A stretch of 63,752 nucleotides of DNA, counting the filler, from Asterionella formosa (lineage: Eukaryota), in NCBI GenBank assembly GCA_002256025.1. It is 18 parts of 18 records of this genome, joined end to end, with 100 filler letters (N's around TTAATTAATTAA, not from the genome) between each part and the next. Parts side by side here need not be neighbours in the genome. Positions count along the whole stretch, not along the records: positions 57,905 to 59,787 come from NKIB01000942.1; 17 more parts are not named here. The stretch is one strand, 5' to 3'. This document shows, piece by piece, positions 1-63,752 of the stretch. A model generated the notes under the pieces. The model ran no database searches. It worked only from the letters and a program-made list of their open reading frames with translations, and was not told where the DNA came from. Each line of letters opens with the position of its first letter. The stretch's first letter is position 1. The position numbers and the translations under genes were made by a program.

Positions 1-380
1 CCTGGTACCTGGTACCATGTTACCTACAAAGTACCGATAGTTCGCTCAGCACCAGGTGATGGTGGTGTTGATGTATCCATCCTTCTCCTGCTATAATCAT
101 GGTTTAAATATAAGAGAACTCCTGCCTGCGACGCGGTGTTGATGGAGGCTATGATATACCGTACATGGGTCCACTTGGAATGCAGAATTGGTGTGGAATT
201 ACTACCGTACTCGATCGCGAGTACAGTAATCATAGAGGTACGTTCGCTCGACCCGAACGAACATCCTCACGCAACTGAATTGCGAATCCTAGCGTCAATG
301 ATAGCATTCTCGTACGACCACTTGGTGTCCCCAACACGAATCTGTCGCTCCATAAATTTGTAGTCCTACCAGCAAGAACC

Positions 381-1027
381 ATGCGCGTCCTTTCCATCCT
401 TCTCCTTCCACTTGCCGTGGCCTCGTTTTCGTTGGATAGCCGTCGGCAAGCCTTGGCCAAAACTAGCATCGCATTTGTGACGACCGTCGTCGGCCCTAAC
501 GCTGCCAAGGCGTTCAGCCAGCAGCTAGACGATAACATTGTGGAGCCTTCTCAGCAACCTACCAACGGCAAGGTTGATTTGAACGGTGCTTTTATGTGAG
601 TTACGTATCCGCTATCCATTCAAATAGCTAATCATGGTGTCAAAAGTTTAGATATCTGCCATTTCATGCGTTCGTTCGGTCGGTCGTCTCCTGTATCTAA
701 CTTTGTCTTGCTGTTTCTATCCCACAGTGGTGACTATAAGCAGTTTCCTGGTATGTATCCTCATGCTGCGGGAAAGATTGCATCCAATGGTCCTTATAGC
801 TCGGTAAGTTTCAGAATTCATATTTCTCTCTATTCAAAGAGTTCTCACTCTGTTTCGAGGGCTAACCTAACAATTGAAATGAAATCCCACAGACCAAGGA
901 CCTCTACAAAATCCCAGGCATCACTAAGAATGATATTGCAATGTTCAAGAAATACGAAGGACAGTTCACTGTTATTCCTCCCGGACGAATGTTCGGGGAG
1001 CGAATCAATAACCGCGTCTCCACTTAA
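381..1027 (+). CDS. psbU: Photosystem II 12 kDa extrinsic protein PsbU, 3 exons (381-595, 728-803, 893-1027)
   Basis: GT-AG introns 596-727 and 804-892 give KVDLNGAFIGDYKQFPGMYPHAAGKIASNGPYSS-TKDLYKIPG...ERINNRVST*, matching PsbU. N-terminal signal peptide ending VASF, then a transit/lumenal region ending AKA-F. Confidence 0.93.
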
Positions 1028-1240
1028 ATTTCGATATATCACACTGGGGGGACGACAGCAATCAAGATATGTCTGCCCGCGAAACGACTCTCGCGATCAC
1101 CTACCACATAAAAAGCAATTCACACAATCTCGTGGAGACGAAACACAAAATCGGTCCCCTGCATGGAAGCGATCCCCTCTTCAGCAAGACCATAACAAGT
1201 GCGGTAAAATAAAGAACATTTCGCCGATCCATACATTCTT

Positions 1241-1780
1241 TCATGAATCAATTTCTAATATTTTTCGTAGACGCAGTTCAAGTTGCTCGAGTTCAACTTT
1301 GGAGGGGTAGTGAGTTTGTCGGTTTCGGAATTGGCGTCTTACCTCGGCCAAAGCAGCTAGCCTTACTGTTCGTGCACTCCCATGGATAGATATAACCGTA
1401 GCTGCCACGGGTAGGCTCTGCAGCGAGGTGAGAAGGGTAATGGAGGCACGAACTAACTCACAAGCGTGACGAGGGACCTTTATCATTGCCAATCTGTCTT
1501 GTTCATCGTAATGTCGAACTATCACAAGTAAGGGTTAGTACCAATCAAATGATAAAATGTCTGCACCTCAAGATTTCTCGTTCCACCTACCCTGAATATC
1601 TTGCATGATTCCATGAACAGCCACGCCAAATGACGACGAAAAGCTTTCTTTGATGGCACGATAGATGACAACGGAATTCAAATCCAATTCATCTCGTTTT
1701 CTTTTTTTATTCTCTTCCGGGATGACATTAGATTCAAAATCCAAGCGGACGAGGAGCCATCTTATTTTGTGGCGAACCAT
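1241..1780 (-). CDS. POP5: RNase P/MRP subunit, Pop5/Rpp14 family, 2 exons (1780-1591, 1518-1241)
   Basis: N-terminus MVRHKIRWLLV resembles Pop5 MVRxKxRYLL. Intron 1519-1590 has GTAGGT donor and TACTAAC branch point. C-terminal half reads VRASITLLTSL...VISIHGSART. Confidence 0.8.
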
Positions 1781-1890
1781 GTTGAAACGATTGTGCTCTG
1801 TGTTACATGTCTATCTTCACATCATGTGGGTTGACAAGTACAGAGTACTGGTACAAGTCAGTACCGGTAGGGATCAGAAAAAGAAGCATA

Positions 1891-1990
1891 NNNNNNNNNN
1901 NNNNNNNNNNNNNNNNNNNNNNNNNNNNNNNNNNTTAATTAATTAANNNNNNNNNNNNNNNNNNNNNNNNNNNNNNNNNNNNNNNNNNNN
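1891..1990. other. Artificial contig linker (N-run + TTAATTAATTAA + N-run, 100 nt); also at 31992, 33980, 35967, 37954, 39941, 41928, 43914, 45899, 47884, 49869, 51851, 53836, 55821, 57805, 59788, 61771
   Basis: Identical spacer with stop codons in all six frames between unrelated sequences. Confidence 0.98.
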
Positions 1991-2795
1991 TACATGGTCA
2001 TGCTAATTGGTCGCTGGAAATCGGACGCATTTCTAATTTACATCAGTAAGCAAGTGGCGGAATTTACGAAGTCAGTTAGCCAAAAGATGATCACGACAAC
2101 GACATTCTTCCATCCGCCGGCAAATACAATAGCATTCACATCTCGATCGACAATGGCAGGGCGAGACGCGCATGCCACGGCTCATCTAACATAATTCGTC
2201 GTGACTAGAAAGTGGATCAGCAAAAGCGCAACTCGACTGCCGCTGAACCCGGAGATTGGATCCGCATTTTGAACCCGGATTCTGGGAAAGGGACACGTTT
2301 ACTTAGCAACGAATTCAAAAACCATTTATGCTACTTCTACTCAGTATTTCTGGCTCGCTATTCTAGTATTTGATGGGTCGATTTATATATTGCAGCTAAG
2401 TACCCACAAAGTTAGTACTACACAGACTACATATGGAGAAAGACGAAACGGACGAGACGGTAATTGTGTCGAAGTTACTTCGTTGATATTACGGACAAGG
2501 ACGGACGCGATGGAGTTAGTATATCAGGCGAGCACCGGATGATACAAACCACGCGACGCGAATCGAAGGAGTCGAAGCTGAGAATTCAATATAGCGACAA
2601 CGCGACTATTAAGTTCTAGCTTTTAGAGTTGAATCGAACAACCAAGATTCGGCAGCTAAGACAAGGGAAGACAAGAGCAACCACGCGAGGTTAAACAAGT
2701 GAATTAGTGCAAGGGTGAAGCACACAATTCTTTGAATAACGATTCAGAGAAGCAGTCTAAAGCATCGCCAAGCCTTTCGCAATTTATAGTCTAAA
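1991..2795 (+). mobile_element. 3' end of a tyrosine-recombinase (DIRS/Ngaro-like) retroelement: YR C-terminus at 1991-2194 plus non-coding tail
   Basis: VMLIGRWKSDAFLIYI matches the GRWxSxAFxxYI catalytic-Tyr box of YR retroelements. Truncated by the linker; right boundary approximate. Confidence 0.75.
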
Positions 2796-2818
2796 ATCAA
2801 TGATAAGAACGGCCCTAA

Positions 2819-3561
2819 GGGCCGTTCTTATCATTGGATGGGAAAATCAACATCAGCAACACAACGCAACTTGAAAACGCCACTGGTGCAATCGATTGAT
2901 CTAATGGCGTCTACTATAACACAAAGACTAACCTAACACCACTTTTTGCAAGCACTTTTGTCATATAATAGTATTCTTGTAGTCGTATTAGCAGTCATAG
3001 CTTTAGTCGTTGCCGTAACAAATCAATAGTTCTGTTTGCAATCATATAAAATGACGAATGTTCCTCTTCTACATTGTTGATTCGTAATTTCTTATGCAAT
3101 TTTAAAGATATATCTATATTTCCTTTTCTATTGCATCGTTCGTACAATGATATCTTAGACCGCAAAAGCGCAGCGACTCCTTTGCCATTTTGATGGAGAA
3201 ATAGCTGATTATCGACATGGTCAATGTGTTGACGAGTCTCTCAATACCTGGTACCAGGGGCTAGTAGCATGTACCGCACAGGCTCCGTAAGATGACATGA
3301 TATTTGTTTTTTATTCCGGTTGTTATTTTTATTTAAGCTACGCATATGCATATTACTGCTCATATATATCTAGATGCTCGTAGCTGGCCTGTCACCGTTG
3401 ACAATCCTTGTTACTCCATGATACACTGTGATCACAAATTAGTGATACAGTGACACTTTTGGAATGAATGAAATTTAGTTCAAATCGAGTTACCGTTGCT
3501 GATACATTTTCAAAAAAATTCAAATTCCGTGATACACGAAAAAAAATGATAAGAACGGCCC
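2819..3561. mobile_element. Non-autonomous PIF/Harbinger element (MITE), 743 bp
   Basis: Perfect 17-bp TIR GGGCCGTTCTTATCATT...AATGATAAGAACGGCCC with TAA on both sides (2816-2818, 3562-3564); TGATAC subterminal motifs. Confidence 0.88.
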
Positions 3562-4753
3562 TAAGAGTGTTAATTGGGTGTATGATAAAGCATATCAACA
3601 ATCATCCTTACCATTGATATTGTCAGCATCCAATATGAATTCTCTTATTCTTTTACATACATTTTTTTCGAATGAATTCTAAAGATACAAAATATATGGA
3701 TAACATACCCATATTGTGAATATGTCTGGAATAGCATCGTGATGCTGAGTGCGTTGACCTCAGCTAATGAATACGTACAGAGTACCTGGTACCATGTACC
3801 GGTATACAAGGCCTACACAGGGCCATGATACATGCTACCCCTGGTAACTGGTACATGGTACCAGTACCCTCCTACCAGGTACGCACCAGGTACATCAAAA
3901 GTCGACTCAGTCGACTGTGAGTCTTAAGTACGTTGATGACGACCTCAGTTTGACAACACGGTACCAGGCACCTGGTACCTGGTACATGGTACTGGTACCA
4001 AACTCTCAACTCTCCAGGTACCAGGTACAGAAACTATATCTGTTCCACATTTTTCTGTTGTTTACTTCCTGAGGGCGCGAGCCGTAAGAAGTTTCATACT
4101 TTGATTTCTTAACGGCTATTCGGTTTCGGGAATGAATACCGATAGACGAGCGAAGAAGCAAAATTTCCGCGGCTTCCAGGTAGGTGCAAGTATCATGGCT
4201 ACGTGAATGCCAGTAACTGTGGAAGGTCCAGTAAAACACTTTTTTACTCTTGAAAGGATTTAGCTAATTATCTCGATTACCTGGACCTTCCTCTGGTTAG
4301 TAGGAGTATAAAAGAGAGGACACACGACCATTTCATTATCAGCGGTATATCTATTTCATAAATGTGTAACTCGTACTCGGACGACTTATTTATGTGTCTC
4401 ATTGAAATTGAAATTTCCATACTTTTTACTCCATTACGTACCGGTAAATTTAATCATCATTATGTACCGGTCCCGGTAAATCATATCGCTTTACTGCTCC
4501 CGGTATTTGCTTCAAAATTCTGCATGCAATTTCTTCAAATTTGTTTGCTCAGCAGGTGCATGCAATGTTTCAGCAAAGTTCACAGACGAGGGACGACCGA
4601 CAACACGAGATATGCATAGCTGGTATTGGTAGATTAGGAAATAACGAGAACAGCACCAGCCATCATGAATTCCACATAAAATGGCATGGAACTTGATGAA
4701 CTTGATTCGTTACTGGATCAAGGACCATAGCGAGTGCACATTTCCTCACAATC

Positions 4754-5902
4754 ATGGTTATGGGACAAACCAACTCACCCAACCATAGATGGTTGTCTCA
4801 ACATATTGAGCTCATTTACGAAGCCAACATCAAGACACTTCGACTGAGCATTCCGAAATTGGGCTGTGATGCCTTTCGAACCATACTATATTCATTACAA
4901 GAAGAAAATAAACATTTGGAAGAATTGTGGATTGATGGAGACTCAATTGATATTGGCATTGCTGCTGCATTAGTCTCTTTTTTGCGGTTGAACACAAAAC
5001 TCCGAGTTTTGCGATTGAGCAACACCTGCATTACGGGGAATGGGTCCATTGCCATATTTGAAGTGCTGAGAGAGCATCATTCACTTGAAGAGCTTCACTT
5101 GGAAAGCAACGAGATTGGAACCTACGCAATCAAGTCCCTTGCCTCCATGCTGAGATGCAATACGAAGCTTCGCGTTCTTCACATCAAAAACAACCCAGTA
5201 GGATCAGAAGGCGCAATCATGATTGCGGAGGCTATTCGGAGAAACACTCACCTTGAAGAGCTGTGCCTTCAACAAGGAAGTATCGGACCAAGATGTTTAG
5301 ATTCCATTGGAAGAATGTTGCTTCGCAACCGCAGCCTTAAAAACTTGCTTCTTGTGCATACTGAATTGGGTTCTGAGGAGATTGTGGGTATCTGCTCGTA
5401 TGCAGAACACAACACTACCTTACACCGGCTAGTAATAACGGGATGTAATGTCGACAGCAATGCTGCTCATTCAATTTTCTCACTTTTGGCAAAGACAAAG
5501 TCTCTTCGCATGCTGTACTTGTGGGGAGACAACTTGAACGACAGCGATGCTGTTATTATCGCGAAAGGAATCACAAGTAACATGTCCCTGAGGGATGTTC
5601 GCCTCATGATGAACTGTATTAGTGACACTGGCGGTATTGCTTTAGTTGGTGCTCTCAAACAACATTACTTGTTGAGAGATCTCGACTCAATGACAGAGAC
5701 AGGAGGTGAACCAATTGTTGTAGTGCTGAAAGAAAATGTTCAGGTTGACAACTTGGGACTCTTCGGTAGCAAACTAGGAACTGTCAAAGACAATATCACA
5801 CATAACTTGAGACTGAACAAGGCAGGTAGACGATTATGCCAGAATCCAAACATTCTTCTTAACAAAAACCTTGATCTTTTGGTGAAGTTCAACACAACCT
5901 GA
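4754..5902 (+). CDS. RNI-like leucine-rich repeat protein (NLRC3/CARD-LRR-like repeats, no NACHT seen)
   Basis: ~28-aa repeats LxxLxLxxNxIGxxG (NTKLRVLRLSNTCI, SLEELHLESNEIG, NTHLEELCL), ending LRLNKAGRR. Confidence 0.8.
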   Translation: MVMGQTNSPNHRWLSQHIELIYEANIKTLRLSIPKLGCDAFRTILYSLQEENKHLEELWIDGDSIDIGIAAALVSFLRLNTKLRVLRLSNTCITGNGSIAIFEVLREHHSLEELHLESNEIGTYAIKSLASMLRCNTKLRVLHIKNNPVGSEGAIMIAEAIRRNTHLEELCLQQGSIGPRCLDSIGRMLLRNRSLKNLLLVHTELGSEEIVGICSYAEHNTTLHRLVITGCNVDSNAAHSIFSLLAKTKSLRMLYLWGDNLNDSDAVIIAKGITSNMSLRDVRLMMNCISDTGGIALVGALKQHYLLRDLDSMTETGGEPIVVVLKENVQVDNLGLFGSKLGTVKDNITHNLRLNKAGRRLCQNPNILLNKNLDLLVKFNTT

Positions 5903-7136
5903 TTGGGCCCAACACTTAAAAAATCTAAATAATCTTATATGCATATTGAATCACCTAGGATACCAGCTAGTTAGAAGGTTGTTTGCTTCATTTAAGCCCC
6001 TAGTTCGAACTAGCATTTACACACAAATATTGATTCAGAGTAATCATTCTCTCATCACAATTGAAATCACATTCAAAAGTGACATTTAGGATTATAGTGA
6101 TGTCATAAATGATGCTTGTGGTGAATTTATAGGCTTTTTACACAGGTGCAATAAGTGTAAAAGCAGGATTAGATTTAATGCCATTTGTAAGTATTAGACT
6201 ATACGTTGAGCTATATCTTGTGTCTAAAGAGTGGTCTATTCGCACAAACTGGAGCACTGTTATACTCATCAAAATGCGTCTAGAATACAAAATAATACCC
6301 CAGTTGCTCTCTCTTGACCCCTGCGGTTCTTTTTTCCTTTCATTTGCACTACATTTTGTTGTTGCTGAAATCGGACTTGAGGGGTGCTTTTCGCACTTTT
6401 GACCTAAATTAAGGAAAGATCGACGCCCAATCTGCTGAGAACTAACAGTATGACTCTATCCGGTATATGCTCAAGATACATTCTAGAGCTTAAGAAGTAG
6501 AAAATGAAATATTTTTTTAACAAAACTTGGTTTTTATACTGTCAGTGGGTCAATGCAGTTTTTAGCACTGGTTTCTTCATGTTCAGTCTTGGTGTGAACA
6601 AGGCCTACTACCGGTACATGATTGCTAGGGCCAGACGCTTTTTTATGGCTACCGAGATATAATTCATACGTTCACATATGGCTGATCATGTGAGCAGATA
6701 CCGAAATGCGATGTGCACATACAGTATGCATGGATAGCATTTCCATTCCCACACATTGCTTACCCCTACATATGCATTTACATACAGACATCGTTACGGT
6801 ACCAGGTACAAGGTAGGTCACCTGGTACCAGGTACCAGGTACCCTGATACCAGACTAACTGTATTTCATACCGGTACCGGTATTTATACCGGAATTCTTT
6901 TGACGCGTCGCGTCGACAACTGAACTACCTGTACCTTGTACGGTAATACTTTGTACCGTACCGGTATACCTAATTATATGTCGACGACGAGAGGAAAGCA
7001 AATTGAATGTTTTTCCCATTTCCTCCCCCGGCAACGCTGGAATTTTAGCCATTGTTGCTCTCGATGTTGATCCTGCATGCTTGCGAGAGACTTGAACTAT
7101 ACTATACTCAAATAAACGCCTGAAAACTACAAACAA

Positions 7137-8090
7137 ATGAACTCCTTGCTACTGCTTCCGGTACGATTATGGCTTCCAGTTTTCTTTCTTTCCGCATCAT
7201 TTTTCCATGTTCATCCGTTTGCAAATGGCTTTGTTCTTCATCATGGCCATTCGTTTCATCACTCTCTTTACCACCACCAACTCACTGCTACAACGACTAC
7301 TATCAACCACCCTCCCTATATAATCGAACGCCTCTGTGTAACAAACAACAACAAAAAAGTCGTCTTTGATGAGATTGCGAAAATGTGTATTGACGTCTTT
7401 TTCAATGACAATTCCAGTACAGCACCATGGAAAGTAATCCAATTGGCATATTTAAAAGCACTTCAATCGGCTGATCTACAATGTCGTTATGAACGAATGA
7501 ATCATGATGATGATGGTGGTGGTGGTTGTATGATGGTGGCACGCCAAGTCATTTTATCATGTCAACAAGGGCAAGGGCAACGACAACGGAAAACACCATT
7601 GATTTTAGATGTTTCAAATGTATATCCAAAAATAACTACTGACGACAGGGAACAAGATTGGATCCGTGGAGAGATTATAGGATTTTGTGAAGTCATGGAA
7701 CGAGGACGACGACCACCTATTTTGACCAATTTGTCGGTTCGAGCAGATGCAAGAGATTGCAGAATTGGGAGTAAGCTAGTAGAAGCTTGTGAAGATGCTG
7801 TAGTTGTTGACTTTGGTGACAAGGAAATTTTTTTGGAAGTGGAAAGTGACAATGTCAAGGCGTTGCAGTTTTATCATCGGCGAGGATATCAAGTGGTGTT
7901 GGAAGATCCTGCGGCAAGAAGGTTTAATACAAATGGAATATGGCTTACAAAAGAGTCATGTACCAAGATATCCATGAAGAAGGATTTGACAAAAACAATG
8001 ACGAGAAAGGAAGAAGGCAGCAGTACGAAGAACTCCTACTATGACATTCACAAAATGTTGCAGTCATTACGAGTATCCGTCTTTAGTTGA
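7137..8090 (+). CDS. GNAT family N-acetyltransferase, possibly plastid-targeted
   Basis: LTNLSVRADARDCRIGSKLV (motif A) and LEVESDNVKALQFYHRRGY (motif B); hydrophobic N-terminus ending ANG-F. Confidence 0.82.
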   Translation: MNSLLLLPVRLWLPVFFLSASFFHVHPFANGFVLHHGHSFHHSLYHHQLTATTTTINHPPYIIERLCVTNNNKKVVFDEIAKMCIDVFFNDNSSTAPWKVIQLAYLKALQSADLQCRYERMNHDDDGGGGCMMVARQVILSCQQGQGQRQRKTPLILDVSNVYPKITTDDREQDWIRGEIIGFCEVMERGRRPPILTNLSVRADARDCRIGSKLVEACEDAVVVDFGDKEIFLEVESDNVKALQFYHRRGYQVVLEDPAARRFNTNGIWLTKESCTKISMKKDLTKTMTRKEEGSSTKNSYYDIHKMLQSLRVSVFS

Positions 8091-8713
8091 CTGTTGCCAC
8101 TGCTCTAGTAGACTCCTATGGATTTTAATGTACAGTATAGCAAGTTGTAAGCAGAGACTATCGTGTTGTATTTCCTCCTGAACTTTGTGCTTCCACCACT
8201 AATTATATCTCATACACAATGTAGCATCCTTGACTCCAATGTAACAAAAGAACTACGGTAAATGAGCGAAGTCCCTATTATGTAGACTACTTTTTCATAC
8301 CAACAGGTTCATGGTGGTGGGTGTTTTTACTTGGTGATGACAGTCACATCATCCATTCTAAAAATACGAAACACACAATAGCCATAAGATAACTACCGGT
8401 ATGTGCACACGAGAGAATAAATGTAATACCGGTACCAGGTTCCTGGTTTACAGTCCCGGAGTACATCCCGTAATGTGCTGTCTGACGTTGTACGTAGTAT
8501 TTTGGATGTAGTCTAACGATATACCGGTATATTGGTAAGTACCGGTATGACCACCTGTTGGCGGTTGGAGTACCAGGTACCTGTGACGTACAATACAAGC
8601 TACAACCTACCGGTAGCTAGCTCTGCCAGATAATATCTTAAAGCGGAGTGTTTGGTTCCACCCCTTGGTCTGTCGACTATCTTACAGTATTCCTACCACC
8701 TGGGATAGCCACA

Positions 8714-10180
8714 ATGACAACAACAATAACAGCAATATCAAGAACACCAACAGCAAGAAACGTACAAACCAAAGGCTTGTCATCTGCTGCCCTCTGCATT
8801 GAACTTGTTCATCTTGATGTTTCATTTCGACCTGAATTTACTCATCAATGCTTTGATGGTGCCGAATGGATTCGTGGATACCTTCCACATTCGTCAGTAC
8901 TGAATACTGATCCAACAAATGCAACAACACATGCCTCACATGCTCATCATGAATTGGCAACTCATGAATTGCAGATCCAAATCAAACTAGCACCATCTTG
9001 TGAAACATGTAACGTACAATTACTAGAACAGAAAAGAACCAAAATCAACAAACGCAACATTATGAGTACGAGACGAACCAATGACAGCAACAATGACAAC
9101 CAAAACAGCAAGAGAATCAAAGTCACGGCAGCCGCATCCACGGAATACTGCTCGTCATCGTCGTGGACTGATGCTGATGTTTCAAGCGACACGGAGGATT
9201 CCGCCTTTGCTGACTGCGAACAACATGTGAATGACAATGATAGCAGAAATGGACGGATATCAGGAAACACCCAACAACGACGCATGACATTCGAAGATAT
9301 TAAGGAACGGCTTCAACGTGCTCTCCCTCCAATTGTATCTACGGATATTGGCTGCTCCCAATATCATCTAACCAAACCTATTGGTACCATTTTAAAAACA
9401 TGGAAACATGACAATCATAAATTTACCATGACACTTGCGGATGCTGCAGATGCTGCCAGCTATCATGTGTCCGTACAAAATCTTGCACTTTGGTTTATTG
9501 AAACAGCAAGTCCTGTGGACCTTACTTCAGATGAAGGTGGTGGATATTGGAAGGTATTGTATGTATTTGAATCCAGTCAGAATAGTAGTCAAAACCAATC
9601 ATCCTACGCATTGGCAGGATACATGACACTCTTCCATTTTTATGCTCTCTTTAAGAAACCAAAGCCAGGAATAATTGTACGAGTATGTCAAGCCCTTGTT
9701 CTACCATCCTATCAACGAATGGGGTTGGGGAGCACCATGTTGCATGCCATTTATGAATTGGACGAAACTATAGTGGAGCTTACTGTACAAGATCCAGCTC
9801 CAAGTTTTACAGCACTTCGCAATCGAGTAGATTATGAGCGTTCAATCAAGGAAAACTGGTTCGAAACAAACAAGATGACACCACCGACCGAATCACAAGT
9901 GGTACAAATGGCAGCCAAATTTCGGGTCATTCCAAACCAAGTGTACATTGCCTATGAATTGTACCGATACAATCAAACACTATTACAGATGAAGCAGCAA
10001 CCACAAAATGAAACAGATTTGAAAGAATATCGACTCATGGTGAAGAAACGCCTACTTAAGCTACATCAAGAAGATTTAAGTGCATGCCCTACCAAGGAGG
10101 CCAGACAAGCGTTGTTGGGGACTTTCTTTGACGAATTGTTACAATCGTATAAACTCATTTTAAAGGTACCATCGGAATAG
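8714..10180 (+). CDS. HAT1: Histone acetyltransferase type B catalytic subunit
   Basis: FRPEFTHQCF, LWFIETAS, RVCQALVLPSYQRMGLG, ELTVQDPAPSFTALRNRVD. First in-frame ATG at 8714. Confidence 0.88.
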   Translation: MTTTITAISRTPTARNVQTKGLSSAALCIELVHLDVSFRPEFTHQCFDGAEWIRGYLPHSSVLNTDPTNATTHASHAHHELATHELQIQIKLAPSCETCNVQLLEQKRTKINKRNIMSTRRTNDSNNDNQNSKRIKVTAAASTEYCSSSSWTDADVSSDTEDSAFADCEQHVNDNDSRNGRISGNTQQRRMTFEDIKERLQRALPPIVSTDIGCSQYHLTKPIGTILKTWKHDNHKFTMTLADAADAASYHVSVQNLALWFIETASPVDLTSDEGGGYWKVLYVFESSQNSSQNQSSYALAGYMTLFHFYALFKKPKPGIIVRVCQALVLPSYQRMGLGSTMLHAIYELDETIVELTVQDPAPSFTALRNRVDYERSIKENWFETNKMTPPTESQVVQMAAKFRVIPNQVYIAYELYRYNQTLLQMKQQPQNETDLKEYRLMVKKRLLKLHQEDLSACPTKEARQALLGTFFDELLQSYKLILKVPSE

Positions 10181-10452
10181 ATAGAAACATTTATTTACAA
10201 AGAAACCGAGAAGAAATAAAAGAAATGTCTGCATGACCATCAGTCACAAACAAAAATGCTTTACATTTTTGGATAGAGCAGTTGCAGAATGTTGCAATAT
10301 TTTCATACGGTTGTTTATCAATCTCCTGTAATTTGATACAATCCAGCCACTCTTTGTGCTACTAACTAAAAACAGTAGATGATATCAGGGCGGGGGTGGG
10401 GATTCCACATTTTCTTGAAAAGTTACCCAAAAGCAACCGGCTTACAGTCCTC

Positions 10453-12291
10453 TCACCTGCCATTTAAATCTAAAGCTAGCAATGCACGTTCAAAGTCATC
10501 ATCATCAAACTCATCACACGTTTCTACTGCTTTCGTCACCTCTGGTACTGCTGTTCGAGGCAACAACGTCGTTTCATCAATTTGAGCCAAGTGTTCTTCC
10601 AACAAGGCATCCTCTAAACTTTGGATCACTGGTTCAGGCAAAGGCACTGGCGTTCCTTGAAATCCTCCAATACGACATTCTGGATCATGACACCCTTGAA
10701 TGGCAACCATACCTTGCAAATCTACTTTCCAAAAAATATTATTCGAGGAATGACATTTTCCAACACATTCACACCACCGGTTGCGACTCATTTGGTAAGT
10801 GATACAGTGAGAGATGCCTTGTTCATTGCAATCGATGGACCATGCCCGTATTGAACCTGGTATGCCATGACGAGTCGCGAGTGTCTTCAAAACAAAGGCA
10901 TCCAAAAAGGGGAAAGGAGATGGACCCATGGTGAGGACAGTGGAGCGCGATGCGAGCACATTATAGCATTTGTTCTCCACTTTTCGGTCGATTGTGTCTG
11001 GTAACAAAGGAAAGTCAATTTTAGAACCATTCAGGGGCACAATCAAGGTGGCTGCCAAGGCTTCAGCGTGGTCTGTAAAATCCAAAGATGCCAAAAATGC
11101 CTTTTTATCGAAATCATCTGCCGTTGTAACAATCATTTGAGATTGGGTAATATCAGGAGCATAAAAGGATGCATTTGTGAAATTGATAAAAGGAAATTGA
11201 TTGGTAGTAGCAATATGAAGGGCGGCTGATGCTGGTTTCCCACATTTGGACGATCCTAACAGTCGAAATAGCCGATTACGCGTATATACACCCAAGTCGA
11301 CAAAGCACGTTTTCTTTTCCGACTTGGGAACCGAAACAAACAAAAGATTATATAGAGCCGGTCTCCGTGATTCCAAAATTCCGGTTGCTTGCTCTTCTGC
11401 CAATCTACCCACAAAGGCCTTGACGAATCTGCCAGCTGCGACAGCATCCGGAAACAAGGTCCCATTGGGCAAGTGAACAATCAAATGGCGACTAAATTTC
11501 GTCGAGGTGGAAGATTCCAAATCCACCACGTTCGATCTTGTAATGTTCAAGTCGTAGTTGCTTCGAAGTTCAACCTCCAATTCTTCAATAAAGTCTTTCA
11601 TCAATTGCTCTGTTTCATCTTCCGTCACATTTGGATTGGCAATTTTACTAAATTCCAAATCAAAGTACAGCCGACACGGTGTTTTTTCTCGAATCAACTC
11701 ATAATAATGCCTGGCTTCAGGACATGTTTGTCTCCAATAATGATCCATGAATCGTCCGACATGACCCACCCAATATTTCCTAGTATGCGATGTTTCTTGA
11801 GCAAAGATGCGCGGTTCCATTCCATAGAGAGCCGTGGCGAACCAAGTAGGGTCCGAGTGGCGAGGAAAGTTCCGCTCTTGCTGAAAGGCAACCTTAAATT
11901 GATGTCTAAGTGTCGCTTGTCGAGGCGATGATTTTACAGTATGTTTGGATTGTTTTTTATTAGTTTCTTCTTCGTTGCCAAGAACAGCATCACCTCCTTG
12001 TCCCAAATGCACCAATTGCCATCGATCCAAATCAGTCAATGCCAACTCTTGTAGTGGCCAGCTTTGAAGGGAAGTGAGTTCTCGGTAGGACGATCGCTTC
12101 AAGGTTATTTGATTCGATACAGTCTTTCGTTGTTCTCTAACGACGTGATGTTTGGCATGCTCGAGAGTATGCGCCAGGTGTGCTGGTTGCTGGTTGTGAG
12201 ATGATTTGTGAAAGACAGATGGTGCAAGGCCTGAGGATGGTTTCTTTGAGACTTGTCGCGTCTCTTCCTCTCTCCATGGAAGCGACGACAT
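10453..12291 (-). CDS. PRIMPOL: DNA-directed primase/polymerase PrimPol
   Basis: AEP motifs HYYELI...CRLYFDLEF, KFSRHLI, FVDLGVYTRNRLFRL and UL52-type zinc finger RWCECVGKCHSSN...CHDPEC. Start taken at MSSLPW. Confidence 0.92.
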   Translation of the reverse strand: MSSLPWREEETRQVSKKPSSGLAPSVFHKSSHNQQPAHLAHTLEHAKHHVVREQRKTVSNQITLKRSSYRELTSLQSWPLQELALTDLDRWQLVHLGQGGDAVLGNEEETNKKQSKHTVKSSPRQATLRHQFKVAFQQERNFPRHSDPTWFATALYGMEPRIFAQETSHTRKYWVGHVGRFMDHYWRQTCPEARHYYELIREKTPCRLYFDLEFSKIANPNVTEDETEQLMKDFIEELEVELRSNYDLNITRSNVVDLESSTSTKFSRHLIVHLPNGTLFPDAVAAGRFVKAFVGRLAEEQATGILESRRPALYNLLFVSVPKSEKKTCFVDLGVYTRNRLFRLLGSSKCGKPASAALHIATTNQFPFINFTNASFYAPDITQSQMIVTTADDFDKKAFLASLDFTDHAEALAATLIVPLNGSKIDFPLLPDTIDRKVENKCYNVLASRSTVLTMGPSPFPFLDAFVLKTLATRHGIPGSIRAWSIDCNEQGISHCITYQMSRNRWCECVGKCHSSNNIFWKVDLQGMVAIQGCHDPECRIGGFQGTPVPLPEPVIQSLEDALLEEHLAQIDETTLLPRTAVPEVTKAVETCDEFDDDDFERALLALDLNGR

Positions 12292-12907
12292 GACGAATGA
12301 GGTGTGTTTGTTTGTTTGTTTGATTGAGTGCGAGGGAATAGGGAGGCAATGAACGAGGGACGATGTGAATTTGAATTTGATGATGTGTACCGGTAAATGA
12401 AATCGCGGAGAAAATGTGAGAAATAATAACGGTAATGCAACTGCCAAGGGCGTCGAGTCGACCAGTGACAAAGTACCTGGTACCGGTAGGTATGCTGAAA
12501 TAAGTTTTCAAGCTACGTATAGCAACAATGATGCATGCATTCGCTTGGCGCGAAAATTGGGTGGTGCACATGCTGAGAGCGGATACCACCTGTTACCTGG
12601 TACCGGTACCTGGTACCAGGTACCGATCAAAGACGACTTTTATCTGCATCATGTGGAGTACCGGTGTGTACTAAGAAGTATACAGCAATGTATGTACATG
12701 AACTATTATTTATGATGAATGATGATCGATGCTCACGGTCCATGGAATCTCTGAGAAAGAAAAAAGAGTTTTGCGCCATTTGCTTTATTATTTTCGGCCG
12801 ACTCCTCCTCTACATATTACAAATTTATACTGGCTGGTCGTTGTTCCATCATTTCAACTTATTCAAGTGTTCAGCCAAAGCTCATATTACCCGACAACAC
12901 AATCCTC

Positions 12908-14134
12908 ATGACATCATTGCCTGCTTCTTCCATGTTGGCATCTGCGCATCGGGATGTCCTCGAAGCTCCCATCCCAAACACACCGGAAGGGATTGCTCGA
13001 TTGGTGGAAGAATTGCAACGCCGTGCCAAAGCAGCTGTGGGGTACAAATCTTGGATGGATGCATTGTTGTTGTATTCCAAGGCCATGGAACTGGTCCCCA
13101 ACGACGCGCCCTTGCATTCCAATCGAAGTTTGGTACATTATCAAATGGGACAATTCGAAGAGTCCCGACGGGATGCGCAGCAAGCGGTAGAGTTGGACGG
13201 ACGATACATGAAGGGATATTGGCGACTAGCTCAAGCCTTGTTGCAATTGCACCGAACGGAAGAAGCCTCGGCGGCTATTCAATCTGGCTTGAAGCTAGAA
13301 CCCACAAACAAGGTGTTTTTGAAGGAAAAGCAAAAGTTGAAGCAACAACAACAGGAAGAAGCAGACCTTTTGGCGCTCTGCGACCTAAACAAGGAAGCAG
13401 CGGTGCCGGCGCCGGAACCAGTGATCCCCTCGAAGTTAAAGCCTGCCACCAAGAAGACATCAGCTGCTTCAATCACCATGACCAACACGTCCAAAAGCAT
13501 CGATGATGCTGGGGAGTTTACAAAATCGGATCACGTTAAGGGGTACAAAATTGTCAATGGTAAGAAGACGTCCTTCTTTCACAATGAAATGACGGAACAA
13601 GTCAAGGAACTTATTGGTGATATTGCTCCCAAACGCATTGAGGAACTTCCTAAAGAAGAGACTGCTGCGGTCCCACAAGGAGCTTCCGCCTGGAACAAGG
13701 CGGGGACATGGGAAGAACGAGATGTGACAGTGTGGGCTAAGGAATCGTTGGAACGGGCCTTGATGGAAACGTCGTTCACGTTTCCATCAGAGTGGGGAGC
13801 GTTTGCCAGTATTACAGCGGCTAAAGTGGAGGGAACTGCCTCTTATGCCACTGTGCGAGGCAAAAAGCGTTACATTTATGAATTCAACGTGTCAGTGGAT
13901 TGGACTGTGACGAATTTGCCAAACCACGGAGTTTGCACTGGCACCATGACCTTTCCCGATGTTGATGGCACGTGCGAATTAGGAGATGGATATGAAATGA
14001 CAAACTATAATGTGAAGGAAGGATTGCCAGGCATCACGCCATTGTTAGACCGCTTTGTCAAGAATGGGGGATTGCGAGATTCCCTTCATTCTAGTGTGGA
14101 CGATTGGGTTCGTTACTTTAAAGAAACCTTCTAG
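12908..14134 (+). CDS. TPR repeat + Aha1 N-terminal domain protein (putative Hsp90 co-chaperone)
   Basis: TPR motifs (YSKAMELVP...HSNRSLVHYQMG...YMKGYWRLAQA) followed by SAWNKAGTWEERD and RGKKRYIYEF. Confidence 0.85.
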   Translation: MTSLPASSMLASAHRDVLEAPIPNTPEGIARLVEELQRRAKAAVGYKSWMDALLLYSKAMELVPNDAPLHSNRSLVHYQMGQFEESRRDAQQAVELDGRYMKGYWRLAQALLQLHRTEEASAAIQSGLKLEPTNKVFLKEKQKLKQQQQEEADLLALCDLNKEAAVPAPEPVIPSKLKPATKKTSAASITMTNTSKSIDDAGEFTKSDHVKGYKIVNGKKTSFFHNEMTEQVKELIGDIAPKRIEELPKEETAAVPQGASAWNKAGTWEERDVTVWAKESLERALMETSFTFPSEWGAFASITAAKVEGTASYATVRGKKRYIYEFNVSVDWTVTNLPNHGVCTGTMTFPDVDGTCELGDGYEMTNYNVKEGLPGITPLLDRFVKNGGLRDSLHSSVDDWVRYFKETF

Positions 14135-14661
14135 TTTGGTACGGAGTACAATTTATTTTGTCAAAGGTAATTTAGACATGAAATGATTTCCATCGAGTCT
14201 ACATAGTATAGGTAGTAGGTACCTGGTACCAGGTAGTATACGGACTCACAAACCGGTATTCTGAGCGGTTGCAAGCATGAAGGAAAAAATTATACTCTAC
14301 GGTCTACGTGCCACACCAATACAGGTAATCGGAGTACATACAACATACAACTACCTGCAATTTTCCTTTGCTTTCCTTTTACTACCGGTAACGGTAAGCA
14401 AAGTTGAAGTTTACGAATTCAAAAGTGACGTCACTGATCCGAAATAGCTTGTAGCTATGTGTAGCATCATCATGTACTCCGGATGTCGGTGGTCGCTCAC
14501 AATTTACTACCGTATCAGTACCACCAGTACCGGTAGAATCATTCCAATCATCACAGAGTGTGTTTTCTTTTTCAACAAACAAACAAAATCTCTTGACAGC
14601 ATTCGGATCTGTTTGTTGCTCGTCATTAGCCTCTCCTATCCATATTTATACACCTTACTCC

Positions 14662-15687
14662 ATGCAATCTACTCGTATCCTTCGTCGCCCTATCGCAGTT
14701 TTTCTGAACGCTTCCAGATTGGATTACGATCGCAAGCTAGACTTTTCTCGCCTCCAATCCACATGTGACTTTCGTCGACATGACGTCGACAAGGTCGTAG
14801 ACCACGACGAAATCCTAGAGCAAGTCAAGGATGCTCATATTGTGATAACCAAGGAAATGGAGCTCTCACGAGCCGTCTTTGAAAAGTTTCCTGCATCTGT
14901 CAAATTACTATGTGAGGCCGGAACTGGTTACAATAATTTGCCAGTTTCGGCGGCCCGAGAGCGGGGCGTGGTTGTTTGCAATGTACCAACATACTCGACA
15001 GACGCGGTAGCGCATATGGCCATTACGTATTTGATGAACCTATCGGTCAGTATGTTTGATCAGCAGCGTATGCTGTTGGAGGGGAATCGAGCCAATTTTA
15101 CTGGACCTTTTACGTTGCCCTTGGTGGAAATCAATGGGAAAACACTTGGACTCGTTGGTGGAGCCGGACGTATCGGAAGCAAAGTTGCCGATATCGGGTT
15201 AGCCTTGGGTATGGATATAATCATTAGTAGTCGAGCTGGTAAATTTGCATCGGATCATCGACATGCGACCAATCCCAGGGTCACCGTTGTCAAGGATCTT
15301 GAACCATTGCTAAAAACGAGTGATTTCGTTAGCATTCATTGTCCTCTGAACGAACAAACCCGTGGAAGCTTCGGGCGCACTCAGCTTCAACAAATGAAGA
15401 GATCGGCATTCCTTATCAACACAGCTCGAGGGGCTATCTGTAAGGAGGACGAACTCATTGAGTGCTTGAAGGAAGGTGTAATTGCTGGCGCGGGGTTGGA
15501 TGTCACCACGACAGAACCTCCTCCGATGGATTCGGAGATTTGGAATTTGCCTAACGTGTGGTTGTCACCTCATACTGGTTGGAGACGAATTGAAACGCGT
15601 CAGCGGTTGGTCGACATGACGGCCGACAACATTGAAGCCTTTTGCAAGGCGGAAAACGAGAAGGACATGATTAACGTGGTCAACTAA
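14662..15687 (+). CDS. D-isomer-specific 2-hydroxyacid dehydrogenase (glycerate dehydrogenase-like)
   Basis: GTGYNNL, GLVGGAGRIG, SIHCPLNEQT, FLINTARG, GAGLDV, SPHTGW. Confidence 0.9.
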   Translation: MQSTRILRRPIAVFLNASRLDYDRKLDFSRLQSTCDFRRHDVDKVVDHDEILEQVKDAHIVITKEMELSRAVFEKFPASVKLLCEAGTGYNNLPVSAARERGVVVCNVPTYSTDAVAHMAITYLMNLSVSMFDQQRMLLEGNRANFTGPFTLPLVEINGKTLGLVGGAGRIGSKVADIGLALGMDIIISSRAGKFASDHRHATNPRVTVVKDLEPLLKTSDFVSIHCPLNEQTRGSFGRTQLQQMKRSAFLINTARGAICKEDELIECLKEGVIAGAGLDVTTTEPPPMDSEIWNLPNVWLSPHTGWRRIETRQRLVDMTADNIEAFCKAENEKDMINVVN

Positions 15688-16260
15688 ATTTGCTATTTGA
15701 TTTTGAGGACCATGTGAAAGGAAGCGTATTCATAGTTAGATACCAAATGACATCGTCGATTTGTGTTTAATGGGAAGGACCTAAAGACAAATCTTCTCAA
15801 ATGTTTCGTGAACTGATTGCAAACTTTCTGGATCATCACATAGCATTGTTTGTTCCCGTGGTCACCAAGACTATTATGTAATGGTACGTGAACTACCGGT
15901 ATACCTCTACGTTCGTTTATCCATGACCATGGAATGAATATAACAATGGAAGTTAGACTCAAAGGAAGATTGAATCATGGCTGAGCAACTTAAATCATCA
16001 CAGTCAGCGAAAACATGGGTAAAAAATCTCGAAACAGGCCGACAACCTGCTTTTACGAAAACACTACGGTACCGGTTGATAGACTACACGAGTATTTCCT
16101 GATCTGTTACATCCCGAACATTCATGGTACATCATACGACTCAAATGATCACCAATGGCAGCAAGGTGGTTGAGTATATAAAGATTCGAGAGTCTAGTTT
16201 TCTATTTTCAAACTTGGGAGCTAGTTTTAGGTGGCTTCGTTAGGAGTATGTAATCATACT

Positions 16261-17019
16261 TTAGCAAAAAATCTCCTTAGGCTCTGCATCGAGCAAAATT
16301 TTGAAGTGGTGCCGATGATCTAAGACAAATTGCCGCCATACAGGCCAATCTTGCGGACGTGCGTACTGAAACGGCGTATGTCCTCGCTTATCGCTAATCA
16401 ACAGCAAAGTCGGATCTCTGCGGAGGAGTGCTTCCGCCAATTCTAGTTGTGGCTGAGGGTTCCAGCAAACATCATGAAAGGGCGTGCGGCCACAATCATC
16501 GCGAACGCGAACATTCACTTTGACGTCATCCAACAAGAACTCTCCAATGTCACGAAATCCACGCCGACAGGCCATGTGTAGAAGAGTCTCTCCAAAACGA
16601 TTGCAGCATTCCAAAGACATTTCTTTGTCAGAGTGCAACATCTTGAGTCGTTGCACATCATTCTCGCGCGTCGCTGACACAACGAGAATGTCGTAAGCTG
16701 CAATTTGTTCGTCGGTGATTTGGGGGAAGTAATCTCCGAGGTCGAGAGCTTTTTTCACCTTGGGTTCAATTCCATACATAGCCTTCATCACCTGTCTGAC
16801 AAAATCATCAGGGTTACAGTCGACTTTCGGATCTGGCAGGACAAGCTTTTTATCTTTCTCAATTGAACTTTCGACACGGAGAGATTCTCGAATATCATTT
16901 CCTTCGGCAACATCATTTGAATGAGATCCTTGTCTAGCTCTCTTCGAACACCAAGCTTCACCCGTCAACGTCGACCGCGATTCATTATCTGAACTGCTGT
17001 CCTGCGACTTGCTAGACAT
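16261..17019 (-). CDS. Ankyrin repeat protein
   Basis: NRFGETLLHMACRRG, DDCGRTPFHDVCW, DKRGHTPFQYA. Start uncertain (taken at MSSKSQ). Confidence 0.85.
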   Translation of the reverse strand: MSSKSQDSSSDNESRSTLTGEAWCSKRARQGSHSNDVAEGNDIRESLRVESSIEKDKKLVLPDPKVDCNPDDFVRQVMKAMYGIEPKVKKALDLGDYFPQITDEQIAAYDILVVSATRENDVQRLKMLHSDKEMSLECCNRFGETLLHMACRRGFRDIGEFLLDDVKVNVRVRDDCGRTPFHDVCWNPQPQLELAEALLRRDPTLLLISDKRGHTPFQYARPQDWPVWRQFVLDHRHHFKILLDAEPKEIFC

Positions 17020-18965
17020 GGCGGTACAGGTTCGTTCTCGTGGTGAGGAAGAAAGAGCAGGTGGTTTCGTGATTCGATATCCGGGTTTTATGCCACCTCC
17101 TTGCCAATCAGAAGGGTTTAAATGAGTGAAGTGTCCTGCGCCTTTCCGTTCAATTGGTTGCATCAAGTATCGAGGTAAGTAAAATCGTTTCAAGCCGCAA
17201 TGATCAAAACTCAGCTAATCAATATGAAAACACCAAGATGAAAAGAATGGTATAAAATGAGGCTTGCAGTTTAATTGTGGAAGGAAATTGTTTCGATGAT
17301 GGAATGGTGAAAGTAAGAAAGGATGTGGCTTTTCATTCATCAGTTCTTCTTCACGAAAGAAATGCTGACACAGTGTTGCAGTCTCCTTCGCATGATTGAC
17401 TCTGACTCAGGAAATTTAGGAATGTCTCATTATTCTATGACGGATTATGCTATGGACTCTAAATATTTAGTTAAACACACAACGGAACCCAACTTTTACC
17501 TTTGTTTTCTTTTCTGTTTAGAAAAATGTCATTGCTAGTTTTGTCTAAGACGTCACATTGTTTTGATGTACGCCTCATATCAACTGACATATGACAGTTC
17601 CACCTCAACCCAGTGGCTGGCCCACTCGTGTTTTTTGATTGCCAGCAATCGGTTTTGCGGTTTCTACTCAGCGGCGCGAACCACGTTAGCGCGATGCATG
17701 ATAAGCAGAAGCGAAGCAAGCAGCTGCTCACATCTTTCCACCCAACATAATGACTTATTCCTCGCCACGAACGAAAACTACGTATGTAAAAAAACCACAC
17801 CTAGACCGGCATGTGATAGTACCCGATACCTGGTACTCCCTGGTAACAGTTGTCTACATATGCAGAAGGTCAGTGCAATTTCCATTAAAAAAACAAGCAG
17901 CTGCATGCCATTCTTTTCTTGATACTCCTACTACCACCGGTAGATGAGTTGGTCGTCGCTTGGAAATGCTCGGTGGCGACGAACCATCATACTACTAATG
18001 CAAAAACATCTGTTTTTCGCTGGTTCCCTGCTCACGGTCACTACGATGACCTGGCTTGCCATTCCTTACATGCATGACCTTATATATAATTCTCTCATGG
18101 CTTCGTTGCTACCGCCTTGGCATGATAGTTTCGGTTACTAACACATGAATGACTCGACAGAGAATCACCAGTGGCTACTGCATACGAGCAGCAAGTAGAT
18201 TGTTACTTACCCACGAATGTCGGACAACTGTTGCTGCAGCGTTCTTTACAAAATGGATTTCATTGGTTGACCTCCCGTAGTTTTTTCACTGCACTGATTT
18301 GTCGTCGTCCATCATGCTTGCCCATATGATTGGCTTTGATACGACACGAAAGCTCGTGGCATGGATACTTTTTGTACACTTATCTAACATGATTTTCGTC
18401 TCGGAGAATTATTTTCGAGGGATGGACTCACAGCAAAAGGATTGGTTCGTCGCAGGAGTTTCCATGAACCAGTTGGTATTTACTAACCACCCTATTACCA
18501 GTACTCCATCATCAGAACGACTCACCCGACGTGTTCACCATTAGCGAAACATGTCTTTTTTTCGTTCTCTCACGTTGTACCTTTTCAAATTATGAGACCT
18601 AAAAAGAAATGCATGCCATGCTGGTTGCTTCTTCATTTTGATCTGTGATACTAGATTATAATGTAAAGTTATTTCAAACATTGTGACATGAGGTCATTGA
18701 ATTCGAACAACATGTATCATTACTTTGACGATGTATTACCCCAGTTGAATAGTTATTCCTTGAATCGTTTTCTTTGCCCGTTTGCTGACTTTTGACCCCT
18801 TAAATATATTACACAACGTTATGTACCGGTAATCAAGATATTCTGTGATGGAGTTCTAGATAACGCATTGCGACGGCTTTTGATGGCTGCTGAATCCTGA
18901 ATATCAAAAATGTACTCCAGCAGGGGTACCTAGTACCAGTATGTTAGTATAAATTGTTTTGATGA

Positions 18966-20771
<1,806 letters not shown>

Positions 20772-20923
20772 TGAATCAAAACGGCGTGAATTCATGGACG
20801 CTGTCATTCAAGCTGAGCGAGACTATTACTATTAAAAAAAATTGCTCCAACATTTCATAATGTTAAAAAGCGTTAGTTTAGCTACATAGATAAATTCTTA
20901 CTACCAATTTGCTCCAAGAATTT

Positions 20924-21736
20924 CTAGAAGAATCCCACGCGCTCCTTCTTTTCCGCGGATTCATCTGTAGGAACATCCTTGTTGAATCCCCCCGCCTTGC
21001 CAGTCTTGGTTTTGCCCACACCTAGGGCTGCCTGTCTCAACAGGCCCATTTCCACAGCCGTCTTGCCCCAGTCATACCCATGATTGTTCCCCTCACTCGA
21101 TCTGGCCTTGACTTGATCTTCATTCATACAGGTCAATACACCAAATACAACAGGCGTGTTGGTTTGCAGGCCAACACTCATAAGTCCCGAACTGACCGAT
21201 TCAGCAATGTATTCAAAATGCATAGTATCACCCTTGATCAATACCCCTGTCGCCACAATGGCATCGACAGTCCCACTCATGGCCAGAAATTTCGCAGCCA
21301 GGGGCAGTTCGAAGGATCCAGGCACTTCTGTTTCGAAAATGTTCTCTTCCTTGACTTGGCACTCCGACAGAGCCGACCGGATTCCTGTTACCAACTTGGA
21401 CACGTGCTCGTCATTCCAACGAGTGCGAATAATGCCAATGCGAATGGTATCACCATTCAAGTCGCCAAAGGAAACCTCGGATTCGGCTGCCTGCAATGGT
21501 TGTTGTTGGGAACACACATGTTTGTTAGTGAGGACGATAGTAGAGGAGGAAACACGCGAGATGTACATGAGTAATACGGACACGAAAAACCATGGCGTAG
21601 ATTTTGTGTCCTTGCACTGACTGACCTTTAATGGCGCAACGAATACCGGCGAGCGAACCACGAAGGATGGCTGAAAGGCAGTAGTGGTTGCCGCGAGGGA
21701 CAAAACGGCGAGGAGTACGGTACGCATCTGCATCAT
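20924..21736 (-). CDS. ribH: 6,7-dimethyl-8-ribityllumazine synthase, plastid-targeted; intron 21491-21625
   Basis: RIGIIRTRWN, VPGSFELP, LIKGDTMHFEYI, PVVFGVLT, NHGYDWGKTAVEM. Signal peptide ending TTA-F. Confidence 0.93.
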   Translation of the reverse strand: MMQMRTVLLAVLSLAATTTAFQPSFVVRSPVFVAPLKVSQCKDTKSTPWFFVSVLLMYISRVSSSTIVLTNKHVCSQQQPLQAAESEVSFGDLNGDTIRIGIIRTRWNDEHVSKLVTGIRSALSECQVKEENIFETEVPGSFELPLAAKFLAMSGTVDAIVATGVLIKGDTMHFEYIAESVSSGLMSVGLQTNTPVVFGVLTCMNEDQVKARSSEGNNHGYDWGKTAVEMGLLRQAALGVGKTKTGKAGGFNKDVPTDESAEKKERVGFF

Positions 21737-22257
21737 GGTGGGCGAAACTATACCGGTACTTGGTTTCGATGTTTGTTGCTTCAGAACTATTATATCATAC
21801 ATACATATGAACATAAGAATACCGTATGTATATGATAGCTCTACCAGTAATCCAAACGAACCCTCCTCCAATGATAACGATGACGATGAGATGATGATGG
21901 TCATAGAAGAATCCTTCCCACCACCATCATCATGCATCCACTTCAGGTAGAAGTGGGAGCAGCAGAGCAACAGTTCGACGACTACGATTCGTTAGATTGA
22001 AAGAAATTATACGGGTCCGTACGACGTAGCTCTATGTACTGCGGCGAAAAAAACGGGGTCTACAGCCATATTAATTATACTTACGTAGTTGTTACATAGT
22101 ACCTGGTACCAGGTAGATAACCTTAACACAGACATTTGTAGTCATTCTGCTAGGAAACAGAATTGAAACTATAATACACATCTATCCTATCTACTTATGC
22201 ACTTTGATCCTTCCATGTACTTTTGTGTGCGATTGTTGTGTGTGGCCAACATTTGCT

Positions 22258-23154
22258 TCACTTTGTAGTAGCAGTCCCCAACTCCTCATTGTCCTTATTC
22301 AAAATGATTGGCATTTGATACTTGTACTCTTGCCAAAGATCATCCTTGAGAACTAGTTCCACCATTAAATGAGCCACATTGATACGGCTCACAGAGCCAT
22401 CACTGAATGGACCTCTAGGAGATGTGGGGTGAATGGAGTATCCTGTTACATGATTGGATTCTACCAACACCCCTGGTCGTATCACAGCCCATTCTACTAC
22501 TGCTGTAGTACTGTTTGTTGATGCTTGCAAATAGGCTACTGCTTGTTCATTGTCGGCATGAGGCGGTACCAAATGACGCAGCAACCAAAGCACACCACGT
22601 TCAAATGTTGTCCTACTAGTACCAGTAGTACCAATACCAACACCATTCGATGCCATGAGTAGAAACTTGGCAGGATGATGAGTATTCTTGTTGTTGGTGA
22701 AAATGGTAGTATTTAACAGCCGTTGGACTGCTTCCGTGACAAGCCAATATGGCTTGCCCCAAATACCTTGAACGTCCAATGTGTGGCCCAAGCAACTAAC
22801 AATAGCGTTGCAATCACGAGTCAACTCATTCAAGATGGCGTCAGACAAGTCCAAAAGCGATGCTTCCGTGACCAATAAATGCTCCATAGGAGCCGATGTA
22901 GCAGCTATCAACGATCGTAATTTGGTTTCGTTCCTCACTATAGCCTTGACAACATGTCCTTGCTCCAACAGCATTTGTACAACATGCTTGCCTGTAGCCC
23001 CAGTGGCACCCACCACCAAGACAGTCATTACAGGGCAAGTTTCTTCTGGTTGCACTTGAGCATAATCGTCAGCGACTGTCGACTGCATGTTGGGATGTGT
23101 GAGGAAGAGCAGCAGTTGCAGCAGCACCAGAAGGAGGGAAAATGGGGACTTCAT
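22258..23154 (-). CDS. NAD(P)-binding atypical SDR (flavin reductase/BVR-B-like fold) with N-terminal signal peptide
   Basis: VLVVGATGATG Rossmann motif, EWAVIRPG, VSRINVAHLM; hydrophobic leader; no intron needed. Confidence 0.85.
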   Translation of the reverse strand: MKSPFSLLLVLLQLLLFLTHPNMQSTVADDYAQVQPEETCPVMTVLVVGATGATGKHVVQMLLEQGHVVKAIVRNETKLRSLIAATSAPMEHLLVTEASLLDLSDAILNELTRDCNAIVSCLGHTLDVQGIWGKPYWLVTEAVQRLLNTTIFTNNKNTHHPAKFLLMASNGVGIGTTGTSRTTFERGVLWLLRHLVPPHADNEQAVAYLQASTNSTTAVVEWAVIRPGVLVESNHVTGYSIHPTSPRGPFSDGSVSRINVAHLMVELVLKDDLWQEYKYQMPIILNKDNEELGTATTK

Positions 23155-23605
23155 ATTTGTAAAGATTCATACAAGAATGTAGGGACACATGCATGGGCTT
23201 GAATCCCGTCGAACACTCAAGAATGGACAATGAAATGATGGTGATGAAAAGCAGATAGTGCTCATGATGAAGATTGTACCACTGTTCTGGTAGTTCTCAT
23301 AATCGCTGTCACACGCATCCCATAATGCACTGCGTGCTGCGTGGCAAAAGGATGATGACCCGGTACTTGTATACCGGTATACTACATAGGAGGTACCCGG
23401 TAGCTGTTACTTTATATATTCTCATGTACTGTATATTGAAACAAATCACGGAGTACCTGGTACTCCAACATGGTAACCAGGTAGTAGAAAATAATTCATG
23501 TACATGCAAATGTACTACCGGTATGTACCGTAGAAGTCCGCCCATGTACCGCTAAACTTGCATACATTAGTGGTAGCGTACGTAGTATAGTTAGCATCCG
23601 GTAGC

Positions 23606-23684
23606 TGCAAGCTGCGGTAATATTGCTGGAGCCAAATATTTAGCTTTCTTTATCCAATTGTTTGCAAAACGACCGCAACTTGCA
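23606..23684. repeat. 79-bp element with imperfect terminal inverted repeats; right end recurs at 41689-41709
   Basis: TGCAAGCTGCGGTAATATTGC...GCAAAACGACCGCAACTTGCA; 20/21 match to GCAAAATGACCGCAACTTGCA at 41689. Confidence 0.45.
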
Positions 23685-24160
23685 CAGGTACCAGGTACTA
23701 TGTGACTACAACTACCGGTGCATCTCTACATCTTAAGATATGTAGCATTCCATACACTCCTCCGCCCTTTTTTTTCTTTTGTGAGTATGTAACGGTAGTG
23801 TTGCATAGACATGATTTCCCTGTGGTACTGGTATGTACTGCGTTCATCGATTTGGATCGAGTTTCGATTCATAATAACTTAACTACTGCTGCTTGGGCGG
23901 CTTTGTTTGTTTTATTGGCGGATAAAATTTTGATGCAATTGTGAAGGATGCTTGCATCAGCATCCTCAGCAGAGTAAAAATCATTATCTCATTCGTCGCT
24001 GTCGTGGGCTTTACATATTACTCCTCGTAATACTTTCGATTTCAAAAATACGATTCATTTCACTTCTCTCACTGTCATTCAAACCAACTTCCTTGAGATT
24101 ATAAACACTTCACAACTACTACTACTACTACTACTAAAACGACCTTTCACAACCAGTACA

Positions 24161-24799
24161 ATGCCCGGCTGGTTGACTCCAATCGTTTCCCTAATCGTCG
24201 GCGTCGGTGCCTTGCACGCAGCAGTCAAAATGAATCAACCCAAGATTGATCGATTCTTCATGGGACTCTTTCGAGATTTGGGTCGCTATAAGGCTCGCAA
24301 ACGACGGATGCAGGGAGGTGGGAATTCACTCATGGCAGTATTGATGTACAAAGATGATCCATTGCAAGATTTGCAAGACATTCAAGACGAAGACGAGAGT
24401 AACATTGTGTGGTACACAGCCGACGAATTGATGGAATTTGGAGACGGCACGGAAGGACGGCCCATTTTGATTTCCTTGTTTGGGAGAGTCTATGACGTCT
24501 CGAAGGGATCGAGGTTCTATGGAGAGACTGGCACATATTGGATGTTTGCTGGGAATGATGTTACGTACTCGCTGTCAACCGGTTGCAAGACAGAAGCTTG
24601 TGTGGAGAAGAGCGCCAGCGAATTGACTGAAAAGGAGCTCAAGGAAGGGAAGCGGTGGCTGTCATTTTTTCACATGCATGACAAATATCCTTTTGTGGGA
24701 AAACTGGAGGGAAATCATATCAATGTACTGATGGATGAGTTGGTGGATCAGAATATCATGATGAATGAAGATGGAGAGCTCGTTGCTCCAATCAATTAG
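24161..24799 (+). CDS. Cytochrome b5-like heme/steroid-binding (MAPR family) protein
   Basis: N-terminal membrane anchor; YTADELMEFGDG, ILISLFGRVYDVSKG..FYG..G.Y..FAGND, KYPFVGKL. Confidence 0.88.
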   Translation: MPGWLTPIVSLIVGVGALHAAVKMNQPKIDRFFMGLFRDLGRYKARKRRMQGGGNSLMAVLMYKDDPLQDLQDIQDEDESNIVWYTADELMEFGDGTEGRPILISLFGRVYDVSKGSRFYGETGTYWMFAGNDVTYSLSTGCKTEACVEKSASELTEKELKEGKRWLSFFHMHDKYPFVGKLEGNHINVLMDELVDQNIMMNEDGELVAPIN

Positions 24800-26499
24800 T
24801 TGACTCTTACCAAATCTGCATCAATCATGGTTTTCGAATATCAGAAGGCATGAGTGGCAATATGCTATTTTAAACATGGATAATAATCTATTTGCAATAG
24901 ACTGTACTAGAGTGTCTCATTTGATTGAGTCATCATTCATTATAGTGCTTTCATTTGGTACATAGCAAATCTACAAATCAGTGTCACTGCTTCAAGACCT
25001 GCATCACTGGTACTGTGTGGAACTCCACTTTCGCTGTCCTGAATCCATAGTCAGCACCATGTCCATGGTTCAGTAAAAAAGTGAATGGAAAATAAGCATA
25101 GGCATCAACAACATTCCTCCACAAAACCCACATCCNNNNNNNNNNNNNNNNNNNNNNNNNNNNNNNNNNNNNNNNNNNNNNNNNNNNNNNNNNNNNNNNN
25201 NNNNNNNNNNNNNNNNNNNNNNNNNNNNNNNNNNNNNNNNNNNNNNNNNNNNNNNNNNNNNNNNNNNNNNNNNNNNNNNNNNNNNNNNNNNNNNNNNNNN
25301 NNNNNNNNNNNNNNNNNNNNNNNNNNNNNNNNNNNNNNNNNNNNNNNNNNNNNNNNNNNNNNNNNNNNNNNNNNNNNNNNNNNNNNNNNNNNNNNNNNNN
25401 NNNNNNNNNNNNNNNNNNNNNNNNNNNNNNNNNNNNNNNNNNNNNNNNNNNNNNNNNNNNNNNNNNNNNNNNNNNNNNNNNNNNNNNNNNNNNNNNNNNN
25501 NNNNNNNNNNNNNNNNNNNNNNNNNNNNNNNNNNNNNNNNNNNNNNCTGTGTTCTTGTTCTTCCTTCATTTCTTTAATTTTTTCATTGTCATTGTTATCT
25601 TTATCATGGTATGGCATAGAATCTACGCAAAAGTTCTTTTGAAGCTGTCCTTGCTTACCTTTCATGTGCTCACCTGTTATCTTTGTGCCCAAGAGATGCT
25701 GAGTGCCTGTTTTGGATCTGTGCATGTCAATGTAGTAGGTAGGCTAGCAAGATTGATTCTTCTGCCATCGGCTTGGCCACCATATGCTTCAACATTCTCC
25801 AATCCATCCAAAGAAGTGAATCAAGGTGAGACTTTGGTGTCACCATCATTCCAACAAGCAACAAGTTGCCTGGACCTTTGGTGGCGGTCAGGTCGTGATG
25901 ACTTGATATAAAATGTCGTTGTATTTTCGTATTCTTTTTATGATGAAAACTCAATTTTGCTATATTCGCTTGAGTAGAAACCAGGGGGCTACCAGGACTG
26001 GTATAAGTTTTTTTAAATTTTAAAATACACCTTCGTCCACTTACTGGTATATAAATGTATGATACCAGAAGGTACCTGATACTACAAAATTTATAGAGAT
26101 TGCGTTCTCAATACCTGGTACCGTATTTTATTTTAGAGGCCAGCAATCTTAGTAACAGAGATACAAATTATTTCTTGTTTTATCTTCTGAAAAAATGAAT
26201 CTTTACAGGAGAGATACTTTTCACAAATATATCCCTGTAATGGCAATAGCTATAGTTAGCCATTTTCTTTATGTTTCTGAAAACATGTGCATCAGACTCA
26301 GCAAAAATATTTGCAATGTTTGATTCAATTATTCAACATGTCTGACCATCATCATTACTGTGTAGCAACAATGACAAATCGACTGGAAAAACCTGACAGT
26401 TGGGATCATGTCATTGACAATCTTGATATAGAACCGGAACAACAGAGCTTTTTATTCATTGCAGCAGTTGCATTATCATTTTTGGAGTCCTATGAACGA

Positions 26500-27650
26500 A
26501 ACTAGTACTAGAAGCCAGTGCGAATTCCAAAATGGGAGCATCAAAAAATTGACTGGAATGAGCATGCCTCTTCAAGCTTTCAATCAACTACTGGAACTCC
26601 TTCGACCTTCCATCACAGTTAATGTTGTCAAATCAAATGCAAGTTCCGGTTTATAAATCTCAAATCAGCATATTTATCCTGAGTTGATCCTTGCCATCGG
26701 ACTTCGCTGTCTCGCAGGCGGAAACCTCATAGACATTCGTCATGTCTATGGAGTTTGTTATCCATCTGTTTATTCCATCACTAAAAGTGAACTCCTGCAC
26801 AGCAATATCAACAAAATTCCCTACAAAAAACAAGGAGAATCAAGCAGTGATGAATGGATTTCTTGAAAAAAGCGAGCAGCAACTATGTCGTGGATGCATT
26901 GGTGCTATAGATGGATATTTACAGCCTATTGCTAAACCAAGAAAAAAGGATTGTGATGGCTTTCCTCATGCATATTGGTCTGGGCATTATATGTCATATG
27001 GATTGAATGTTCAAGCTGTTTGCGACAGCAATTGTTGTTTCCCATACTTTGGTGTTGTAGCACCAGGAAAATGTCCAGATCAGAAGGCGTTTGAAAGAAC
27101 AAAAGTTTTTCAGATTGTATCCAACCTTTGTCCAGGACAATACACAGTAGCTAGGTGATGCTGCTTACACATTGACTGATCAAGTGCTCTGTCCATTTGC
27201 TGGAAGTCAAAGGGAATCAACAAACAAAGATGCATACAACTATTTCTTTCACAACTACGCATTAGAATTGAGATGACGTTTGGATTGCTCACCAATAAAT
27301 GGAGGATCCTTAGGACATCCTTCTCCTTCAAGATGAAAAAATCAGTTCAATTCTTTCTGCTTGTGCCGGCTTACACAATTTTTGCCTACTCATGGATGAT
27401 GATAAAGAGAAAAAACTTACTAATGGAATGGATTTTCTGGCTAGTTTGGAGGTTGTTGATCCAATGCCCAATGCTCCTCTTGGGTGGGCTCAGCTATCTT
27501 CCAACTGTCCGGAAGTTGGATGTAGTACAAGTTACTTCACAGATTCGGCAAATTATTCTTGAATGTTTTCACTAACAATGGGTTTAGGTGGCCTCCAGCT
27601 AATGTGTTGCGCCGATGACGTGAACTGACTGAAATAGGATTAATATAGCA
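26500..27650 (+). pseudogene. Decayed PIF/Harbinger transposase (DDE_Tnp_4)
   Basis: LAIGLRCLAGG, CIGAIDG, YGLNVQAVCD, (frameshift at 27148) GDAAYTL, QLRIRIEMTFGLLTNKWRIL. Several frameshifts and stops; boundaries approximate. Confidence 0.9.
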
Positions 27651-28799
27651 TACAAACTATAACTGGAAGGAATTATGTAATAACAAGAACTAAGTAGAAA
27701 TATAATTGCTAACCTAATTATGATTAGATGCATTTTCTTCAGCTGTTTGTATGAGAGCTACAGAATTCTTGGTCAGTGCATACATTCTAGTAGCTTCAAA
27801 AAGTTTGGCTTCAAAAATTCAACAAAACTGACATTCTCTTGATACTCCTTACCATCACATTTTATGACACTTCATTGCTTGCTACTTCAGCCCATGGGAG
27901 CGCCTTTTCTTGTCAGATACTTCTTTAGGCAAGGAGACGATCTTGTTGATGATGCAGGAGTAAAGGGAGCACTGTTTCTTTTCAGATACTTCTTTGGTTC
28001 TTTTGATGACTTTTTGTTGTACCCCACCATCATGTCTCGAAGATCAAGAGTCTTTAACCAATTCTTAATGAGTGTAATTGTTTTCATCTTTGTCTTTGCT
28101 TCTGTATCTGGTGATTTTAAAGTGAATGCAAATACAACAGAAGTCATTGTAGCAACATCTGTTGGGGGGAACATCTGTTGAATGAGCATGTCTTTTATTT
28201 TGTTCAAAGACCCTTCATTGTCAATGAAAAAATCACCAGGAGTGATACTTGCAACCCACTGGTCATCCTATTTCCTTGCTGCAGAGTGTAAGTTTCATTG
28301 TCTGAAGATTCAAATGATGCTATTGTGCAAGATGTTTACAAGTGATGTGAAGCATTATTCCATGAGTAGCTAGTTATAATACTTTCTGCTGAGAATCCCT
28401 CCTCCCAAAATTCATTTCTGTTGTTGCCGTTAGCGATAAAAATGGTGTCTTTGTTGATCAATTTAATTTCATGACATACATTAAATTTATAAAATTAGTG
28501 TTTCTTAATTCTGTATCTGCAGTGATACACACAGATAGACATTTCGGAGCAACAAAAAATGTGTTCCTGGAAGCAATATATCCCCCGGATATGTGAGATG
28601 CAAAAAATTGGGCCGAGCAACATTTTTTTTGATTTTTTGTATGATCTCTTTCGCATCATGTCGTGTTCGCAAGAGTTCCATACATCGAATGAAACTATAT
28701 GTAACTTATACGAAGAAAGAGAACCATCAAGGCACAAGCAAGGGCAAATCAACAAGGTGCCGTTCGGAACAACCACAGCATGAAGAACACAAAAAAGCA

Positions 28800-29879
28800 A
28801 TGATCAGGACACGTAATACGATTACCACGTTTGTCCAAGCATTAATTACATACTATTACGCCGCCATTGCAATCTCTTCGACACCAACTGGTCATATTAC
28901 TCAAGCCATCCAAATGAAAGCCGCCATTCGTTCCGGATTCCCTACAAGTCACTTGGCTTTCAGCAACGATTTCGCTGTTCCGAAATCCACAAAATCCGAC
29001 CATGTTCTCATCAAGGTCAACGCTGCCGCCATTAATCCCGTCGACTACAAGCTCCCCAAGCTTTTTGCCGGTGACATTTATGGTATTGACATGTGTGGGA
29101 CCATCACTGAGGTCGGATCTGGTGTTACGACATTGAGTGTTGGTGATTTGGTCTTTGGACCTGCCGCGACTGGATCATTGGCAGAATTTACAACCGCCGA
29201 CGCCACCAAGATTGCCAAGGTCCCTTCTGGATGGACTCCCGTGGAGGCTGCCGCACTGCCTGTCGCATACGTTACGGCAGTGACAGGGTTTGCCAAGGGG
29301 GGCATTACTGCTACCTCTCCCAAGGAAAGTGTGTTGGTGATTGGTGCAAGTGGCGGTTGTGGAATTGCGGCTTGCCAAATTGCTCACGGTATGGGAGTCA
29401 AGCGCATTATTGGGATCTGCTCCAGTGCGAATGCGGAGTTTGTCAAGGCGAACGGTGCCACTGAAGTTGTAGACTACCATGATACGGTGGGATTGCAAAA
29501 GTTCTATTCAGACAATGCTGGAATGATTGATTTTGTCTATGATGCCGCAACTGGAAGTGGAGGGGGCGAGATGTATGCCGGAGCAACGTTGCCACTCTTG
29601 AAGAAGGATGGCACCTATATTGCTCTCAATGGAAAGGCCTCCAATTGGATGGGTCAATTTTTTTTTGGCCGTGGATTTAAGGACAAGCGCCAGAAGATGC
29701 ACTTGACTGCTCATTCCACTGCTGCATTGGAAACAGTCACAACCATGCTGGACAAGAATAAGTATCGCCCGACATTGATCCATTTTGACTTTAGTGAAGC
29801 AGGTGTGAAGAGTGGATTTGAGCAACTCAAAAGTCGAAGAACCAAGGGGAAACTTGTGTGTGAGGTCGCCCCTTTGTAG
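28800..29879 (+). CDS. Medium-chain dehydrogenase/reductase (quinone oxidoreductase-like)
   Basis: VLIKVNAAAINPVDYK, GIDMCGTITEVG, EAAALPVAYVTA, VLVIGASGGCG, SRRTKGKLV. Start at 28800 or 28914. Confidence 0.9.
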   Translation: MIRTRNTITTFVQALITYYYAAIAISSTPTGHITQAIQMKAAIRSGFPTSHLAFSNDFAVPKSTKSDHVLIKVNAAAINPVDYKLPKLFAGDIYGIDMCGTITEVGSGVTTLSVGDLVFGPAATGSLAEFTTADATKIAKVPSGWTPVEAAALPVAYVTAVTGFAKGGITATSPKESVLVIGASGGCGIAACQIAHGMGVKRIIGICSSANAEFVKANGATEVVDYHDTVGLQKFYSDNAGMIDFVYDAATGSGGGEMYAGATLPLLKKDGTYIALNGKASNWMGQFFFGRGFKDKRQKMHLTAHSTAALETVTTMLDKNKYRPTLIHFDFSEAGVKSGFEQLKSRRTKGKLVCEVAPL

Positions 29880-30495
29880 ATATAGGAAAATAAGATAGAG
29901 TGCAGTATGTACCGGTAGTCAAATCGAAAGTCTGGATAGTTGCGACTTTTTCCAAAGATTCTCAACTTGCTGCTCNNNNNNNNNNNNNNNNNNNNNNNNN
30001 NNNNNNNNNNNNNNNNNNNNNNNNNNNNNNNNNNNNNNNNNNNNNNNNNNNNNNNNNNNNNNNNNNNNNNNNNNNNNNNNNNNNNNNNNNNNNNNNNNNN
30101 NNNNNNNNNNNNNNNNNNNNNNNNNNNNNNNNNNNNNNNNNNNNNNNNNNNNNNNNNNNNNNNNNNNNNNNNNNNNNNNNNNNNNNNNNNNNNNNNNNNN
30201 NNNNNNNNNNNNNNNNNNNNNNNNNNNNNNNNNNNNNNNNNNNNNNNNNNNNNNNNNNNNNNNNNNNNNNNNNNNNNNNNNNNNNNNNNNNNNNNNNNNN
30301 NNNGCAAAAGAACGATGATATAACAATTCGGATGATGAGGCAGTACAATTTAAACAACTTTTAAGATATAAACTAATACAAATACGGTATGAACATTTAG
30401 ACGCACACACAAATGACACGATCCACTATAGTAGTATACCAGTAGTCTAGCTTATTTAAAGTCCAAACACTTTTACGAGAGACATACAAAACAGT

Positions 30496-31542
30496 TCACG
30501 ACGAGGTCGTTGCCGCTGCATCCTTATTCTCAGCACCCTTGTCACCTCGATTAAATCTCGAAGATCTCGACGACGGTTTGAGTATTTGAAAAGAACACAT
30601 TAAATGTTCGTCCACACTAATCATTCCTCCAGCATTGTCAAATTCCCCACAGTAGTTGGGTGCCGAAAACAACGTCACCAACCTCCTCCCGGCAAAGAAT
30701 TCATACCCATCTTCCACCACTTGATGCGCCCGCACCAATAGATCCAAATCATGTTCTTCCAGAAACGTCGTAACAACGTCGGCCCCAAATGTAAAACTCA
30801 CACCTCGATCATTTTCTGCCCAGCCCGCAATGTCCGGCGATGGGTCCGACCACAACAAGTCACACATGAGACCAACATCTGGGACATCACATGGCCGTTC
30901 CAAGTCAGCAATCATTTGCAAATTACTGAGTTCGGGAGAGAGACCTCCGTGCATGCAAAGAATCTTTTCGTCAATCAGGGCACTAACGGGTAGACAGTTG
31001 AAGGCATCAGAGAAAATCTTCCATAATTTGATACTATACCGTCGCTTGCACTCGTCATAAAATCCGTAAATTCTGTTGATTCCCGCGGATTCATGGTTGC
31101 CTCGTAGAATGAAAAAGTTCTCTGGGTACTGAATTTTGTAGCAAAGGAGGAGACAAATGGTTTCCAGCGACTGCTTGCCTCGGTCGACGTAGTCCCCCAA
31201 GAATAGGTAGTTACTTTCCGGTGGAAAGCCCCCGTATTCTAAAAGGCGCAGGAGATCCGTGAATTGTCCATGCACATCTCCGCAAATCTTCAGTGGGGCT
31301 TCTAATTCCAACAGCATGGGTTGCGCTAGTAGGACTGGGCGAACTCGTTGACAGAGCAACTTGATTTCTTGTTCCGCAAGGGATGCCAGCGTGCCTGGAG
31401 GAGACCCACGGAGCCCCAGCAGGCGCTGTGTGATGTTGATCACAGGTTCCATGTCTGCCCTGACAACAGGAGGCGTGGCGTCGGGGGCATGGTGCAGAGG
31501 AGGAGCGCTGTCGCCGGTGGCTGTTTCGGGAGTGATGGACAT
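30496..31542 (-). CDS. PP1: Serine/threonine protein phosphatase PP1 catalytic subunit
   Basis: [46 protein letters not shown]. Confidence 0.96.
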
Positions 31543-32092
31543 TCGCTGACACTCTTCACAAAACGTGATCGACTAGTCTTGGCGAGTGGATGAATCGAAA
31601 GGAGTGAATCAGAGGGACAGCCCCTAAGCAGCTGAGACAGTAGCAGTAAAGGTAGCAGCAGTAGGAGAGGATAGTTTGGGGTGAGCTGCAGCCAAGCATG
31701 AGGTGAAGGAATGAAATTGCTACAGTAGCTTTTTTTATTTTATACACTCCATATTTTGTGCACTTCTTTGCTGTTGCAACGTGCTCGGAGTACCAGGGTA
31801 CCTTGCAGTACCGGGTACCAGCGTAGCTACCCTGGTACCAGAGTATCACAAGATCAATGCTAGACACTGCACAAGGCTGTGATGCTGCTGTCAACAAAAT
31901 ACAGTGCGTATATCCCCCGTCATTCAGCGAGCGATGCTCCATTTTCGTCCGGATGTACAACATCACCTGCATTGTAAGATCATGCATCTACNNNNNNNNN
32001 NNNNNNNNNNNNNNNNNNNNNNNNNNNNNNNNNNNTTAATTAATTAANNNNNNNNNNNNNNNNNNNNNNNNNNNNNNNNNNNNNNNNNNNNA

Positions 32093-33979
32093 CCCTGTGC
32101 CTGTTCCACATGCTCGTATGTTAAATACATCGAGTCATAATACTCGTCCATCCGGTTGGGGTACCGTGCCACGTGCCGATCCAACCGAGAATACATCTGC
32201 CCAGGAAATTTCAGTGGTCACGAACCCTCCTGCTGGCCAGATAGTGACTTTTGTCCCTACTATACAACAGCAGATTGCTGATCGCCATTACAGCAGTATG
32301 TGCGATAATAGCGATGCTATTTATAATGACTCGTTGAGTATATCTCACGTTAGTCATCACCTGAATAATATTGTTTATTTACATGTTGAAATACACTATG
32401 GATACCGCGGTTAATGTTACGCGGGATATATATAACTGTATTGATGGACATGATGTTCCATATACATATCAGGGCCCCATTCCGGTTTCCTTTTTTACTT
32501 CTAAGGATATATTAACATCAATTGATTTGATTCCGATGTCCCTTTTAGCGCCAAGATTGGTGGATAATATACCGATACATCAAACACTACGAGTATTATT
32601 CGATAGTGGAGGATCGTTATCCTTAATACATGAACGGGTTATGCCTCAAGGTATTTCTTTGTCTGACGAGACTTCCCAATTAATACATACCATAGCTAGC
32701 TGGTGCTTATTCATCTCATGCCAGTGTCATGCTACATGACCTGATTTTACCGGAATTTAATCGATCCGCTCATATTTTACAACAAAAGTGTCAAGTCTTT
32801 AATGTTCAATGCACATTTGATGTTATTTTAGTAGGACGTGATTTCCTACGTCAAGTTGGTTTAACCATTGACTTCGTAAATAACACCATGTCCTGTATGG
32901 ATATGATTGTTCCTATGCATCCTCTCACATTCTTTGATGATAAAGAACGTTTACAAGATGTATTATTATATTTCGATGCACCTATGATTGATATGCGCTG
33001 GAAATTAAAGCTGCTGAATATAATTACGTAAAAATTGATACAGTGGTGGATAAACAGATACATTTGACAACAATACAACGATCATGTTTACGATCTTTAT
33101 TGGTTAAATATCAAACATTATTTGATGGCAAATTAAAAGTCTATCCTCATAAACAAGTACATTTGGAATTATTATCAAATGCTGTTCCTCGTCATCAACG
33201 AGCATATCCGGTCGCTCATATTCATTTAAAAGTTTTCAAAACGGAATTACAACGATTATGTGATATTGGAGTCCTCCAAAAATGTGGTGCTTCTAAATGG
33301 GCATCTCCCACTTTTATTATTCCAAAAAAGGATGGAAGTGTCCGATGGGTATCAGATTTTCGTGAACTTAATAAAGTCATCAATCGCAATATATATCCTT
33401 TGCCTCGAATACAAACTATTCTCACTAAACGTGCTGGATATGTATTTTTCACCAAATTGGATGTTTCCATGCAATACTATACTTTTGCATTGGATGAGGA
33501 GAGTCAAAACTTGTGTGTTATTTCAACTCCATTTGGTTTATATAAATATTTACGCCTCCCTATGGGGGTGAAACAATCATCTGACATTGCACAAGAAACT
33601 ATGGAACAGATCCTTAGTGATTTAGATGATGTGGAAATTTATATTGATGTTGTTGGTTGTTTTTCAATGAATTTTTCAGATCACCTTCATTTATTGGACA
33701 CTATTTTATATCGTTTACAGACAAATGGTTTTACAATTAATCCATTTAAGTATGAATGGTCCATCCAAGAGACAGATTGGTTAGGCTATTGGTTAACTCC
33801 TAATGGACTGAAACCTTGGTCTAAAAAGGTCCGAGCATTGATTAATATGTCTTCACCTACCAATTTTAAACAAGTTCGATCACTTCTCGGTGCTGTTACT
33901 TACTATCGAGACATGTTTCCTAGACGATCGCATGTTCTTGGACCACTTACGGATTTAATTGGAACTAGTCCCTTTGTCT
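32093..33979 (+). mobile_element. Ty3/gypsy pol fragment (protease + reverse transcriptase), degenerate
   Basis: LRVLFDSGGS, WASPTFIIPKKDG, WVSDFRELNK, KLDVSMQYY, RLPMG. Catalytic YIDD reads YIDV (33640-33651); frameshifts near 32693 and 32990. Confidence 0.93.
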
Positions 33980-35636
33980 NNNNNNNNNNNNNNNNNNNNN
34001 NNNNNNNNNNNNNNNNNNNNNNNTTAATTAATTAANNNNNNNNNNNNNNNNNNNNNNNNNNNNNNNNNNNNNNNNNNNNATGTGCGCAATTTCGGACGCT
34101 GATCTGCTTCAATGCATAATTTATGCAACTTGGATTCACATCCCCAATAGCAAACACCATGAAGGAATGATGTGCTTGGATCTTCTTCCTCTTTTTCCGT
34201 CATGATGGATGATGAGCAATATTATATAGTCGACAGACAGCACTCACATTTACTTGACGATTCAATTGTAATGACTGATGGTGGTGCTGGTGCTGGTGAT
34301 TATACCTTGGTATACGAAGGATCATGGGAAAATCAGTTGTGTGTTGTTGTGTCCTTTTTCTGTACATAATTTCCGGTATACCAGTACCGCTATTTACAAT
34401 GGAAGGATTGATGATCGTATTTTCTTCCATTTTCCATATTTAAAATTATTTCTATGATACACATAATTTTTTGGTTATTTAAGGCAAACATACCTACCGG
34501 GATGTTAATAACGGTACTACCAGGTACTACATATACTAACTACGCCATTACATTTACCCTGGTGGTCTTTTCCTGGTGCAGGACACGAATCAGACACCAA
34601 TCGGACATAAGCAAACATAGTACGGTATACCGGTATCTACATAGTAGTCTACCGGATATCATCCGGAATATAAATACGGTAAATTTTGGGGGACATGGAA
34701 CTACAGTGTGTACAAAAAAAAGGTATGATGGTCGTTCTCTTCATATTTAGCTAGCAAATACCTTTATGTACCCCCGGTACCTGGTAGTGAAATTGGCAGT
34801 TACCGGTATGCATATTCTCTCTGCATTCACTCCAAATTCTTTATAGGACAAAGTGTTACCAGGGTATTCGATTTCATAAGTATACATATCAGTATATAAA
34901 TATAAATATTTGAAGAAAGGGAGCATGCACTAGTATTGATATACCAGGTACACTTGTTTTTGGTCGTAGAACATTCTTCAAACATGTGTTCTAGGAGGAA
35001 AATATTATGTACTCCTTGTTTGACCTATGTCGTACATCAGGGAACGAACTCATGTACTGTATGTACAGCAAACAAAACAGGTACCTGGTACCTGGTACAC
35101 TACTCGTCGAACAGGTGGCTGAGCACCTGTGGGATGAGGAGACCATCGATTTGGCTAGCGGCAGCGCCGCTGGTAGGATTTTCTATTGAAACACATTATA
35201 TTTTATGTTCGTATATGAATAATATAAATAAAACAGGCATTGATTCTCGTGATCCACACATTTAACTGTACTGCTTGCTGACTTTCGTCTTTATCACAAT
35301 CTATTTTCCAGCCTCTTCTTCCTTTTGTGTTTAATAAATACGCACAGACAGCAGACCTGCTAACTATAATGGTACCAGGTACTACGGAGTACGGAGTAGT
35401 ACATCATTGTAATTTTTTAAATTAAAATATACGCACGGTATTGATACGTACTATACGGTATGTGTGGTCTACCGGTATGCTGGTTTGTCTTTTCCCATAT
35501 CATTATTATATATATATTTTATTATATAAATTATTTTATTGCTCATGGTCTTGATGCTCAAAACAAAAACATACCTCTCCTCTACAGTGTCTCCCAATCA
35601 TCTGACTGTTTCGTTCGTTCTATTACAAGTGTCACA

Positions 35637-35966
35637 ATGGAATCAACAATCACGGCTGCTGCTGCTGCTGCTACTAGTAATAGCAACAATAACCACACAC
35701 AGCAAGAGCAACTTCAACTAGATCAGAAACAGCAACCTCAACAAGATCAGAATCAGCAACCACTACCGGTGGATCAGAAACAACAGCAGCAACAACAACA
35801 ACAACAACAATACACTGCCAACAAACCTCACGACCATCGTATCCATACCAACACCACAACTACAGTCCTTCAAGCCAATCGCACCAACAGCAACAAGAAC
35901 AGAAAGCGTCGCTTGGTTGAGGACACAAATACTGCCACCACTCATACTGCTGCAGCGGCCACTGCG
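35637..35966 (+). CDS. 5' fragment of a gene with an Ala/Gln-rich low-complexity N-terminus
   Basis: ATG in ACAATGG context, polyQ tract and basic KNRKRR motif; open up to the contig end. Confidence 0.45.
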
Positions 35967-36066
35967 NNNNNNNNNNNNNNNNNNNNNNNNNNNNNNNNNN
36001 NNNNNNNNNNTTAATTAATTAANNNNNNNNNNNNNNNNNNNNNNNNNNNNNNNNNNNNNNNNNNNN

Positions 36067-37547
36067 AAGTGGTTCAACATATTGATGAAAATCCTCTTCA
36101 CTTAAGTTAGGAAATGAGAAGTTTGAGTGTGGGTAGATGATATTTGTGGTGGGAGTAGCAATTCCACTAGGATTCCTTCCATATTCAGATCGATTCTTTT
36201 GTGAAAGTCCAGTGTAGATTTCCTTATTCCATCAAAATATATCATTGATTTTGCCTTGAAAAACCATTTCATTAGATGATCAAAGGAAACTGGTGGAAGG
36301 TAATTCTCGTTAATGAATAACACGAGTTCTAATTCGATTGGATGCGCGCATGTTTTGATAATGTTTACTTGGAAGTTGAAATTGAGGAGGAAGGGGCATT
36401 TCCATTGCATTTTCAGGGAGACAGCCGGTGCGATATTGGAAATCTGAATATTGCATGGTCTCTGAATTCAATCCTAGGAGAGTTTTTAGTCTCAATTGTT
36501 CGTCCTCTTGTGAATGAATATTGTTATAAACTGAATCGTCGCTGTCGTCATGAAATGGATGATTTTAGCCACTTGATTCAAGGATAGGACACATAATCAC
36601 TTCTTGTTGTCTACTCTTCCTAAATGCTGCAGCAGTTACACTGCCATAATTAACTTCTTTCCTTGAACGATTCGATGCATGACCACAATACATAGTTTCA
36701 TTATGTATTCCAGGAACTCCATGTTCTTGTATGAAATGTCAACAGTAACCATATGCATAAAAAACACGGTTGCTGCAATTTCGATTGTGAGACTCAGATG
36801 GGGATTTGTTCTTCCGAAATTTGTAGTTACACAGATAACACCATTGCACTGTCCGCAAAGATATTACAAATATCAAATAATTACCAAGTCAGGATATGAA
36901 CAGGAAAGAAATAATTTAAGCATCACTCCAAACAAGAGGTGCTGGACAATACAGAATCGTGAAATTATCACTCCACCATAGTAGTAAAAATGGAGGTATA
37001 CTGCTACATATAGTACAAGCGGCACTAATAGTAATAGTATATATATATCAATCATTTTTATAGCGCCGTAGTATAGAGCAGAATCAATGTTTTCCTAACA
37101 TCTATGATATGGTTTGCATTGTAGAAGTCTCACACTATCTATATTTAATAGTAATAGTATATATATATCAATCATTTTTATAGCGCCGTAGTATAGAGCA
37201 GAATCAATGTTTTCCTTACATCTATGATATGGTTTGCATTGTAGAAGTCTCACACTATCTATATTTAATATGTAACAACGAATGCATTGAATTCTATTAG
37301 ATCCATTCAAAATCAACATTGTCATCAATGTCCTGTTGATTAATGTGGTCATTGTAATCAATATTCTTCTCAGGAACATTTGGTTGAAGTGGTTCAACAT
37401 ATTGATGAAAATCCTCTTCACTTAAGTTAGGAAATGAGAAGTTCGAGTGTGGGTAGATGATATTTGTGGTGGGAGTAGCAATTCCACTAGGATTCCTTCC
37501 ATATTCAGATCGATTCTTTTGTGAAAGTCCAGTGTAGATTTCCTTAT
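36067..37547. repeat. 161-bp direct repeat (36067-36227 = 37387-37547)
   Basis: Near-identical copies 1320 bp apart; one mismatch seen. Confidence 0.9.
37026..37270. repeat. 120-bp tandem duplication
   Basis: Two units starting TAATAGTAATAGTATATA at 37026 and 37146; one mismatch seen. Confidence 0.92.
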
Positions 37548-38053
37548 ATTAAATAGGTAAATCAATATCATCAGTCCATTGATCAGTGCGACCATTGAAA
37601 CTGAACTTTGTTCCCTCACACTATTTTTGATAAGTAGTTTCCCACCAATGTCGACAAAATCAGTAGAATGAAGAATATCTTTCTCTGAAATTTCATGGGT
37701 GGTATCTTGATTGAAACCCAAATATTTTTGTTGCAATCGGAATTTTCATTTCAGCACCAAGAAGCAAAATGCTTCTGTACTGGCATTGATCAGCAAACCA
37801 ACAAAACTTGTTTGCAATTCACACTGTGCCCGAAGACTGAGTTGAAATTTGGTCGCACCAGATTTGTCTCCTGTTGAAATTGGTTCTCCACGGCTTGTCC
37901 TGCCTATAAAATACACTGGAGCAGCTCAAGAACATCACGCCAGACTTGGTATCNNNNNNNNNNNNNNNNNNNNNNNNNNNNNNNNNNNNNNNNNNNNTTA
38001 ATTAATTAANNNNNNNNNNNNNNNNNNNNNNNNNNNNNNNNNNNNNNNNNNNN

Positions 38054-38222
38054 CATTGGTTTCGATCCTTTGGGACTCAAACCAACTGATGAGGCGGAGT
38101 TCAATGTTATGATTACCAAGGAGCTGCAAAACGGTCGTCTTGCTATGCTTGCCGCTGCGGGATTTATCGCCCAAGAGCTCACGGATGGCAAGGGAATCAT
38201 TGAACACCTTCAATCCATGTAA
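38054..38222 (+). CDS. LHCX: 3' fragment of a light-harvesting protein, LHCX/LI818 type
   Basis: [52 protein letters not shown]. Not in the ORF track. Confidence 0.88.
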
Positions 38223-39283
38223 AACATGGCAATTTAACTGCAACATGCAAGCTTGTTGTATGATTTACCAGCTAATACTTTTAGGCCCATCTTTCATCTT
38301 TGATGTACCACAAGTTATAGTTTTATTAGACTTGTCTAGTGCATATTGAAGGGCTGCAAAATGCACTTGTTACGGAATGAAAGCTGCGCGTTGTCAGTTC
38401 ATAATTTGAGAGAGAACTCATGTGAGACATTTGCTGTTTGATTCATTTTGATGTGCAACTGTAGCGTCACTCATTTATTGACATAGCAAAGCCTAACGGT
38501 AGTATGCACTGACTGCAATGCTATAGAGAATGTAAAACTGACTATAATAACTGATGGTGTATCTTTAAGTACCAGGAACCTGTGGTAGTCCACCTGCTAG
38601 TCAGGCCCAATGATCGACACGGGTAGTTCCCTAAACTAAACAAATAGAAAAGTAATATTTGAGTGTTTCACGCCAAGAAGCTTATTCCTCTTTTCCTTTG
38701 TATCAATACCGGTACTAACGACATTGGTAAATGTACGGGGATCTTTATAAACTCCCCATAGTCGGAGCACTTCATCAACACCATTGGAGTCATCTTGACT
38801 ACTGTTGTTGCTGTACGCAATTGCTCGATATTGAACAATTGATGGTTCTACCAGGGCACCGGTACCAGGTACTCGACATTCTAATATTTTATGCATATAA
38901 TTCATGCCGGTAAATATGAGTGGGACGGAATACACTAGTATATATTTAGTATATTAAATAATAGTGTAAATGCATACCGGTATCCCAATGAAGTCAAGAC
39001 ATAAACTTTGGGTCCTATTGCAAATCTTGCCAGTAACGAGAATTCTTAAAGCAATTGGATAGTACATAACTAATAATGGTGTGATTGTCATTTCGAACCC
39101 ACTTACATTCATGATTCATGTAAAGTTGCTATTTCTTGATTGATTCTGTAGAAGAGATGCAGCTGTTTATTGATTCGTGATGTCTGTGCGCTCCAACGTT
39201 TGTAAATAAAAAAACCGTTAGGCCTAACAGTTTGCTGTAAGACCCACTGCCCCAAAAATTCTCAGTATGACATACCAAACTTT

Positions 39284-39357
39284 GACTGATCATACAAAAA
39301 ACTGATTGATCATACAGAAATATTGATTGATCATACAAAAATACTGATTGATTGATT
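39284..39357. repeat. Short ~21-bp tandem repeat (TGATTGATCATACAAAAATA-like)
   Basis: About 3.5 imperfect units; GATCA/GATCT motifs continue to ~39730. Confidence 0.7.
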
Positions 39358-40040
39358 AATTTTTGTTGCATTGATCTTACATATGCTTAGCATAGATCAC
39401 ATGCATATTATGTAATATGTAATCAATTGCATTTGTAACATTAATAATGAAGCACATTCAGTATACACTCATCATATATATATCAATGAGTTTCAAATCA
39501 ATAGATCATACGATATGCTTATGATCAATACAGCACTCTCACTCTTATTATCAACAAACATTTTGGTGTTTGATCTAAAGATAGTAATCGTGAGATCAAA
39601 TCAGTTATTCATTTGGTCTAACCTTTGGAATGCTAATATCAAATAGAATTTTTAGCTTTCGATCTAACTTTCATTACTACTGATCTAACTTATTTCTCTC
39701 ATTGATCAAACCTATTATCATGTTCGATCAATGATGAACACAAATCGAATTAAATGGATTGCTATTTAATACTCAAATATTCTACTTCTGGTCACCCATA
39801 CTTTCCACTGTGTATCCTCTATCAGAACAAGCACACAGTGGTCTTCAGTTCCTTAATTTTCACTTCCGGTAGCTATTTTTAGATCATTGCCTTTTCAAAA
39901 TGAAATGAGAGAGTAAACTAAATTGATGATGTTTTATTCGNNNNNNNNNNNNNNNNNNNNNNNNNNNNNNNNNNNNNNNNNNNNTTAATTAATTAANNNN
40001 NNNNNNNNNNNNNNNNNNNNNNNNNNNNNNNNNNNNNNNN

Positions 40041-41275
40041 ATTGCTATTCCTACATCATTATTGGATCCTATTATTAATTGGTATCATCAGATGTTAGCT
40101 CATGTGGGTATGACAAGATTAAATGCTACAATTGCTACACATTTTTATCACCCTACATTAAAAGCAAGAGTGGAACATATTGTAAGAGTATGTGAAGCAT
40201 GCCAACGTACAAAATTACCTGGTACTGGTTTTGGTGAACTTCCACCCAGGAATGCATTATTATTACCATGGTCAGAAGTTGCAGTAGATCTAATTGGTCC
40301 ATGGAAGATAACAGTGGCTGCTCAAACGATTGAATTTCGTGCTCTAACTTGTATTGACACAGTCACCAATTTAGCAGAAATTTCACGTATCACCAATAAA
40401 ACATCAGAATATATTGCAATGAAATTTGAAAATGACTGGTTAACCAGATATCCCCGTCCAGAACGCTGTATACATGACAATGGAGGTGAATTTACAGGTG
40501 CTCCTTTCTTACACATGTTAATATTGAACGGAATCAAAGATGTGACTACTACAGTAAAGAATCCACAAGCAAATGCTATCTGTGAACGTTTACATCAATC
40601 TATCAGCAATAGTCTACGAGTTATGTTAAAGGCTCATCCTCCAATCAATGAATTTCAAGCCCAAAATATTGTGGATACATGTTTTGCAGCTGCGTCATAT
40701 GCAGCTCGAGCTACTATTCATAGTATATTACGTATTTCACCAGGAGCATGGGTTTTTCAACGTGATATGATATTAAATATTCCTTTGATTACAGATTTAC
40801 AATTAATACATCAACGTCGACAAGTGATAATTGACGAACGTTTACGTCATGCTAATTTCCGTCGTCGATCTTATGATTACAAAGTGGGTGACGAGATTTT
40901 AATATTATTGGATAATCCTACTACTTTGGATGATCGTGGACGAGGTCCTTATACTATTATTCAAGTACATGCCAATGGGACAGTTACTTTCCAACGCACT
41001 ATGCACATTACCGAACGAATTAATATTCGTCGTATCAAACCTTTTCATAGGTAAAAGGTTTTCCCTCAAGTGTGGGAGAGTGAGCAATCCTGCACATCGA
41101 TACAGATGTATTTAGGGTTAGGGTTATATCAAATATATCGGAATTGTATAATGAGAGAACTCGACTAACACCCATTCTATACTTTGATGTCAGTTCAGGA
41201 AATGAGTTGTACATAAGGATTAATTAATAAACTCATATATTCAACAAATACTACTACTTCTAGTTAGATACTTCA
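40041..41275 (+). mobile_element. Ty3/gypsy 3' end: integrase ORF (to 41054), PPT (~41074-41080), 195-bp 3' LTR (41081-41275)
   Basis: HHCC finger, VAVDLIG / IHDNGGEF / NAICERLH DDE triad, GPY motif. GGGAGAG precedes TGAG...TTCA; LTR limits supported by the second copy at 44814-44997. Confidence 0.92.
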
Positions 41276-44200
41276 CCTGGTACCAGGTACCATTGTGAAT
41301 CGGTAGTTGATACTGGTATGCACACAGGGATGCAAGATGTATGTACTACGTTGTACTCATTTGCATGATGCAAACTGATATTTGCCACAACAGTGCACTT
41401 CTGTACATTCATACCGGTAGAGAAATGCATTTAAACTAGGAGATTTCTGGAATAAGGAGTCTTGAAACTCAAAATTGCGATTTGGGGGAAATCCCCCCAA
41501 TCCAAAACTCCCTAATCGTAGTAGCAAGGTTCGGAAAGTGGTTTTTCCAGAAAATTCTTCTTTAAAATTAGATTTTGACAATAATGAAATTTATTGGCCA
41601 GCGCGAAACCATTAGAATTTTCTAAATTTCTAAGTAGTATTACTGGGGAGTCGAATATGAGTGCTTGCCGGCACCGAGTTCCATTTCGGCAAAATGACCG
41701 CAACTTGCAGGTATCAGGTGCGGTACCAGGAACTGTTGCATTCTACAGTTGCCAGGACATTGGTATCAGGGTGGCACCTGATACCAGGTAGTACCAGGGT
41801 ACGTACTCATATCATATTACCGGTACCCTAAGAGGTACTGTCCTGCGTTTCGTACGTAGCATTGCTTTTATGTGCTTGTTGTTCGTTGTTATCATCGGCA
41901 GAACGAAAACGGTCGGCCGACGGGGTTNNNNNNNNNNNNNNNNNNNNNNNNNNNNNNNNNNNNNNNNNNNNTTAATTAATTAANNNNNNNNNNNNNNNNN
42001 NNNNNNNNNNNNNNNNNNNNNNNNNNNTCTTTGTTGCACCATAACATATATTGCTTCCTCTAACCCCAGCCTCAATTATTATTCGGCAATCATCAAAGTC
42101 AATTGCCAAGATAAAGTACGTTCTATTGATTTTTAAGCTATTTTGTTTCAATCCTCTTATTGAAAATAAATAACAATTCCAAGGTGACTCCCATTCCCTT
42201 TGTCAAAAAGCGCGCCGCCATGACACTTGATTTTTGCAGTCACCATTACATTATTAGAACAACAAGACTTGCAATGGATCCTTTCCAATCATGCGCACTC
42301 AAAGCAATCGATACGCCAGGTTGATTGCCATCTCCATTTTTTGCTTCCTACTATAGTGAAAGGTTAAGTTGAAACTGACACAATCAGCCACTGAATACAA
42401 CAGGACTACAGCTTTATTTTTTACCAATAAAAGGACTCTTGCTTGGGCGAGTATATGTGAGACAAAAATTTCTGATCAATTTTGCAATCTAGCAAGAATG
42501 ATTTAAGCTATTGAAATCTTCGAAAAATAAGATTAGCTCATGGCATGTTGATTCTGATGTGAATGACAACTCACGATGATTGGGGCCGAAAACAACAAAC
42601 TGCTCTGCTATCTCGTCCATCTACTAGACTCTGATCAAAACTTCATGAAGAACATTTGAAATTTGAACCAATTTTCTCATTTGGAGAATTATGATCAAAT
42701 GAATTTTCTTCTTGATTTTCTTGAAAGGTTTGGGGGTGTGGCCTTGTTCAATTGATGATCTCATCCTGTTGTACAAATCGGCCAAAACTTTTTGCCTTGG
42801 TGAACAAAAAGTCAATCCCACTTTGCCAGCATCATTCCCCCTCTAACACAGAATCCATTTCATTTGTAGCAAGACTGAGATCTTCACGGCTTCTCTGACA
42901 AGATGGCTTGTGGGGATTTTGATGAGAACACATGGCTTAACAGTGAAGCAATATGATTACAATAGCTAAAGGATTTGCTGTATCAGATTCATATCAGTAT
43001 GTCTGCTGATTCTTTTTCTAGCACACATTTCCGTATAGCTAGTAAGTATCATTACTACATTAAAATTTATTATAAAATTTATAGAGAGAATGGCTTGTGG
43101 TTAGCACATCTCCGGAGGTGGCTGGTTCAATTCTCACATTTTCTACATGCTTTTTATGTAGAACCTAGGATTCTGGATGATGAGGCGCGCAGCAAGTCAA
43201 ATTCCCTTTTTGGGGCAAATTGCGACTTTGCAACTCCCTCCTCAAGTGTCTAGTTCGTTAACAAAAGAATACTATAAAATTTAATAAATTTTAATATTTA
43301 CAACCTTTCTAATAAATGCATATATATTTCTGTCATAAGCGTATAACCTGTAGTAACGATACATTGGAATGTAAAATGTTACAAACTGTTAGAATTAGGA
43401 AATGATACTGACTGTTGTGAGTATCATTAATGATTTCAATTTTTCTCTCTGACAAGTGAGACATAACAAAACAATTGTCTGTTTATACAATATATTTTCA
43501 CTAAAGAAACAATGTGTTCCTCTTTTATCCAGGAACTAAATTCAAATAGGAAATGAGTTTTTTAACGCCGAAGAGATGTTGAAAGGAGATTTTGGAATGC
43601 CATAAGAATCAGTGGTCGCTCAAAATGCTGATTCAGCCAAATACTGTGTTTTCACGATGAAAAGAACAAGTCATGTGTATGATAAACAAGATGAATTGAA
43701 GAATCGAATGCAAATATTTAAAATATTGACTCGTTCAGGTTGTTTATTCTCATTGATTTCCTGTAAATGAAGACTGTGAGTGATTTTGTCTGCCATATAC
43801 AAGTCTGAAGTGGTGCAATAATCAGTAACTTTTGCGTCTTGGCTACTATGGCACAAGTGGAATTAAATTTGACTTGCTATTTAGCAAGATCGCTTAATTT
43901 TTCTACCTTAATCNNNNNNNNNNNNNNNNNNNNNNNNNNNNNNNNNNNNNNNNNNNNTTAATTAATTAANNNNNNNNNNNNNNNNNNNNNNNNNNNNNNN
44001 NNNNNNNNNNNNNTCATGCCTCTGGCAGCATTGATCCATTCTTTCCATCACTGCTGTAAAAGAAAAGGTTCTTTGTCTGCTTTCGTGACAACAGCAAGCA
44101 GCAATTCTTATTCAGGTATCGAATGGTGCTGAATCGTCAAATACAGTGAGGCACTCGGTGTCTTCCTTTAGCTCAACAAGAAGTGATTTTCTTGTCCAAC

Positions 44201-44813
44201 ACAAGAATGATGAAAGCCAATGATGGCGGAGGAAAATTGAAGCATGATGCATCCATGCCTCCCTTATCATCACATGAACGCTGGCCGAAATGTCTCGGCT
44301 ACTACATTTATGAACGTAGGAGAATTGCATCCCTTCGTCCGTCATCATGTGTCCACATGGTCATGCTCCTCCAGATGCGCATGCCTGATGATACCGGGAC
44401 CTGGTCCTGTACTGTACAGTACCAGCAAGCTCCGGTATTTTTGCTGAAATGGACAACGCGACGCAGGACAGGCGATTAAAAAGACTGAATAGAGAACGTC
44501 ATCAATCAACAAGATAATGACTTGTTAGTGACGTAAATAATTATTTCGTATAAACGCAGAAACGTCAAAACGAGGCAAATTGCTGGAAAAAGAAGATGAC
44601 AATGACCGGGGCAATAGAGGCCGCCCAAGGCAAGTAAGCAAAAGTGCCGGAAGCAAAGTAAATAAAAGTGAGCAATAATTGCTTACTTTGCTTGCCTTAT
44701 TCTCTCCAAACTCAAAATCGCCCTCCTTTTCCTGCCGAAGTGCTGAAAACAACCAATAATGAACGGTTCTATATCAAGTAGGATTTGAATATTCACATGC
44801 TACCGGTACCTGC

Positions 44814-45068
44814 TGAAGTATCTACTATTTGTTGAATATATGAGCTTGTTAGTTAATCTTTGTGTGCAACTCGATCTCCTAGGTTGAAACTACAGTATTC
44901 AAATAGGTGTTAGTCGAGTTCTCTGCTGATAGAGTTCTGATATAATCTATGTAAACCAAACCTAATAGGTGTGTCTGTAGTTGAGCAAGATTGCTCACTC
45001 TCCCACACCAAGGGAAAACCTTTCACCTAGCTATGAAAAGGTTTGATATGACGAATATTAATTCGTTC
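44814..45068 (-). mobile_element. Truncated related gypsy copy: integrase tail, PPT and 184-bp LTR (44814-44997)
   Basis: Reverse complement reads ERINIRHIKPFH, GTGTGGGAGAG-TGAGCAATC...GATACTTCA, homologous to 41014-41275. Confidence 0.88.
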
Positions 45069-45085
45069 AGCAGTAGGTACAGTTC

Positions 45086-45898
45086 TGATAAAATATATGG
45101 AATCCAACGAATCGAGAATCAATATTCTTAGTAGTGATTAGAAACCAAGACCCAAAACATTTCGACATTTATTGACAAATGACTGGAGATGTTTACTTAT
45201 TGATAAATGACTGGACTGGAGATGTTTACTCATTGACAAATGACTGGAGATGTTACTTATTGACAAGTGAATCAGATGCTCACTTATTGTCAAAAGAATA
45301 AGTGCTGCTCACTTATTATCAAATGAAAATATTACTTATTGTCAAAGTAAGCAAGATCATTTTGACGAGATCAAGGAAAGTGTGAGAAGTCTTGTTCGGG
45401 ATTACATGAGTAATCAGGCAAGAACAAGACCTAGATAGACTATTAACAGAAAGCTCACAATATTACAAAGTGTAAAGTGAAAATACGTTTTCAGCTTTAG
45501 AGATCTTAAAAGTAAGATCTGTGATATTTCAACTAGACAATTTAACACGTTTTAAAACGAACCTACAGGTCTAGAGACATGGTTACGGCCGATGAGAAAT
45601 CAGGTGAGACTGTTCGCTTGATCAAGTTTGATGGAAGCGAAACTGCTTGGCATGAGTGGAGTATCAAGACTCTTCAGCTTGCGAAATCTAAAGGTTTTAG
45701 GCATGTTTATGCCAAAGACACGAAGCCAATCGACGATGATGCCTATTTGGTGTCTACTGATGATGACGAGAAGAAGAAGTATGAGTTGAATGACAAGGCA
45801 TATCAGCTATTGATTCTTAGTGTCAGTGGGATTGCATTTGGGATTGTGAATTCTGCCAAGACAGATGATTTGATGGATGGAGATGCTTTTCTTGCCTG
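45086..45898 (+). mobile_element. Ty1/copia 5' end: putative LTR (~45086-45547) and gag start (45579 onward)
   Basis: IKFDGSETAWHEWSIK...KSKGF...DGDAFLA is copia gag-like. TGATAAA...TTTAACA candidate LTR ends; ~28-bp tandem repeats at 45169-45346. Confidence 0.75.
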
Positions 45899-46019
45899 NN
45901 NNNNNNNNNNNNNNNNNNNNNNNNNNNNNNNNNNNNNNNNNNTTAATTAATTAANNNNNNNNNNNNNNNNNNNNNNNNNNNNNNNNNNNNNNNNNNNNTA
46001 AATATAATATTGTTTTGTT

Positions 46020-47883
46020 TCATTTGTTATACATCTTGTTTGATGAACCAAGACGAGGAGAGTTCGCTGTGACGTTTGGGTGTCCATTGCAAAGAGAGGG
46101 TTTGCACTGGAGGAGGTATCGGAAGTGGCAAGACTTGGTTTCGTCGCCAGTGGCACCACAGGCGTCCGGAGCGGCCACGCGCGAGCCGTCGATTTGTCCG
46201 AGAACATTTCCGTTGCTTCCGTCGTGAGCAAACAAATCAATCACTGTCACACCATCCTCGCACTGAGCGGTGTAGGTATTCACATGCCCACATTTCACAT
46301 TGGTTTCCTTCATGCAAACGAGTTCGTCGGCCGTGTCGACAAAGTCGGTTGCTAACCAAGTGAGTCCATCGGAATTCTCGCATCCCGTCAAACTCTGCGA
46401 GACAGAGAAAGTGACAGACTCGCCATCCTGGGAAAGAATTGCAATCGGGTTTTCTGGGGGTTTCAAGGAGCATTTATCAACTGATACAGAAGTAATGTCG
46501 ATTTGCTTGGAAAGCTCCTCGCAATCTCGTGTTGCGGCTGTCGCGGTCTCCGCAATGGGACTCTCGGGAAGGCCATCCGCCTCATCGTCTTGAGGATTTT
46601 CGTCCGCCTCCAATAGCCGACGGGAACATGAAATGGGACCTTTGTAGCCACAACCGTGAATCTGAAGCTGGCCTACATTTGCGCCAGAGTCGGTGAGCTC
46701 CTTTGCAACAATAGAACCATCCACAAACCCGGCATCACCCAAAACTGTAACCTTCGAAAAGGGAGCTAACACGGAGCATCCAAACTGGCGTCCATCTGAA
46801 GTCTTTGTAATCGTAACGTCTGCGTTGGTGTTGAAGATAATAAGCGTTTTTCCGTCATCGTAAGCTTGGCCTTGAGGGCGGAAATCATAAAGGTTGTATG
46901 TTCCACCAGTCGTGACCACATGCACCTTGTAAACTCCAGAAGTAGAACTTCTTGCGTTCCGAGCAAGCCATTCATAGTGACCCCATGGCACATTCACCTG
47001 GGAGTCTGCAATGCCGGAAATGCGAGAATATCCGCCATGGTCGAAGTTGTTGAATTTTTGACATGTATCTCCGTAGAACGAACCAATGTACGACTTGCCA
47101 CTTGTATGTGCTGCAATATTTCCATACTCACTAGAGGATGATTTCGTGAACATTCCACCAACGATTATGGGACCATAAACATCATGTGCACCAATCTGGC
47201 AGTTGCCATGAGTGATAACAGCATAGTTTGGAGTAATTGGGGGCAAATCACATGTATACGATGGGGTTGGGGATGGAACAGGTGCAGCAGTATAGGAAAG
47301 GATTGGTCGTGGAGTTGGTTTTGATGTTGCACTATTGGTAGGGAGAGGCGTTGGAGATGGAACAGGTGCAGGAGTATAGGAAAATATTGGTCGTGGAGTT
47401 GGTTTTGATGTTGCACTATTGGTAGGAAGAGGCGTTGGAGATGGAACTGGTGCAGGAATAGGTACTCCACAGATCCTGTGGACAGTGATCTTGATGTTGT
47501 CAAAGCCAGCAGACTCATCAGAACTTGGACTGTTCACTTTTGTCTCAAACTTCAGGTCAAGCTTTCCGTCAGAAACGAATCTGCTAGGCAAGGTAACTGT
47601 AGCATGATGTTTTTGGTCGGACCACCAACTCTCACCAGAACCGCTGGCAAAGCAGCGCTGCGCCGGTGGTCCTTGACTTGCAATCACCAGATGAGCGTCT
47701 CCTACATCTGCTGTCCTGACTCCTTCGTCTTTTGTGGCATCGAAAACACCATTCCCTCCAAGAGGAATTCTGACAGTGTCAATAATGACACTGACATGGT
47801 CTTGGTCGGCGGAATCCCATGAATCAATCTCATAAAAGTCAAATTCAACAGTCACCGTTGATACATCGGTTGGAATACCACTA
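46020..47883 (-). CDS. 3' part of a large probably extracellular protein: Pro/Thr linker, choice-of-anchor-A-like domain, RRL site, Cys-rich C-terminal domain
   Basis: 611+ aa open frame running off the contig; 28-aa PT repeat x2 (84-bp period, ~47266-47457); NYAVIT.G...SVLAPFSKV...VDGSIVAK...QIH. Confidence 0.75.
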
Positions 47884-47983
47884 NNNNNNNNNNNNNNNNN
47901 NNNNNNNNNNNNNNNNNNNNNNNNNNNTTAATTAATTAANNNNNNNNNNNNNNNNNNNNNNNNNNNNNNNNNNNNNNNNNNNN

Positions 47984-49518
47984 TAGACTGCCACAAGACT
48001 CTTGTTTGGCACAAGAGGTTCCTTGAAAGTTGAAGTGGAACCAATCTTGTTCGTGAAGGTCGCATAAAACACAAACACACCAGCACCCAAGAGGAAAAGG
48101 GAGAAAAAGAAGAGACCGACACTGGTCCAAAGATTCGAACTGCTCCCGAAGGCAGGACTGAGAGAATTGGTTGTATAAGTGGAAGCCGCTATATTGAGGC
48201 TTGCCATGCTTGGAACCCACGTGAGGGACTTCTGTGCATAAGCCATATGCACATCTTCCAAGGAAGCAGTCAAAAAATCCGTCTTGGTTTTAAACTTCAT
48301 GCACTATAGTTAGGGACAAAATGGCATTAGACAATGGAATCATCGAACATACAAAAACATGCCTATCATGAAACAGTCGACATACCTGATTGCAATTGGT
48401 GTAACCAGCTTGGTCATAGCATTGGAAGATCTCATTATTGTTGTTGTCTTCTTTCAGCTCTCGCCTGCCAGAAGGGGCACCGTCCATGTATGCCAAACTA
48501 TGAGCCACACATGGCTGACAAATCTTGTATGCCCCAAAATGTGTGTTCCACTCATCAATCGTCGATTGGTAGTAGCCCAACCCATCCAGAATTGATTCTG
48601 TATCCAAATCTCCCGTATAATCTTTGGAACAATAATAGTCTGTGTACAGTCCAACGGTCACATTACCGTCTGCGGCCGGTTTCAAATCATAATACAACAA
48701 GGTGGTGTTGTCGTAGGTTCCACTGCTTGCGCATTTCTCAGGCCACTTTTCTTTAGCTGACTGCATAAATGAATAGGTATCCTCGTCATTCCAAACACAC
48801 ACACCCTCATGCTTGAATAATTGTCCATACCATTCACGTTGGGCGTTTTGAGCGGCCTTGTAATATCCCAAAAGTTTGAAATTCTCAGAGGGCAAGTGAC
48901 AATCCATTTTTGCACACCTGTATGTACTGCTGGTATAGTCGCAAGACATGTCGGACCAGGTGTCAGTGAATCGATTGTAGTATTGATATTCTCCAATGCC
49001 ACCTCCTGTATAGCCCAAGTCAGCATACTGTGTGTGTTTATAAGTAGTATAATGCGATTGCAACAAACACAAGTGATGGTGAGCCAACGAGCAGTCAGCT
49101 GACAAGAATCAATGAGAACAAAACGTACCGCAGCCCACAAGAGATAGCGACCGCAACCTTGATTTTGATTGTCGTTACCACCACCCAAGTCACGTTCGTC
49201 TTGATACTCTTCGCCCAAATCACGTTCATGATTGTTGTTGTTATTATTGTTACTACTGTATAGATTCGAACAATCAATGTAGAAACCGATATACCTCCAT
49301 GCTGTCGCATAAATGTTATGATAAACATTCATCCCATCACCATCAAACATGGTTTGATACCCACCTTCAGTGTCACCAGCAGCCAAGTGACGCATGATTG
49401 ATTGTTCATCTTGAGCCATATGAATAGGATAATTGTTGTCCCTACGAATCCCAGTGTTGGATTTAGCAGCAATTCCAACAATCCCAGCAAGCAAAAAGAC
49501 GCGATGGAAAAGGGACAT
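47984..49518 (-). CDS. Type I membrane protein with Cys-rich lumenal domain, 3 exons (49518-49129, 49027-48386, 48303-47984)
   Basis: GT-AG introns 49028-49128 and 48304-48385 join the ORFs in frame. Signal peptide, RxL motifs, Asn runs, C-terminal TM (VGLFFFSLFLLGAGVFVFY), short tail; stop at the contig edge. Confidence 0.8.
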
Positions 49519-49968
49519 GATTCTCTAAACAAAGATACAGTCACTCTGGTTCTCTTGTTTTCGATACAACTGCTGCAACTATGTCCTATTTATTATGTGG
49601 ACTTCAATTGCAATTATGGGTTTGAGAGTCAATGTCAATACAGTGTCATAAAATTTGCAGTCAATGAACTTTAGGCGGCGAAATAAAGGCGGGCGAGGCC
49701 AAATTTTTTCAACTATGCTGGCATAAACGTATACATACATATATATGTGTTTAGAAAATCAAAGGCCTGTCCTCATCGGTTTACATTTCAGGAGCATTTA
49801 GTTGATTTCAAAACCGTTCAACGGACCATTTAACGGATTTAGCGAATATTGCATTTCTTCTTTTTGACNNNNNNNNNNNNNNNNNNNNNNNNNNNNNNNN
49901 NNNNNNNNNNNNTTAATTAATTAANNNNNNNNNNNNNNNNNNNNNNNNNNNNNNNNNNNNNNNNNNNN

Positions 49969-51700
49969 AGAAGTGGTATCCGATGCCACATCAACGGAGT
50001 CCAAAGCATTTATCAACCACGGCAGGGCATGCTTGGCAAGCAACGGAATAGAAAGAACGAAATCATGTGTTTTCATCCTAATCTTCGACGTCGTGCTCAT
50101 TGCAGAGCTGGATCGAGCACTCTCCGGACCACCTTCCCACACAAGCGTTATAACAAAATTTTCAGCCATTCGATTAGGCAAAACTATGAACGTTTTAGAC
50201 GTTTTTGTTGACCAAAATAAGAAACGGAGAAACTTCAAGAAGTCTGAAATTGTTGAAGTCGAAATTCCCTCGTCAAAAACAACCATGGCAGTAAGATTGC
50301 GCAAAAGACCTTCAGCACTAGATAGTGATTCTAAAAGTTTGACACCCACCTCATCTAAATCAAAATCACTTGTCTTCTCAAGAGGAAGTGAAGTCGACCC
50401 TATGTTTCCAAAAAGATAACATATTAGAATCCGAAGGGCCGCTGCGTTGGCCATTCGACAACGCGTTTGGTCTGCGGTAGAGGATCAATGCCGGCATTTC
50501 GGCATGTTACCCAACCACGCGAGGGGGAGGTTGCAACTCCTCATCTTCCTTCGACTTGTACTGGTAATAATCAATGTCTCTATCCGTTCCCAGTTGCTCT
50601 TCGTCTGCCTCAGATAGAAACCACCATTTTTGCTGTGAGCGCATTGTACAACGAAACAGTGTGAGGTCCTTTCTGGGAACACCAGGCATACCCGTCAGCT
50701 GTAATGCATCACTCCTGCGAATTCGAATATTCCGTTGACGAATTGGAGACCTCCTGCTTGAGACACCTCGAACATCTTTGGTGGTGGACGATGATTTTTG
50801 CATGCTTCGATACAATGCTTGAGCTGTTCCCAACCAGTTAGTCTCAAGGGAAGTGATTGAGACGTGATCAATTTCAAAATCAAACCGCGCCAAACCGAAT
50901 AAAACTTATACGTCTGCGAGAGACAACGAGACGATCAAAGATTTTCTGCAAATACTCGCGACAGTTGATGATCAGCTCCGGTGGTTGTTTCTTGATGGAT
51001 TCATCGGTGAAGCTGTTCATGTAATCCATCACAGCTTGTGATACCATGATTGCATGATCTTCCATCTCCTTCGCAGACGACTTGTTATCGTTTCCAATTT
51101 GTTGACTGGGAACGGCATCAAACGAGTGCGCTCAGAATCTGATGCCAAAACTCCAACAAAGGGAAAAGCGGTGTATTGATCCTGACTGACAAATAGTCAG
51201 CAAGCGTTGAGAAACTGCCTTTGGCATGGAACCGTTGAATCATGCATCGCGACCCGAATTTCAAAAAGCACATTCAAGTGATTTTTTCACATTCGAATTC
51301 CCTTTGTAGTAAAGCTTTCTTTCGATTGAAAATAAGAGCTCTAGAACTGGAAGCAAGGAACACTCGCTCGCCTTTGCGTTTTTTTTGTTGGATCTTAATG
51401 TCGTTCGCAATGATCATGGTCGCAAACTCCAAACTTACTTCCACACAACCATGTTCATGTTGTCAGATCGTTAAAGGCTGTTTGCTCTATATACGAGAAT
51501 TCCAATAACTTGGTGCATGTATCCCTCAACAAAACGCCGAGCAAGTTCCGATAACTTGGTGCCAGAAACCGATTCGATGCATCCAGTGATTCAACTGCAT
51601 TTTTCCATACAACTGCGCATCGAGCCGGAGAATGATCGAAGAGTTAGCATTATACCCGGTAGTCATTCAGCTCTGGAATTTCGCAAATGCGCTCTGTATC
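49969..51700 (-). pseudogene. Frameshifted remnant of a host gene, tentatively the N-terminal region of a large ubiquitin-specific protease
   Basis: Protein-like fragments in shifting frames (LFRCTMRSQQKWWFLSEADEEQLGTDRDIDYYQ; KLYYKG...NHL...EIRV) with internal stops. Family call is from recall only. Confidence 0.4.
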
Positions 51701-52253
51701 ATCAAATTACAGCGCCTAATACGTTTGCATGTGACAGTACTCCTTGAATATTTGGATTAATGACAGACAGCATACTGCTACCTGTAGACGAAGACGCGGA
51801 CATACAACTGGTACAGTACAATGTATTCAGTCATCACTGTCTGCAAGGCANNNNNNNNNNNNNNNNNNNNNNNNNNNNNNNNNNNNNNNNNNNNTTAATT
51901 AATTAANNNNNNNNNNNNNNNNNNNNNNNNNNNNNNNNNNNNNNNNNNNNAAGTTCTGGGTCACTCTCCACTTCTTTGCCTAACTCCGGTTTCACTGTGT
52001 ATAGCCGAGTTAGGCAACATTCGGCAAACCAATCCTGTTTGTGATTGGAATTACCTTTCATACTACTTGGACCAGATAGGGCGGGATGTTTGATTCTCTT
52101 TTGGGAACAGAAAAAAGCACATTTGATTGATATTCTGTTTTACAGTACCTGCAATTCACAAACTATAACATCAAACTTACATGTTCACAGCAAAACTTCT
52201 TGGTCTTGAAAGCAAATGAAACTCACAACCTTTGTTACAATTGATGGATCAGT

Positions 52254-52790
52254 TCAATTTTGGCTAAGCGAGAATGATGTTCTGATAAGGCTGCTGAAAT
52301 TGAAGAGATAACCTCGTATGGACGAGTTTTGAACCGAATTACGACCTTTGTAGTGATTGAGTTCATTGACCAATTGATAATATCCTTTGGCAAGTACAAA
52401 ATGTTTTTCCCTCAGGTTGTCATGTACTTGTTGGTCCGTGCGATTAGAAAATTTATGATATGGTACCATGTCGTCCATCTGCATCCGGGAGTTATTAATG
52501 TCATCATCGACAGGAGCCATTTTTCTTGTATCAACAACTGAAGTAGAAACGTCATCATTGCTGTCAGTATCAATTACAGGATCCTTTGTACTAGTAGCTG
52601 ATGGTGTCCCCATCGACGATGGGGTATTGCTCCCAACGTCTCCCAATCGCCGATTGGGTTGCTTTGGATAATCGCCTATTCGCTTTTTCATTGTAAACTC
52701 ATTTTGGAACTTGCTTCTTTGTTCAATACCGGCAGTATTTGCCACATGTCCCTTGTTTCCATGAACCTCTTTATGGTTTCTTGAAGACAT
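52254..52790 (-). CDS. Hypothetical protein or first exon, possibly a transposon accessory gene
   Basis: 178-aa ATG-started hydrophilic ORF directly downstream of a 92-bp tandem array; no recognisable motif. Confidence 0.3.
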   Translation of the reverse strand: MSSRNHKEVHGNKGHVANTAGIEQRSKFQNEFTMKKRIGDYPKQPNRRLGDVGSNTPSSMGTPSATSTKDPVIDTDSNDDVSTSVVDTRKMAPVDDDINNSRMQMDDMVPYHKFSNRTDQQVHDNLREKHFVLAKGYYQLVNELNHYKGRNSVQNSSIRGYLFNFSSLIRTSFSLSQN

Positions 52791-52854
52791 TGTACTACTT
52801 GATAACTGTTGTCGCTGTCTTCCTTAAAGTTCGATGATCTTAAATTCATTTAAT

Positions 52855-53310
52855 ACTGTCCCGCTGCAGTAGCAGTGGTCATAGACATATGGTGTTCTAT
52901 TGCTTGCTTATTACTCCGACTACAGCTTTTCAGTTTCACAATCATACAATCCAAACTATGATGATTTACTATCCCACTGCAGTAGCAACAGTCCTGATTA
53001 TTTGGTGTTCTATTGGTTTTTAGTTTTACAATTATACGATCCTAAAACTATGATGATTTACTGTCCCACTGCAGTAGCAACAGTCCTAGACATATGATGT
53101 TCTATTGGTTTTTAGTTAACGATCATACGATCCTAAAATTATGATGATTTACTGTTCGAATGCAGTAGCAACAGTCCTGAACATATGATGTTCTAGTGGT
53201 TTTTAGTTTTACGATCATACGATCCTAAAACTATGATGATTTACTGTCCCACTGCAGTAGCAACAGTCCTGAACATACGGTGTTCTGTTGCTAGTTTACT
53301 ACTCCGACTA
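52855..53310. repeat. ~92-bp minisatellite, about 4.5 copies
   Basis: GCAGTAGCA anchors at 52866, 52979, 53071, 53162, 53254. Confidence 0.9.
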
Positions 53311-53935
53311 CCCCCAGTATATCACTTACTACCTGCTACTGGTACTCTATATATGTATATGATATATTGTTATTGTCATATGATGTACCGGTACACATGA
53401 AGAGCTCCCAACCAAAAAAGGGGCTTAAACAATTTGCTACCAAAACCCTTGCGGCAATTGAACGGTCTAAATAATTAGTTTCAACGGACGTAGAAAATAT
53501 CGATGCAAACAAATTTCAGAAACAATACCGGTACAGGTAGTCGTGGAAAACAATGGACATATAGTGCATTGAGTATTTTCGAATTATGTATATGCGAGTA
53601 TGATCATCCCAACCATATCAGGTGTTCCATATCGAGAGCGCCTTTGAATTTTATAAATGTATAACACTTAATATATATATATATATTTACAAATTTTATT
53701 ACTATATACATGGCATATATATTTTTGAAATCGTTCTGTCATGTTAACAAACAATGCCTGCTGCTTCATGAAAAGATACGTCGTAGTTAAGCACATGACA
53801 AGCAAAGAAAGTTTATGCAATACATAACGAAAAACNNNNNNNNNNNNNNNNNNNNNNNNNNNNNNNNNNNNNNNNNNNNTTAATTAATTAANNNNNNNNN
53901 NNNNNNNNNNNNNNNNNNNNNNNNNNNNNNNNNNN

Positions 53936-55820
53936 AACAACAACCACAGCAATAGGAGGTGCATGGAGAGGGAATGGCGGCTGCTGGTCACCACGGTGAT
54001 TGGTGTCGTCGAATCTTGTAATCAGAGCTTGCCTTGTTTGTGGAACCGGCAAATCACCTGATCGTTTGTACCAACGCACCAGTAATTTCAATTCTGGCAT
54101 AGACATCTGTTCTTTTGTTTTGTTCTGATCCTTCAATGTAAGTACTTTTCCGCGAAGTGTATTGAATTCTTGTTGCCTTTTTGTTTCTTTTGTACTAATG
54201 ACAATGTCTGAAATTCGCTTCCGTTCCAGTGTAGCAGCAAGAATATTTGGCCCAAGAGCAAAGGTTTGTGCAGAGGCCAGTAGTCCTGCTGTTATCCTCT
54301 TCTTGTGTCCCTCAATGTGTGAATCCGCTGTCTCCTTTCTCTTTCTAGCTTGGGCCTCCCAGTCGATTCCATTTCGCACATCCTCGCGTTTGCAAAAATC
54401 GTTAATTCTTCCAACAATTGTTCCGGCAAAGCCAGTTTGGAGGTTTAACTCATCAGGAGGGAGAGTGGCAGTCTCTGTGGGCGCATTGATGTTCTGTTGT
54501 GGTTGGGTTAGTTGAATTTCAGGGTGAAGCAAGACATTATAGTTCAGGGGATACCATCCTCGTTCATAAATTGCTTTCTTGTTTGTGGCAATATTTGCAA
54601 ATGAATTGTCCCATGCCGTATTCACCAGTCCAACAATGTCGACCTTGTTAATTGTAAGCTCTTGCCTGTGATCTGCTTTTAAGGTGAGCAATTTGCGTTT
54701 TGCTTTTGTGATGTTCATTTTGAAACAACCGTTTTGCTCACTACTGTCTCCAACCTGCCAGTAGCTTGTACCATAAGGAACACCAATACAGACTGTCCAA
54801 TTGTGTACTGGGTTGTTTATGGTTTCAAGGAACAAAATGTCAAATCGAGACCCATGTCCATCAAGTATTAGGAATGGTGGGGGCCCGTTGTTTCAGGGAA
54901 AGATGCCAGAGTCATCCATGTGCTTTAGCATGCCAACCAGAAGCTCTGCAGTGATTGAGCCGTTTTCTGACACACAGCAGTATGTAGGCAACTGTTTCCC
55001 TTCCACATCACAGACTGGTCCTTGTGGATATCGTTTTCCCTTTCCGCTGTTGCCATGTGTATTTTCATCTTCTCCTTCCCAAGCAGCAAACGGATCTAGG
55101 CCAAGCACCCATTCCTCTTCCAGGGCTTTTGCGGCAAACATAATTGCGCACATGATTGGTTGACCATTGGCTGCAGTGAATCCTAGGACAGTAAAGTGTG
55201 CATCTTTGGTCGAGGCCCGGATTTGAGGATGGCCACCTGCAATGCAAAGAAATTTTTCGCCACCAACGTTGCCATCTTTAGTTTGGGATGTATTGGAACC
55301 AACTTCGTCCACAAAGAGGAGACGGTCAGGTCTGATTAGCTCATATTCACTTGCTAACCCAAACGCTTCCTGCTCCTCAACTACTAACCCTTCTTTTGAG
55401 TACCATTGTTTGCTTGGGTTTCGTCTTGCAACTCCTCCAGCCACCATTTCTTTATAGACGTCTTTATACATTGACAAGAAGGACTGGTAAGTACACCAAT
55501 CTGCATATTTGCTCTCAAACTTTACTCCCTTCTTTGCTGTAACTAACTGTGCATTTCTTTTCATAAATCCTTTCCAATAGGATTTCCCAAGTTCAGGCTT
55601 TTTGTTGATTTGGAATGGAATGCAATTTGTTTCTCTCCAATTGTTCACCTTTGCCATAGTTTCAGTACCAGCAATCAAAGAGTTGGAAAGCATCAGTCCT
55701 TCAGAAACAGAGATTGGGACCCTCATTTTTGCAAGTTGTTGAATGAGTCCAACAAGGTAAGGTTCAATCTCGTTCATTGGTGATTGATGTCCATGTTTGC
55801 TAATATGATGCTGACCATTC
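53936..55820 (-). mobile_element. pogo-like (DDE_1-type) DNA transposase with one in-frame stop at 54893-54895
   Basis: LLFVDEVG, FTVLGFTAANG, ENGSIT, FLILDGHGSR, VPYGTSYWQVGDSSEQNGCFK. The two tracked ORFs share a frame. Confidence 0.88.
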
Positions 55821-56146
55821 NNNNNNNNNNNNNNNNNNNNNNNNNNNNNNNNNNNNNNNNNNNNTTAATTAATTAANNNNNNNNNNNNNNNNNNNNNNNN
55901 NNNNNNNNNNNNNNNNNNNNCCTGGACCCCCCCTATGGTTGCTGGACCCCCCTGTACATTTTTCTCGAGGTGGAACCAAACACCCAATAATTTTCTTGTC
56001 ATAGACAAAGTAACGTGCTATATTTCTTTTTGTCCTCGTAGGCACTACTATATAATAATTTAGCTACCATTTTGCGATTCTTTTGTACATACAAAACACA
56101 AGAGACGACAGGTAGTGGCTGTGAGCAGCTGGCGAATCCTTCATGA

Positions 56147-57804
56147 TGTTGTTATGTTAATCTCTTCATACATAAATATACAGGTATGTTGATCAGACCG
56201 GCCGAAATTCTGACGTGGTCACCTCGACAGAATTCTTCTTCCCAATTTTCCTCGGAACTAAATATTGCATGGTTTATAACACTTTATAATTCTAGTTTGT
56301 GTTTTCTCCTTCTTTGATCGTCGCATCATACTCTTTGTATTCCTCATGAGCCTCTTCAATCGTTAGTGTGTTTGTTGAGATCGGAACAGTTTATCAGACC
56401 CATCGCACTCGAAAGAGGGAAGAAGAGGTTTGAGAAGAATCGGACGATAGCAACTGCGATTGCGCCATTGTGAGCAACAAGTGCCGGAAGTTGCGCCGGT
56501 GACAAGCATAACAAACAGTCACAGTATCTCACTGTCTAAACAGCAGATCATCCAACTTTGGAGTGACAGGTCAAAGGGACCGTAAGACACAGGGTGTCAT
56601 CGTTCACACATTTTGTCATTGTGACATAAAATCCCACCGGAAGAGGGATTGTGTGCTGGTGTTGTTGGATAGATTCCACTCATCAAAGAACATATATAAA
56701 GTCGGCATGGCCGAACAAAACGACGATCGCCCAGGCGAAAGAGAACATTTTAAAAATGCACTGATCCACGTGGTGCAATTAAATGAAGCACAAGCAGATC
56801 GTTTGATCATGCAAGACATTTCAATGTCATCCGAGCTCTCATATGTTGATGACGAGACTCTTATGTTATGTTTCCAAGCTAATAATCGTCCTACAGCTGG
56901 AAAGAAAATGCGACTGATGGCATTTAAGATGTGGATCAGAGACCAACAGGCAAATGAAGGTTTCGGAAATGTTTCTTCAAACTATTTTACAAATGAAGAA
57001 CTAACAAAAATGCTTGAACAGGTTGGAAATGGCCAAAAACGCACCATTGACGCATCACAAAGAAACAATGTCCGTGATATTAAAGAACCTGAACCATGGC
57101 TTGGCAAACCACAAGATTGGCGTAAGCGAAAACGAGAGCTCATTGCTTATATGGCTAAACGCCGCAATTGCAACAATGTCCCTTTTCTTTACCTCATAAG
57201 AGAAGAACAAGGATATATTGAAACTGATGACAATGACATGAGTGTGATCATCAGGGATACACCACATCACGGAAGTGTCTATCAAGCAGACAACTATGAA
57301 TTCTTCCAAGTGTTAATTAGCTGGACAAGTGGTGGCACGATGGAAGCACTTGTTGACCGTTACCGTTCCACCCAGGATGGAAGATCAGCATGGCAGATGA
57401 TTATAACGATGATGGACGGTCAAGATTCACGCAATGCTAGGATTAAGGATGCAGATGCGAGAATTGATAATGCATTCTACAGAGAAGACAGATCTCAATT
57501 CACATTCGAACAATATTGCGCAGTCCATATAACTTCCAACATTGAAATGGAAGAATTAAATGTCCAACGTGATGGTTTTACACAAGTTCGTAAATTTCTG
57601 GATGGTATCAAACACCAGAGCATGCAAGGACTTAAATTCCTAATTATGGACAACGAGAAAACAAAAGCAGACCTCCAAGCTGCAGTAATCAAAATGAAGG
57701 ACCTCTGGAACCAGTCAAAGCCTGCTGCTGCCTCATCCTCAAACACACGTAATCGTGACGAACGAAATATAGGCAACGCAAACTTCCGCGCATTCAGGGG
57801 TGGC
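56147..57804 (+). mobile_element. Diatom-type Ty1/copia 5' end: putative LTR 56147-56388, PBS-like TTTATCAGACCC, gag from 56707
   Basis: TGTT...AACA ends; gag motifs PFLYLIRE, YQADNYEFFQ, DGRSAW, FTFEQY, QVRKFLDGI. Confidence 0.8.
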
Positions 57805-59495
57805 NNNNNNNNNNNNNNNNNNNNNNNNNNNNNNNNNNNNNNNNNNNNTTAATTAATTAANNNNNNNNNNNNNNNNNNNNNNNNNNNNNNNNNNNNNNNN
57901 NNNNACAATTATGAGCCTCAGGAAACTTCAACTAATAAAGCTGTGACTTCTTCAGAATCCACCAAAGGAGAAATTCAGCTGCAGTGGCTGTGAATTATGC
58001 TGGTTTCATTGCTGGTACAGAATTTCCTTGGTCAATGGTATCCTCCCGGATTGGAGATAGGCATGTGTCAAAAAATCTCGAAAAAATATTGATTCTAGTT
58101 TCTACACACTTTCTCCAGAAGGCTGGAAAGAGTGATACTTAGGAGCTGATTCAGATACAACGTCAGCAACAGCAACGGCAAAATTACCCGATGAAAACGA
58201 TGAACATGATGATGATGATGTCAATAATATCATCCATGTTGAATGTGGGGCACCAGAATGAGCAAATTCCAATGCCAGCATTGGACCCATTCAGGCAATG
58301 ATGAACTCCATGATAGCTTAAAAAATGATATCAATGCAGCAACAAATGCAAAATCAAAATCAACAGCAGCCTCCTATAACTCCAATGCCATCAACAGCAC
58401 CAAATACCAACAGTGCAACCCAACCTTTTTCTGGTGCATCGGTAGAATTTCAATCGCCAAATGATAAAAATGAAAGCAGTTGTGATGATGAATAATTGTA
58501 ATAAATTTTAAATCAATTAAATGTAAGAATGAAAACGCATACTTATTAGCACTTCTATGCAAATAGAGAATGTAAACAGAAGCAATTTGATTCTGACCAA
58601 CTTTACTCGCCCGAAAAATGGAAAGCAGCACAATCACTTGCAGGATTAGTTTTATTTCACCTTTCTCGTCATAACGAAATTTGTCTTTCTTGCATTTGTA
58701 AACTTGTTGATATTGATTGTATTAATGGAGAAACGTTCTGGATGGAAAGAGATGTTCATTTTGCTTGCTTGTGGTACTAAGCAATATCCCTTAAGTAGCT
58801 AGCTAGTAGAAAGGCAAATTTTGGAGTGGTGATTGCTTTTGCGCAGAAATGAAAGGAGGAAGTGGAAGAAGAACTGGAAGAAATTTCACGATCATCACAA
58901 GATTTCATTGTTGCTCTTGTAAACTGACATTGGAATGCGTGATATATACTGCCTCATCCCATATGCCAGAGAGAGCACCAATCATTTTGCTGTAGACCAG
59001 CTTAATGTTTCAATGCGACAATCAATTTTGAACTGAAGACACGCTCTTGAGTGTTAGGAAAAGTATCATGTTTTTCCCTCCAATCAGACACATTGATGTT
59101 TGCACAGACTTTGAAATTTGGATGTCAGAGTGTTCCAATGATAGTAGTGGGAGCAACCATAATCTGCTGGCATTAAACAGTTCTCTGCACTGGCATTTCT
59201 TATAGCTACTAGCTAATGTGATGATCAGAAGTTAAACTCAATTTATACTGGAATTATGCCAGGTAGCTAGCCCACAACTATCACTATAAGTGCTGGGGGG
59301 AAAGTGGCTAACCATGAGTGACGAGGGTGCTATAACATTTTACTCTTTTCATCATAGTAAGCAATATTTGTCATAAAGGGCGGTGCACCATCACTCATTA
59401 TCATGTCATACTCAAACATGCCTTGTGACTAGATCAGGAATGCACCAGTGAAGGCAATTTTTTTTGCAGAAGCACCACTCTAACCAGCCAAGTAG

Positions 59496-59695
59496 TGCTG
59501 AAGGCAATACACGCCCGAGGTGGTCTCTTGCCTGCGAGTATACATGTGTTCGAGGCTGGGTGGCGCGAGTAGGTTTTTGACCGTACGAGTGGCGCCCCCG
59601 GCGCTGCGAGAAGGTCACCCTACGAGTGCCATCCCAGTCGAGTACAAATGTATACGAGAAGGCAAGTAGCCGCCGAGAAGGGTATTGTTGAGGCA
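59496..59695 (+). ncRNA. Candidate structured non-coding RNA or ssDNA: ~200-nt rod with periodic tandem G.A pairs
   Basis: Manual pairing: CGAG 59516/59674, 59535/59655, 59551/59639, 59566/59623, 59586/59607; apical stem 59590-59606; multiple G-U pairs on this strand. Expression unknown. Confidence 0.6.
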
Positions 59696-60033
59696 ATTCC
59701 CGCTCTAGCTATCGTCGCGTCATTCGCTTACCTACTGCCCACAAATTTAGCATAAATGTCAATTTTAGCCTACTATTGCCCATCATANNNNNNNNNNNNN
59801 NNNNNNNNNNNNNNNNNNNNNNNNNNNNNNNTTAATTAATTAANNNNNNNNNNNNNNNNNNNNNNNNNNNNNNNNNNNNNNNNNNNNAAAAGCATTGTTG
59901 CTTTTCGTACATGATGCATGTACCAGGTGTACTGTCTAGCTACCGGTAAGTCATTAAACTCTCGCGACCTCGTCGTGCGTGAATGATCCATACCGGTGGA
60001 AATAATAATGGTATCATCATAGTGGAATACTTA

Positions 60034-60952
60034 GGGTCGTTCTTATCATTCCGAATTTGCTGTATCATTTCCGGGTTGTGGGCAAAAAATGACGGTTGGT
60101 ATCAAAACACGGTATCAGCAACGGTAACTTGATGGTATCAATTTTGTATCATTGATACAAAATTGATACCTTTTTTTGCCCCCTCCAAAAACGGTATCAG
60201 TGATACTGACGTTTTCGCGCGGGTATCATTTCCGTTGTCACTAATAAAATAACCGAAAATACGCCTGCAGGGCAGTACTTTTATTGACATCTATATTATA
60301 TACACAAAAATATTATGGTGTGCATCAAAGAAGCACAATACAATCATTATAGCGGCCGTGTGTGGTAATGTTCAGCCACAACACCAAAGAACGACAACCA
60401 CTGAGTCGAGAATTGAACAGATTGAGTCATGTGCATAGAGACATACCCGCTATGTAATTACAGGTACCTGGTACCGGTACCTGGTCCGGGAATTCATGAC
60501 AAGGTACTAGGCAATAGAATACGAAAATGATCACGTGACTACGACATATACTAGCTGTGCAAATACTTTGGCTTGCTGTCACTACAGGTACATTCTACTA
60601 TCACTCGTCCAGCACGTACTAGGCAATAGAATACGAAAATGATCACGTGACTACAACAAATACATGTGCAAATACAATTGACTATAGTACCCGGTAGTCC
60701 ATATACATAATTCGCGTAGATTTCTTGCATGGTTTGAGGACTGGTTTGGTATCATTATGTACCGGTAGTCAGGAAGGAAAAGCACATGTTTGTAGCCAGC
60801 CCGTAACCGTTGAATTTTCGTGATACTTTTTGGTGATACAATTTCATTTTTATTTTTGTGGAGAATGGATTTTTTCGGTTTAAATCGAGTAGCCGTTACA
60901 TGATACTTTTTCAAAAAAAATGATACCAAATCGAAAATGATAAGAACGACCC
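60034..60952. mobile_element. Non-autonomous PIF/Harbinger element (MITE), 919 bp, same family as 2819-3561
   Basis: TIR GGGTCGTTCTTATCATT...AATGATAAGAACGACCC with TTA on both sides; GTATCA/TGATAC subterminal motifs; perfect 37-bp palindrome at 60134-60170; internal ~60-bp duplication near 60504 and 60616. Confidence 0.9.
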
Positions 60953-61870
60953 TTAGAAGACCTACTTAGTACTACCAAACAGCTTTGATTTTTATTTTCA
61001 ACGGTCGTTTTCTTGCTTTGTGTAGACACTGATATGTATTGGTACCTGGTACCCTGAAACCTGATACCTGGTACCTGGTACCAGTAGCAGTGGAAAACTT
61101 TTATGACCCACTGAGTTCTCCTCCTAATTTGATTAGTTCGACTAAACCTATTCAATGTTTTCTTGCGAGAATCAAACTTCCAGGTCTTGTTAATCAAAGG
61201 TGTCAGCAGGTTTGTGGATCTGTTGATATTCTCCTTGTCAAGGTGCTGAGATACGAGGTGGGACACAGCAGTTTTTTACTGGTACCAGTCCTTCGATTCA
61301 TCTGCCAACTTGTTCAGCTGCCTATTTTTTTGAAATTTCTTGTTCATTTTGATTGTCATTTTGAGTTATAGCACCATTTCCAAGATTGTGCTTTTCAAGT
61401 TTTCATTTATAAGGTACAGTAGATAGAAATAGGCATCTAGCATAAGGAACTTATCAAGCAAGACACTGTGGATTCAATGGTGCCTCCTCTACTTTGGTTA
61501 TATCTTCAAAATGGAGCACACCATCACCAAAACTTATTCTATGTAATATATAGTGACTGACTTGACACTGATAGTAATAGGGTTACTATTGAAGAGTAGT
61601 CAATTACAGAATCCTAGTAGATTTAGGCAACTTTGGAAAAAGATACCAATATGTATTATGTGGCATCAATGACTGTATAAAATTTGTATACCAGTATACA
61701 AAGATCATGTATAGCTCTACCGGTCGCTAGGTATGCACGTACGAGACAGACTGGCCTGACTGTCCATCCGNNNNNNNNNNNNNNNNNNNNNNNNNNNNNN
61801 NNNNNNNNNNNNNNTTAATTAATTAANNNNNNNNNNNNNNNNNNNNNNNNNNNNNNNNNNNNNNNNNNNN

Positions 61871-63684
61871 TGCTTAGGCGCAAGTTGGCAAGACTTGGGA
61901 CATTTCTCGCAAGAGGACATGTCGTAAACGTCCAAACAACTATGCAGAATGTCATGGTGACACTAAGCATGCCCATGGCCACTACGGCACAAGCAGTTGT
62001 ACCAGCAGTACCAGCCATGCCTGTAGACCCTACGCGTGGGGCCCCGAAAATATATGTTGATTCACTCTAGGATTTTTCCGGGGATCCAATCAACTGGGAG
62101 GAATGGTACATTGGTACAGGTGCAACACTTGGGCAGACGGCATATGCAACACTTTTGACAGGTACAGGCAAGCCAGTACCAGCTGATACAGTAGGTATGG
62201 CACGTGACCGTGAATTATACAACATGCTGAAGAAAGCACTGTATAAGGGGACTGCACATCATATAATTGATGCAAATGGGCTCCAGAGTGGACATGATGC
62301 CTGGACTGGATTAAAGATGTGGTATGGAAAAGCAGAAGTATCAAGGACCCTTATTGATCACTACAGGAATCAACTCAATGAGTTACGACTGTCCAATAAG
62401 GTGAAAGCTAACGAGTACATAAACACGTTCATCCTCTGCAGTCGAAAGTTGGAAGATAAACATGAAGGCTACACTGAAGCAACAAAGCGGACTAAATTCC
62501 TTGATCAAATTGAGGATGAAGACTATGATGTTTGCGTTCAGAACCTTCGTGGTGACACCAACAAGACTTTTGATGAGTGTGTTCAACGTATTCGGAGCAG
62601 AGAACAGGAATTGGAAAGATTCTCACGAGAGAGTTCCACCAAGGCAAGGCGTGCAACAACTTTTACAAGTAAAGGTGGAGCCACACCTAAATCATCTAAA
62701 GACAACCAAATTCCTTTCCTCCCCACACACCTACTCAATACAATTAAATCCAATTCTATCAAGAAAGATCTATTTAAGTGGAGAAGTGTCTGGAATAATG
62801 AAGGAAGGGCAATTCGTGTCGACGAGTTGACTGGCGCCAATGGAGATGCCAAGAAAGATGACAACTCAGTCGAATCTGACGAGGGATGCCACTCCAAGAA
62901 CAAGCCAAAGACAAGAAAGCGCAAGAAGAAGGCTAGAAGGACAAAGACCTCAGCTTCTGGATTATGTGATACGGCTACACCTCATGTGAAAATCAAGGAC
63001 TCTGATGACAAAGACAGTGAGGACGATGGAGATGATAGTGACCAGGAAATAAATTCTACAACAATTACCCAAAAGAAGAAATCTAAGAAGGAGACTCCCA
63101 GGAAAAAGAAAAAGGGACGTCGCAACCCAGTACTCCGACGTGGACGCATTCTGGGGGAAGCAGCAAGGGTTGTGCTTGATGGAGGAACTGAATTTGAGGT
63201 CATTGGCGGAGTCGGAGGATGGAGAGTTCTGGAAAATGTGAGCAAGAGCGCAAAACTGCATGGTTGGGGGGCCAATATGGATGGACCTACTCTTCCAATT
63301 GTCAATGCAGTCACTGCTTATGAACATCCAGAAGCAAAAGAAACCTATTTACTTGGGTTGGGGGGAGCAGCCTTTGATGAAAGACCAGAACAAACAGAAG
63401 CGCTGATCAACACTCATGTGATGAGGCGTAATAATGTTATTGTTCATGACATTTCTGAACGGGATGGCAGTTTGCAATGCATTGAGGTTGACGACATTCA
63501 GATTAAACTATTGTTCACTGATGATGAAAAACTTCTTACATTCAATGTTTGCCTACCTACAATCGAAGAAGCAAACTCCCACACAATTCATTGGTTGACA
63601 CCACGAATTCCCAGCAACTCATCTGAGTTGTTGAAGCAATTCCCGCTCCAGCTATCGTCTTGCCATTCGGGTACTTCTAAGTAA
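61871..63684 (+). mobile_element. Diatom-type Ty1/copia gag-protease fragment with in-frame stop at 62068-62070
   Basis: DFSGDPINWEEW, GHDAWTGLKMWYG, protease VVLDGGTE...LPIVNAVTAY...EALINTH. Ends in unrelated TAAGTAATTT x3 sequence (63677-63720). Confidence 0.85.
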
Positions 63685-63752
63685 TTTTTACGCTCTAAGT
63701 AATTTCTTAAGTAATTTTTATTTAAGGGCAATATGGGGCACATCGAATTTTT

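Follow-up and report, generated by a model that had tools for sequence, protein, structure and literature searches.

The stretch of DNA considered here (the window; 63,752 nucleotides, filler included, from the Asterionella formosa assembly GCA_002256025.1) consists of contigs of about 1.9 kb joined by N-TTAATTAATTAA-N linkers, and carries nuclear genes of its eukaryotic host, TIP49, HAT1 and Aha1 among them, elsewhere along its length. The contig of interest occupies 57905-59787, its end at 59787 being confirmed, and close to that end there lies a long imperfect palindrome, referred to below as the rod. The features needed for the discussion, including a related end found in another part of the window, are as follows.

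59496..59695, + strand: the rod, an imperfect palindrome of 200 nt with 72 predicted pairs, forming the outermost part of a repeat.
59597-59599, + strand: apical loop of the rod in the RNA fold, with a C/C opposition inside the loop.
59496..59508, + strand: left direct repeat bracketing the rod (TGCTGAAGGCAAT), the first bases of the repeat.
59686..59697, + strand: right direct repeat bracketing the rod (TGTTGAGGCAAT), identical to the left copy in 11 of 13 aligned columns.
59685..59726, + strand: TIR-like stretch of the rod-bearing end (the A-end), matching 63628-63669 in blastn at 88% over 42 nt.
59727..59787, + strand: first part of the A-end subterminal region, which the end of the contig truncates.
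63628..63752, + strand: rod-less end (the B-end), belonging to the same element or to a sister, with a copia-like gag ORF before the insertion.

The first-pass annotation of this DNA had described the rod as a single structure folded about the loop at 59597-59599, and in each detail checked that description proved correct. Folded as RNA, the + strand reaches an MFE of -105.2 kcal/mol, with a z-score of -8.27 against 200 dinucleotide shuffles (mean -67.1, sd 4.6; none of the 200 as good), while the - strand reaches -76.4 kcal/mol (z -4.45); the structure is thus far past chance and the + strand folds better than the -, as had been proposed, although it must be remembered that the strand difference is partly built into the parameters, because the energy model favours, and so rewards, tandem G.A pairs. 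With DNA parameters the corresponding figures are -44.1 kcal/mol (z -4.97) for the + strand and -35.9 kcal/mol (z -3.01) for the -. The MFE pairs include nine G.U pairs, where at least six had been counted on the + strand beforehand, and the opposed non-pairs comprise 15 G/A, 3 C.A, 2 U.U and one each of G.G, U.C and U.A, so that, leaving aside the loop, purine-purine oppositions number 16 and pyrimidine-pyrimidine oppositions three. A sixth GA/AG pair suggested at the base of the rod is also present in the MFE structure, as the opposition 59500-59501/59690-59691. GC content is 0.54 at 59450-59749 and 0.39-0.41 upstream; the upstream flank, which had been taken for AT-rich decayed DNA, is instead single-copy sequence, with a depth of about 30 in the DNA run X1.

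The most distinctive feature of the rod is an array of ten CGAG motifs, starting at 59516, 59535, 59551, 59566, 59586, 59607, 59623, 59639, 59655 and 59674 (spacings of 19, 16, 15, 20, 21, 16, 16, 16 and 19 nt), which in the MFE structure do indeed oppose one another in register as five CGAG/CGAG pairs. There is no CTCG in the rod, and in 5000 dinucleotide-preserving shuffles, which contained CGAG 1.76 times on average and six times at most, the number ten was never reached; this upholds the earlier argument that a decayed inverted duplication would be an insufficient source of the array, such a duplication being unable to put CGAG in direct orientation inside inverted arms. Three further explanations were considered and set aside. 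Nested site-specific insertion was considered for the direct motifs, since Campbell-type integration leaves two copies of an asymmetric spacer in the same orientation, but the arms differ at every level and the units would be only 16-30 nt long; filtering by mismatch repair is an unlikely source of the G.A lattice, as two adjacent changes would be needed for each motif; and a coding explanation of the periodicity fails because the spacing is no multiple of three. No mutational route that was considered yields CGAG motifs in direct orientation within inverted arms.

Four public runs were compared across 59100-59787; in X1, 495 contigs align to this interval. Summed contig depth (here and below a sum over contigs, not a copy number) is 30.2 in every bin from 59100 to 59467, is 3,436 at 59491-59513 and rises to 37,008 further in, and 30 contigs have unlike sequences directly before 59496 (agreement 0.37). 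The step in depth, together with the many unlike flanks at the same position, therefore identifies a high-copy repeat with its left edge at 59496. A scan of metagenome contigs using a pattern from 59689-59712 found six loci (L001 to L006). The first 18 nt of the rod are common to the window, L001, L002, L003 and L005, behind five unrelated left flanks that end in A and then G or T, and all five boundaries start with TGCT. A scan of IMG/VR with an 18-mer gave four loci, all of them chance matches in phage genes with no likeness past the 18 nt, a scan of the same resource with a 27-nt degenerate pattern gave none, and a GTDB genome scan with a 22-mer gave a single chance match in a gene of a bacterial MAG. 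Given the jump in depth and the many different flanks, we regard it as very probable that the rod is the terminus of a mobile element. Parts of 59300-59787 occur in 20 runs from 17 studies, drawn from freshwater, estuarine, marine and sediment samples. Six of these runs are RNA libraries, containing 33-42% of the sampled words of the interval, and one RNA-library contig of 383 nt spans 59509-59787 and extends past it; these are Logan contigs, which reveal neither strand nor transcription, and RNA libraries may contain DNA. A marine run, X12, has one 243-nt contig on 59498-59547 that continues into sequence resembling the short form of the rod described below, and it carries no evidence as to habitat.

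Inward of the rod, L001, L003 and L004 continue the A-end subterminal region, in which ATTGCC/GGCAAT motifs are repeated and direct repeats rich in A/T are present; L001 (1185 nt) has 14 instances of GCAAT or its complement, where 2.5 would be expected, and the window has 3.3 per kb. The A-end stretch of about 42 nt recurs inverted at 63628-63669, where the flank is broken at about 63628 by the B-end; the copia-like gag ORF there (62071-63684) matches Retrotran_gag_2 with E 0.0023, short of the cut-off. At this rod-less end the bracketing stretch is single, 63630-63641 being the first bases. Since the end starts with TG beside a gag ORF, an LTR was considered as its identity and rejected, the shared end being inverted and leading to a gene of a recombinase family. 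In L001 the rod has immediately to its left an inverted sequence that shares 95.8% identity over 118 nt with 63635-63752, giving the order inverted B-end, rod, A-end, and the palindrome extends through both TIR-like stretches (-78.9 kcal/mol as DNA, z -9.6). One X9 contig has an inverted end joined directly to 59691 onward, without a rod, and this junction forms a palindromic core consisting of a 9-bp arm, TGAAG and the inverted arm, which, judged from its layout, appears to resemble a recombinase core site; in L001 the rod is placed between the two arms of that core. We infer that the A-end and the B-end belong to one element, although no complete element, or copy with both ends, was seen. 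The B-end terminus, followed from inward to outward, finishes in TTGCT, and the TGCT of the left direct repeat may be a crossover or a terminal direct repeat. Direct repeats of 12-16 nt lie on either side of the rod as a whole, and likewise of its inner 104 nt.

The copies of the rod come in two forms, distributed as follows.

Long rod: the window; L001 (197 nt); L004 (the contig begins inside the rod).
Short rod, 96 nt (59496-59554 joined to 59639 onward): L002, L003 and L005.
Form undecidable: L006, where there are only 45 nt, diverged.

The short form is without the inner 88 nt and has one copy fewer of a direct repeat of 16 nt, made up of CGAG and a self-palindromic 12-mer; a deletion between direct repeats would account for it, and so would a state that precedes an insertion. 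The + strand folds better than the - in each of the five complete copies, the window included: for the long rod of L001 the values are -111.5 and -83.8 kcal/mol, and for the short forms -39.5 and -27.5 (L003), -36.4 and -27.4 (L002) and -38.7 and -31.2 kcal/mol (L005). Differences from the window copy that occur in X1, with their effects on the rod, are these.

59647 A>C, 99.5% of X1 depth: G.A becomes G-C.
59672 G>A, 83% of X1 depth: U.G becomes U-A.
59638 T>C, 50% of X1 depth: G.U becomes G-C.
Loss of 3 nt at 59574, 51% of X1 depth: a bulge is removed.
59528 T>A, 26% of X1 depth (31 contigs): compensatory with 59665 in the same pair.
59665 A>T, 27% of X1 depth (23 contigs): compensatory with 59528 in the same pair.

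The four differences found at about half or more of the depth all improve the pairing, which gives the family consensus a better-paired rod than that of the window copy; the two compensatory changes occur together in L005. As to covariation, in seven aligned sequences just one pair had changed on both sides, a result equalled by 96 of 500 shuffles, and this alignment is uninformative because most pairs never vary. The idea that the CGAG motifs themselves are kept fixed did not survive the comparison. In seven of the ten the G of the CpG is changed to A at 6.9-17.5% of X1 summed depth and two CGAG C positions show C>T at 4-10%, much as at the other CpGs of the rod (6.8-8.4%); these changes are ordinary decay after insertion, in a pattern that suggests CpG methylation. 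In L004, moreover, five bases at the ninth CGAG have been exchanged for the exact complement of the left arm (three substitutions together), which suggests arm-templated repair or template switching on DNA, and from which it would follow that the hairpin does form on DNA in vivo. In X1 internal sequence is deleted or replaced at 15 or more different joints, each known from a single contig; full inverted (flop) copies of the rod were not seen at 5% or more in either X1 or X9.

Whether a protein gene is linked to the rod, as had been suggested for the sequence past the contig end, could be answered from related copies, in which such a gene does exist. L006 shares the end (95.8% over 119 nt) and some 520 nt of the interior (74.5% identical to L004), and contains on its + strand, from about 1.2 kb inward, an ORF of 215 codons that is cut off by the edge of the locus. 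This ORF comprises an N-terminal domain only, and a Pfam scan of five L006 ORFs, this one included, gave no match; an exhaustive HMMER search, on the other hand, found 152 homologues at E<=1e-3, 50 at E<=1e-10 and three at E<=1e-30. Among the 16 longer homologues scanned with Pfam, two match Phage_integrase (at best E 3.8e-5 and 24 bits, the curated cut-off being 27.1) and two DUF3504 (at best E 4.8e-4 and 20.7 bits, the cut-off being 29.7), all of them short of the cut-offs; no RVT domain was reported in any of the 16. A search of PDB sequences with a profile of the family gave no match. An AlphaFold (AF2) model of the homologue P0041, made from a 44-sequence alignment (mean pLDDT 76.4), was matched by Foldseek in the PDB best to QRICH1, a DUF3504 protein, and next to Tn1549 Int, Cre/Tre, XerA, XerH, lambda Int and IntI. 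These matches have E values of 1e-3 to 1e-1 (none is below 1e-3) and probabilities of 0.72-1.00, and all 33 of the matches listed (ranks 1-49) are QRICH1 or tyrosine recombinases. The element thus has a gene of a family whose fold, as modelled, is that of recombinases, and it is likely that what it encodes is a tyrosine recombinase, making it a YR element.

The recombinase catalytic domain was seen only in homologues, and not in the rod-bearing loci, in L006 or in the window, where tblastn with six of the homologues gave no match; the interior is known from L001, L004 and L006, for the first 0.5-2 kb. The main family is linked to the gene by the protein P0011, in which the recombinase N-domain is combined with a segment encoded in the A-type interior (L004 403-483; 67% identity over 27 residues). 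L001, L005 and L006 have a similar short ORF, led by an ATG, at 0.37-0.40 kb behind the rod, and in L004 a stop cuts it to 22 aa; this ORF may be exon 1. A protein-database search with the minus-strand ORF spanning the rod gave two matches among three candidates, both of them rearranged copies of the rod adjoining B-type end sequence and both known as protein records, with no DNA.

The rod, then, is the terminal palindrome of a high-copy mobile element and not a free-standing RNA gene. The best explanation of it, which we put forward tentatively, is that it is the terminal imperfect palindrome of a Crypton-like YR DNA transposon and serves as a recombination accessory at the DNA level. The element would move by recombination at the TGCT/TGAAG core of the end-to-end junction, and the rod, sitting inside that core, would act on DNA rather than RNA, as an accessory part of the recombination site. 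The top strand would be able to form an almost unbroken hairpin, or a single cruciform arm, and the bottom strand would not, only the top strand being predicted to fold continuously because the mismatches are almost all G.A and G.T on that strand; the folded top strand would in turn offer a strand- and orientation-specific substrate, at the end junction, to the recombinase or to host factors. The rod would not be essential to this scheme, because short and rod-less ends occur in many copies (three of the six metagenome loci have the short form, and the B-end of the window lacks the rod altogether). For the DNA-level recombination role taken by itself the same tentative wording, or one a shade more guarded, is appropriate, and the five CGAG/CGAG motifs are explained no better by the DNA-level model than by an RNA model.

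That RNA model, in which a + strand transcript of the rod serves as a structured leader, as hairpin RNA giving rise to small RNAs that control the element or as a lattice of sheared G.A pairs bound by protein, is an unlikely reading, but one with several points in its favour. In RNA folding the + strand has an advantage of about 29 kcal/mol in the window and of 7.5-28 kcal/mol in four other copies, it is the sense strand of the downstream gene, and its fold has nine G.U pairs to three C.A oppositions as well as the excess of purine-purine over pyrimidine-pyrimidine oppositions (16 to 3 outside the loop) noted above; to these may be added the six RNA libraries with 33-42% of the sampled words and the 383-nt contig over 59509-59787 and onward. 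However, Logan contigs show neither strand nor transcription and DNA is possible in the libraries, while G.T and sheared G.A pairs stabilise DNA too, the DNA fold being equally biased. The rod also lies at the extreme end of the element, upstream of A/T-rich, TATA-like repeats, and its own promoter therefore probably would not transcribe it; in a leader, a hairpin of -105 kcal/mol would block scanning. Nor does the single compensatory pair, equalled in 96 of 500 shuffles, amount to significant support for an RNA. An Rfam scan of 58500-59787 (E<=10), proposed earlier as a way of recognising a known family, gave four weak matches, none of them inside the rod and none a ribozyme. The lack of any ribozyme or other Rfam match on the rod also tells against the suggestion of a viroid-like or retrozyme-like insert, and that of a retroelement signal fares no better: no sign of a retroelement was found, and the context is a high-copy DNA element with a gene family that models as a tyrosine recombinase.

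A rather less likely alternative again is that the rod has no function, being a palindrome that arose and was remodelled when recombination or repair went wrong at the end junction (through hairpin-capped breaks, template switching or duplication of the core) and that hitch-hikes with a successful element. It would fit with the commonness of rod-less and short ends (the B-end in the window, one X9 junction, three of six loci), with the 15 or more internal deletion or replacement joints in X1, with the direct repeats of 12-16 nt around the whole rod and around its inner 104 nt, with CpG decay that is similar in CGAG and elsewhere in the rod, and with the templated patch in L004. Against it stand the ten CGAG motifs without a CTCG, which go beyond inverted duplication plus random decay, and the strong skew of the mismatches to G.A on one strand, as well as the pattern of variation, in which the four commonest differences in X1 (59647, 59672, 59638 and the bulge deletion) all improve pairing and 59528 T>A and 59665 A>T fall on the partners of one pair. 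It is improbable, finally, that the rod moves as a small unit of its own, a palindrome of foldback/MITE-like or cassette-like kind, inserted into the 13-nt start of its host element and mobilised in trans. In favour of this are the two copies of a 12-13-nt direct repeat, one to the left and one to the right of the rod, where the rod-less end has a single one (63630-63641), and the outermost stem CAATAC/GTATTG would, were the unit circular, form inverted arms around the repeat; but the rod adjoins the A-type end in the window and in all six loci, never lying away from the TIR-like stretch, the two protein-database ORFs put it beside B-type end sequence, and a circle of 190 nt would be implausibly small for recombinase synapsis.

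Returning to the tentative reading of the rod as a DNA-level recombination accessory, several known systems offer themselves for comparison. Integron attC sites and the CTX-phage attP(+) hairpin are folded, single-stranded substrates of tyrosine recombinases, and the rod is like them in being an imperfect palindrome beside a putative YR crossover site, with mismatches that cause the two strands to fold unequally; those sites, however, are bacterial, measure 57-150 nt, and have their strand marked by extrahelical bases and not by five tandem G.A motifs. That a eukaryotic YR transposon should use a folded strand or cruciform arm in the manner of attC, the recombinogenic strand being marked in this instance by a periodic lattice of five sheared CGAG/CGAG tandems open to the top strand alone, is a long shot, within which the rod may be a cassette-like unit captured into the palindromic core. 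The terminal hairpins of parvoviruses and poxviruses contain mismatched “bubbles”, form the ends of linear replicons and exist as flip/flop isomers. In common with these the rod is a terminal palindrome within the range of 100-250 nt that has conserved mismatches and non-equivalent arms, but unlike them it is integrated in chromosomal DNA with unique flanks.

As regards the motif itself, the 5'-CGAG-3' tandem of sheared G.A pairs, of the r(GGCGAGCC)2 type, is known as an isolated motif in thermodynamic and structural work, and also from rRNA, ribozymes and K-turns, and the rod has the same self-opposed four bases closed by C-G pairs. A periodic array of five such tandems in one rod is not known to us, and a full-text search of the literature found no periodic CGAG tandems; five identical tandem G.A motifs in a single helix make the rod an unusual natural object for work on nucleic-acid structure. 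With foldback elements and MITEs the rod has in common its capacity to form a hairpin, its high copy number and the short direct repeat on both sides, but it differs in not having been seen alone, being attached to an element that bears a gene, and its arms are no simple inverted repeats, because the CGAG motifs are in direct orientation; in a census that is admittedly small (the window, six loci and two database ORFs) it was found beside the TIR-like end. The element differs likewise from an LTR retrotransposon, in that its shared end sequence is inverted and not direct, and in that its interior leads, in L006, to an ORF of a recombinase family.

There remain the Cryptons, which are among the less-studied groups of eukaryotic DNA transposons, and for which little has been established as to how ends are chosen and joined. 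Substrates for in vitro tests of circle formation and integration would be supplied by a very abundant family in which the end junction is palindromic, the ends are TIR-like and the terminal palindrome is long, strand-biased and studded with G.A pairs, and even if the rod is junk, a sharply defined and widely distributed repeat has still been documented. In the available part of the account by Kojima and Jurka, DUF3504 derives from Crypton recombinases, TATGG is the terminal direct repeat of most CryptonS, and published Cryptons have neither TIRs nor long repeats, only terminal direct repeats of 4-6 bp (PMC3212892); PMC3627910, as far as its available part goes, likewise describes Cryptons without TIRs. 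No Crypton terminal palindrome is described in the parts of this literature to hand, although the supplementary sequences of PMC3212892 could contain comparable ends; nor does such an end appear in the corresponding parts of papers on Replitrons and introners in which Cryptons are mentioned (PMC10288648, PMC12130899). The element shares several features with Cryptons: a single gene family of recombinase type, matched best in fold by QRICH1, a DUF3504 protein of Crypton derivation; no RVT domain reported among the 16 homologues scanned; TGCT, possibly a terminal direct repeat of 4 nt, where the rod-bearing end starts and where the B-end terminates; and end junctions that lie head to head, which circles or tandem integration would lead one to expect. 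It departs from them, as they are portrayed in the same part of PMC3212892, in its GCAAT motifs, in its 200-nt terminal palindrome and in its TIR-like stretch of about 42 nt: where Cryptons have no TIRs, 59685-59726 and 63628-63669 agree at 88% over 42 nt, and stand inverted around the rod in L001. What would be new here is a Crypton-like element with an unusual end architecture, and not a new class of RNA.

The window does not represent one locus: the sequence and its N runs (1891-61870) show it to be built of several separate stretches, comprising three longer ones with N runs of 411 and 328 between them, followed by roughly 16 contigs, each about 1.9 kb long. Between the short contigs the linkers each consist of 44 N, TTAATTAATTAA and a further 44 N, and as contigs have been joined by such linkers, those on either side of one have no physical connection to each other.

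In the rod-less (B-type) end a unit of approximately 13 nt, resembling CTAAGTAATTT, occurs three times in tandem, after which comes a GGCAAT...ATTGCC inverted pair (positions 317-430 of the oriented metagenome locus L001, corresponding to window 63670-63752). The two database proteins that match the minus-strand ORF spanning the rod, P0151 and P0152, proved to be gene-caller translations of rearranged rod copies, present on two ENA contigs that are 1731 and 4032 nt long. In one of them the left rod arm gives way, at the apical loop, to interior sequence of the B type; in the other the rod adjoins a B-type end. Given these copies lying beside B-type sequence, the rod is not confined to the A-type (rod-bearing) end.

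The rod-less end is also met within one of the following ORFs of the window.

10453-12507, minus strand: ORF of 684 codons, weak Herpes_UL52/UL70 primase-type match (E 1e-4)
46020-47882, minus strand: ORF of 620 codons, match to a "putative ice-binding-like adhesive domain" (pAdhesive_15, E 3.6e-8)
62071-63684, plus strand: stop-to-stop ORF, 537 codons, weak copia-type gag match (Retrotran_gag_2, E 0.0023, under the cut-off)

The final 55 or so nucleotides of the gag ORF run into the rod-less end at 63628, and since the ORF thus ends inside it, the gag gene appears to have been broken by that insertion. The 684-codon ORF sits on a long gene-bearing contig, alongside ordinary nuclear genes.

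Other dispersed repeats are seen in the flanks of rod copies. For the L002 copy, which has the short rod form, the left flank (L002 11-485) matches window 60033-60496 with 90.5% identity across 475 nt, on the contig that follows that of the rod; this repeat, which has "GGTATCA"-rich inverted repeats at 60134-60170, probably belongs to a different transposon family from the rod-bearing element. The flank of the L005 copy (672-801), also of the short form, is 75% identical over 130 nt to a window contig at 41522-41646, and is a further dispersed repeat.

Finally, when contigs from two public sequencing runs (X1 and X9) were compared across window 59496-59720, most of the low-frequency variants among the repeat copies were found to be G>A or C>T changes at CpG, a pattern that marks the repeat as subject to cytosine methylation and deamination in its host.
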